Assembly (NCBI GenBank): GCA_964016885.1
Contig: OZ024756.1
Span: 41,726,001 to 41,790,000 of the forward strand
Reading direction: 5' to 3'
Origin: Eledone cirrhosa
Lineage: Eukaryota
Length of the DNA: 64,000 nucleotides
Every line of letters begins with the position of its first letter. Within the stretch, counting starts at the first letter, position 1. The notes below the pieces were generated by a model. The model saw nothing but the letters and a program-made list of their open reading frames with translations, did not search any database and was not told the DNA's origin. Shown here in pieces: positions 1 to 64,000 of this stretch. A program made the position numbers and the translations under genes.

Positions 1-2445
1 CGATGATAAAAAGGTAGGGAGCCAATGTATCTCCCTGGAGCACTCCAGCCAGTATCTCAAAGAACTCTGTCATCACATCAGGTGTAATGACTTGGGCTTT
101 GGTGTTGGTGTAGAGCAGTGATATCAGGTCCACTATCCTCTTGGGGATTCCATAAGCCTGTAAGATCTTCATCAGGCAGTAACGGTCCACAGAATCAAAG
201 GCCTTCCTAAAGTCAATGAAAACCATGACCGTAGGAAGGCACTTTGCTCTAGCTCCCTCTAATATCCTCCTCAGCATCAGGATGTGACTGGTGGTTGATC
301 TACCCTCTCTGAAGCCGTTCTGGTTGTCCCTGAGCTTCTTCTCCATCTCAGGCTGGATCCTGTTAAGAATCATCCTGTTGAGGGTCTTTGCCACAAGTGA
401 TGTCAGTGAGATCCCCCGGTAGTTGTTGGTGTTAGAGAGATCTCCCTTCTTTGGCACTGGGACGATGTTACTGATCCTCCACTGATTCGGGGCAACTCCT
501 TTCTCCAGTGCCCCGTTACAGAACCCCAGGATGATATCATCAAAATCACACCTCTTCATCACCTTTGATGCCACTCCATCTTCTCCATGAGCCTTGCCCT
601 CCTTGATCTTCTTCTTGGCTCTCTGAAGCTCCTCTCTGGTGAAGGGCTCTGTCTCAACATCCAGTTCCTCAAACAGCCGCCTGAACTCCCCAGTGCTCTG
701 GGCTGTGGAGGGTGGCTCTCCTAGTAGGGTCCTAAAATGGTCTAGCCATTTCCTCTTCCTATCCTCGGGCCCCGTTCCCTGGATCTGACTCGAACACCTT
801 TTCTTTCTCCCTGTGATCTCGTTGATGATCATCCAGCTCTCCTTACATCCAGATCTGTCAACCGCTCTCTCCACACTTCTGATCTTCTCTATCAGTGCCT
901 CCTCTCTGACCTCAGTGTAAGCGGTACAGAGCTCTTCCCTCATCACCTCCACAGTCTCCATCCTCTCCTCCGTAGGATCAGCATAGAATTGGTCCCTGGC
1001 AGCTTTCAGATGTTCTCTGGCTGCACACACTTTTGGGTTTGCAGAGCTGACGTGCTTCCCTTTGTTCTTTTTCCTCGGCACCAGGGTTTCACTTGCTTTC
1101 GCCACTGCATTGGTGAAGTGCCCGTACCTCCTCGTCACACTCTCCTCAGTCCATCCAATCTCTCTCTCCTCTGACTCTCCACACAGAGCACTAAACCTGT
1201 TTCTCACTTCCACTGTGAACCTCTCCTGTAGCTTATCATCTTCCTTGAAAGCTCCCCAGTCATAGATTGTTCTCCGGGGCTGAGCCTTGCTCTTTCTTAA
1301 GCTCACGCGGACCTCACTCATAACAAGCCGGTGGTCACTACCCAGTGTACTGAAGTAGCTGTATGGTTCCGTGTTCAGAACACTATTCCGCCACTTTTTC
1401 CTCACCAGAATGAAATCAATCTGGGACTTGGACAGGTGCATATCTGAGATGTAGGTCCACATCTTCCCCAGATTCTTCCTAAACCTTAGGTTGGTCGCCA
1501 TCAAGTTCGCCTCCAGCAGGGTGTCTCTCAGTAGTCTTCCATTTCGGTTGGTGTTGTTATGGAAGTACCAGCAAAGATCTTCACTGCCCTCCTTACTCAG
1601 ATGTGCATTGAAGTCCCCCAAAACAAGCAGGATATTGTGTGCCTGAGTGGTGTTGACAGCTCTACACACCTCCTCATGGAACTCCTCCGCATTCACATCA
1701 CTGTCCCCCTCGGTTGGACTATAGGCTGAGATGACTGTCAGTCTTGGGTTTCCATTGAAGGTCACCCTCAACACTCGCGGGGAGATAGGCATTATTTCCC
1801 TCACCAACAGATTTGTTTTTGCACTGAACACAAAACCCACTCCTCCCACTGCAGCATTTGTTGTGTTCTTCACTGCCGATGTAGTGATGAGCTGGCTCTT
1901 CCTCCCGATCATCACACTCCTCACGGGCTCATCGTGTAGAATCCTGTGTTCTTGGATCGCAAGTATCTGTATACCACTCTCCTCGAACAGATGTCCCAAC
2001 TCCTCTCTCTTCTCCAGCGTTCGAATAGTCCTCACATTCAAAGTGCCCATTTTGATGGCCCTTCTGCAGGACAAAACTGCATTCTTTATATTTGTCTCAG
2101 AGACAGCTGATCCATCATCCACAGGCCCTCTCTGTGGCTCTAAGCCAGCAGAGTCATAACGACCAGGCTGCTCCTTGACAGTGTAATTAGGGGCTCTAAC
2201 CCTAGTGCTGTTAGATCGACTCTCCATATTTCTTTTCAATGGCTGACAATACCTTACCGGCGCCACTCGAATAAGGTAGTTATTTAACCCATAAATGGAG
2301 CCCTAACAGGTACTACCACCCCGGGCCAGGGCAGACCTGGGAGTTATGACAACTAAGGGGTAACTCCACATTCCCCACATCTCCTGAACTCCCGAACTGG
2401 AGCCTTGCAACTGGATGTAGTTTAATGTCATACCCAGGATGGGGA
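1..2445 (-). mobile_element. RTE LINE, 5' portion including a ~220-bp 5' UTR, abutting a (CATA)n/(TA)n tract
   Basis: APE-RT ORF plus unique upstream sequence (2228-2445) that ends at the microsatellite. Confidence 0.85.
2..2227 (-). CDS. RTE-clade LINE ORF (APE endonuclease + reverse transcriptase), 3' part runs off the window
   Basis: ATG at 2227-2225 reads MESRSNS...KMGTLNVRT...ILAIQEHR...GDFNAHL...SQIDFIL...SDHRLV (APE), then NYRGISL...QNGFREGRST...FIDFRKAFDSV...GVLQGDTLAPYLFII (RT). The frame at the ATG matches the frame at position 2 (742 codons). The ORF track lists no stop-terminated minus-strand ORF here, which is consistent with an open frame to the edge. Confidence 0.92.
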   Translation of the reverse strand, partial: MESRSNSTRVRAPNYTVKEQPGRYDSAGLEPQRGPVDDGSAVSETNIKNAVLSCRRAIKMGTLNVRTIRTLEKREELGHLFEESGIQILAIQEHRILHDEPVRSVMIGRKSQLITTSAVKNTTNAAVGGVGFVFSAKTNLLVREIMPISPRVLRVTFNGNPRLTVISAYSPTEGDSDVNAEEFHEEVCRAVNTTQAHNILLVLGDFNAHLSKEGSEDLCWYFHNNTNRNGRLLRDTLLEANLMATNLRFRKNLGKMWTYISDMHLSKSQIDFILVRKKWRNSVLNTEPYSYFSTLGSDHRLVMSEVRVSLRKSKAQPRRTIYDWGAFKEDDKLQERFTVEVRNRFSALCGESEEREIGWTEESVTRRYGHFTNAVAKASETLVPRKKNKGKHVSSANPKVCAAREHLKAARDQFYADPTEERMETVEVMREELCTAYTEVREEALIEKIRSVERAVDRSGCKESWMIINEITGRKKRCSSQIQGTGPEDRKRKWLDHFRTLLGEPPSTAQSTGEFRRLFEELDVETEPFTREELQRAKKKIKEGKAHGEDGVASKVMKRCDFDDIILGFCNGALEKGVAPNQWRISNIVPVPKKGDLSNTNNYRGISLTSLVAKTLNRMILNRIQPEMEKKLRDNQNGFREGRSTTSHILMLRRILEGARAKCLPTVMVFIDFRKAFDSVDRYCLMKILQAYGIPKRIVDLISLLYTNTKAQVITPDVMTEFFEILAGVLQGDTLAPYLFII

Positions 2446-3645
2446 AGGTATGTATGTATATATATGTATGTATGTATGTATATATGTATGTATGTATATA
2501 TGTATATATGTATGTATATATATGTATGTATGTATGTATATGTATGTATGTATATGTATGTATGTATGTATATATATATGTATGTATATATTTATGTATG
2601 TATGTATATGTGTGTATATATGTGTGTATGTATATATGTGTATGTATGCATGTGTGTATGTATACGTTTGAGTAGTGGGCGGATTAAGTTTTCAGGTGGA
2701 GTCGTCCCCTTGCAGACAATGACATTGGGGTCCCTCATGTTATTAGATATGTCTGCGAAATAAATTAATCTAGGCTCCTTTAAAATATTGTTGAGCGCCA
2801 GTTTGCTGCCTTTCACACCACCTCTTTCTCCCTTAATCCAGTGTGTCACTGCGTGCGTGTGTGTGTCACTGAGCGCGCGCGTGTGTGTGCATGTGCTTGT
2901 GTGTGTGTGTGCATGTGCTTGTGTGTGTGTGTGCATGTGCTTGTGTGTGCGTGTGGGAGGGTGTTACCCGTATTCGTTTGTACTTTCACCAGTTATTCAC
3001 ATCAAATTTCAAGAATGCCACGTACAATATTATATATTGTTAGGTAGCAGGCAACAGTGTTGAGGAACTATTTTCTATACTCTTTGTCTTTCTACATAAC
3101 ATAGAACGCTCTTTTTCCTTTATATTTTCTACAGAAACATTTACCAAACAAATTAGCAAACCATCCTCGAGAATCTACTTTCACCAGATTCTCAATTTAT
3201 GTGAGAATAACTCTATGGCAGTATAAGCCGGACAGACAAAAGAAATATTTTAGTCTTGCTTATATAAAAGATCGCCTTATTATCGTTTGTTTCTCTCAGT
3301 GATATCTTATATTCTTATATCCACTCATTGAGATGTTTAAGTATTAGTTACTAACCGACGCATCCACTGGTAAGGGCGGTGCCCCAGCATGGCCTCAGCC
3401 GGATGGCTGAAACAGGTAAAAGAATATATATATAGGCATAGGTTAAGTTTAACGTCCTCGAAAATGAAACTAGGTTTTCTGACAAGTGAATGTTTTTTTG
3501 TTTTTTTACAATGAAATTTACGATACACTCTTTGTTTATTTACAACAGGTCTCTATAGTGATATGGTGTTAATTAGTATTGCGTGTGTGATTATTTTCTC
3601 TTATATATATATGTGTGGGTGTGTATATGTGTGTATATATATGTG

Positions 3646-3878
3646 TGTCTGTATGTATATATATATGTGTGTTTGTATATATATATGTGTTTGTGTCATC
3701 ATCATCGTTTACATGTTTTTACCCAAATCCCTTATCATTCTCTGTCCTTCTTATGACCCGGCCTTAATTTGTTTATAGTTGGTGCCAACTTTGGCAAGAT
3801 ATTACAAAAACATCTAAACGATGATGATGACACAAACACATATATATATATACAAACACACACATATATATACATACA

Positions 3879-3882
<4 letters not shown>
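3646..3882. repeat. Inverted repeat, ~75-bp arms (3646-3720 / 3806-3882), 85-bp spacer
   Basis: tgtgtttgtgtcatcatcatcgtttacatgttttt mirrors aaaaacatctaaacgatgatgatgacacaaacaca; the flanking microsatellite is mirrored too. Confidence 0.8.
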
Positions 3883-3934
<52 letters not shown>

Positions 3935-4014
3935 ATATATATAGAATATATATATAGAATATATATATATATATATAGAATATATATATATATATAGAAT
4001 ATATATGTTTATAG

Positions 4015-4106
<92 letters not shown>

Positions 4107-4191
4107 TGTGTATATGTGTGTATATGTATGTATGCATATATATGTATATGTATATACACACACATATATATATAAATACACGCACACATAC

Positions 4192-4222
<31 letters not shown>

Positions 4223-4223
4223 T

Positions 4224-5043
4224 AGCGGCGATGAATTAGTTTTGCGAGGTTTTTTATATGAAATCGTGTGTCGAAACAAATATTGTTATACTTGGGGAGG
4301 GTCATATTTGTGTAATATTGCCAGAATTAATAACAGAACACACTCACTGTTTGGTTGGTTTTCGCTTCTCGCTGTCTTTTATATCGGTAATCTAACTTAC
4401 TCGGTCCTCACTGTTGCCATTGACTGACCGACGGTCAAAAATAATACAGATACAATATAGACACAAATATAGACCAAATATAGACACAAATATAGGCCAA
4501 GGCTAAACAGAAGGAATGAATGGAATAACAACAACACCCAAACAAACAACACTGACCTAAGAAAAGTATAAATAAGTAAATAAAATAAGATAAATAAATA
4601 AATACATACACAAGCACAATAACAACAAGCACATAAACACACACTAGTCACCCATCACACAGCAAACATAACACTATACACACACGCAAACGCATGCGCA
4701 AAGAAGACAAAATAAAATAAACAAACAAGCAAATAAATAAATAAATATATAGACAGACTGAATAAAAATGGCGTAGACATACAACACAACAGGAGGAAAA
4801 TATAACACCACTGACGATGTTGCAGATGTGCAACGAAAGATTTATAATAAACTATATATATGTGTTTGTGTCTATATTGTATCTGTATTATTTTTGACCG
4901 TCGGTCAGTCAATGGCAACATTGAGGACCGAGTAAGTTAGATTACCGATATAAAAGACAGCGAGAAGCGAAAACCAACCAAACAGTGAGTGTGTTCTGTT
5001 ATTAATTCTGGCAATATTACACAAATATGACCCTCCCCAAGTA

Positions 5044-5047
<4 letters not shown>
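4224..5047. mobile_element. Fold-back element, ~183-bp arms (4285-4467 / 4865-5047), ~400-bp spacer, flanked by (TA)n; probably Penelope-derived
   Basis: The arms are reverse complements with one visible mismatch; the left arm has a ~60-bp extension. The spacer holds a hammerhead-like core CTGACGA-t-gttgca-gatg-tgcaac-GAAA at 4811-4838. Confidence 0.75.
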
Positions 5048-5103
<56 letters not shown>

Positions 5104-5144
5104 TTCAAAATATTAACAAATATAGATATTCGTGTGATCAAGTA

Positions 5145-5210
5145 TATTTTATTATACATATTTTAGAGGTACTGAGCTATTTCAACAGTATGTCTTCATC
5201 AGATAAAATA
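5145..5210 (-). ncRNA. Hammerhead ribozyme motif, probably inactive (GAAA changed to AAAA); same family as 9113, 38364 and 45357
   Basis: Minus strand: tattttat-CTGATGA-agacatactg...cagtacctct-AAAA-tatgta-ta-ataaaata. Confidence 0.65.
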
Positions 5211-5686
5211 AGTTGATGCATGACATACCTTGCTCCCTGGTTCACATTGTCAATACTAACTATATCTCGTGTACTGAAAGGTCTTAAAATGTCAGCTACA
5301 TTCTTCTTCCTGCATACAAATAACCTACATACTGGTGGTATTACCTCTCTCTCCACACACACGCACACACACGAACACACACGCAAGAGTGGTCCAGACG
5401 ATGTGGTAATATTTCCTCCACTAGAAACCTGACGACATCCTTCCTTCTCAATTAAAACACAGTAACCTTATATCTTTCAATGACACAGACATACTCGTAC
5501 AACCCTACAGAGATACGATCGTTAGACTTGTCTTAATAATTGTTTAACACAAACAATTACTTTTAACTATTGGACAAGTCTCGACAACTCTTACACCTCA
5601 CAGAATCCCCCCCCCCCCCTGGAACCCTATCTATTTATCTACATACTTATCTATCTATCTATTTATCTATCTATCTATCTAGAGAT

Positions 5687-6073
5687 CTAGCTGTCGAAAC
5701 GGCCGGAGCTTAGCCGTCGGGGTCCTGACTCTTTTCCTATTACCCACTCTACTACCCTAAGTATTGAGTACCCTGGCGCGTGATGATCTACTTGCTTTCT
5801 TACCACCCTTTCTTTGTTGGGTGAACCTAATACCAACACTGTTTGTACTGCACTCTTAGTTATTGTTTTTCTTTTTTGTTTTTACTTATATAAGATGGGG
5901 TGTGGTAAAAACCAGGTAGACCCTAACCCACCAGAGTACTCGATACTTGGGGTAGTAGAGTGGGTAGACTCTTAAGGTTCAGGGCCTCGACGGCTGAGCT
6001 CTGGCCGTTTCGACAGCTAGTTCGGACCTAGCTGTCGAAACAGTTGGAGGTCAGCCGTTGCGGTCCTGAATCT

Positions 6074-6078
<5 letters not shown>
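5687..6078. mobile_element. Cluster of direct and inverted copies of a dispersed short element (ctagctgtcgaaacggccggagc...acccactctactacc), ending in a fold-back
   Basis: Copies at ~5687-5820 (+), ~5900-6020 (-) and 6028-6078 (+). The same family occurs at 38843-39031, 44515-44608 and 53256-53390. Confidence 0.75.
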
Positions 6079-6150
<72 letters not shown>

Positions 6151-6169
6151 CGTGTGTGTGTGTGTGCGT

Positions 6170-6374
6170 GCGTGAGCTGGACACCATGCTTTGCAGCAGA
6201 AAATTACGTCTCTTTACATTCTCTGTTCAAATCCTGCCGAGGTTAGCTCTGCTTTTCATCTTTACGAGGTCAATAAAATATAGTACCAGTAATGCACTGG
6301 GTCGATTTGGTCGATTGCCCCCCCCCCCCCCCCTCCTCCAAAAAATTGTTGGCTTTGTGTCTAAATCAGAAAAC
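6170..6374 (+). mobile_element. tRNA-derived SINE (partial)
   Basis: B-box-like gttcaaatcc followed by gctttcatc...ggtcaataaaat...gtaccagtaatgcactggg, shared with the 9563, 20070 and 28039 copies. Confidence 0.7.
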
Positions 6375-6619
6375 GATATATATTAAAATAAATTAAAAAA
6401 ACAACAGAATTCATTGATAATGTGAAAACTGATTGTGATAAACAGTGCTAATGTTTTGTATCGATTTCAATTCCGGCTGTAACGTTACCGCACTCAGAAA
6501 TCGATCAAAAAGTTCGACAAGTGAAACAGATTTTTATAGCGCACCGTCTGAGTTACTGGACTGCTTGATGCGGTAGTAGAAGGAAGGCTGGCTTGAGGGG
6601 TGAGGGTTCTGTCTGTTGT

Positions 6620-6808
6620 TACTGATGATGGTGATGGTGATGAGGATGATGATGTTGATGATGGTGATGGTGATGTTACTGATGATGTTGTTGTTGGTAT
6701 CACTGATAATGATGATAGTGATGATGATGTTGATGGTGGTGGTGGTGGTGTTGGTGGTGGTGGTGTTGATGATGATGATGTTGCTGTTATTATTGTTACT
6801 GTTGTTAC

Positions 6809-6893
<85 letters not shown>

Positions 6894-6927
6894 CTGCTGC
6901 TGCTGCTGCTGTTGTTGTTGTTGTTGT
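6620..6927. repeat. (GAT/GGT/GTT)n trinucleotide low-complexity tract
   Basis: Direct inspection. Confidence 0.9.
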
Positions 6928-7187
6928 TTAAAGCGGTGGTTTATTGATTAACATGTAGTATTACCCGATCGAATAATGATCGCCCTCATTATAATTGAGG
7001 TGCCTAGCTAGACGTGAAACAGCACCATATGTTTCCTTGTGTTTTTTACTCAAGATCATGAGTTTCTAGTGGGCGGAAGAGCTGATTATAGGCCTACGAA
7101 TCGATCCCAACAATATGTCTATTGTTTATTTTCTATGGATTAGTCAAATCGTTAAAGTATCGGATGAATATATTTAGATGCAATATA

Positions 7188-7793
7188 CAGGGTGAGATTA
7201 AAGTCTTGGGTGAGATTAAAATCTTGAGTGAGCTTAATGTCTTGAGTGAACTTAATGTCTGGAGTGAGCTTAATGTCTTGAGTGAGCTTAAAATCTTGAG
7301 TGAGCTTAAAGTCTTGAGTGAGCTTAAAGTCTTGAGTGAGCTTAAAATCTTGAGTGAACTTAATGTCTGGAGTGAGCTTAAAATCTTGAGTGAGCTTATA
7401 GTCTTGAGTGAGCTTAAAGTCTTGGGTGAGCTTATAGTCTTGGGTGAGCTTAAAATCCTGGGTGAGCTTAATGTCTTGAGTGAGCTTAAAATCCTGGGTG
7501 AGCTTAATGTCTTGAGTGAGCTTAAAATCTTGAGTGAGCTTAAAATCTTGAGTGAGCTTAATGTCTTGAGTGAGCTTAATGTCTTGAGTGAGCTTATAGT
7601 CTTGGATGACCCTAAAGATGTTATGCTCACCGAAGACTTTAGTATTGATTATAAAATACCAGAGTATCTCGATACTATTTGTTTTATATTTTCTCTCTAC
7701 AGGAAGTAGTTGTAATTTTCAGTTACAAAATGGCTTCTATGAAACAAAAAGCTCGGTGTGTTTTGTGGATTCAAATACTTTATGGTCACCCTG
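7188..7793. mobile_element. Tc1/mariner-like MITE containing an 18-bp minisatellite (~23 units, 7190-7610)
   Basis: Termini ta|CAGGGTGAgattAAAGT and ACTTTatggTCACCCTG are imperfect TIRs; the repeat unit gtgagcttaaagtcttga resembles the TIR itself. Confidence 0.7.
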
Positions 7794-7865
7794 TGTGTGT
7801 ATATATATATACAGATAAATAGATAAATAGATAAACAGACAGACAGATATATAGATAGATAGATA

Positions 7866-8508
7866 TGTTTCTTTATTAGCCACAGGGGCACAAAAGAAGG
7901 GGACAAATACAAAGGGGGAAGTTTACATACAATAAAAACGTGTAAAATACTATCACAAATGCAATTTAAAAAACAATCGATTTTCCCCAATAGGGGGAGA
8001 CATTACATATGGGTAACACATACCCCCGAAAAAATGTGCAACCCTCATCTCCGATAACGCCCGGGCAGTGTACGAATGCGTGCGCGACGGTTTCTTCGTC
8101 TCGCACGCATCTCGGACAGATCTTTTTCGAAGGGTCCCTGCCCGGGCGCCCGTGACTGTAGAGCGTATCTCGAACTGGTAGAGCTCCTCTGTAGCACTGC
8201 CAGGCCAGAGACTTTTGGAAGTTGTCCATCGGTCCCGGGCGGAAGGTCCTACCGAACAGACTGGCCAGTTCGTCTTCTTCTACGCCTAGAGTTTCTCCGA
8301 GCACGTCGTCGCACTTGCTGCGGACCAACCCTCTATAGAATGACGAAATGGAGTCTCAACTGATCGCCGGGTCCGCCTGCCAGAGGGCTGTGAGCGCCTG
8401 AGCACATTCGATGTGCCAGTCGCCCATTTTCCTCGGTCTTTTCTTGACCCAGGACTGCAGCTCGGTCAGCGAGACGAGTCGTGGGAAGGCTCGCCTCACG
8501 AACGGGGC
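7866..8508 (-). mobile_element. Tx1/L1-type non-LTR retrotransposon 3' fragment (zf-RVT region) inserted in (GATA)n
   Basis: ORF 7966-8328 reads SLAWQCYRGALPVRD...CPRC...ETVAHAFVHCP (CCHC zf-RVT-type motif); gata repeats lie on both flanks. Confidence 0.8.
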
Positions 8509-8817
8509 AGATAGATAGATAGATAGACAGATAGATAGATAAACAGACATTTGGGTTATCAAATGGATAGTCAAAAAGTTCAAAATATCCACACAAATCA
8601 TAAAAGAAAAATAGAAAGTCGAAAGTGCAGTAAATTTATTTTTACATAATTCCAAAATACAACAGAAAATACAACAGAAAATACATATTAGTAATATATA
8701 TATATACATATATGTAATATATATATATAGTAATAATAATAAATTTGAAGACTAAAATCCAAAGAGAGCTCGATAAGGATAAATATATATCAAATATATA
8801 AGAACCGTAGAGCAAAT

Positions 8818-9047
8818 ATTTATTAAAATAAGAGATTACAGTTTAAGCAAAGAATCGCTGCTTTCACCCTTAACGGGATCTTCTGAAACTAACAAAGTCA
8901 ATCTGTAAACGCAGAAGTGGATATTTCAAAATATTTTGAAATATCCACTTCTGCGTTTACAGATTGACTTTGTTAGTTTCAGAAGATCCCGTTAAGGGTG
9001 AAAGCAGCGATTCTTTGCTTAAACTGTAATCTCTTATTTTAATAAAT
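8818..9047. repeat. 230-bp zero-spacer palindrome carrying two mirrored hammerhead-like motifs (8975-9025 +, 8840-8890 -)
   Basis: Centre ttcaaaat|attttgaa at 8932/8933. The + arm reads agttt-CAGAAGA-tccc-gttaa-gggt-GAAA-gca-(9 nt)-tgc-TT-aaact (U4A core variant). Confidence 0.85.
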
Positions 9048-9112
9048 GTATATATATATATATATATATAATATATATTAATAAATGGAAACTATATTTA
9101 TAAAACCATATT

Positions 9113-9178
9113 TATTTTATTATATATATTTCAAGGGCAACCAAGGCAAATTATGGTGCGCTTTCATCAGATAAAATA
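9113..9178 (-). ncRNA. Minimal type I hammerhead ribozyme (Penelope-type)
   Basis: Minus strand: tattttat-CTGATGA-aagcgcacca...tggttgccctt-GAAA-t-atat-a-TA-ataaaata; 8-bp stem I and palindromic loop III. Confidence 0.75.
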
Positions 9179-9305
9179 CAGATTTGTTTTATAAATAAAT
9201 ATTGACATACCCGGAAAAAAAGAGACAACCTTAACGGTTGGAGCTTCCTGGATAGTGGGGATAATATTTATTATTGAATCCCAACAAATTAAATATAACC
9301 TCTGC

Positions 9306-9353
<48 letters not shown>

Positions 9354-9562
9354 ACATATATATATATATGTATGTGAATGTGTATGTGTGGTAGTTGTAC
9401 TTAGGGAACACCGAACAAAATAAACCCTCTACCCTTCCCCTTCACACTTTGTTTTATTACATCAGACAGTAACTTTAGTTATACAATGACCAAAACACAA
9501 ACACTAAGAAACTAAACTAATGAAAGTTGGTCAACCTTCGTTTTCGGTCCACAACATATAAT

Positions 9563-9748
9563 TGTTTCTACTTTTTGGTACAAGGCCAGTAATTACCCCA
9601 GTACATTACTGGTACTTTATTTTATCGACCCCGTAAGGATGAAAGGTAAAGTTAACCTCGGCGGGATTTGAACTTAGAACGTAAAGGGCCCTAACTCTAT
9701 GCTGCAAAGCATGACGTCTGACTCTCTACCGATACTGCCAATCCACCG
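9563..9748 (-). mobile_element. tRNA-derived SINE
   Basis: Reverse complement of the 20070/28039 family, with A-box-like tggcagtatcgg and B-box gttcaaatccc. Confidence 0.8.
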
Positions 9749-10849
9749 TCCTTCTATAATAGGCAATAAATATGGCAGCTACCGCAACGGAAGTCGTTTA
9801 TTTTCGCTTTCACATTCACTAAACAGATCACACATAGTGTTGCCTTGTGGTATTGTTTTCTTGAGGTTTTTAAACGTGTTTTTGTTATTTATATAATTTC
9901 TGTTTAGGAAAATAAAATGTTTTGATAGCGAACGATAAAAGTAAAAATATATATTTTATATATATTTTATATATATTTTATATATATTTAAAGTTGATAG
10001 TAATAAAAGTGATTAAAAAAAGTTTTAAAAAATTGAATAAAAACGCGAACATGACCTGATTACTGGCTACGAAAGTGGTGGAAGTGGTGGGGTGGGGTGG
10101 GTTTACTGGGGTGGGATGGGGTACTGGGGGGGGGGGGGGACTGGGGGGGTACAGGGGTTTCTGTGGGAGTGTAGGGAGTTAGTGATGGTGGTGAAGATGG
10201 TTATAGTGGTGGTACTGGTGGTGTGTATTGGCGTGTGCGTCCGTGTTTGTGCTTGTATGTGTGTCTATGTGTATGTGAGAGAGTCTCTGTGTGTGTACGT
10301 CTATATGCATGTGAGTGTGCGTGAGTGTGTGTGTGCAGGAGTGTGTCTAAATGCAATTTGATCATTCCACAAAAGCTTAACACTTACGTAAGATCTACAA
10401 ATAAAAAAACATTGACGTTTACTCAAGGTAAATTACGTCGTATTTCCACGAGAGAAGCGGTGACCTTTATCACTTTCCCAGCACCATTAAAGCTGCTTAT
10501 GTGTGTAAAGAGAGACGGCTACAGACAATGCCTGGGTAGCTTTTAGCGGGGCTCGTTATCTATACTATAAACGGGGCCCTGAATTTAAATTATAAAAAAA
10601 TTGATACTAAAAATAAAGATATTAAGGTTTAAAGTAGTGCAGGACTTACCTTTAAGCTAACATAAGCCAGAGATTAGGGCCACCACACCCCTAGGGGCCT
10701 CATTTTAAAAACATTTTATCATTAGTTTCTTAATCTTTAACACTAAATGCTCGGTTAGCATATAAAAACACTAAATCAACAAAAGGAAGACCCGTGTCGT
10801 AGTGGGGGAGGTGTCTGCGCCTAAAGGGGGTGCCCGTGTTAAACGGAGA

Positions 10850-11062
10850 GAAGGCTCGCGCTATAGGGGGTGCACGTGCAAAGGGGAGAGAGGGCTCGCG
10901 ACAAAGGTGGGTGCACGTGCCAAAGGAGGAGAAGGGCTTGCGACAAAGGTGGGTGCCCGTACCTAAGGGAGTGATGGGCTTGCGACAAAGGTGGGTGCCC
11001 GTACCAAAGGGAGAGAAGGGCTCACACCAAAGGTGGGTGCACGTACCAAAGGGAGAGGGGGG
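10850..11062. repeat. ~42-bp GC-rich minisatellite (~5 units)
   Basis: Unit approximately caaagggagagaagggcttgcgacaaaggtgggtgcccgtac. Confidence 0.8.
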
Positions 11063-11332
11063 CTTCTCACCCCTTGTGTCTAAATAAGAAATCAACATCG
11101 TATGCCGCTCACACCCAGTTGAGCCCCACATCTCCGAATGTCAGCCATCAGTATAGTACTATGCTACAAAGCAGTCAGGGTGTGACTGCTTGGAAATGTG
11201 GGGATCCCCTAGAAAATACTCTCCTTGTTTACTAAGACGACACAATGTAGAGTGAGGGAGCGAGACCAACGGTTCATTGGGGGCTTTTAGGCCCGGGATA
11301 ATTGTTTGTCAGCTGAGACGGTTATTAATTTT

Positions 11333-11708
11333 TGGTGGGGGAGTAGTGTGGTGGTAGTGGTGGTGGTAGTGGTGTTTATGTGGTGTGGGGGGGTTAATGT
11401 GGTGGGGGGTAGGGTGATGGGGGTGGCGGTGGGGAGTAGTGTGGGGTGGCGGCGGTGGGGAGTAGTGTGGTGGTAGTGGTGGTGGTAGTGGTGGTGGTGT
11501 TTATGTGGTGTGGGGGGGTTAATGTGGTGGGGGGTAGGGTGATGGGGGTGGTGGTGGGGAGTAGTGTGGGGGGTGGCGGCGGTGGGGAGTAGTGTGGTGG
11601 TGAGGGTGGTGGTGGTGTTTATGTGGTGTGGGGGGGTTAATGTGGTGGGGGGTAGGGTGATGGGGGTGGTGGTGGGGAGTAGTGTGGTGGTGAGGGTGGT
11701 GGTGGGGG
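11333..11708. repeat. G-rich imperfect tandem repeat (~120-bp higher-order unit)
   Basis: ggtgtttatgtggtgtgggggggttaatgtggtggggggtagggtgatgggggtgg occurs three times. Confidence 0.75.
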
Positions 11709-12121
11709 CCAGGGCAGGTGGGGGCGTTCTGATTCACGATTGGATGTATAAAGAAACAAAGGGACACGCGAGGAAATACACCGTTTGCCGGGATAGAGAG
11801 GGGGGGGGGGCATTGAAAGAGAGAGGAGGGAGAAAGCGAGAAAGGGGTATGTGTATATGAAGACACGCTTCTCTGTGTGAGTGTGTGTGTGAGTGTCCGA
11901 AAAGAGAGAGGGGGAGGGAGCAAAGAAAGAGAGAGAGTGAGGGTGAGGGGGGGGGGGGGGTAGAAGATAGGGAAATCTAGAGAAAGGAGAGAGATAAAGA
12001 AAAAAAATAAGAAAAAAATGGAGGGATGGAAAGAAGCATGGTCTCAGCCGGATGGCTGAAACAGGTAAAAAGAGTAAAAGAGTATATATAGTCACATGCA
12101 CAAACACACACATACACACAA

Positions 12122-12171
<50 letters not shown>

Positions 12172-12201
12172 ACATGCACAAACACACACACATACACACA
12201 A

Positions 12202-12240
<39 letters not shown>

Positions 12241-12574
12241 GTCACATGCACAAACACACACACTTGATATTTCTCACTTTCTCTTTCACTTGCCCTATTG
12301 TGTTTTGTATATATATATATATATTATATGTGTGTGAGCTTGTGTATGTGTGTGTAAACGGGTGTGTGTGTAAGTGTGTGTGTATGTGAGCTTGTGTGTG
12401 TGTGTGTGTGTGTGTGTCAGTGGTAAGAGACAAAAAAAAATGAAACAAAATTAAATATTATATAAATAAATAATTAATTAAATAAATAATTAAATAATTA
12501 AATAAAGGTGGGCAAGGTATCTCTTTTTTTATGTTAGTAAATATATTTAGAATAAGCCGAACAGCCATGTTGCA

Positions 12575-13703
12575 GTTGTGTAGTGGTGGTGTGTGGTGGT
12601 GTGGTGTGTTGTGTTGTGGTGTGGTGTGTTGTGTGGTGGTGTGGTGTGGTGGTGAGGTATGGTGGTGTGGTGTGTTGTGGTATGGTGGTGTGATGTGTTG
12701 TGGTGTTGTGTCGTGTTGTGTTGTGTTGTGTTGTGTGGTGGTGTGGTATGGTGGTGTGGTGTGTTGTGGTATGGTGGTGTGATGTGTTGTGATGTTGTGT
12801 TGTGTTGTGTTGTGTGGTGTGGTGTGGTGTGGTGTGGTGGTGTGGTATGGTGGTGTGATGTGTTGTGGTGTTGTGTTGTGTTGTGTTGTGTTGTGTGATG
12901 GTGGTGTGTGGTGTGGTGTGGTGTTGTTATGTGGTGTGGTGGTGTGGTGTTGTGTGATGTTGTGGTGTTGTATGGTGGTGTGGTGGTGGTGTTGTGTGGT
13001 GTGGTGTGGTGTTGTGTAGTGTGGTGTAGTGTTGTGTTGTGTGGTGTTGTGGTGTTGTATGGTGGTGTGGTGGTGTTGTAGTGTGGTGTAGTGTGGTGTG
13101 GTGGTGGTGTTGTGGTGTTGTGTGGTGTGGTGTAGTGTGGTGTAGTGTGGTGTTTTGTGGTGTTGTATGGTGGTGTGGTGGTGGTGTAGTGTGGTGTGGT
13201 GGTGGTGTTGTGGTGTTGTGTGGTATGCTGTAGTGTGGTGGTGGTGTAGTGTGGTGTAGTGTAGTGTGGTGTAGTATGGTGTGGAGTAGTGTGGTGTAGT
13301 GAGGTGTAGTGTGGTGGTGGTGTAGTGTGGTGGTGGTGTAGTGTGGTGTAGTGTAGTGTGGTGTAGTATGGTGTGGAGTAGTGTGGTGTAGTGAGGTGTA
13401 GTGTGGTGGTGGTGTAGTGTGGTGTAGTGTAGTGTGGTGTAGTATGGTGTGGAGTAGTGTGGTGTAGTGAGGTGTAGTGTGGTGGTGGTGTGTAGTGTGG
13501 TGGTGGTGTAGTGTGGTGTAGTATGGTGTGGAGTAGTGTGGTGTAGTGAGGTGTAGTGTGGTGGTGGTGTAGTGTGGTGTAGTGTAGTGTGGTGTAGTAT
13601 GGTGTGGAGTAGTGTGGTGTAGTGAGGTGTAGTGTGGTGGTGGTGTAGTGTGGTGGTGGTGTAGTGTGGTGTGGTGTGGTGTGGTGTGGTGTGGTGTGGT
13701 GTG
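12575..13703. repeat. (GTGTG/GTGTT/GTGTA)n compound pentanucleotide satellite
   Basis: Direct inspection; the His/Thr-rich ORF here is an artefact. Confidence 0.9.
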
Positions 13704-13841
13704 TTTTATTGAATATATATCGGTGGTGGTCGCGAGATGTCATTACGTCACTAGGTTGAAAGCTGGTGGCTCCCTCCTTCGTTCACTGCAACCTTCATAC
13801 ACACACATACACACACATATATAATACATACACACACACTA

Positions 13842-13872
<31 letters not shown>

Positions 13873-14159
13873 TGCTGTCTTGCTTTCTCTCTCGCCCTCT
13901 CTTTCCCTATTTCCTCTCACCTTCTCTCTCTCTCCCTCTTTCTCTCACTCTCTCCATCTCTTTCTCTCCCTCTCTGTCTCTCTCCCTCTAACACCCTCTC
14001 TCTAATAATCTATATCTGGCTATACAGGTCTGCCTGTCTGTCTGTCTGTCTCTCTATTTACCATAACTCTTCACCAACTCCACTCAACGTCTGTTCTGCA
14101 CTCCACCAGATCCACGGAAACAGCGTCAAACTCCGGTTTGTAATACCTACCTATCTACC

Positions 14160-14233
<74 letters not shown>

Positions 14234-14315
14234 TATATATTCTATTATATATATATATGTTCACCTATTACTCAGTCTATTGTTCATGTGCATGAGGGTC
14301 ACTAATTCTGTAGTA

Positions 14316-14394
<79 letters not shown>

Positions 14395-14837
14395 AATATA
14401 TATATATATATATACACGCATAAATATATATACACGCATAAATATATATATATACATACATACATACATATATATATATACAAATATATGTATGCATGTA
14501 TGTATGTATGTATGTATGTGTGTATAATATATATACCGTTTATATACTAACAGTAAATATAAAGTATAGGCGGCGAGGCGTCGTTTGATCTATACAGGTA
14601 GTGAGTTTGTGTGGCAATACTGACCTGTGAAACACAGTAGCTACTTCACCCTCATATCACCCTGCACTCTATTATACAAACATTAAGACAAGCGACTCAC
14701 ATAGTCAACTATATAATCCTAGGTATATTGTGTCTAAATATACGTCGTGATGGTCACGGATGGAACGTCTTTGATCAGAAATCACAGATACTCGGGGGCA
14801 AGACAAGAATTTCGTTGAAATCATAATTTACCGTGCC

Positions 14838-14900
<63 letters not shown>

Positions 14901-15029
14901 CACATCACCACTACCGCCACCACTACCACTACCACCACCACCACCACCGCTACCACCACCACCTTCATCTCCACCATTCCCCCTCCATCGTCATCAACAA
15001 CACCGGGAAACTACCGGGAAAGCCGCCTC

Positions 15030-15229
15030 NNNNNNNNNNNNNNNNNNNNNNNNNNNNNNNNNNNNNNNNNNNNNNNNNNNNNNNNNNNNNNNNNNNNNNN
15101 NNNNNNNNNNNNNNNNNNNNNNNNNNNNNNNNNNNNNNNNNNNNNNNNNNNNNNNNNNNNNNNNNNNNNNNNNNNNNNNNNNNNNNNNNNNNNNNNNNNN
15201 NNNNNNNNNNNNNNNNNNNNNNNNNNNNN
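15030..15229. other. Assembly gap (200 N)
   Basis: Run of n. Confidence 1.
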
Positions 15230-15995
15230 GGGCCTATTAATGACTCTACACTACTCTACATTTCACATCTAGCCAGGGCCTATTAATGACTCTACACTGC
15301 CTTACGTTTTACATCTGGTCTGGGCCTGTCACTGGCTCTACACTGCCCTACATTCACATCTGGCCTGGGCCTATTAATGACTCTACACTACTCTACATTT
15401 CACATCTAGCCAGGGCCTACGTTTTACATCTGGTCTGGGCCTGTCACTGGCTCTACACTGCTTTACGTTTTACATCTGGTCTGGGCCTGTCACTGGCTCT
15501 ACACTGCTCTACATTTCACATCTGGTCTGGGCCTGTCACTGGCTCTACACTGCTCTACATTTCACATCTGGTCTGGGCCTGTCACTGGCTCTACACTGCT
15601 CTACATTTCACATCTGGTCTGGGCCTGTCACTGGCTCTACACTGCTCTACATTTCACATCTGGTCTGGGCCTGTCACTGGCTCTACACTGCTCTACATTT
15701 CACATCTGGTCTGGGCCTGTCACTGGCTCTACACTGCTCTACATTTCACATCTGGTCTGGGCCTGTCACTGGCTCTACACTGCTCTACATTTCACATCTG
15801 GTCTGGGCCTGTCACTGGCTCTACACTGCTCTACATTTCACATCTGGTCTGGGCCTGTCACTGGCTCTACACTGCTCTACATTTCACATCTGGTCTGGGC
15901 CTGTCACTGGCTCTACACTGCTTTACGTTTTACATCTGGTCTGGGCCTGTCACTGGCTCTACACTGCTCTACATTTCACATCTGGTCTGGGCCTG
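15230..15995. repeat. 46-bp minisatellite (~16 units), cut by the gap
   Basis: Unit catctggtctgggcctgtcactggctctacactgctctacatttca; period measured 15519 to 15565. Confidence 0.92.
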
Positions 15996-16488
15996 CTACC
16001 GGCTTTGAATGAGCTCCCTCATACGAACACGATGTAAGATTTGTATTATCTAATTGTAAGTGAAGAGTAGGATGTGGTGGGATGGGGTATGGTACGGGTA
16101 GTGATCACGTTTTGTAGGTATTGTAAGAATTGTGTTAAGTACCGGTAGCTGCTGGTAGACCTCAGCAGTAATTCACAACTAAAAGTAAATATTATGGGAA
16201 GAGGAGGGTGAGGGTTAAGTGACAGGGGGTGAGGAATATATCTACCCTGGTCATATGGTACTGTTACATAATCTACAAAACAGTATATAATAATATACTG
16301 TAATATATTATAAAATGCCAAGGGACCGGTTATGTATGGGGACCCCTCACGAGAAACTCCATCGGGTCATGTACATATTATTTACGGTAACAAATTAACT
16401 TAATTTAGGGACCTTTTAAACGTTGAGGTGCCGCTGGCTATGAGCAAGTCTTTTTCCCACTTTAATCCATCAATGATGCTGAGAGGGG

Positions 16489-16542
<54 letters not shown>

Positions 16543-17202
16543 AGGATAACAAGATATCGTTATAGGTAATGCAAATGGAGGTTGTGAATACTTGTTATGG
16601 ATAGTTTTAGCGTACGGTAGACAACTCAGTGAAACAATTGTTAGACTGTAAATAAACCTCCTTCTTTCTACCGTTGACCATGTTATCCTCCATTTTTTTC
16701 AATATTATATATATATATATATAATATATATAATATATATATATATATTATATATATATATATATATATAATATATATTATATATATATAAAGACACGTG
16801 CTTTTTCTCACTCTTTATCTTTATATTTCATCTTTTATTTCTCATGTGTGTGTATATGTATATGTGTGTGTGTGTGTGTGTGTGTCGTGTGTGTGTCACG
16901 TGTGTGTGACGTGTGTCACGTGTGACAACATCTCTGCTCCACTTTCTGTTAAGAAGGCGAAACATTCCTGCATGCATTAGTACACTTTCAAAATGATATA
17001 CGTACGCACATTCACCTCCAACCCCTACCGCTAGCCCAGTCCCCTACTACGAAAAAAGGGAGATAGATCTGTTATTAGTGCGACTGTACTCTTCTAACGG
17101 GGTTCCTCACATTGATAAATATAGCTGCACAGAACTGGCAGTACATATATATTAGTATATATTGTAGATATGTATGTACGTATGTATAAATGTATGGTAC
17201 GA

Positions 17203-17371
17203 GGGGCCCAGCACTATGTGTCAGTAATTGTCACAGGTGTAGTGTTTGTACCAGAGTTTTCAAGTCGCTGGCTGGACTAAAAAGTCACACTCGTTCAGCG
17301 CATCGGTAGGGGTTCTCCTACATGGATATAAAGTAGTGGCCGTACTCGAAAACGAGTTGGCAGCCACCACC
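17203..17371 (+). mobile_element. 3' end of an RTE-like LINE encoding a C-terminal C2H2 zinc finger
   Basis: Translates to [25 protein letters not shown], followed by a short 3' UTR ending gttggcagccacca. Longer copies are at 26711-27030 and 57642-57990 (-). Confidence 0.75.
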
Positions 17372-17565
17372 ATGTATGTATGTATGTATGTATGTGTGTA
17401 TGTATGTATGTGTGTATGTATGTATGTATGTATGTATGTATGTATGTGTGTATGTATGTATGTATGTGTGAATGTATGTATGTGTGAATGTAAATATGTA
17501 TGTATGTGTGTATGTATGTATGTATGTGTGAATGTATGTATGTGTGAATGTAAATATGTATGTAT

Positions 17566-18954
17566 GTTTTCTCTTTCTCTTAATTTCGAGTATATTTTTT
17601 TGACCGGCCACCTTCCTGGTGGCAAGGTTGTAAAAGAAAAGAAATTGTCATCCCTTGAATCGCAAGAATGTTTTGCATATTTTGAAGGTGCCAGCTATCG
17701 CAGCCATTTGTAGACTATGAATTAGGGAGCTGCGCTTTTTGTCCGCAAATCCAAGTTCGGTCATACTTTGGTCCAAGCGGGTTGGTATATAACCCGTAGC
17801 ACCAATAATGATGGGTATGAAGCTAAAGGTGTATCTTGGATACTGGATTTGTAAACTCCTCATCAATGGTCCGTAGATGTCCTCCTTCTCCTGTATTTTT
17901 CTGACAACGTTTACATCAAGCGGGCAGCTGATCTCCACAACAGAACACGTTTTCAATGTGTGGTCCCAAACTACAATATCAGGCCGGTTGTGCTTTAATT
18001 TGGTGGCAGTTTTTATTTTCAGGTTCCACCAGTATTCCTTAGTGCCATCTGTCTCAATATATTCTTCCTCGTTTGTTGTTAATTTTGTTTTCCGAAGTGC
18101 GTTCCAGATAGTTCTAGCTATCCCATCGTGTCTCATGGGGAGGTAGTAGCGAGATGACATTCTTTCGCAGCTGGCAACAATGTGGCTTACATCCTCGATC
18201 TTTGTTTTACATAGCCTACATTTATTGTCAGCTGCTGGCCCTCCTCTTTTGTGCAGCAGATATTTGGTAGGGAGTTCTTGTTCCTGTATTGCATAGAGAT
18301 ATCCCTCAAGGTGTGATGTCATAAACTTGTCGGAACTCCATGCCAGGCTTTTTGAGTGGTTTATCCCCTCTCTGGTCTGTGTTTTACGCCTCAAGTATCC
18401 ATGCACAACTTTCTCTGTAAATTGGTCAATTTTTTTTTCTTGTTTGAACATTGAATAGGATCTTCCGATTTCTCTGGGTGAGAGATTTATATCAGGCTTT
18501 ATTCCATATCTCTCCTCCAGATCAGTCGCTATTCTAATGATATTTCTTTTTTCATGCTCATAAACCTGAGCAAGATGGTCGCCAACCTTTTTCCTCTGTT
18601 GAAGGTGTTGCTTCAGTGTTACTATCCGGGTCTCATATGTTGTTAATATTGATTTTAGACCCCGGCCACCTTCCTTGCGTGAGAAGTATAGCCTATCCAC
18701 ATCACCATTGATGTTAAAGTTCCCAGTAACACTGAGAAGTTTTCGAGTTCTAACATCCATCTCACTTAGTTCTTGCAATGACCAGTTCAGTAGGCCAAAT
18801 GTTGGCGTTAGAATTGGCACAGCATAGGTATTGTGGGCAATGTATTTGTTGTATGCTGACAGTTCTGATGACCATATTTTTTTTTTACTCTTCTGAGGTA
18901 TTCAGTTCTGGTTCTCTCCTTATTTATGGGTCCATCATATCTGACATTCTCATC
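17566..18954 (-). mobile_element. 5'-truncated R4/Dong-clade non-LTR retrotransposon (RT C-terminus, CCHC finger, restriction-like endonuclease) in (CATA)n
   Basis: ORF 17648-18820 has RLYFSRKEGGRGL, CRLC...EDVSHIVASC, RHD, KHNRPDIVVWD and EISCP...K...Y. There is a frameshift at the T run near 18880. Confidence 0.9.
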
Positions 18955-19015
18955 GTATGTATGTATGTATGTATGTATGTATGTATGTATGTATGTATGT
19001 ATGTATGTGTGTGTG

Positions 19016-19379
19016 TTTTCTCTTTCTCTTAATTTCGAGTATATTTTTTTGACCGGCCACCTTCCTGGTGGCAAGGTTGTAAAAGAAAAGAAATTGTCAT
19101 CCCTTGAATCGCAAGAATGTTTTGCATATTTTGAAGGTGCCAGCTATCGCAGCCATTTGTAGACTATGAATTAGGGAGCTGCGCTTTTTGTCCGCAAATC
19201 CAAGTTCGGTCATACTTTGGTCCAAGCGGGTTGGTATATAACCCGTAGCACCAATAATGATGGGTATGAAGCTAAAGGTGTATCTTGGATACTGGATTTG
19301 TAAGCTCCTCATCAATGGTCCGTAGATGTCCTCCTTCTCCTGTATTTTTCTGACAACGTTTACATCAAGTGGGCAGCTG
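19016..19379 (-). mobile_element. Second, shorter 3' copy of the same R4/Dong-like element
   Basis: Near-identical to 17566-17929, with the same 3' end. Confidence 0.9.
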
Positions 19380-19472
19380 TGTATGTATGTGTGTATGTAT
19401 GTATGTATGTATGTATGTATGTATGTGTGTATGTATGTATGTATGTGTGAATGTATGTATGTGTGAATGTAA

Positions 19473-19503
<31 letters not shown>

Positions 19504-19620
19504 TGTATGTATGTGTGTATGTATGTATGTGTGTATGTATGTATGTATGTATGTGTGTATGTATGTATGTATGTGTGAATGTATGTATGTGTGAATGTAA
19601 ATATGTATGTATGTATGTAT

Positions 19621-19705
19621 GACCTGTGCAAGACCATCATGCAATGCACTATTAAAAGTGTATGCAGGAGGGGTCGCCAACGCAAAAAACTGGATAACTG
19701 TTCAA
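19621..19705 (+). mobile_element. Decayed RTE ORF C-terminal fragment
   Basis: CKTIMQCTIKSVCRRGRQRKKLDN resembles the RTE motif KTILQGTVEGxRRRGRQRKRW. Confidence 0.5.
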
Positions 19706-20069
19706 GCAAAGATCTTTCAGACTCTCTTTGTCCCAGATAGGGTGATCATATTCTCCGAGAAAATTGCTTAACTCTGTTTATATCAAGACTAGAGTTAACA
19801 AGCTTTGTAAAGTACTTGTTAATCATCTCATTTTCAGCTATTATCTTTGATAGAAGCTCGACTAATAAGGATTAGCTCGGATCATTTTATATGTCACTGT
19901 TGAGATATGTTTCATTTCAATCCCTCGCTAATAAATATTGTTCCAGAAATCTACAATTTTTTGCCAAACACGTGAATACGTTCCAAATAATAACTTCCAA
20001 AGTGTTGTCTTCATTTGGACTCGTGGAATTTCAACATTATTTATATAAATCACATTATTTATATAAAGC

Positions 20070-20249
20070 GGTGGATTGGCAGTATCGGTAGAGGGTTGGA
20101 CGCCATGCTTTCCAGCATAGTTACATCACTTTACATTCTGAATTCAAATCCTGCCGAGGTTAACTTTGCCTTTCATCCTTACGGGGTCGATAAAATAAAG
20201 TACCAGTAATGTACTGAGTAATTGCTGGCCTTGTGCCAAAAGTAGAAAC
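20070..20249 (+). mobile_element. tRNA-derived SINE
   Basis: ggtggattggcagtatcggtagag...ttcaaatcctgccgagg...gcctttcatccttacggggtcgataaaat...gtagaaac. Confidence 0.8.
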
Positions 20250-20577
20250 AATAATTTATATAAATCACAGAATGACAATTAGAAACGTCCTATATCTTTC
20301 TTCTTTTTGTATCTCTTTCCTTTTTGTTAGTTATGGCGTTGAAAAAACACAATTTGATCAAGAAAACATCTTTTTTGTCCTGCATTTCTTTTGTGAGTTT
20401 TATTCTTTTTTTTTTGTTCGTGTCATTCAAGTTTATGTGCATCTTTAATAATAGCCTATGCCCGAAATAGGCTTATGCCCGAAACGTCGTCCCCCACCTA
20501 CCCCCCACTCTCCTGAGCGTGAATTTAATAAACATTTATTGTACTGCCTCTCTGTTCTGTCCCTGTTCAAATTTTTC

Positions 20578-20618
<41 letters not shown>

Positions 20619-20816
20619 AATGGGGTGTGAGTATATTCATACATACATACATATACGCGTTTGTACGGACACACATAGTTATGGCGCATGCGCATAATCA
20701 CCATTCAACTCAATCTGTCCTTTACTAAAAGCCAGAGCGTTTAGTGAGTATAATGTCGTTATTACACTACCATGGTGATATCACTAATGGCTTTTAATCC
20801 TATTATCATCAGATAA

Positions 20817-21056
20817 TCCATCATCACCATCGTCACCACCACCACCGCCATAATCACCACCATCACCACAACCCCCATCATAACCACCACCAGCACCATC
20901 ATCACCACCACCATTGCCATCATAACCATCACCATCGCAATCATCATCATCACCATGGCCATCATCATCATCACCATCATTATAACCATCACCATCACCA
21001 TCATAACCATCATCATCATCACCATCACCATCATAACCATCACCATCACCATCGTA
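20817..21056. repeat. (CAT/CAC)n trinucleotide tract
   Basis: Direct inspection. Confidence 0.9.
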
Positions 21057-21110
21057 GTCATATTGTTTCAGCACCAAACTTAACAACCAGCTATACACTG
21101 CTCACGTGGT

Positions 21111-21218
<108 letters not shown>

Positions 21219-21340
21219 CTCAAACTAGTTTTTTAAGTCGGGCTACTGATGAAACACGTGTAACGTAATAATCACATGTCAAACTCCATTCTCTCTCTCT
21301 ACCTCTCTCGCACACACACTCACTCTTAATGTTTCTCGGT

Positions 21341-21421
<81 letters not shown>

Positions 21422-21456
21422 TATATATATATACACACACACATATATATATATAT

Positions 21457-21587
<131 letters not shown>

Positions 21588-21600
21588 TATATATATATAT

Positions 21601-21680
<80 letters not shown>

Positions 21681-22169
21681 GTATATATATATATATAATT
21701 CGTAGTAATGTTTTTCATTGAAATAATTGAAGCCATATGTATAGTTTTGTTGTTGTATGTTTATATGTTTGTTTGTGGTGGTGATGATGGTTGTGGCGGT
21801 GGTGGTGTTTGTGGTGGTGATGATGGTTGTGGCGGTGATGATGGTTGTGGCGGTGGTGGTCGGTCCTTCATTTTCTCCTAAACACTGAAACACTGACAAT
21901 ACGGGCGTGTATCAACTTAATTTCATGCATTTCTTCTTCAACAACAACAAAAGAAACCTCTAGCTACCATTCTCTTGATAGAGAGTCAGGTTCTGCAATA
22001 TAAACTGCCGACAAAAAGTAGAAACAATTATTATCGTCGTCTGTTGCTAATGTTTCTCTTAATTCCGTGCAAAAATGTCAGTTTGAAGAATATGTTTGGT
22101 GTAGCGTTAGAAAACTTGTCTACGCCTTTATTCATTAACACTTTGAAGATTTTTTCGTCTTTGGTTTCA

Positions 22170-22251
<82 letters not shown>

Positions 22252-22254
22252 TGA

Positions 22255-24450
22255 AAAAGTGAAGAATACATGGTCAACAGTACAAAAAAGGGATTTATTT
22301 ACAGTCTAACAATTGTTTCACTGCTTAAGTTGTCTAAAAATTGCTGAACACTAGAAGCAGAGCCACTCAATTTCAAATACGTGTTAGCTTAATCAGATCA
22401 TCAGAGACAACTATCCGGTAAATTACAAATTCAAATTACAGCATCATTAATAATATTAATAATAAAGATAGAGAGAGAAAAAAAGAAAGAGAGATAGATG
22501 AAAAAAAGAAAGGAAAAGGAAAAAGAAAACAGAGAAAGATATAGAGAGAAAAAAAGACATAGAGAAAGGAGGATACAGGAGAAATAAAGGTAGAGAAAAA
22601 GAAAAATAGAGGGAAAATAATGATATCAACAATAAATGAATAAATGTAAATAAATAAATAAACAAGTTACATCGAGGATGATACAAAATAATACAAAATA
22701 TGAAAATAAATAAGTAAAAATGTGCGAAGAAATTTAAACATATTAAGATTATTGAGAGTGGTTAAAATATAGAGATACGAAGGTATAAACATGATAATGT
22801 TAAAAATATTTATGTGTATTGGTTATTTTAATAAATTAATTATATAATTAATTAATTATTTGATTAATTAAGTTATATTAGAAGTGAAAATAATATGATA
22901 AGATAAAATGCCAGAGATGAAATAAATTTAGGGAAATAGAAAGATAGAAAGTGAAAGATAGAGATATATAAAATATGAATGTAAAATATAAGAGGTTATG
23001 ATGTTGGTTCATTGATAGATGATGACAATTATAACAATAATAATGATGATGTGATATTATAATAGATCGAAGTGGTACAATTTGGGTTATGGAATAGATT
23101 AGATGAATTAAGCTGGTCTAAAGTTTTCAAATTTGGTCGCCGTTTTATGCCTACAGAAAATAGTTCTTTCAATTTTACTGTTAAGTAGCATTTTGTTGTA
23201 ATTTAAAATTTGGAAAAGCTCCATATTACAAAGACCACAGTGGGACATGCCAATTCGATAGGCCATTGCTGTTGATAACTTTGTCCAGCTGATTTATATT
23301 CCATGTTTGCATCTCTGAGTTGCCAGATTTTATTGGTGAGTGTTGTTGTATTTATGAGTTTCCTGTTATTCATAGGGTGTATATGGACATACCACCTTTT
23401 CTTAAACTCCCCAGCTGTGGAACCTATGTAGTGCCATGCTAAGCTGCCTGAATTTATAGTACATAGGTACACTATATTTGACTCCAGGCATCTATTTTGT
23501 AATGGGCATTTGTCAGGTAGATGATAGTTACATTTAGATGCCTTCCTATGTGCCGGTTCTTCGATATGCTTTTGCAAGTTATGTACGGGCTGAGAATTGG
23601 GTTTGTTGATGTATTGTGGTGATGGGCTCTGATGTGTGTTTGGTTGCGATGATGTTATATGCTTGTGTTTTGTATTTGGTGTTATGGTACTTATTTACGG
23701 GGTACTTGTATTATACATTCTCTTATAGTTAATTTTATGTATGTGCGATTCTATGTTGTTGGCAGTGGAGTATGATAGTTTGATAGTTTTTCTATTAAAG
23801 ATTTTATGATATTTATGAATTTTAAGGAAGTGTTTGTCAACTAATTTGAAGAAAGTGTAAGGTAGTTTTGTTTTTATAAAGGAGTTAAATATTGAACCAT
23901 AAGTACTTTCTATCTCTACATCTTCTATAGTTACTAGTGGTCTTTCTATTAGTATTCTGTTCAATTAATTCTCGTGGTTGTTGCCAATTTCTATGTTTAG
24001 TCCTAGATTTGCTGCTTCTATAGGTGTGGATAGAGTTATTTCTATTAAGTGTGTTGTTATTTTTTGTATCTGGTATGTATTTGAGCCTCTCTTTATGTCC
24101 TGCCTTAAGTAAAGCTATGTTGTAGTAGTTAGCGTGTTCGTCAAAAATCTCTAGTTTAGAAGATAGGCGTGATATTCTAAGGGATATACTATGTGCTATG
24201 GAGTTAATTATGGATTGAGGGTGATTAGAGTTATAATTAATGTAAGCTAAATTTTAATTATTTTTATGGAAGGGTTCTATTAGTCTAGTGTTTAGGTTAA
24301 ACGATACATCTAAGAAGTTAGCTTTTTTAGAGTTGAGTTCAAAAGTGTTGTTAAGGCCTAATTTATTAAAGAATTTTCTAATCTTTTTCCGTAATCTTTC
24401 TAAGTTTAGATTATTTAGGTTTTTAGCTAAAAGTAATGTATCGTCTCTAT
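22255..24450 (-). mobile_element. Decayed Penelope-like element (probably Naiad-type): RT fragment, GIY-YIG endonuclease and 3' region with a hammerhead
   Basis: YRDD...NFLDVSFNL (RT, ~24254-24450); LVDKHF...HKIFNRKTIKLSYS (23695-23964); C-N-[Y]-x5-CPLQNRCL...IVY...YIGST...FKKRW..H and a frameshifted CGLC (GIY-YIG, ~23150-23577). Stops and frameshifts are present. Confidence 0.85.
22304..22408 (-). ncRNA. Minimal type I hammerhead ribozyme in the 3' end of the Penelope-like element
   Basis: Minus strand: gtct-CTGATGA-tctgattaag...cttaagcagt-GAAA-c-aatt-g-TT-agac; long loop II and palindromic loop III. Confidence 0.75.
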
Positions 24451-24476
24451 AAATATATATATATATATATATATAC

Positions 24477-24576
<100 letters not shown>

Positions 24577-24577
24577 G

Positions 24578-24615
<38 letters not shown>

Positions 24616-24617
24616 AG

Positions 24618-24649
<32 letters not shown>

Positions 24650-24847
24650 TATACATATATACATATATACATATGTATATATATATATATATGTATATAT
24701 ATATACATATATATATATACATATATATATATATATGTATATATATATATTTATATATATATACATATATATGTATATATATATATTTATATATATATAT
24801 ATATATACATATATATTTATATATATATATATATATACATATATATT

Positions 24848-24885
<38 letters not shown>

Positions 24886-25102
24886 CATATATATACATAT
24901 ATATATTGGTAAACGGAATAGAAAATGCTGACAAATTGTTCACAGTTAAAAAATGGTTTAATTAGGAATAAAAGAGTATTAGTGATTGTATGGGTTAGTA
25001 TTCAGTTGTGGTTTTAAGTTTTTAAGTTTTTACCGGTTGCGCATTTCTAAATGCTTTTCAAAAATAATTTTGAGATAGAGTGTCCGTGTTGTTTGACATA
25101 TA

Positions 25103-25166
<64 letters not shown>

Positions 25167-25177
25167 CATATATATAC

Positions 25178-25224
<47 letters not shown>

Positions 25225-25305
25225 AATATATATATATACATATATATATATGTATATATATATATAAATATATATATATATACATATATACATATATATA
25301 TATAT

Positions 25306-25343
<38 letters not shown>

Positions 25344-25346
25344 TAC

Positions 25347-25377
<31 letters not shown>

Positions 25378-25586
25378 AATATATATATACATATATAGAT
25401 ATATATATGTGTGTGTCTGTGTATATATATATATATAGATAGGTATATATACGTACATATATATATATACATATTTATATATATATACGTACATATATAT
25501 ATATACATATTTATATATATATATATACGTACATATATATATATATACATATTTATATATATATATATACGTACATATATATATAC

Positions 25587-25645
<59 letters not shown>

Positions 25646-25986
25646 TACATACGTTTATAAGCACACAAATTACATGGAAGGAATATTGTATATATAGGTT
25701 AAGTAGACAGAGAGAGGGAGAGAGAGAGGGGGGGGGATGTGTTAACAGAACCATCTGTCAATCTTCAAAGACAAACGTGAAGTTGTTTTCAGGCGAAGAC
25801 CCCCACACTGCGTCTGAATGGTAAGAAGGAGGTGTTTTGAAAAAAGTTGAGTGCAAATTATAGAAACAAGAAGAACATAGATTAACCAGTTATATAACAT
25901 TCCTACATCAGCTGGTGCATTTGTTAGATTTTACCACAGGCTAGAAATGTGTCGAGTGACTTGCTGAGGACCACAGTGTCAAAGTG

Positions 25987-26094
<108 letters not shown>

Positions 26095-26438
26095 ATGTAT
26101 ATATATATGTATATGAACACCAGCCTTTACCTCCCAGATCCGGCTTACGCAACCATACCTTAATAACCACTTAATGGGGATGACAGACGTCATCAGGCTG
26201 CTGCTGTTATATATATATATATAGATAGATATATATATATACATATATATAGTAAAATAAAACAAGGACGAGTGGTTACTCCTTCATTATGTTTATTGGC
26301 TGGTTACGCGCGTTTCGCACTGATCAGCTCAAGGTTCGATCTGTATCGATCTAGCCCGACTCTGTACGACACAGAAGTGAACCTAAACATCGAGTGGTCA
26401 CCCGGGTGAACCTACAGTAACTCCAAGTTACACTCCCT

Positions 26439-26499
<61 letters not shown>

Positions 26500-26500
<1 letters not shown>

Positions 26501-26612
26501 AATGCTTACGGCACCTAGGGTTCCCAAGTGGTCCCCCATCTAAGTACTAACTAGGCTCGACGTTGCTTAACTTCGGTGATTGGACGAGAACCGATGTTTT
26601 CAGCGTGACATA
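26500..26612 (-). pseudogene. 5S rRNA pseudogene lacking the first ~10 nt, embedded in (TA)n
   Basis: Minus strand: tcacgctgaaaacatcggttctcgtccaatcaccgaagttaagcaacgtcgagcctagttagtacttagatgggggaccacttgggaaccctaggtgccgtaagcattt, which matches the animal 5S pattern with several substitutions. Confidence 0.9.
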
Positions 26613-26619
26613 TATATAG

Positions 26620-26710
<91 letters not shown>

Positions 26711-26712
<2 letters not shown>

Positions 26713-27030
26713 GTGGCTGCCAACTCGTTTTCGAGTATGGCCACTACTTTATATCCATGTAGGAGAACCCCTACCGATGCGCTGAACGAGTGTGACTTTT
26801 TAGTCCAGCCAGCGACTTGAAAACTCTGGTACAAACACTACACCTGTGACAATTATTGACACATAGTGCTGGGCCCATGGTACCATGTGACGACAAGTGC
26901 AGAGAGATCTCCAGATATAAAGCAATGCCTGTGCCGTGAAGCTTTTATAGTGATCAAATGCACTGCACAAAGCCAGTCCCACTCTCTTAAACAAGATGAT
27001 ATTTACCAAAAAGAAGAACAAGTCAACATC
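26711..27030 (-). mobile_element. 3' fragment of the RTE-like LINE with C2H2 finger
   Basis: Same family and same 3' end as 17203-17371. Confidence 0.75.
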
Positions 27031-27065
27031 ATATATATATACATATATATATATGTGTGTGTATA

Positions 27066-27096
<31 letters not shown>

Positions 27097-27105
27097 GTGT
27101 GTATG

Positions 27106-27517
<412 letters not shown>

Positions 27518-27859
27518 TACATAAACACACACACATATAAATTGCACTCTTTTGTTTCTAATGTACTTCTAAAGAGTCAGAAAACTGTTATACTTCCCCT
27601 GAAAATCTAATGACATATGCGAAATAGTTCCCTTCTTTGGAAGCCAAAGAGGTTTTATCCGCTTCATATTACTACGCGCGAGGAATGTTAGTTTTACGTC
27701 ATCACACTCCAGCTAAAAATATAGATACATCAGTGAATATAATGAATCTATACCAAATATTCTCAGTATATTCCAAATTGGTTCCCTGTTACTTAATCTG
27801 CTGTTATTTTCAGACCAATTCTCTTTGTTGCACGTTTGCTACTGTTTTCATAGCAAACC

Positions 27860-28345
27860 ACTAGAAACTACCTCTGGTTCTATGATACAAAGCTGAATAT
27901 TTGGAGGTGTATATATTTATCTGAAAACTTTTCATCATAATTTTATTTAAGAACCTGTGTTAAGTTATGCTCCAAACCGCCAGAAACTACCCCTGGTTCT
28001 ATGATACAAAGCTGTATATTTCGAGGTGTTATTATGGTGGTGGATTGGCAGTATCGGTAGAGGGTCAGACACCATGCTTTCCAGCATAGTCCCTTTACGA
28101 TCTGAGTTCAAATCCCGCCGAGGTTGACTTTGCCTTTCATCCTTACGGGGTCGATAAAATAAAAGTACCAGTAATGCACTGGGTAATTGCTGGCCTTGTG
28201 CCTAAAGTAGAAACAATTATTTATCTGAAAACTTTTCATCATAATTTCATGTAAGAACCTGTGTTAAGTTATGCTCCAAACCATCAGAAACTACTCCTGG
28301 TTCTATGATACAAAGCTTTATATTTCGAGCTGTATATATTTATCT
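27860..28345 (+). repeat. ~120-bp local tandem duplication (about 2.5 units) interrupted by a SINE at 28039-28213
   Basis: agaaactac...ctggttctatgatacaaagct occurs three times, with a full SINE in the second unit. Confidence 0.75.
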
Positions 28346-28706
28346 AATTTATTTAATTTATGTAAAAACTGGTTCAAGCATTTAAAAGCACTCTACGTCT
28401 GTCGTATATATCCAGCACTGTGATGGCGATTAAATGCGATGAAATAACATTAAGACAGATGTTATGTTTACATAATTTTATTTACTACATTATACATATT
28501 TCAATGACATTGTGGTGTTAGTTATTATGTAATGGTTACATCAGTAATTGACACTGGTGTGACATCATCAGATGTTAACACAATTATGTGAAGTGGTTAT
28601 GTTTGGTATGTTGATATGTCACACACAAACTACTTCCGTCCCGGTGTAAAGTAGGAATCGGTATTATTTAATTATAGTATTAATTTTTCCGTTTGTTTCT
28701 TTTCAG

Positions 28707-28778
28707 GTTACATCATCTGAATGAAGACACACACAATATATTTCCATATCAAATCTATTTCTAATTCATATTTTCAAG
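28707..28778 (+). other. Putative 5' UTR exon of the SLC16 gene
   Basis: Strong acceptor (tttgtttcttttcag|) and a donor (caag|gtatta) 1.3 kb upstream of the first coding exon; no transcript evidence. Confidence 0.35.
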
Positions 28779-29070
28779 GTATTACTATTTTTTACATGAT
28801 TTTTTTTTTTGGAGGGGGGGGGGGGGGGGGGGTATCTTTCAGTTTAACCCATTCACTACCATATTTTAAACGATACACACTGCCTTTGGTTTTCAAATTA
28901 TTTCGAAAATAATCAAGCATTTAGGTAGATTTAAATTCGTTATTAAGCTACAGTTTCGGGCATAACTTAACAGAGGTTCTTACGTAAATTATGATGAACA
29001 GTTTTTAGTTAAATATAAATACCAGTCAACCACTGAGGTTGATTCTTCCTCTATATATCTTTCTCAAACA

Positions 29071-29103
<33 letters not shown>

Positions 29104-29667
29104 TCGCTGGAAGAAATCAGCTATATTCAGACACGGAGTGAGATGGGTTTTGCCAGGTTTTAAGAATGCTCAATTCATACTAAATGTTACTTCGACGTCC
29201 CTACCATTCCACCAGGAGTTAACAGATAAAGAAAACAACATTTTAAAGGAAACACCTCTGAATCATAGAACGAGGAATACTTTCAGGTGGGTTGGTATGA
29301 AAGGGGTTAAAATGTTGGTATTTTTATATTCTGGGAAGCTTTTTTTTTTCATTTCTTTGGCCTAATCTACTTCTGGAGATTAAACAGGTTTGGATTGCTG
29401 TTTCGTGGTTTTAACGGAGTTATGGGGGTTTTTTGATGCGTTCTTCTATTTAGAGGTAAAGAATAGGTGCCAAGATAACACAGGAAAGTTGCTTGTGATA
29501 AGGTAACTTTCTACTCTATCTTGGGAGTGGGGAACATGGTGAGGGTTTACCTCTCAGACAGCGCTACACTTTACCAAATATAGGTCTCGTGGCTTCTTCA
29601 TATATATGTATATGTGTGTGTGTCCATGTGTGTATGTGTGTATTATATATGTATGTATATATATATG

Positions 29668-29722
<55 letters not shown>

Positions 29723-29829
29723 CACACATATATAAGTGTATGTGTGTATATTAATTACATATATATATATAATTATATAATATACACCACACACATATAT
29801 ATATATGTATTTGTGTTTGTGTATGTGTG

Positions 29830-29887
<58 letters not shown>

Positions 29888-30043
29888 ATATATATAGTGA
29901 GTATAACAAAACATTATTAAATATTGTACATCTTCAGAAGCACTATAAATGACTATATAATGACCTGATATTCTTTTTTTTTTCTTTTTTTTTTTTCTTC
30001 TTCTTCTTAACGTCCTACTCAGTGAATTTCACATGATCTGAGG

Positions 30044-30287
30044 ATGACGAACACAAAGAAAGGCACCCTCACCGGCGATGCTAATCCCCCCCGAAAGATA
30101 CCCATTGTACCCGACGGTGGCTGGGGATGGGTAGTTTGTGTGGCCAGCTTCTACTGCAACCTCGTCTGCTCCGGACTGGCCAGTTCTTTTGGAATAATGC
30201 TCATCAATATTTTAGATACATTTCAAACATCGACCACCAAAATTTCCTTAATAGGAAGTATTTTCACGGGGCTGATTTTATCCTGCG
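30044..30287 (+). CDS. SLC16/monocarboxylate transporter family protein, coding exon 1
   Basis: MTNTKK...VPDGGWGWVVCVASF (SLC16 N-terminal signature); donor G|GTAAGT, phase 1; acceptor at 30021-30022. Confidence 0.93.
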
Positions 30288-30483
30288 GTAAGTCAAAACT
30301 TTTAATTAATTTATTTATTTATTTATTTTGTGCATTGGGGGCGGCGTTGGAGAGGAGAGGGAGATCTTGCTTCATTGCTTTTAATTCTGGAGCTGTACCT
30401 TTCTAGCCTGACTTGGTCTGGGAATGTGTGTTGGAACTAAAACAATTACTGTGGGACCATGGACGTGTGATTGTAGCCATAAA

Positions 30484-30540
<57 letters not shown>

Positions 30541-31092
30541 TTTTAAGTGACATTTAGAGTATAGATCTTATGTCATAACTACATTACATAATGATGTTTT
30601 ACCAATTTCCAACCATTTTGAAGACCATATTCTTCAAAACATATAAAAAACAATAGGAAATATTAATTTCACCTCCAAAGTGAAACTGGTGTAATATTAC
30701 ACCCTCCAAAGTGAAAATATTTTAACACCTCAATTATGTAGAAAATCGACAAGACATTTACCTCGAATATAAGTCGACCCCATTTTACCATCAACGTTTT
30801 TTTATCACATATTTCTCGGCTTATATACAAGTATATACTGTAAGTAGATGATAGATATAGTTATTTACATTAGTGAGCGGTTGCTATAGAATTGACCTAT
30901 TAACAAACATTGTTTGGCACAAGAATTGTCCAGACAAGTTGATAACCACAATTTATAAGCAGGTCATAAATTCGAAACATTCCGTAACAAATGTACATGT
31001 AAAGTTCTTTTTTAATTTATGAGATAACAGCTCCTTCGTAATCCTAGACCACTCAACAGTTATGCACATACATTGGTGTCGATGTGTGCAGC

Positions 31093-31435
31093 TTGGTTCC
31101 CTGCCTCATCTAGGAGAACAGTAGCTCAGGTTGGTTCCCTGCCTTATCCAGGAGAACAGTAGCTCAGGTTGGCTCCCTGCCTTATCCAGGAGAATAGTAG
31201 CTCAAGTTGGTTCCCTGCCTTATCCAGGAGAACAGTAGCTCAGGTTGGTTCCCTGCCTTATCCAGGAGAATAGTAGCTCAGGTTGGTTCCCTGCCTTATC
31301 CAGGAGAACAGTAGCTAAGGTTGGTTCCCTGCCTTATCCAGGAGAACAGCAGCTAAGGTTGGTTCCCTGCCTTATCCAGGAGAACAGTAGCTAAGGTTGG
31401 CTCCCTGCCTTATCCAGGAGAACAGTAGAGTAAGG
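31093..31435. repeat. 38-bp minisatellite (9 units)
   Basis: Unit ggttccctgccttatccaggagaacagtagctcaggtt. Confidence 0.92.
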
Positions 31436-32174
31436 AAGTTTGATACATAGAGTACAGAAGTTTGTTGTTATATAGAGTATAGAAGATGTTATATAGAGTA
31501 CAGAAGATGCTATATAGAGTACAGCAGATGTTATATAGAGTACAAACGTTTGTTGTTATATAGAGTACAGAAGTTTATCATTATCTAGAGTATGGAAGTA
31601 AGCTATAGAGTGTAAAATAAGATAACAATACCATAACAATATTATATCTATTGTTATAAAACAATCAAATGTCATATTTTATCAGCTTGTTTGTTGCTGT
31701 TGCTGTTGTTGTTGTTGTTGTTGTTGTTGGAACTGTGAGCTTCAAGCTTATCTTTTTAACTTTTTGCTTTCCTTCTTCTCTTTTTTTCAATTTTCTCTAC
31801 ATTTAAGTAATTTCTGTGACAAATTGATTGTTTGGTTTTTATAAAACAAATTGAAATTAATTTTTTATACTTTGGTAGGGTCATGTTCCTAATAAAACAT
31901 AGGCACCAGTTGACTTTCACTTCAGTTTACTGTTAGTTGAGTGACTAATCCTTCATCGGTTAGTTTTGTAACCGAATGGTTGTTTAGTTGTTAGTTATCA
32001 AAGGTCTTTTGTCACACACCTTGTGACCTTCTAAATGACTTTGCTCTCATCTGTGTTTCCTCTTTATTCTGATCTAGTTCTTTTTACTCCATCTTGTCTT
32101 TTTGAGGTGTATATAGATATATATAAAATAACAAGGTTATATAGTATCTTTGACTATATATATGTATGTATGTG

Positions 32175-32237
<63 letters not shown>

Positions 32238-32619
32238 ATAAACAATACAGTATAATTACCTCATTACCGGAGGTTTCCCGAATAAGACGAATACAAGAAA
32301 CGTCCGCATTCGTTCGTCACCCCCACCCCCACTCACCGCCACCCCCTCACCCCACCCTACTCACCCCTATCCCACTCACCCCCACCCTAGTCACCCCTAC
32401 CTCACTCACCCCCACCTCACCCCTACCCCACTCACCACCAAAAAACAAGTGTGAGAGAAATATATAAACAACAGTGAAAATAAATACTTGTTTTAGCAAA
32501 ATCCTGGCAAAATTGCCAAAAGAGAGTATTTTTTCTTCAAATTCTCCAAAATAACTTTAAAAACAAACTAAAAAAAAAGCCTATTTCAGCGTAGAATTCC
32601 AGAAAGCACCTCTCTTATA

Positions 32620-33284
32620 TAGGTACATATTGTATCTAGGTGTGTGTATACAATATATATGTACATGTACCTAGGTGTGTGTATACAATATATATGTACA
32701 TGTACCTAGGTGTGTGTATACAATATATATGTACATGTACATAGGTGTGTGTATACAATATATATGTACATGTACATAGGTGTGTGTATACAATATATAT
32801 GTACATGTACATAGGTGTGTGTATACAATATATATGTACATGTACCTAGGTGTGTGTATACAATATATATGTACATGTACCTAGGTGTGTGTATACAATA
32901 TATATGTACATGTACCTAGGTGTGTGTATACAATATATATGTACATGTACCTAGGTGTGTGTATACAATATATATGTACATGTATCTAGGTGTGTGTATA
33001 CAATATATATGTACATGTACCTAGGTGTGTGTATACAATATATATGTACATGTACCTAGGTGTGTGTATACAATATATATGTACATGTACCTAGGTGTGT
33101 GTATACAATATATATGTACATGTACCTAGGTGTGTGTATACAATATATATGTACATGTACCTAGGTGTGTGTATACAATATATATGTACATGTACCTAGG
33201 TGTGTGTATACAATATATATGTACATGTACCTAGGTGTGTGTATACAATATATATGTACATGTACCTAGGTGTGTGTATACAAT
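32620..33284. repeat. 35-bp minisatellite (~19 units) built from short palindromes
   Basis: Unit gtacatgtacctaggtgtgtgtatacaatatatat. Confidence 0.92.
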
Positions 33285-33285
33285 A

Positions 33286-33361
33286 CAAGGTGTCCATAAA
33301 GTCTTTGTGCGTTTTAAAATACTTGCAGTATTTTAAATTACAAGCGGAGTTTATGGACACC

Positions 33362-33364
<3 letters not shown>
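33286..33364. mobile_element. ~80-bp Tc1/mariner-like MITE (hairpin)
   Basis: ta|caaGGTGTCCATAAA...TTTATGGACACCctt|ta, with the internal inverted repeat ttttaaaatact/agtattttaaa. Confidence 0.65.
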
Positions 33365-33440
<76 letters not shown>

Positions 33441-33684
33441 TGAACAGGGTGATGTCTTGTTTCCTTGAGCAAGACACTTTATTTCACGTTGCTCCTTCTA
33501 CCTGGAGTTGCGACCGATAGATAGTATTAGCAATTGGAAAGACCAATGGAAACATTGTTTCCTCGGTCCGATTTGACGAAAGTCGATCGACTGTCGATAT
33601 ATATATATGTGTGTGTGTAGATAGATAGATACATTTATGATTCTATCTCTCTCTATATATATATATCTATATATATATATATAT

Positions 33685-33729
<45 letters not shown>

Positions 33730-34214
33730 AACCTGCAGTAGACGTGTGAGGACAAATATAGCTGTACCAATGATAGAATCACTCAATGAAAGAAACTAAA
33801 TTAAACAAAAAACGTGTTAACTACTAAGCCAGGTTTCTCTCTCTTTCTGTCCCCCGCCTCTCTCTCTCTCCCCCTCTCTCTCTCCCTCTCTCTCCCTCTC
33901 TCTCCCACATTGACGAAAGAATGTGAACCTACGCAAGTTCATCATCAAGACATTATTCTTGTTCATCTCCTAAGAGAAATATTTCTAGAAATATTCACCC
34001 TCATCAGCATAATCATCATCATCACCATCATCATCCTTATCATCACCATCATCAGCACCACCATCATCATCCAATCTGTTGCACAAACTGGCATCACAAG
34101 TGCAATACCACTTCAATGCATGAAATTGCATGACAGCAATGTGGCTGACGAGGAAAAGTTGCAGCTGTCTGTTTGTCTTATGTAACTGTGTGAATGTTCT
34201 ACTAATACTATATT

Positions 34215-34268
<54 letters not shown>

Positions 34269-34279
34269 CATATATATCA

Positions 34280-34565
34280 AGTAATTATGCTTTGAAACAG
34301 TGAGCAGGTTTGAAGTTAGAAAATAGAATAACTTTCACCGTATATTTGACTAAAGGAATTTTAGTCTGATAATGGGGTTTAGAACCCTCAGATAAATGGA
34401 AAAAGATGAGGTGTTGGTGTAATGGTAGCACAGTGGTCTGGATAACCAAAGATGTGGGTTCGACTCCCATGTACGGCAACACTCATCTTTTTCCATTTAT
34501 CTGAGGGTTCTAAACCCCATTATCAGACTAAAATTTCTTTAGTCAAAAATACGGTGAAAGCTATT
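34280..34565. mobile_element. Fold-back element with ~90-bp arms (34327-34416 / 34477-34565) enclosing a tRNA-like sequence
   Basis: The arms are near-perfect reverse complements. The core has A box TGGTGTAATGG, an anticodon-like arm tggt-ctggata-acca and B box GGTTCGACTCC. Confidence 0.8.
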
Positions 34566-34676
34566 ATATATATATGTATGTATATATAATAGCTTTCTAC
34601 ACCTCATCACAGAAGTGAACCTAAACATCGAGTGCTCTCCCGGGTGAACCTGCAGTAACTCCAAGTTACACCCCCT

Positions 34677-34708
<32 letters not shown>

Positions 34709-34710
<2 letters not shown>

Positions 34711-35170
34711 TCATCATCATCATCATCATCGTTTAACGTCCGTGTTCCACGCTTGCATGGGTTTGGACGGGAGTTTTCCCACTTGAGGCAAGAGTGATTG
34801 TCTTGCTCGCATAGGACTGTCTGGCGGGTTTTCTACAGCTGGATGCCCTTCCTAACACCAACCACATTTACAGTGTGGGGCTGGGAGGTTTTTACCGTGT
34901 TGCCTACACGGCCACATTACAGCGTGGACTGTATGTTTTTTTTTTTTGTCGTGACACCTACACGATCTCATTTGTTTCTGCATGGATGTTGTGGCACCAA
35001 CATAACTTTACATTGAAAGGGGCGGTGTGGATGTGGTGGGGGTGGTGGAACGGGGGTGTATTTTGTTAGAGATGCCTATTGACTGTAGTAGGTTTTACTT
35101 TGTATTTAGGTAAGGCGGGTCTTCTCTATTACTGAGTACCGCCAGAGGTCTCGGTTCAGTGACATTGTCT
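34709..35170 (-). mobile_element. RTE LINE 3' end with (TGA)n tail
   Basis: Near-identical to 45661-46118; includes the last ORF codons. Confidence 0.85.
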
Positions 35171-35319
35171 TTATATATATATAAATATGTATATATATAA
35201 TATTTTTTTTTTATATATACACACATATATATATATATACACATATATATATATATACACATATATATATACAAATATATATATATATATACATATATAT
35301 TATATTTTTCTCTATCTAG

Positions 35320-35463
35320 GCCCCCTTGCCAGTGCTCTACTGTCTCGATTTGGTCACCGATTTGTCATCATCTTCGGCAGCATATTTGGATCCTTTGGGC
35401 TATTACTCAGTGTATTTGCAATAAATGTTGAGATGTTAATCATAACATTTGGAATCATTGGGG
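35320..35463 (+). CDS. SLC16 family protein, coding exon 2
   Basis: GPLASALLSRFGHRFVIIFGS...LIITFGIIGG; tag| and |gtaagt; 144 nt, phase 1-1. Confidence 0.93.
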
Positions 35464-35566
35464 GTAAGTTTCAATTTTATTTATTATCTGAAATATTTCT
35501 GGAATTTGTTTAGGAGAAAAAAAGTCCTTTGGTTTTTTTTTCTTTTTTCGAGTGTGTGTATCGATG

Positions 35567-35616
<50 letters not shown>

Positions 35617-35723
35617 ATATTATATATATATATATTATATATATATATATTTATATATATATATTATATTATATATTATATATATATATATATATTATAT
35701 ATATATATTATATTATATATATA

Positions 35724-35777
<54 letters not shown>

Positions 35778-35797
35778 ATATATATATATTATATATA

Positions 35798-35942
<145 letters not shown>

Positions 35943-35944
35943 AT

Positions 35945-36101
<157 letters not shown>

Positions 36102-36113
36102 TATATATATAAT

Positions 36114-36181
<68 letters not shown>

Positions 36182-36513
36182 GGGCGAAGGGTGCGTGCAT
36201 GCGTTATAGAATCTTGAGTTGATCAATTGCGTCGGTTGAAGCAGAATTTTGGCTGCTTACTAAACCGTAGACACATAAAAAGACAACACACACACACACA
36301 CACACAAGATAACACTACATGCGGCTTTGACCGGGAGTGTCATTTAGGGAATTGAGGGGGGGGGTAAGGCTGCACAGCCCCACTTTCCGCCATGGCGATT
36401 GGACTGTATGCCCTGCCTTCCAGGCTACCCTTCGCCACTGATATATATATAATAGTAGAACACTCAATGGCATGAGTTTGGTAGAAGTAGTTCCACAACA
36501 GTTAGTTCACCAT

Positions 36514-36556
36514 ACCGAGAACAATTGTTTCACCTTATTCGGATCCTCAGCTCGGT
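36514..36556 (-). ncRNA. Minimal type I hammerhead ribozyme (left arm of fold-back 36482-36643)
   Basis: Minus strand: accgag-CTGAGGA-tcc-gaataa-ggt-GAAA-c-aatt-g-TT-ctcggt. Confidence 0.8.
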
Positions 36557-36568
36557 CTAAAATCGGTG

Positions 36569-36611
36569 ACTGAGCTGATGATCCAAATAAGGTGAAACAT
36601 TTGTTCTCAGT
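36569..36611 (+). ncRNA. Minimal type I hammerhead ribozyme (right arm of fold-back 36482-36643)
   Basis: actgag-CTGATGA-tcc-aaataa-ggt-GAAA-c-attt-g-TT-ctcagt. Confidence 0.8.
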
Positions 36612-36658
36612 ATGGTGAACTAACTGTTGTGGAACTACTTCTATATATATATATATAT

Positions 36659-38032
36659 CATCATCATCATCATCATCACCGTTTTACGTCCGTTCTTCCA
36701 CGCTAGCATGGGTTAGACGGGTTGTCCTGTTGTGGGCAGTGTCTGGTCGGCTGACCATGCCTTGCTCATACAGGAACTGATCTGGCTTGATTTCTACAGC
36801 TGGATGCCCTTCCTAACACCAACCTCATTTACAGTGAGTGCTGGGTGCTTTTTCGTGGCGCCTACACGTCCACTTTACAGTGTGGGCTGGGTGCTTTTTT
36901 GCCGTGGCACCTCCACGGCCACCTTGCGGTGGAGGGGGGGGGGGGGGGGGGCATGTTGTTTATATGCTTCAGCATGTACCCATGGGAGGTCGGGTACCCT
37001 GTATTACTGCGTGACGCCAGAAGTCACGGTCGTGTGTCATTGACTTTGAGAGGTGTAGTTGGGTAAGGTCGGCTTTTATCACCTCATCCCAAGTCATCTT
37101 GGGTCTCCCCACTCCGCGGTTTCCATCAACTTCTAGTGCTCTGCACCTTTTTATGCAGCTGTCATCCTTCATACGCATCACATGTCCATACCAGCGTAAC
37201 CGCCTCTCCTGCACGCAGCATTTGATACCTCTTATGCTCAGTCTCTCTCTCAATTCCTTTATGCTTTGTCGTTCACGTATATTACTGTTACACATCCATC
37301 GGAGCATGCAGGCTTCGTTTCTCTCTAATCTACGTAAGTCTTCCACCTTCAGCGCCCAGGTCTCACTACCATGCAACATCGCTGTTCGGATACACGCATC
37401 ATACAGTCTGCCTTTCATTCTGAGGGAGAAGCCTTTTGCAGCTAGCAGTGGTAGTAGTTCCCTAAACTTCTTCCATCCCGTTCTTACCCTAGTTATTGTA
37501 CTTTCTGAGCACCCACCTCCGTTGCTAATTCGGTCACCTAGGTAGCAGAAGCTGTCTACTGTTTCTACAGGGCCCTCCCAGAGATTGGTGGTACTTGTTT
37601 CCTGTGGCTGTTTGCTTGCTGTTTCAGCACAGCTGCTGCATGTGAATCCTACATTCTTAATTAAGCTTCCTGAGATCCCGCTACATCTCTTGTGTACCCA
37701 TTGTTTGCATTTGGGGCAGAGAATGGAGTTTCTACCTACACCTTTCCTACATACTGAGCAAGGCCATTTCCCTGAGGGGATCTGGGTTCTGTTTTCTCGT
37801 CTACTTACAAGGACCTTAGTCTTTGTCATGTTGACTTTGAGGCCCTTTCTCTCTAGTCCCTGCTTCCAGGTTTGGAATTTATTCTCTAGTTCTACCATAG
37901 ATTCAGCTATGAGTGCGAGGTCATCAGCATACAGGAGTTCCCATGGGCATCCGGTCTTAAACTCCTCCGTTATTGCCTGCAGGACTATGATGAACAGGAG
38001 AGGGCTAAGAACAGAGCCCTGGTGGACCCCAA
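36659..38032 (-). mobile_element. 5'-truncated RTE LINE (RT C-terminal half, Cys-rich insert, 3' UTR)
   Basis: GVHQGSVLSPLLF...ELLYADDLALIA...FCYLGD...MLHGSETW...RRLRWYGHVMR...GRPKMTW; (TGA)n tail. Confidence 0.92.
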
Positions 38033-38152
<120 letters not shown>

Positions 38153-38363
38153 TTTAAGAGTTAAACAAGATTCAATGAATACATCAAAGAATGAGTTTTA
38201 CAATAGATTGGAAGCACTCTACAAAAAATATTTTCCAGAGTTATTAATATTAATTCAAAATATTAACAAAATAGGGTATAAATATTGAGTTTTGTCATAA
38301 GTTAATCATTACCTTGATTAAATCTTAACCATCTACCATGTCAGGGTATGTCATGTATCACTT

Positions 38364-38430
38364 TATTTTATCTGATGAGGACGTACTGGTGAACTTAATT
38401 CAGTGCCTCTGAAATATGTATAATAAAATA
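38364..38430 (+). ncRNA. Minimal type I hammerhead ribozyme
   Basis: tattttat-CTGATGA-ggacgtactg...cagtgcctct-GAAA-t-atgt-a-TA-ataaaata. Confidence 0.72.
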
Positions 38431-38807
38431 TAATTGATCACAAGAATATCTATTTTGTTAATATTTTGAATTAATATTATATATATATATATATATATGT
38501 TTCTACTTTTGGCACAAGGCCAGCAATTATCTCAGTGTATTACTGGTACTTTATTTTATCGACCCCGTAAGGATGAAAGGCAAAGTTAATGGGATAACAA
38601 GTTATAGGTAATCCAGTTAGAGGTTGTGAGTACTCTGCGTCGTGGATAGAATGACGCAACCTCAAGCGATCAACGAACTCTAGACTCACCTGATCAGCGA
38701 ACTCTAGACTCACCTGATCAACGAAACAATTGTCAGTACTTTAAATAAAGCCCCTTATTGTACAGCCAGCCATGTTACTCTTCATTCTTTAATTATATAT
38801 ATTATAT

Positions 38808-38842
<35 letters not shown>

Positions 38843-38843
<1 letters not shown>

Positions 38844-39031
38844 ACGAAGGAAGTGTAGTAAGGAACCAGGTGGTCCATAACGCACCAGAGTACTCGATAC
38901 TTAGAGTAGTAGAGTGGGTAATAGGAAAAGAGTCAGGACCCCGACGGCTGAGCTCCGGCCATTTCGACAGCTGTGTCCGGATCTAGCTGTCGAAACAGCC
39001 GGAGCTCAGCTGTCGGGGTCCTTACTCTTTT
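38843..39031. mobile_element. Fold-back element (47-bp arms 38926-38972 / 38985-39031, plus an 83-bp tail)
   Basis: Same family as 5687-6078 and 53256-53390; flanked by (TA)n. Confidence 0.8.
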
Positions 39032-39049
39032 TATATATATATATTTGTG

Positions 39050-39084
<35 letters not shown>

Positions 39085-39878
39085 CATAGATACCACACTT
39101 GAAAAAAGGAAAGAAAACACACATACTTATATATATAAGTATCTTGCTATATATATATTTCACCGTTCTCATTGGAATTTTTTATTTTATTCTTTATTTT
39201 GGTCTATTTTCCATCATCTGTGTAAATTATCGAATCTATTCTTTCTTTCTAGCTATCTGTTATTTCTCTTTTGTTCTCTCTTTTACATTTTTTGACTGCA
39301 AAAAAAAAAGGGATTTGCCGTTGAGATGCAAAGAAGTTGCCGTCATTGTGGTATAAATAAACAGATGTTACCTGTTAACAAGAACAAGCCATACGTGGTC
39401 CATCCATTCGTCAGTCAGTCTGTCAGTCAGTCAATCAGATGCTCAGTCGGTCAATTGGTGCCAGAAAACCAGATATCTCCCATTCTGTCTAACATCTTCT
39501 TTAAAGTGACCAAGTCTACAACGTTATCGGTGCCAGAGCCAATATGTAAGATTGCAAGCCAAGTAATTCCTCTCATCCGTGGGTACTCAACATCTATGCT
39601 GCTGCTACAACTACTACTACTACTACTTCAACTACTACAACTACAACTACAGTAACTACAACTACTACTGCTATCATTGGAGGTAGAAATCAAAACGACC
39701 AATAGAAAGAAATTTGCTTCTTGTTTGTTGCTTGTTTGTTTCTTTTATTTTATTTTTATTACTGTTTGTTAAATATTTTTTTTCTTTTTCTATATTTCAT
39801 AATAATTTTTCAATTATTTCCAAAGTGTTTTTACTTTTGCTAACTATATGTTTTATTTTAGTCACATGAGATTCAGTC

Positions 39879-39928
<50 letters not shown>

Positions 39929-40109
39929 TCTGTTAGGTGAAACACATATCCTCGAAGATGGTTGTGGAACTAACTTTATATATATATATATATATTCTAA
40001 TTTTTTATTTTTGCTGGACCGGCAACCGCTCTGTATAATCAGTTACTGGTTATTACTGGAATTCTATAAGAATCAAACATTTCTAATTTTCAACAAACAA
40101 GGGGAGTGT

Positions 40110-40157
40110 TAGGCTTTGACGAATACCAACAGTATGAGACAGAAATCTGTCAGCTTA
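40110..40157 (+). ncRNA. Degenerate hammerhead (core TTGACGA...GAGA) closed by an extended stem (40087-40178)
   Basis: taggct-TTGACGA-atac-caaca-gtat-GAGA-caga-aa-tctg-TC-agctta; outer stem ttttcaacaaacaaggggag/ctccctttgtttgttgaaaa. Confidence 0.55.
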
Positions 40158-40329
40158 TCTCCCTTTGTTTGTTGAAAAAAGAAGTAAGTGACATAGTCAC
40201 TACTTAAAAACAATAGCGTAAGGTCTTCAAAATGTTATTAATTAAGCATACAGTGTATTGCAAAATATATTATATATACATTCATATATACATCGCTATT
40301 TCAGAGCACCAATTCTAATATACACATAT

Positions 40330-40405
<76 letters not shown>

Positions 40406-40413
40406 CATACATA

Positions 40414-40460
40414 TGCTCTGATGAAATCAGACATAAGTCTGGAAGAAACGATCGTTAGCA
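40414..40460 (+). ncRNA. Minimal type I hammerhead ribozyme
   Basis: tgct-CTGATGA-aat-cagac-ataa-gtctg-gaa-GAAA-c-gatc-g-TT-agca; the base of stem II is unpaired. Confidence 0.65.
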
Positions 40461-40643
40461 ATTAAATACATTAAAGAAAAATTTGATTGTTATCTATGTT
40501 GTCTTTCTGCTCTGTAATATATCTGATATTTTACATTGAGCTAATTTTCTTACTGGCAATTGAGTAATACACAATATTACCCTTATCTTATTTATAATTT
40601 ATATATATATTATATATATGAGTATAAATATTATTATTATTAT

Positions 40644-40685
<42 letters not shown>

Positions 40686-40732
40686 AAGAGTGAAGAATAA
40701 CATGGTCAGCTGTACAAAAAGGGTTTTATTTA

Positions 40733-40847
40733 CAGTATTAACAATTGTTTCATTGATCAGGTGAGTCTAAAGGTTGCTAATCACTCGAAGTTGCATCACT
40801 CGACCTTAAATACAGTGTGTGTCTCTAATCAAATCATCGGAATACTG
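40733..40847 (-). ncRNA. Hammerhead variant (core CCGATGA), same family as 22304
   Basis: Minus strand: cagtatt-CCGATGA-tttgattag...ctgatcaat-GAAA-c-aatt-g-TT-aatactg. Confidence 0.6.
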
Positions 40848-40862
40848 CATATATATATATAT

Positions 40863-41231
40863 ATAAATTAATAAAATAATGAATAAACAAAGAAACAGTT
40901 CCTTATATTAAAAAAATTCATCATTTTTTACGATCGTTTCTAGGATATATATGTGTTAGAGTTGGTATGCATATTCTATAGATCTATAGAATATGCATAC
41001 CAACTCTAACACATATATCCTAGAAACGATCGTAAAAGATGATGAATTTTTTTAATATAAGGAACTGTTTCTTTGTTTATTCATTATTTTATTAATTTAT
41101 CTTGACTCTGTTTTCCGTTTATTTTTCACCGAAAGTAGTTTTTGAATGCATCTTCTCTTTTCATGATATCCGGATTACATTGAGTTCTTCATACGGATTG
41201 GACACTACCGTAAACTTTTGGTAGACTTATC

Positions 41232-41234
<3 letters not shown>
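40863..41234. mobile_element. Zero-spacer fold-back (~120-bp arms, centre 40982/40983) plus a ~134-bp tail; same family as 50454-50994
   Basis: Centre ctataga|tctatag; contains only the 3' half of the hammerhead (GAAAcgatcGTA). Confidence 0.85.
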
Positions 41235-41289
<55 letters not shown>

Positions 41290-42238
41290 GTTTTATCAAA
41301 AGCCTTATTTCGAGAAAATCAAAATTTGAAATGCGACCCAATAGGAGGAAGCTGATATAATCTTTTCTTTGAGCCAAACTACTTTGATGTATATTTTATG
41401 TGTCAGCTTCAGAAGAAATAATTACACAAATGTTGTAAAAGTGTTTCTTTTATTCAAAGGTCAACTCCAAATAGGATAAACTCCTCTTCTGCCAGAAACA
41501 ATATATACCAGTGTAGATAGAGAGTTAGTTCATGAACTGTCTATCTACACTCGACTATACCACTGCTTGGCCAATATATTCATCTACTTTTAATAATTTC
41601 TAGTCTCTAACTTGTGTAGGACTCATCACATTTCCTGCTAGTTAATTTATCAGGCATATGACTTAGTGGTTAAAGAATTGGATTCACAATAACAAAGTTG
41701 TGAGTTCGATTCCCAGCTGGAGCAATGCAGTATATTGAGTCGTTTATTGACGTCAACTTGACTGCAGGTGGATAGAACATTGGATAGAATGCTTTATGGT
41801 ATTCCAGCTCGCTGCTCTCTGAGTTCAAATCACACCGAGGTCAATTATGGTCGTCATCCTTTCAAAGTCAATAAAAAAAAAATACCAGTCTAATACTGGG
41901 GTGGATTCTTCCTCTCTCTGGAATAAATCTGCTGTACTCATGCCTGGACAGAGATGGGCTCTGCGAGGCTTAAAATGCCCAAGAAATGCCGTATGTCACT
42001 ACGGTGCCTCTACAACTATATCAGGAGTTACGAGACAATACATACAACTTGACTGTACTGAATAGCTGTAATAATAACTTTTTAAAGTCTAGATAACTGA
42101 GAAATCAGTTATCTAGACTTTAACAATTTGTTGAAAGATTGTCAATTGTAAACATTTCATGACTAATTCACATGGAAAGTTTTTACATTATGAGATAAGG
42201 CAGCCTTGATAATTTAAAACACTTCTCTACTGAATAGT

Positions 42239-42298
<60 letters not shown>

Positions 42299-42315
42299 GT
42301 AGTAGGGTGCTTATG

Positions 42316-42363
<48 letters not shown>

Positions 42364-42379
42364 TAGTAGGGTGCTTATG

Positions 42380-42413
<34 letters not shown>

Positions 42414-42819
42414 TAGTAGGGTGCTTATGATGTGTGTGTTTGTGTGTGTGTTTGTGTGTGTGTTTGTGGCAGTAGGTGCTTGTGATGTGTGTGTGTGTAT
42501 ATGGCAGTAGGGTGTTTGTGTGTGTGTGTGTGTGTATTTCGAATTTTTTCATATTTGGTTGGTAAAACTGTATTTTTTTTTTTTTTGTATTATTTAATGT
42601 CTCTGAAGTACTCAATACAGAGGAATTAAGTGTTACTTCCTTCTGTATTTTTTTTTACATGCATAAATCAATTAGATAAACCTTGGTTATGTATTTATTT
42701 ATTTTGTATATATACAGTATATGTTAAATATTTATATATGTGTATGTATATATATATATATGCATATACATATGCATGTATATATTTTTCCTATGTCTTT
42801 CTCTCCCCTTTCTCTATAG

Positions 42820-43095
42820 GTCTATTCATCGGTCTATGTTTCTTCACTGCAAATGTTGTCGTGGGGCTCTACTTCAGCAAGAGACAAGCATTGGCAGTAA
42901 GTCTTGCTACAACAGGAAACGGTGCAGGTGTGTTTGTTGTGAATTATATCATCGACAACCTCCTCAACTTTTATGGACTGAGGGGAACTTTACTCATTTT
43001 GTCCAGTTTGGTACTTAACATGGCCGTAGCGGGAGCTCTGTGCCGACCCCTAAAATACAAACTTGTCGAGAACACTGATAATGATATGCCTCTCA
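42820..43095 (+). CDS. SLC16 family protein, coding exon 3
   Basis: GLFIGLCF...YFSKRQALAVSLATTGNGAG...YGLRGTLLILSSLVLNMAVAGALCRP; 276 nt, tag| and |gtaagt. Confidence 0.93.
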
Positions 43096-43111
43096 GTAAG
43101 TTGATACATAC

Positions 43112-43142
<31 letters not shown>

Positions 43143-43205
43143 CTTCTTCTTCTTCTTCTTCTTCTTCTTCTTCTTCTTCTGTTGCCAATGTTGTTGTTGT
43201 TTCAG

Positions 43206-43318
43206 ATGAGATAAGCAGCTGTCAACAACTAAACACCCCAGTAATAGACAAGACAACAGAAACTATCAAGAAGACAACCTCAGAAAACAACATTGATGAG
43301 ACCCATATTTCCCTGATG
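43206..43318 (+). CDS. SLC16 family protein, coding exon 4 (central cytoplasmic loop)
   Basis: tttcag| then NEISSCQQLNTP...ETHISLM |gtaaat; 113 nt, which supplies the required phase 1 to phase 0 change. Confidence 0.8.
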
Positions 43319-43609
43319 GTAAATTTATAGTTCTGATAACCTCAAATAAAGTCCTGAGTTGTGTGGTTTATATACAGGACTACCTGATATATAACACATA
43401 TACAAACACATGTGCACCGACACAGACATAGGCCTATGTCATGCTGGTTATATACCGAGGCCAGATGTGAAATATAGGCTTCCCAGATCTGTTTAATGGC
43501 TCAGGCCAGATATGAAATATAAGATTCCCAGAGCTGTTTAAAGCCTTCTTTAGCCATAGAAACCATACCAGAATGAAATGTATGAATAAGACAACACAGC
43601 CATTTGATT

Positions 43610-43910
43610 TTACAGGGTGGACTGGGTGCTTTTGTAATGACACCAGTACTACCAGTTTACAGGGTGGACTGGGTGCTTTTGTAATGACACCAGCACTACC
43701 AGTTTACAGGGTGGGCTGGTTGCTTTTGTTATGACACCAGCACTACCAGTTTACAGGGTGGGCTGGGTGCTTTTGTTATGACACCAGCACTACCAGTTTA
43801 CAGGGTGGGCTGGTTGCTTTTGTTATGACACCAGCACTACCAGTTTACAGGGTGGACTGGGTGCTTTTGTTATGACACCAGCACTACCAGTTTACAGGGT
43901 GGGCTGGGTT
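43610..43910. repeat. 47-bp minisatellite (~6.5 units) resembling the RTE 3' UTR motif ttacagtgtggactgggtgctttt
   Basis: Period measured 43611 to 43658. Confidence 0.85.
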
Positions 43911-44063
43911 CTTGTTGCAATTGTGAGGTTGTGAGTTTGATTCCCAAATTGGGTGATGTGTTATGTCTTTTATAACACTTTACTTCATGTTGCTCTTTCT
44001 GCCAAAATACTCACTTCTGTTTTTCTCTCTCTTTTTCTTTGTGGTTCTACTCCAATTCTTCAG

Positions 44064-44220
44064 ACAGTGAACACAACATCTCAGGATAAAGATAACCAAA
44101 CTACTGACAAAAAGTCTTGCTTCCATTCCGTTATTCACAAATTATCCATATTCTTTGATTACCAAATACTGAAGAATGCCAACACCATTTTCATGATCAT
44201 GATTTATTTTCTATGGTCAG
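44064..44220 (+). CDS. SLC16 family protein, coding exon 5
   Basis: TVNTTSQD...FFDYQILKNANTIFMIMIYFLWS; cag| and |gtgagg; 157 nt. Confidence 0.88.
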
Positions 44221-44607
44221 GTGAGGATACATTTTATTTCTTTTTTGTGTGTGTTATGGTTAGTTTGTGGGGCTAATCCTGATGACACCCACAATTCTTC
44301 ACTCTCTCTTCATCTACTTCTCTCTCTGTCTGTCTGATGGTTGATCAATGAATGTTTAACCCTTTAGCATTTACATTACTCTATATATAAACTATTGTAT
44401 TTTCACAGTAAACATTTTATCTCACATAATATCAAATCTACCTTAATGTCTGTATGACCAGCCGGTTATGGCCGGTTTGAACAGAAAAGGGTGACAGAAT
44501 TCTGGCCAGATATCTTGACTCTTTTCCTATTACCCACTCTACTACCCTGAGTATCGAGTACTCTGGTGCGTTATGGTCCACTTGGTTCCTTACCACACTT
44601 TCTTTGT

Positions 44608-44651
<44 letters not shown>

Positions 44652-44723
44652 GTACAACCTTAAACATTTACTAGAACAATGAAAACACTTTCCAATCTTT
44701 ATATCTTTTCACCTTTGTTACAG

Positions 44724-44984
44724 TAAACTTTGTCGTCTATGTCTACTTGCCACTGTATGCCAAGACCTTAAATCTTGATGGCACCATGTTGATCTCAATC
44801 AGTGGAATGGGATTCACAGCTGGACAATTCCTGCTGGGAATCTTCATAGACTTTTTCCACATCAAGAGTGATTATATGATGACCACCTCAATGCTGATTA
44901 TGGGAAGTTGTAGCATTGCTATTCCACTGGTTACAGATTTTTATCCTTTGGCAGCCATTTTACTCATCTGGTCTATAGCTGGAG
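44724..44984 (+). CDS. SLC16 family protein, coding exon 6
   Basis: [16 protein letters not shown]...[17 protein letters not shown]...IWSIAG; 261 nt, |gtaaga. Confidence 0.92.
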
Positions 44985-45152
44985 GTAAGAAAGATTTAGT
45001 AGTCTTCTTCTTCTTCTTCTTCTTCTTCTTCTATCATATATCTGTATGTGTCTCCATCTCTCTTACCATCCCATTCTCTCTATCTGTAATGCCTTCATAT
45101 ACACCTCTAATATATATATATATACATATATATATGTATATATACGTATATA

Positions 45153-45212
<60 letters not shown>

Positions 45213-45213
45213 C

Positions 45214-45277
<64 letters not shown>

Positions 45278-45356
45278 TATCCCGATGTCTTCCAAAAGTA
45301 ACGGTTGCATTTTGTAAGGGTATGTCAATATTTATTTATAAAACTGGTATATATTG

Positions 45357-45421
45357 TATTTTGTCTGATGAAAGCATACCATAGTTTAACATGGTATCCT
45401 TGAAATATGTATAATAAAATA
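45357..45421 (+). ncRNA. Minimal type I hammerhead ribozyme
   Basis: tattttgt-CTGATGA-aagcataccat-agtttaac-atggtatcctt-GAAA-t-atgt-a-TA-ataaaata. Confidence 0.78.
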
Positions 45422-45459
45422 GATATGGTTATATAAATATAGTTTCCATTTGTTAATAT

Positions 45460-45503
<44 letters not shown>

Positions 45504-45612
45504 TATATACATATATATATATATATATTCATATATATACATATATATATATACATATATATATATACATATATATATATGTACATATATATATACTTAC
45601 ATATATATGTAC

Positions 45613-45645
<33 letters not shown>

Positions 45646-45660
45646 CATATATATATACAT

Positions 45661-48597
45661 CATCATCATCCTCATCATCATCGTTTAACGTCCGTGTTCC
45701 ACGCTTGCATGGGTTTGGACGGGAGTTTTCCCACTTGAGGCAAGAGTGGTTGTCTTGCTCGCATAGGACTGTCTGGCGGGTTTTCTACAGTTGGATGCCC
45801 TTCCTAACACCAACCACATTTACAGTGTGGTCTGGGAGGTTTTTACCGTGTTGCCTACACGGTCACATTACAGCGTGGACTGTGTGTTTTTTTTGTCGTG
45901 ACACCTACACAATCTCATTTGTTTCGGGCTGGATGTTGTGGGACCAACATAACTTTACATTGAAAGGGGCGGTGTGGATGGGGTGGGGGTGGTGGGACGG
46001 GGGTGTATTTTGTTAGAGATGCCTACTGACTGTAGTAGGTTTTACTTTGTATTTAGGTAAGGCGGGTCTTCTCTATTACTGAGTACCGCCAAAGGTCTCG
46101 GTCCAGTGACATTGTCTTGGAGAGGTGTAAGTGTGTGAGGTCGGAATTTATCAGCTCGTCCCAGGTTTTTCTGGGTCTGCCTACTCCGTGGCTACCGTCT
46201 ATCTTTATTGCCCTGCACTTTGCTATACAGCTGTCGTCTTTCATGCGCATCACGTGACCATACCAACGTAGCCTTCTCTCGAGTAAACATCTGATCCCTC
46301 TTATTTCTAATTTTTTCCTTAGTTCGTTTATGCTTTGCCGTTCGCGTATATTACTATTACACATCCAGCGGAGCATGCAAGCTTCGTTCCTCTCTAGTCT
46401 GCGTATATCCTCTGCACACAATGCCCAGGTCTCACTGCCATGCAACATTGTTGTTCGTATGCAGGCATCATACAACCTGCCTTTCATTTTTAGGGAGAAC
46501 CCTTTAGCGGCTAATAGTGGTATAAGCTCTCTGAACTTTTTCCATCCAGTTCTGACTCTAGCTACTGTACTTTCGGAGCACCCTCCCCCACTGCTGATTT
46601 TGTCACCCAGGTAACCCTCTGCGCAGTTGAAAGAGCTAATATTTTGTGGGCACTTGCTGCTACTTATTGCACCAGAGCACCGGCCACATGTAAAATCTGT
46701 GTTCTTAGTTAGCTTACCTGTGATCCCACTACATCTTTTATGCACCCATACTTTGCATTGGGGACATAAAATGGAGTTTCTACCTACGCCTTTCCTACAC
46801 ACTGAGCATGGCCATTTCCCGGAAGGGACCGGCGCCGTATTTTCTTTCCTACAAACAAGAACTTTAGTCTTAGCCAGGTTAATTTTAAGGCCTTTTGATT
46901 CTAGGCCGTGCTTCCATGTTTGGAATTTCTTCTCTAGCTCGGCCATTGATTCAGCTATGAGCATTAGGTCATCTGCTTATAGGAGTTCCCATGGGCAGCC
47001 GGTCTTGAACTCCTCTGTTATAGCCTGAAGAGCAATAATGAATAGTAGGGGGCTAAGAACAGAGCCCTGATGGACACCAACTTTTACGCTAAACTCTTCA
47101 CTATATTCGTTGTTAATTCTAACCTTGCTCACTGTTTCTTTATACATGGCTTGTATAGCTCTCACAAGCCATTCGTCAACACCTAGTTTTCTAAGGGCCC
47201 ACCAGATAATGGAACGGGGGACTCTGTCGAAGGCTTTCTCCAAGTCGACAAAGGCTAAGTATAGGGGTTTACTTTTAGCTAGGTACTTCTCCTGTAGTTG
47301 TCGTACAATGAAAAGAGCGTCTGTGGTACTTTTGCCTGACACAAACCCGAACTGCATTTCATCTAAATCGATTCTCTCTCTGATTAGTTGCACTATTACT
47401 TTTTCCATGACCTTCATGACCTGGTCGATTAATTTAATCCCTCTTACCCTTGTAACAGTTAATGGTGATGCTGCTACGCCAGTCCTTCGGAACAACCCCA
47501 TTCAGTATGACTTGGTTTACTATCCGGGTGACCATGGTGTGTCCCACCGTTCCAGAGGCCTTCAGCATCTCAGCAACTATTTCCAAAGGCCCAGCCGCCT
47601 TACCCGTCTTCATATCTTTGATTGCCTTACTTATACTACCTTCAACTAACACTGCTGGTCCCTCTATTGGATTGATCTGGGGGAGACTATCCTTCTCCCA
47701 TTTATTCTCCTCATTTAGTAGCCTCTCGTAGTGACACTTCCAAGCGACCTTCTTATCAGCGTCAGTGATGGCGAGTACGCCATCATCATTTAGTACACAC
47801 TTCTCCCCAACAATATCACGGTTTTCCTTGACACATTGCCTAGCAATCCTGAACACCTCACGTTTTTGGTTGGTCCTCGCGTTGTAGAACATGCTTGAAC
47901 TTTCTTTCCTCTGCTTCCCTTCTTGCAAAGTACACTTGTCTCCTAGCTTCCCTCCTGGCCACTTGATAGTCTTCTCTACTTCTCCCATCCCGCCATATTT
48001 TCCAAGCCTGCTTTTTGGCCTTAATCGACTCCTCCACCTTACTGTTCCACCACCATGTTACTCTCCTCCTGCCTATAGGCCTGCTCCTGCCACAGACTTC
48101 GTCTGCCCCCATCAGCAGGTTTGCTTTCAGGAATTCCCACTGTCCCTCTATATTGTCTGACTCTAAATGCTCTTCCTTACTGTCGAAAGCATCAAGTAAT
48201 ATGCTTTGAAATTTATTTCTGGCTGTGGGGTCCTTTAGCTTCTATATTTTTCTCTTGAGGATAGTCCTCTTCTGCTGTCGAGTACGTCTCGTCCTGACTA
48301 TGAGGTCGCTAATTATCAGTCTATGTTGGGAGGTGCATTCTTCATGGGGGAGGGATTTAGTGTTTACAACAGTCACTCTGTCACGTCTTCTGGTAAGGAT
48401 ATAATCTACCTGGCTGGTATGTTCCACTGATCTGTAGGTGATCAAGTGATTGTCTCATTTTTTGAAGTTAGTGTTACAGATTGTTAGGTTATTTGCGTCA
48501 CAGAATTCCAGGATTCTGGAACCTTCCTCATTTCTAGTACCAAACCCATAGCCTCCATGGATTTCATCATAGCCGTCACAATGTTGTCCAACGTGAC
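45661..48597 (-). mobile_element. RTE LINE, ~2.9 kb, 5'-truncated within the APE domain, frameshifted
   Basis: HVG...[30 protein letters not shown] (APE); QFGF..GKSTTDA, FVDLEKAFDRV, GVHQGSVLSP (RT); (TGA)n tail; several stops and frameshifts. Confidence 0.93.
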
Positions 48598-48821
48598 ATA
48601 TATATATATACATATATATATACATATATATATATATATTCATATATATATATACATATATATATATATATTCATATATATATATACATATATATATATA
48701 CATATATATATATATACATATATATACATATATTCATATATATATATATACATATATATACATATATATATACATATATATATATACATATATATATATG
48801 TACATATATATATATATACAT

Positions 48822-48868
48822 ATTCCTGATGATTTCTAAAGAATGAAACAGTTCTAGTCCTGTAGAAT
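48822..48868 (+). ncRNA. Type I hammerhead ribozyme forming almost the whole of a ~55-bp island in (TA)n
   Basis: attc-CTGATGA-tttc-taaa-gaat-GAAA-cag-ttctagtc-ctg-TA-gaat; matches the copy at 61435-61485. Confidence 0.78.
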
Positions 48869-48874
48869 CTCATC

Positions 48875-48920
<46 letters not shown>

Positions 48921-49000
48921 TATATGTACATATATATGCATATATATATGCATATATATATATATATGTATATATATGCATATATATATATATATGTATA

Positions 49001-49067
<67 letters not shown>

Positions 49068-49249
49068 GCATATATATACATATATATATATATATGCATA
49101 TATATATATATATGCATATATATATGCATATATATGTACATGTATATATACATATATATATATATATGCATATATATGTACATATATATATATACATATA
49201 TATATATATATGCATATATATATGCATATATATATACATATATATATAC

Positions 49250-49280
<31 letters not shown>

Positions 49281-49431
49281 CATGCATATATATATATACA
49301 TGCATATATATATATACATACATATATATATATACATACATATATATATACATACATATATACATACATATATATATACATACATATATACATACATATA
49401 TATACATATATATATACATACATATATATAC

Positions 49432-49468
<37 letters not shown>

Positions 49469-49574
49469 CATATATATACATACATATATATATATATACG
49501 CATACATATATATACATATATATACATACATATATATATATATACACATATATATATACATATGTATATATACA

Positions 49575-49606
<32 letters not shown>

Positions 49607-49621
49607 CATATGTATATATAC

Positions 49622-49668
<47 letters not shown>

Positions 49669-50059
49669 CATATATACATATATATATATACATATATATA
49701 TACATATATATACATATATATATACATATACATATATATACATATACATATATATACATATACATATATATACATATATATACATATATATATATACATA
49801 TATATATATACATATATATATATACATATATATACATATATATATACATATATATACATATATATATACATATACATATATATACATATATATATATACA
49901 TATATATACATATATATATACATATATATACATATATATATACATATATATATATATACATATATATACATATATATATAGACATATATAGACATATATA
50001 TATATATATATATACATATATATACATATATATATACATATATATACATATATATATAC

Positions 50060-50090
<31 letters not shown>

Positions 50091-50221
50091 CATATATATA
50101 CATATATATATACATATATACATATATATATATATATACATATATATACATATATATATACATATATACATATATATATATATACATATATATATACATA
50201 TATATATACATATATATATAC

Positions 50222-50258
<37 letters not shown>

Positions 50259-50259
50259 C

Positions 50260-50303
<44 letters not shown>

Positions 50304-50383
50304 ATATATATATATACATATATATATATATACATATATATATACATATATATATATACATATATATATACATATATATATAC

Positions 50384-50442
<59 letters not shown>

Positions 50443-50453
50443 CATATATATAT

Positions 50454-50992
50454 GTAGATAAATCTACCAAAAGTTTACGGTAGTGTCCAATCCGTATGAA
50501 GAACTCAATGTAATCCGGATATCATGAAAAGAAGAGATGCATTCAAAAATCACTTTCGGTGAAAGATAAACGGAATACAGAGTCAAGATAAAATATTAAA
50601 AAAATAATGAATAAAACAAAGAAACAGTTCTTTATATTAAACAAAAAAAGTTCATTATTTTACGATCGTTTCTAGGACATATATGTGTTAGAATTGGTAT
50701 GCATATTCAAAAGATCTATGTACAAAATTATACAAACTATCAAGGAGAATATACATACCATCACATATATATGCTGTCTTCAGAAATAAATATTATTTCT
50801 GAAGACAGCATATATATGTGATGGTATGTATATTCTCCTTGATAGTTTGTATAATTTTGTACATAGATCTTTTGAATATGCATACCAATTCTAACACATA
50901 TATGTCCTAGAAACGATCGTAAAATAATGAACTTTTTTTGTTTAATATAAAGAACTGTTTCTTTGTTTTATTCATTATTTTTTTAATATTTT

Positions 50993-50994
<2 letters not shown>
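50454..50994. mobile_element. Fold-back element: 202-bp arms (50588-50789 / 50793-50994), 3-nt spacer and 134-bp tail; each arm holds a full hammerhead
   Basis: + strand 50792-50928: attattt-CTGAAGA-cagcatatatatgtg...cacatatatgtccta-GAAA-c-gatc-g-TA-aaataat; mirrored at 50655-50789. Confidence 0.88.
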
Positions 50995-51029
<35 letters not shown>

Positions 51030-51180
51030 TACATATATATATATACATATATACATATATACATATATATATATACATATACATATATACATATATACAT
51101 ATATATATATACATATATACATATATATATATACATATATACATATATATATATATACATATATACATATATATATATAT

Positions 51181-51213
<33 letters not shown>

Positions 51214-51234
51214 TATATACATATATATATATAC

Positions 51235-51267
<33 letters not shown>

Positions 51268-51280
51268 CATATATATATAC

Positions 51281-51451
<171 letters not shown>

Positions 51452-51732
51452 TCTAAGGTGACACAACCTTATCAAGTGCTTTGCTGCACATTCCTAATTG
51501 TATATCGTTAGCTTGGCCACAGCCAAAACTTCGATTTCACTAAATACGGTACATAAATGTATATGTTTATATGTGTATCTGTGTGTGTCTTTGTGTGTGT
51601 ATGTGTCACCACAGCGCCACTATGACTCCATCAGGAGTTATGGGCCCTTCTATCACTGTCATGATAACAAATATAACATATTGTTATATATCTTGTATCT
51701 TATTTAACATATGACCATGTTCTCTTTGTCAG

Positions 51733-51858
51733 GATTCTGTGTTTCATTACGTGTGATATTCACCACATTGATAGTAGGAGTTGAAAATCTAGCAAGTGGT
51801 TACAGTTTATTAAGTTTATTCAACGGGATCGGTTACGTAATAGGACCACCACTATTTG
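51733..51858 (+). CDS. SLC16 family protein, coding exon 7
   Basis: GFCVSLRVIFTTLIVGVENLASGYSLLSLFNGIGYVIGPPLF; cag| and |gtaagt; 126 nt. Confidence 0.92.
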
Positions 51859-52291
51859 GTAAGTTGATTCTTTATATGGTTTAGTCTTTTATCATCATCA
51901 TCCTCATCGTCATCATTTAATGTCCATCTTCCATGCTAGCATGGGTTAGATGGTTTTGTTCCATTTGATGCAGGATTAGTCGGGAGACCATGTCTCGCTC
52001 GTATGGAGCTGTCTCTGGCAGGTTTTCTATGGCCGGATGCCAACCACATTTACAGTGTGTGCTAGGAGCCTTTTTAGTGTGTCTCCTGCATGACCACTTT
52101 ACAGTGTGGACCGGGAGCCTTTTAACCGTGTCTCCTACACGACCACTTTACAGTGTGAACTGTGTGCTTTTTGTTGTGTCACCGACACAAATGGGAGGAT
52201 GTTTATTATAATTTCTCAATATATCAATTTCTTTTATTGATTGATGTTAAATAATTTTTTTTTCTATTCCTTTTTTTTTGTACTCTCACAG

Positions 52292-52446
52292 GTTCGGTGT
52301 ACGATGCTACAGGTTACTTCGCAGATGTGTTCTATGGATGTGGAGTGGCCTTCTTGTTGGGTGGAGTGCTAGCTTTTATAGTAAATATACGACTTAAGAT
52401 GAATTATACCAATAAACAAGTCAAGAAAGAATTACCTAATAATTGA
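52292..52446 (+). CDS. SLC16 family protein, coding exon 8 (last)
   Basis: GSVYDATGYFADVFYGCGVAFLLGGVLAFIVNIRLKMNYTNKQVKKELPNN*; total CDS 1476 nt. Confidence 0.92.
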
Positions 52447-52661
52447 TACAAGCTTTGAGAAATTTCACTGGAGCTGAAGAATATAAATATTTCCTAAAAC
52501 TGAACAATGAGACTAACGACAGATTGTAATCAAGTTTCTTTATTTGAAATTTGAGTAAGAAACATTTAACAAGTAGAGTTAAGGAAGTTTAAATAGACAT
52601 TTCAGAATTATGTATATCAAGTTTAAAACACCCAATGAACATGAAACACTGTCTGATGGCA

Positions 52662-52765
52662 TCAACTCCTCCTAGCCAAGGATCAATTCCTCTTGACCAA
52701 GGATCAACTCCTCCTAGTCAAAGTTCAACTCCTCCTGACCAAGGATCAACTCCTCCTAGCCAAGG
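52662..52765. repeat. 21-bp tandem repeat (5 units) in the probable 3' UTR
   Basis: Unit tcaactcctcctagccaagga. Confidence 0.8.
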
Positions 52766-53255
52766 TTATTAACATCAAAGCTGAATGAATGTGAATCATC
52801 TACTTTAAGATGTAAATATACTTAGATAAAATCACTGTATATGTCATTTAACCCTTTCGTTACCATATTTCTAGTCAAAGACATTGCCTCTGATTCTCAA
52901 TTAATTTTGAAAGTAGTCAAGAATTTGAAGAGATTCAATAATGATATTACTAAGATTCTCTTTATCAAGCAACAGTCTGAGACATAACAAAACAAAAATT
53001 ATAATGGAAAGTTTTTAGATAAATACAATCACTTCAAAATAAGCAGTTTTGTACCATAGAACCAGTGGCAAAGGAGATTTGGTATGGAAATTGTTAAATC
53101 CCAAATAGAATAGCAAAAAGAAGACATTTAGTAACATAGTCACTACTTTAAAACCGATAGCAGATGGTCTTCTAAATGTTTTTAATTAAACATACAGTAC
53201 ATTGCCAAATATACTATACATATATTCATATATATATATATATATATGTGTGTAT

Positions 53256-53390
53256 ATAGGAATATGTTCAAGACCCCGACGGCAGAGCTCAAGCCGTTTT
53301 GACGACTATTTCTGTAGTCCAGAAATAGCTGTTGAAACGACTTCAGCTCTGCCGTTGGGGTTTTGAACATTTTCCTATTACCCACTCGTT
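53256..53390. mobile_element. Fold-back element of the 38843 family (arms ~58 bp)
   Basis: ataggaatatgttcaagaccccgacggcagagct...agctctgccgttggggttttgaacattttcctat. Confidence 0.75.
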
Positions 53391-55280
53391 ATATATATAT
53401 ATTCAGTAATTCAACAGAAACAGTTGAGCCCATAAGATTTATAGGTCAAGATTCCCTGTATCCCAAATCTATGTTTCATTGGGATCATCTTTGATTTTCA
53501 CTTTTCACAGAACCAGAGTGAAATCATAAGTATATATTTCCATTCCATCCAATAACTGGCCTTGAGCTGAGTGAAAAGGAAATTTGATAGTATATTGAAA
53601 TAGGATATAGAATTCTTTCCTGAACCTAGAATTGCACCGAGTTGGTTTGTTGAGAAAACTATGTTATTTCAAACTTTTCAGCACAAAATTATGTGAGAAC
53701 TACCACTTAACCCTTTAGTATTTACATTACTCTATATATACTGTTGTATTTTTGTGGTAAAGGCCTTACCTCACATAATATCGAATCTATGAGATTTTGA
53801 TATTATTTATTTTGAAATTAATACTTTAACATCAGTATGAGTGGCCAGTTACGGCCAGTTTGAACAGAAAGCAGTATACGGCCAATTAAAATGCTAAAGG
53901 TGAAAGGAAATAGTCATAATATTTCACCAAAGGAAGAAATACCAAAGAGCAGATATTGTTTTTTTTTTTCTTTCAATGGAAGTCACTGCTTGAGAAAGAA
54001 AATTATTTTATTAAAGTTCTGTCTTTTTAAATCTCTAAAACTATTTATCTTTTGGTTAGTTCCACACTTAGTAAATTTAAATATATATTTTTCCATGTTA
54101 CCTCTTAATACTCTGTACTGCGTGAAACTGCATTAAGTAAGGCATTCTCAGAAAGTACAAGTCAGCACTATGATTGCATTGCATTAGAAATGAAAGTTTT
54201 ACTTTATTTTACCGAAAACTTTAACAATACTCTGTCCACTGCGAAAAATACTATAAATGTTTGATTAATAAACCTGTTTGTTTAAAGATATTTTCTGCAA
54301 AATCATTACAAGATAAATATAGTTGAAAAATTATTCCAAATCTTTGAATGCACAAAAATAAATTGATAGCTAAAAAAGGCATTTTTACCAGAATTAATTA
54401 AAAAATTAAAAGTTTCACTTTCACTAACTAGTTCTAGAAAGTATATTTATTTATACAATATAAAATAACTTAAATTTACATATATTTACTTACATATATT
54501 TGTTGCAAATATATTATATATATTATATAATATCTTTTTCTTTGCTCACTTATTCCTGGGTGGGTCATGGGAGCTGTCCTCAAGCATACCATCCAGTGGG
54601 TCCTGTCAGAAGCAACTGATTCCACTTGATCCAGCTGGATCCCCAAGTGTGACCAGCCAAGTTTATGGATGTTATCGAAACATCTTGATCAAGCTCTATC
54701 CCTGGGTCTCCTGCTACTTGGTTTTTCACATAAATAATACATTATATACAATACATTTGTTGTAAACATATTATATAATATATATATACATATATATAAT
54801 ATTATATAATATATACATCATATATATTATATATGTAAATTTATGAAAAGACTTCAAACTTTATATATATATTTTCTACACAAATTTTCAACCAATCTGT
54901 TATATAATCATTCTTAAGGAAGCCATATATATATTCTTCAGTTATGTTCAATCGAAGAATCTATTATTGAATGAAAGGTTCTTATGTTATTCTGAGGACT
55001 GAATTCTGTATATAAAGATGAAGAGAATTGGAAAGTAGCCAAACTGAAAAGATGAGGTTAATAGTGAAAACATTTCAAACTCCCTACTATTCCATACATG
55101 TATCTATATATATGATTATGTATATGTATGTATGTATGCACCTATGTGTGTGTATGTATGTATGCATGAATGTTTCATCATCATTATCATTTTTATGTCC
55201 ATTTTTCCATGCTTGCATGTATGTGTGTGTAAATATATAAATACCTAGATACATACATACATACACACACATATATATAT

Positions 55281-55510
55281 CATCATCACCATTTTACGTC
55301 CGTTCTTCCACACTAGCATGGGTTAGACGGGTTGTCCTATTGTGGGCAGTGTCCGGTCAGCTGACCTTGTCTTGCTCATACGGGAACTGATTCTGACTCG
55401 ATTTCTACAGCTGGATGCCCTTCCTAACACCAACCTCATTTACAGTGGTGCTTTTTTGCCGTGGCACCTCCACGACCACTTTGCAGTGGGAGGGTGTGGG
55501 GCATATTGTC
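55281..55510 (-). mobile_element. RTE 3' UTR fragment
   Basis: Matches 36659-36960 with an internal deletion. A related fragment lies at ~51892-52200. Confidence 0.75.
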
Positions 55511-56518
55511 TATATATATACACATAAAGATATCTTGAATATTGAGTTTTAAATGTGTGTGTATTAGAATTTGGAGAGTAATGGGAAACCTTAATGCAAT
55601 GATGTCAAAGTACATTCTACCCAGCGCCATCTTGTGGCATTTTGCTGTTGTAACAGCTTCCTTATGTCGAGTTTTCCCTTTACTCTACGAATTATATATA
55701 TATATATATATAGTTGATATATTGTTTGAAAATTATTGAAACATAGATTTAAAAGAAAAGTTTAATAATGTTACTACAGCAATACCTCTTTGTTCATTTA
55801 TCATCATTAATTGCAAACGACAAACGAAACACCTTCCAATATACCTGAAGCTAATGTTTCAATTCCAAACATGATATTGGCTTTTCTTAATCCTGGTATC
55901 AATCATCCCTCATCATCAATACACCACAACATAACATTCTCATCATATCCCAATGAAGCAAATCTTAACTCGCTACTAATGCAATTTTTGCAGCAAATAT
56001 TTCTATATCAACAAAAATAAACACACAATAACCCCACCCCCAAATATTTCTATATAAAGACACACACACAAGAAAAAACCTCCAATATTTCTATATAAAT
56101 ACACAAAGAAAAATCCCCTCCCCTCACATATACCTTTATCATGTCTTTTATGGGCTTCAGTGATTTGTGATCACCTTTCACCATTTCGTCCTTGGTCATC
56201 CTCTACTGCAGTTTCATTCCACTAGGATATCTTGGCACTTCATCCCCCAGTGATCATCATCCATGCATATCACATGTCCATATCTGCAGAGTCTACTCCT
56301 TCCACACTACATCACACACACACACACAAATATATATATATATATATCATTTATCATCATCATCATCGTTGAACGTCCACCTTCCATGCTAGCATATTTG
56401 TGTGTGTGTGTTTATGAAATTTATGAAAAAGTTAAAAAATTAGAAAATAACAAAGAATTCAGTGAAGCCTAACTTTCTCAATTTCTACTCATCGTTTCAA
56501 AATACATGTTCCATGTTC

Positions 56519-56551
<33 letters not shown>

Positions 56552-56936
56552 TACATGTTCATATATATATATTTGCTTCGAAATCACTCGACATATCTGA
56601 GGAACTTACGAATCCAGAGTCAGGTTCGATCCACAAACAGATCGCACCTCAAGCTGTTCACCGGATAAACATTTGTAATACGTAATAAATTGTGTTCCAA
56701 TGCATCACTGATTCTTCGTTTTCCATATTATATATATAGATATATAACACCAGAGTAGGGGATAACATAATAGTTACAGCATAAAAAACAACATAACTTG
56801 TGTTATTTGGTTCTGTTTGTTTCTGTATGTATTAAGCTGAAAAACAATACCCACTCCTGTGTAAACATTGTTTTTCATCAAGGCTTATTTAATCTAAACA
56901 CCAATACATATATAATCTTCTTTATACATTTGAAGC

Positions 56937-57190
56937 TTCTCACTTAAGTCACTTAATTTATTATTCTGACAATCTTATATTCTATAAGAATATCATATCA
57001 GAATAGCAGAATATAGGAAAAAGGTTGTTATTTTTGTGTGTGTTTTGAGGGAATCAGGTTTCTCACTTAAGTCACTTAATTTACTATTCTGACAATCTTA
57101 TATTCTATAGAATATAAGAATATCATATCAGAATAGCAGAATATAGGAAAAAGGTTGTTATTTTTGTGTGTTTTGAGAGAATGAGTTTTC
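56937..57190. repeat. ~125-bp direct tandem duplication
   Basis: ttctcacttaagtcacttaattta...gttattttgtgtg occurs twice. Confidence 0.85.
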
Positions 57191-57641
57191 ACTTTTTCTT
57201 TTGTTCGTAAATATCAAACCTCTTAAGGCAGAATATTGACCACATCACTAATTCACATTTACCACACAACCCACCCCACTTTTTCCTGCCAATTACTATA
57301 ATTAAATGACCGTTTCATCAATAAGATCACATATATATACACTCACATATACACACATATATACACTTACATAAAATGATGTATAAATTCACAAAGAAAG
57401 AAAATGGTAATAAACAACCAAAAACATTTTTATCTGGTATTTTCTTTTTCCTACAAATTTCTTCTTTTTAAAATTTTTGTAAAAAAAAACACAAAATAAC
57501 TAGAAATAAATTTTTTAATATAAACTTTGATATTTGTTTGTCTTTATTAATTTCTTAATTGCCTTTTTTTTCCATATATATATATATATATATATACATA
57601 CATATATATATATACATATATATATATATACATACATATAT

Positions 57642-57990
57642 ATGGTGGCTACCAACTCGTTTTCGAGTACGGCCACTACTTTATATCCATCTAGGAGAAC
57701 CCCTACCGATGCGCCGAATGAGTGTGACTTTTTAGTCCAGCCAGCGACTTGAAAACTCTGGTACAAACACTACACTTGTGACAATTATTGACACATAGTG
57801 CTGGGCCCATGGTACCATGTGACGACAAGTGCAGAAAGATCTCCAGATGTAAAGCAATGCCTGTGCCGTGAAGCTTTTATAGTGAGCAAAGGCACTGCAC
57901 AAAGCCAGTCCCACTCTCTTAACCAAGATGATATTTACCAAAAAGAAGAACAAGTCAACATTATTGGATACCATCAGGGTTGCAGGTGTT
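57642..57990 (-). mobile_element. 3' fragment of the RTE-like LINE with C2H2 finger (longest copy)
   Basis: Same 3' end as the 17203 and 26711 copies. Confidence 0.75.
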
Positions 57991-57993
57991 ATA

Positions 57994-58251
57994 TCAGAGT
58001 TTTCCTTCTCCTAGAATTCTGTCTTGACAAAGGCTAAGGGGTCATCTCTCCCGGTGATTTTGGATGGCCATTGACTCTTAAAAGCTCCTTTGCCCTTTGA
58101 CAGGTTTTGTTTTTAGTCCTGCAGGATGTCCAAAGTCACCCTTCTCACCAAGAAACCTTGGTGGGGTTGCCAGTTTAGTCGCCAACGACCCGACCATGAG
58201 ACAGGTTGTACTGGGATACATGTTACCAGTAGCACCAACTGGTGACCTGAC
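57994..58251 (-). mobile_element. ~257-bp non-autonomous element resembling an RTE 5' UTR; second copy at 60660-60918
   Basis: Two near-identical copies with the same two ends; the minus strand ends in ctaggagaaggaaa(a)ctctg, an RTE 5' UTR-like motif. Confidence 0.7.
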
Positions 58252-58369
58252 ATATATACATATATATATACATATATATATATATATACATACATATATA
58301 TATATATACATACATATATATATATACATATACATATATATATATACATATACATATATATATATACAT

Positions 58370-58412
<43 letters not shown>

Positions 58413-58550
58413 CATATACATATATATATATACATATATATATATACATATATATATATACATATATATATATACATATATATATATACATATATATATA
58501 CACATATATATATACACATATATATATATATATACACATATATATACACA

Positions 58551-58582
<32 letters not shown>

Positions 58583-58597
58583 CATATATATATACAC

Positions 58598-58628
<31 letters not shown>

Positions 58629-59157
58629 CATATATATATATACATATATATATATACATATATATATATACATATATATATATACATATATATATATACA
58701 TATATACATATACATATATATATATACATATATATATATACATATATATATATACATATATACATATACATATATATATATACATATATATATATACATA
58801 TATACATATACATATATATATATACATATATATATATACATATATACATATACATATATACATATACATATACATATATACATATACATATATATATACA
58901 TATATATATATACATATATATACATATATATATACATATATATATATACATATATATACACATATATATATATACATATATATACATATATATATATACA
59001 TATATATACATATATATATATACATATATATACATATATATATATACATATATACACATATATATATATACATATATATATATACATATATATATATACA
59101 CATATATATATATACATATATATATATACATATATATATATACATATATATATATAC

Positions 59158-59242
<85 letters not shown>

Positions 59243-59243
59243 C

Positions 59244-59290
<47 letters not shown>

Positions 59291-59377
59291 CATATATATA
59301 TATACATACATATATACATATATATATATACATACATATATACATATACATATATATATATACATATATATATATAC

Positions 59378-59457
<80 letters not shown>

Positions 59458-59561
59458 ACATATATATATACATATACATACATATATATACATATATATA
59501 TACATAAACATACATATATATACATACATATATACATATACATACATATACATATATATAC

Positions 59562-59604
<43 letters not shown>

Positions 59605-60510
59605 TATACATATATATACATATACATATATATACATATATATACATATACATATATATACATATCCATATATATACATATACATATATATACATATATA
59701 TACATATACACCTACCCATCCTCGCCTCCTTACCATTCCACCGACTGCTGCTATGCCCTCTGACCACATCCCAGCACTAACAGACCACAGCACTCCCACT
59801 GCTGACCACTTCCTGTTGCGCGCGCACCCCACATCTCTCCTCTTCCGACCACCGCTTCATGGATTACCCACACGCAGAAATTGACTTACAACCAATCCAC
59901 TAAACATCCTTGGAACTTACCAACTTTTCAACCATCCTCTTACGTAATCACCTATATAACTCACCCACACACATACCCCAAACAAATTTTTTCTCCACAC
60001 GCCACCCACAACACGTTTAAACCCCACACACACGTGCTTCCCACCACATATTTACACCCTCAGCCTCCTGATTCCTCTTCCCCCACCCCCTATCCACACA
60101 CGCACAGACACTCCGACCCACAAAAACACCCCCCACACACACCTCTTCCTGAACATGCAACCCCGTTCTTCCCCCAACCCTTACTTTCACATACACACAC
60201 ATGCACACCTACACACACACACCACCTTCAGCCCTCCCCGCTCGGACACCCCGTCTCCCTCTCCCCACTCCACCCGCCACCACCCCTACTCACCCCACAC
60301 CCTTCCACCACCTGTTTACCCCCCTTTTAATTTCAGTTTATTTTGATCATGCCTTTATTTTTAAATTTTCTCATTCCTTGTATTTTGATCATGCTTTATT
60401 TTTATTTTTTATCTTTATTTGTTATTTTTTCATTCGCACCGTTTCCTTTCGCTATATGTCTCTCCACCCCCCCCCTACACACCTTTTGAACTCTGTTCCC
60501 ACACACTTCT

Positions 60511-60642
60511 CACCTGAGGAAGGGCTTATGCCCGAAACGTCGTCCCCCACCTACCCCCCCCCCCCCCCACTCTCCTGAGCGTGAATTTAATAAACATTTA
60601 TTGTACTGCCTCTCTGTTCTGTCCCTGTTCAAATTTTTCATT
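60511..60642 (+). mobile_element. Penelope-type 3' end with a hammerhead-like core (weak stem I); partial second copy at ~20455-20580
   Basis: ac-CTGAGGA-a-gggc-ttat-gccc-GAAA-cg-TC-gt, then aataaa and a shared end ...aaatttttcatt(AT)n. Confidence 0.6.
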
Positions 60643-60659
60643 ATATATATATATATATA

Positions 60660-60918
60660 TCAGAGTTTTCCTTCTCCTAGAATTCTGCCTTGACAAAAGC
60701 TAAGGGGTCATCTCTCCCGGTGATTTTGGATGGCCATTGACTCTTAAGAGCTCCTTTGCCCTTTGACAGGTTTTGTTTTTAGTCCTGCAGGATGTCCAAA
60801 GTCACCCTCCTCACCAAGAAACCTTGGTGGGGTTGCCAGTTTAGTCGCCAACGACCCGACCATGAGACAGGTTGTACTGGGAAACATGTTACCAGTAGCA
60901 CCAACTGGTGACCTGACA
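60660..60918 (-). mobile_element. Second copy of the ~257-bp RTE 5' UTR-like element
   Basis: See 57994-58251. Confidence 0.7.
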
Positions 60919-61021
60919 ACATATATATATACATATATATACATATATATACATATTTATATATATATTCATATATATATATATATATACACATATATAT
61001 ACATATATATATACATACTAT

Positions 61022-61360
61022 GGAGGCACATGGCTTAGTGGTTAGAGCATTGGCCTTGCAATCAAAAGGTTGTGAGTTCAATTCTCAGACCGGGTGATGT
61101 GTTGTTCCCTTGAGCAAGACACTTTATTTCACATTGCTCCAGTCTAATCAGCTGTAGAAATGAGATGATAGGGTCTGGGGTCCCTATCATTCCACTACAA
61201 GGTGGTCGTGGAGGTGCCACGGCAAAAAAGCACCCAGCACTCACTGTAAATGAGGTTAGGAAGGGCATCCAGCTGTAGAAATCAAGCCAGAATCAGTTCC
61301 CGTCCCACCCTGGCAAGCAGGGAAAAGTGGACGTAAAATGAAATGAATGATGATAATGAT
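61022..61360 (+). mobile_element. tRNA-headed SINE with an RTE-derived 3' tail
   Basis: A box TGGCTTAGTGG, B box AGTTCAATTCT, core ttgagcaagacactt, and tail aagggcatccagctgtagaaa...ggacgtaaaa(tga)n shared with the RTE LINEs in this window. Confidence 0.8.
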
Positions 61361-61434
61361 ACATATATATATATATATATATACATATATATACATATAT
61401 ATATATACATATATATACAGTTTTAATATAGATG

Positions 61435-61485
61435 AGATTCTACAGGACTAGAACTGTTTCATTCTTTAGAAATCATCAGGAATCT
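61435..61485 (-). ncRNA. Type I hammerhead ribozyme
   Basis: Minus strand: agattc-CTGATGA-tttc-taaa-gaat-GAAA-cag-ttctagtc-ctg-TA-gaatct; 6-bp stem I, 4-bp stem III, GUA triplet. Confidence 0.82.
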
Positions 61486-61510
61486 GGGTATCAACCCAGA
61501 ATAATGTATA

Positions 61511-61541
<31 letters not shown>

Positions 61542-61666
61542 GTATATATATATATATGTATGTATGTATATGTGACAATTTATTATATTCACATCTTCCC
61601 TTACATTAGTTCAAAAATGTTATATATATATTTATATACATCATGTTATTTTAAATAATAATAATG

Positions 61667-61830
61667 GTTTCTGATTTAGGCACAAGGCCAGCAATTTGGG
61701 GGAAAGGGGAGAGGAAAATCAATTAAATCGACCCAGTACATTACTGGTACTTTATTTTATAGACCCTGTAAGGATGAGAGGTAAAGCTAACCTCGGCTGG
61801 ATTTGAACTCAGAACGTAAAGGGCCATATC
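61667..61830 (-). mobile_element. tRNA-derived SINE (3' part)
   Basis: Same family as 9563-9748. Confidence 0.75.
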
Positions 61831-63640
61831 TCTAATAGTAATAATAATAACTATAATTATAATACTAATAGTAATAGTAATAATGTATTTATTTACCATA
61901 CAGGCCAATAATAATGTTAGTAGTAGTAGTAATAGCAGTAATAGCAGCAGCAATAGTAGTAGTAGTAGTAGTGGTGGTGGCTTTATTTCATTATTTTTTC
62001 ATACAATATACCTTGAAAATAGAATTTGAAACTTTTGCCATTCATTAAATGACAGAAAACAGTAATATGAACCCTTTTTTCATAAAAAAAAAAAAAAAAA
62101 AAAAAGGGTGCTAATGCCCACATTTTTCCATTATGTGGAGGTCCATATCCCCTAAAATTTAACATTTTCTGTTGTCCATTTAGGACCAAAGCTTCAAATT
62201 CTATTTTCAAAAGTGTTCAACCACCATCACCACCGCCTCTACCACCACAACCACCACCATATTATATTTTATACATGGCTAAAAAAACAAATTAATTTTC
62301 AAATTTGGTCTTATATGTTTTTCTCTTCTTTTTTAAAAAAAGTTTTTAATTTTTATTTTTGTCTTACATTGAAAACCTGCAGATTTAAAAGTTTTGTTAA
62401 TGGAATGAATGTGAGGAACATGTTTCAAATATTGTTGAGAATGAAGATGTAATATCTAGTAAAAATACTAAATGCTGCAACACATTGAATATTATATCTT
62501 CTTGCTAAACAGCAATAGCATGAGTTGTTGTTAACTGAGTGCTCTTACTCTTGGATATTTCCACTTAACTTTTACTTCAGTGTATGTATATATATATATC
62601 AGATAGGGTATGGTCAACTCAGGAATTAGTTGGAGTGGTTGTCTTGGCTACTGTTGTTGGAGCAAAAAATAATTTTCAAAAAATAATCAAAATATTTCTT
62701 CCTCTTTGGTTCTTCAGAAATCCTGGATTAAATACAAGAATAAAAAATTCAAATTAGTTGAGAAGGAAAACTGCGCAATTAAATATATGTGTGTGAGTAT
62801 CCCTCTCTCTCTCTTTATATATATATATATATATAATCATCATCGTTTAACATTTATTTTTATGTACATCAAAAAAGTATGAGATACTATTCACTAAGGA
62901 GGTATTATTAGGTAGAAAGTCAGAACTCATTTCTTCCTGTAGGTACTGTACATACTATTTCTTGTGACATTTCATATCCACAAACTTTCCATATGGCTAT
63001 ATATATATAAATATATATATGCATGTATTTATAAACACATTTAAAAGCAAGATAAATTTTTAATTGTAAAACAAGAATAAAATTTCAAGAAGGCTGGAAC
63101 CCCAAACGTTAATACAATAGTAAATATATTTACTACACAACCGATAATTCCTGATGGAGTTATAGGGCTATCATGGTGACACAGAGCATCTCCTAGACAT
63201 TTAAAACCTGGCAGAGCCTATTTCCTTTCCTGGTCTGAATGCAGACGAGTTCTTCCAGAGAAGAAAAAATAGGAAGTGACAAATATATATATCAAATAAT
63301 AATCTCGGTCAGTACTTGACTGGTACATTTTTTATCAACCTCAACAGGATGAAAGGCAAAGTTGACCTTGGCTGGTTTTGAAAAGAGACACAGAGAATCA
63401 GAACAAATACTGCAAAAGCAATACACTGTTCTAATGACTTTGTCAATTTGTCACTTGCACATGACTAACTTAGCACAGGGTAAATACTTCTCACAGCCAT
63501 TTCTTTTCCTATTGTTTCTTTTACTACTTCTTGTCTCCCCTAATTTTACTGCCCTACCTACTTTGTTTTGCTGTTTACTACATCTGCCTACCACCTCTTT
63601 CTAAACAATAGTACTAAAAGTTCTTTTGATATATATATAT

Positions 63641-63673
<33 letters not shown>

Positions 63674-64000
63674 TATACATACATACATATATATATACAT
63701 ATATACATACATATATATATATACATACATACATATATATATACATATATATATATATACATATATATACATACATATATATATATATATACATACATAT
63801 ATATATACATATATATACATACATATACATATATATATATATACATATATATACATACATATACATACATACATATATATATACATACATATATATATAT
63901 ATACATACATATATATATATACATACATATATATATACATACATATATATATACATATATACATACATACATATATATATACATATATACATACATACAT

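Follow-up and report, generated by a model that had tools for sequence, protein, structure and literature searches.

How does a retroelement come to insert as a palindrome whose two arms differ in length? The question is raised by two insertions, copies A and B, in the window, i.e. the whole 64,000-nucleotide stretch of Eledone cirrhosa DNA analysed here. In both, a short arm and a long arm stand head to head and only the long arm carries a tail:

40863–40982, minus strand: copy A short arm, 5'-truncated, stopping at a fixed short end (S) and joined to (TA)n
40978–40987, no strand: copy A fold, a 10-nt palindrome native to subfamily A, within hammerhead helix II
40983–41100, plus strand: copy A long arm, portion shared with the short arm (to S), with the hammerhead 3' half only
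41101–41234, plus strand: copy A tail, 134 bp, stopping at a fixed long end (L)
50454–50587, minus strand: copy B tail, 134 bp, with end L at 50454
50588–50789, minus strand: copy B long arm, T+1 to S; full hammerhead motif at about 50654–50789, predicted cut between 50661 and 50660
50790–50791, no strand: copy B junction spacer, 2 nt, untemplated, head to head
50792–50994, plus strand: copy B short arm, T0 (stem I first base and probable RNA 5' end) to S; hammerhead motif at 50792–50928, predicted cut after 50921

The first-pass annotation had described 40863–41234 and 50454–50994 as palindromes, and the arm alignments bear this out. The arms of copy A (40863–40982 and 40983–41100) align at 234/240 with 1 substitution and one 2-bp indel, and those of copy B match at 202/202 (long arm to 50789, short arm 50792–50994). 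In the whole-window inverted-repeat scan, (TA)n swamped the output. The common short-arm stop and common 134-bp tail also hold: both short arms end directly before CTTGACTCTG, and both tails terminate in TTATCTAC, with (TA)n next. Since copies A and B are only about 89–90% identical, they belong to different subfamilies. Both are 5'-truncated insertions that retain only the 3' part of a Penelope-like element (PLE) of the Hydra clade, in whose full-length copies the tail runs on into the 5' UTR and ORF. The "variable fold point" that had been claimed needs refining. The two folds do differ, but the start of hammerhead stem I is a hotspot, and copy A folds on its native 10-nt palindrome.

An intact 834-residue frame (locus L123) carries reverse transcriptase (RT; YRDD) and C-terminal GIY-YIG (IVY..YIG) motifs, read by eye, that agree with the published Hydra alignment; Pfam returned 0 families on the element ORF. 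In addition, RWR, DKT, a CNCRNKANC linker, CRLC and CNH are found in P0001 or sibling copies. The available text of PMC8557442 gives as marks of the Hydra clade an RWK-type motif, DKT, a CxCX5C linker, CxxC/CxH around E and N, and a C-terminal endonuclease (EN). Hence, from its motifs and (TA)n insertion preference, the element is assigned to the EN+ PLEs of this clade. A non-autonomous element of 925 bp was considered and dropped, as the copies continue into the ORF.

The family comprises about 4,800 arms in the genome (4,796 anchor matches) and has two fixed 3' ends, S and L, the latter being S plus the 134-nt tail and usually followed by (TA)n. Among the first 100 anchor matches, counted with 4 hand corrections, 57 arms end at S, 37 at L, 3 have an interrupted tail and 3 read through. 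The short-arm ends are not random, the pattern by which the first-pass annotation had proposed to judge its two defined 3' end points per integration event: 40/57 stop exactly at S and 49/57 within 4 nt. Arms anchored upstream reach the S region or beyond in 28/29 cases, and 0/29 end at the hammerhead cut. Unpaired copies, too, end most often at S (about 28 versus 14 at L, counted by hand), and no clear pile-up of L arms at S was seen among the arms scored. Pure (TA)n follows 78/116 L ends; of the others, 8 are classed as read-through, 9 are followed by different repeats and 21 count as "other", for the most part impure TA runs. The flanks are (TA)n on both sides, a repeat within which target duplications are unreadable. 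The (CAT)n flanks of L210, considered as de novo repeat synthesis at ends, belong to neighbouring repeats. pLTRs formed from partial tandems, with an inverted 5' copy and tail, were found at five loci (L111, L112, L117, L165, L169).

Fold-back sequencing or assembly chimeras could in principle produce palindromes. The arms of copy B are 100% identical and no read bridges its locus; among the short reads or contigs searched, none bridged either window locus. However, palindromes have unlike left and right flanks, and in older pairs 53 private changes are confined to one arm against 5 shared by both. Differing flanks and independently mutated arms therefore argue against an assembly artefact, as do the fixed ends. 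The S, L and head-to-head joints moreover recur in independent short-read data, in which the S–(TA)n junction is present in 178 reads (X15) and 204 reads (X16), together with head-to-head joints stopping at the same hotspot. We regard a chimeric origin as extremely improbable.

The two ends are not combined freely. At 82/85 head-to-head junctions with both ends resolved, one S arm is paired with one tail arm, which further backs the two-end-point claim. The first junction set held 103 candidates, 33 of them without resolved ends, and 68/70 resolved junctions were S plus tail (L099 hand-corrected); a further set gave 14/15 and an unbiased subset 26/27 (P about 2e-7 at p=0.5). Three same-end pairs (L177, L221, L298) each have their flank repeated on both sides, which is the mark of DNA fold-back copying, and in L298 a separate 33-nt S stub is joined to the copied flank. 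Therefore fold-back copying, where seen, passes through L, without a stop at S. In some of the 33 unresolved candidates (e.g. L143, L186, L188), arms terminate within the element; these may represent ordinary L1-type inversions or damage acquired later.

Between the two arms of a pair the mean is 3.0 differing sites, versus a median of about 17 in comparisons with other copies (39 pairs), with the partner closer than the nearest other copy in only 6/39. Only 5 shared private variants were found in 45 pairs and an A>G bias is absent; like the 6/39, these do not establish a single RNA molecule behind both arms of a pair.

The 5' ends of the arms also have a preferred position. Out of 100 unbiased arms, 26 start in the 13 nt from T-2 to T+10, at the first base of stem I, versus 2 in the upstream 98 nt (hand count). 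A G precedes T0 in 222 occurrences, and the 30/30 inspected are 5' ends; of the first 100 listed, 50 have G directly ahead of T0, versus 10, 4 and 8 ahead of +1, +2 and +3. This extra G is found on S arms and L arms alike. At 12/30 loci a templated origin is a possible reading, the source being the partner arm, a local duplication, the flank or a 1-nt L tip. The first base of hammerhead stem I, T0, is likely a capped RNA start. Given an AATAAA located 9 nt upstream of T0 in 141/144 arms, it might instead be a 3'-processing site.

The copy B fold coincides with the 5' border of stem I, and each strand carries a full hammerhead motif. The "two divergent ribozymes" previously read there thus stand as motifs, for which self-cleavage is predicted from sequence. 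Each arm of copy A has only the GAAA/cleavage half, CUGAAGA being absent. The family displays the features of type I hammerheads of PLEs, namely CUGANGA and GAAA cores, an NUH cut site, helix I and a palindromic helix III, and the modal core is exact in 223/298 arms; Rfam returned no hammerhead at gathering score. The helix I strands show one-sided covariation, and helix II, about 105 nt long, shows A-U to G-C changes at 2 pairs. A G10.1–C11.1 pair closes helix II in type I hammerheads of PLEs (PMC4209133, available text). It was not found here: C faces A at the helix base, and the first helix II pair, A-U or G-C, is one step further out.

Arm lengths bear on how many cDNAs are made. In 68 pairs (hand count), the arm extending further 5' is S in 22 and L in 14, and the two end within 30 nt of each other in 32. 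In 22/68 pairs each arm has sequence missing from its partner, and in 6 (L145, L151, L163, L190, L205, L233) the arms do not overlap, the L arm being entirely tail. Loci L191–L250 were picked for 5' ends at T, which inflates T-folds and S-longer pairs. The asymmetry and non-overlap favour two target-primed reverse transcriptions over snap-back, the two options between which the first-pass annotation had left the choice. Copy by copy, such asymmetry could be mimicked by a symmetric fold-back with a later central deletion. Of the folds at T, most have spacers of 0–3 nt and lack a native palindrome. Overall, fold positions extend from the tail to more than 4 kb upstream; the letters at the junction vary between loci.

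We propose, with a probability of about 0.72, that these insertions are made by programmed twin priming from two fixed RNA sites. After a cut in (TA)n, reverse transcription would start from both 3'-OH ends: from one at RNA site L, from its counterpart at RNA site S, 134 nt upstream of L. Each cDNA would extend until it aborts or arrives at T0, where the RNA begins. Head-to-head joining of the two ends would follow, either blunt, by 1–4 nt of microhomology or through short locally copied inserts, and each cDNA would be the second-strand template for the other. Microhomology was read in young copies only, as point mutations confound exact scoring; the L198 row is an artefact. Copy B would represent a pair of cDNAs each extended as far as the RNA start (203 and 336 nt), and copy A two aborted cDNAs annealed at the native 10-nt palindrome, although in the single case of copy A snap-back could be the origin. 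The data show the family, its two ends, the pairing rule, the 5' hotspot and the extra G; from them we infer the double-ended priming, the cap and the joining of the cDNAs. One RNA may be copied twice, which needs strand displacement, or two RNAs may be held in an asymmetric dimer; PLE RTs are not known to carry an RNase H. Arms with an 85–180 nt SINE piece were considered as a mark of a second template and dropped, since the pieces differ and resemble later insertions.

Snap-back with resolution is the strongest rival, although an unlikely one. An L-primed cDNA would fold and copy itself, the element's own endonuclease would cut the hairpin at S, and later central deletions would make the arms unequal. 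One S end, one L end and near-identical arms are thereby accounted for at once. The near-symmetric pairs (32/68), the fold of copy A on a native palindrome and the fold-back copying seen in L177 and L298 fit as well, and Craig 2021 ascribes the tail to EN-mediated resolution. However, big one-sided deletions are needed in 22/68 pairs, among them the near-identical young L035, L041 and L044 and the 6 pairs without overlap, and S as the main solo end is left without account. The fold-back copies actually seen continue beyond S and L as far as the flank, spacers of 0–2 nt at the junction leave too little room for a primer loop, and RT starts in vitro at both ends of the tail (PMC11167929, available text).

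Two other routes appear very unlikely. Self-priming of an antisense transcript, building the head-to-head repeat before integration (Arkhipova 2013), was put forward for the junction palindromes of Adineta PLEs (PMC3846280, available text). Here, however, junctions are many and varied, most lack a native palindrome, and both arm types halt where stem I begins on the sense strand and carry an extra G there. Equally improbable is a non-autonomous palindromic unit, retrozyme- or MITE-like, transcribed and copied whole. T0-S and T0-L minis are indeed abundant and an internal promoter is possible, as in Penelope (PMC2377424, available text). Against this, fold positions are spread over that wide span with junction letters differing by locus, arms match each other by subfamily, and the same T fold recurs in different subfamilies.

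Programmed twin priming may, as a tentative and rather doubtful extension, be part of an obligatorily double-ended PLE integration. An asymmetric RT-endonuclease dimer would use one capped RNA and two programmed sites, with the cDNAs as mutual second strands; unpaired copies would have a second cDNA aborted within a few bases, and T0 minis would be strong-stop cDNAs. Tail tips of about 5, 13 and 20 nt occur at copies L235, L234 and L175, besides the S stub of L298. If so, a strong-stop cDNA jump to the 3' pLTR would also account for partial tandems.

In subfamily B, the predicted coordinates (T0, S = +203, L = +337) are usable for an in vitro or RACE test. Copies A and B help to choose between mechanisms behind a known inverted shape: the 134-nt tail sets the two start sites far enough apart to score every arm, and a young family of this size yields a counted rule together with a distinct signature for fold-back events.

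The arms of L1 twin-priming insertions are not known to overlap. As in L1 (PMC10760644, available text), two primings would occur per target site and the cDNAs are joined head to head; here, in contrast, the second priming would use a constant site, and overlapping arms, the usual case, produce palindromes. Non-LTR retrozymes, head-to-tail tandems of short hammerhead units (available part of bioRxiv 10.64898/2026.07.22.740005), were rejected, the present units being head to head and continuing into an ORF-bearing element. Hydra PLEs such as Hydra-1_Obim share the C-terminal GIY-YIG, RW(K/R), DKT, CxCX5C, CxxC/CxH and (TA)n targets. The present protein is visibly unlike Hydra-1_Obim in a by-eye comparison, which points to a distinct family. 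The element measures about 5.5 kb, has an extended 3' region rich in repeats and shows a clear pLTR and tail, whereas in the available text of PMC8557442 Hydra PLEs are <3 kb and Hydra-1_Obim is listed as "no pLTR"; the helix II of about 105 nt is a further difference.

The architecture as such is not new: an inverted repeat with a one-sided tail is already published (PMC3846280, PMC8557442), as are two RT start sites in vitro. The available texts on EN+ PLEs (Pen2a_Av, PMC3846280; PMC8557442; D. virilis Penelope, PMC2377424) share with the present family the head-to-head inverted 5'-truncated copy, one-end tail, hammerhead in the pLTR and partial tandems. There, the tail is 30–40 nt, within the ORF start and optional, and their descriptions contain no G-marked 5' stop; here, it is 134 nt, upstream of the first Met of the ORF, and pairs follow the one-S-one-L rule. 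Those parts of PMC8557442 and PMC3846280 leave open how an inverted pLTR and a tail on one side arise, and propose endonuclease resolution or antisense self-priming. In the titles and abstract starts of openly accessible papers, no report of the pairing rule or cap G in PLEs was found, and "Penelope-like" together with "twin-priming" gave no literature match. The counted pairing rule, the length of the tail for a Hydra PLE and the stop marked by a G are new here. A close parallel is the anole PLE PAc (Poseidon), for which both strands are cut and extended in vitro from two internal RNA sites bounding the tail (PMC11167929, available text). These two starts and the cutting and extension of both strands would be common to both systems, which share an AT-rich target and ends that do not use the ribozyme cut. 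PAc is from a different clade, and in that text its two sites are not tied to the two arms of one inverted insertion.

Both palindromes of the window are as the first-pass annotation had described them, with alignments and coordinates in agreement; the palindromic feature is real, and its architecture is already known. T0 designates the base at which hammerhead stem I begins, S and L the short and long 3' ends, and tail the sequence between them; head-to-head partner arms ending at S and at L are named S arm and L arm. S is located at T0+203 in copy B, and L at S+134.

Features of the window
40863-40982 and 40983-41100: arms of copy A, matching at 234 of 240 aligned positions
to 41234: tail of copy A
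50454-50587: tail of copy B
to 50789: long arm of copy B
50792-50994: short arm of copy B, the arms being identical over 202 bp
23114-24448 (-): decayed, 5'-truncated copy of a second Hydra-type Penelope-like element (PLE) family, beside (TA)n, 32-50% protein identity
26503-26621 (-): 5S rRNA-like copy, TA-rich sequence replacing its 5' end
34408-34478 (+): tRNA-like match
2-2302, 17651-18901, 36972-38033 and 46056-48057 (all -): long open frames resembling, by eye, non-LTR retrotransposon ORFs

A search with a long-arm query identified copies A and B as the only family members in the window; sequence alignment shows them to be ~89-90% alike. Judged by sequence, both can be assigned to a new family of the Hydra clade, whose tail is unusually long. 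Longer copies extend upstream into an ORF, for which a Pfam search gave no match. The order in full copies is pLTR, tail, 5' UTR, ORF, long 3' region and pLTR, the tail following the upstream pLTR and preceding the first Met of the ORF. Further intact Hydra-type ORFs are found at two collected loci (L132 and L136), and subfamily A variants differ from one another by inversion of an internal segment of the 3' region, at ~-615 to -426 from T0 (reference locus L165).

Two defined 3' end points had been proposed, and the arm ends indeed prove non-random. A first 20-base anchor has 4,796 genome matches, of which the first 100 in genome order gave 57 S ends, 37 L ends, 3 interrupted tails and 3 read-throughs (4 corrected by hand). 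S ends were exact in 40/57 cases and at most 4 nt off in 49/57. Because this anchor is blind to ends upstream of itself, a second one was placed upstream of T0 (3,481 matches; first 30 loci examined, corresponding to 29 arms). There, 28/29 arms reach the S region or further, and one stops in a microsatellite near T0+14. In independent raw reads, the S-(TA)n joint was counted 178 and 204 times, and the L joint 22 and 53 times. At seven loci (L151, L157, L193, L198, L211, L219 and L220), the L end runs first into (CA)n or (CT)n, a repeat of the dinucleotide that comes last in the template, and then into (TA)n; this could reflect slippage at initiation of reverse transcription (RT) or later microsatellite expansion, the lengths differing between L219 and L220.

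The two ends are almost always paired one to one. Among all collected loci, 103 head-to-head junction candidates were identified, with both ends resolved in 70 and not in the other 33. Of the resolved junctions, 68 are S + tail (65 called automatically, 2 in which the tail is partial, and L099 after a manual correction); the remaining two are an L+L and an S+S pair. In the unbiased subset, 26/27 are S + tail (P ~2e-7 for independent choice giving at most 50% mixed pairs). Twenty further regions, in which 4 pairs had one or both ends seen in the previous set, contained 14 S + tail, one L+L, 3 without resolved ends, one duplicate and one convergent pair. Overall, 82 of 85 resolved junctions are S + tail. 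The three same-end exceptions have flank repeated at both sides: L177 over ~57 nt, L221 over a short stretch and L298 over ~150 nt. The last is an L+L palindrome (L298:435-3840) in which microhomology links the copied flank to an S stub of its own, 33 nt long; it likely records twin priming and fold-back within one event.

Integration from two 3' end points is supported, and of the two routes initially envisaged, two priming events, in which both cut target ends would prime RT, at S and at L, are preferred over snap-back of the cDNA onto itself (probability about 0.7). Snap-back would yield a symmetric hairpin, and a fold-back copy cannot hold sequence absent from its template. By hand count, 22/68 pairs combine an S arm extending further 5' with an L arm that carries the tail; in 14/68 the L arm exceeds its partner on both sides, and the arms are within 30 nt in 32/68. 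Six pairs form no palindrome because the L arm lies wholly inside the tail. A central deletion of the hairpin afterwards could mimic such unequal arms in any single copy. Later deletion is at odds with the asymmetry, which already exists in copies sharing 99% identity with their siblings. S is the main end among unpaired copies as well (~28 against 14 L, hand count). True fold-back copies continue past L into the flank. Finally, most T0 folds show spacers of 0-3 nt, or else short inserts copied locally, and no native palindrome; copy A is the exception, folding on a native 10-nt palindrome. Partner arms show a mean of 3.0 differences versus a median of ~17 to other copies (39 pairs) and have private indels in common, and by these marks are of the same lineage.

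At the 5' side, a hand count of the 100 unbiased arms places 26 starts at T0-2 to T0+10; the preceding 98 nt contain 2 and the following 140 nt contain 17. The template base at -1 is C; nevertheless, a G is present directly before T0 at 222 sites. The 30 of these that were inspected are all 5' junctions, belonging to S arms as well as to L arms, with an alternative source of the G possible at 12 of them. T precedes T0 326 times, mostly owing to (TA)n or folds. In the first 100 of 356 matches, a preceding G was counted 50 times at T0 versus 10, 4 and 8 at +1, +2 and +3, while in the unbiased set starts at +1 to +3 are about as frequent as at 0. The pyrimidine-A context of T0 is initiator-like. 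For L1, PMC9341517 reads an untemplated 5' G as a possible cap copy. Taken together, hotspot, extra G, this reading and the T0 context make an RNA 5' end at T0 well supported and a cap there likely. T0 might rival as a 3'-processing site, in favor of which AATAAA occurs 9 nt upstream (T0-14 to T0-9) in 141/144 arms. This AATAAA is conserved, while adjacent positions vary between subfamilies. Exactly at T0, 7/100 unbiased arms carry inserted SINE-like pieces, differing in sequence and length; the loci are L186, L091, L093, L097, L143, L167 (both arms), L026 and L069. The insertions suggest that ATTATT is a strongly preferred target.

The hammerhead core is conserved, its exact modal form being present in 223/298 arms, and comprises a palindromic helix III, a helix I whose first base is T0, and helix II, which spans ~105 nt and shows some compensatory changes. 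The two divergent ribozymes reported earlier for copy B are predicted motifs, a full one on each strand; copy A retains only the 3' half. The element does not end at the predicted cut site, where none of the 29 second-anchor arms stops. Unlike the hammerheads described in PMC4209133, that of the Eledone element lacks the G10.1-C11.1 pair; the same paper notes opposite-strand hammerhead pairs 100-700 bp apart in Schistosoma.

Inverted pLTRs, one-sided tails and palindromic junctions are already published, as seen in the consulted sections of PMC3846280 and PMC8557442, which propose antisense self-priming and endonuclease resolution, respectively, as their origin. Our literature searches, with older subscription papers outside their reach, found no paper stating twin priming of PLEs. 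For an anole PLE in vitro, the sections seen of PMC11167929 describe cutting and extension of both strands, with RT starting at two internal sites that bound the tail.
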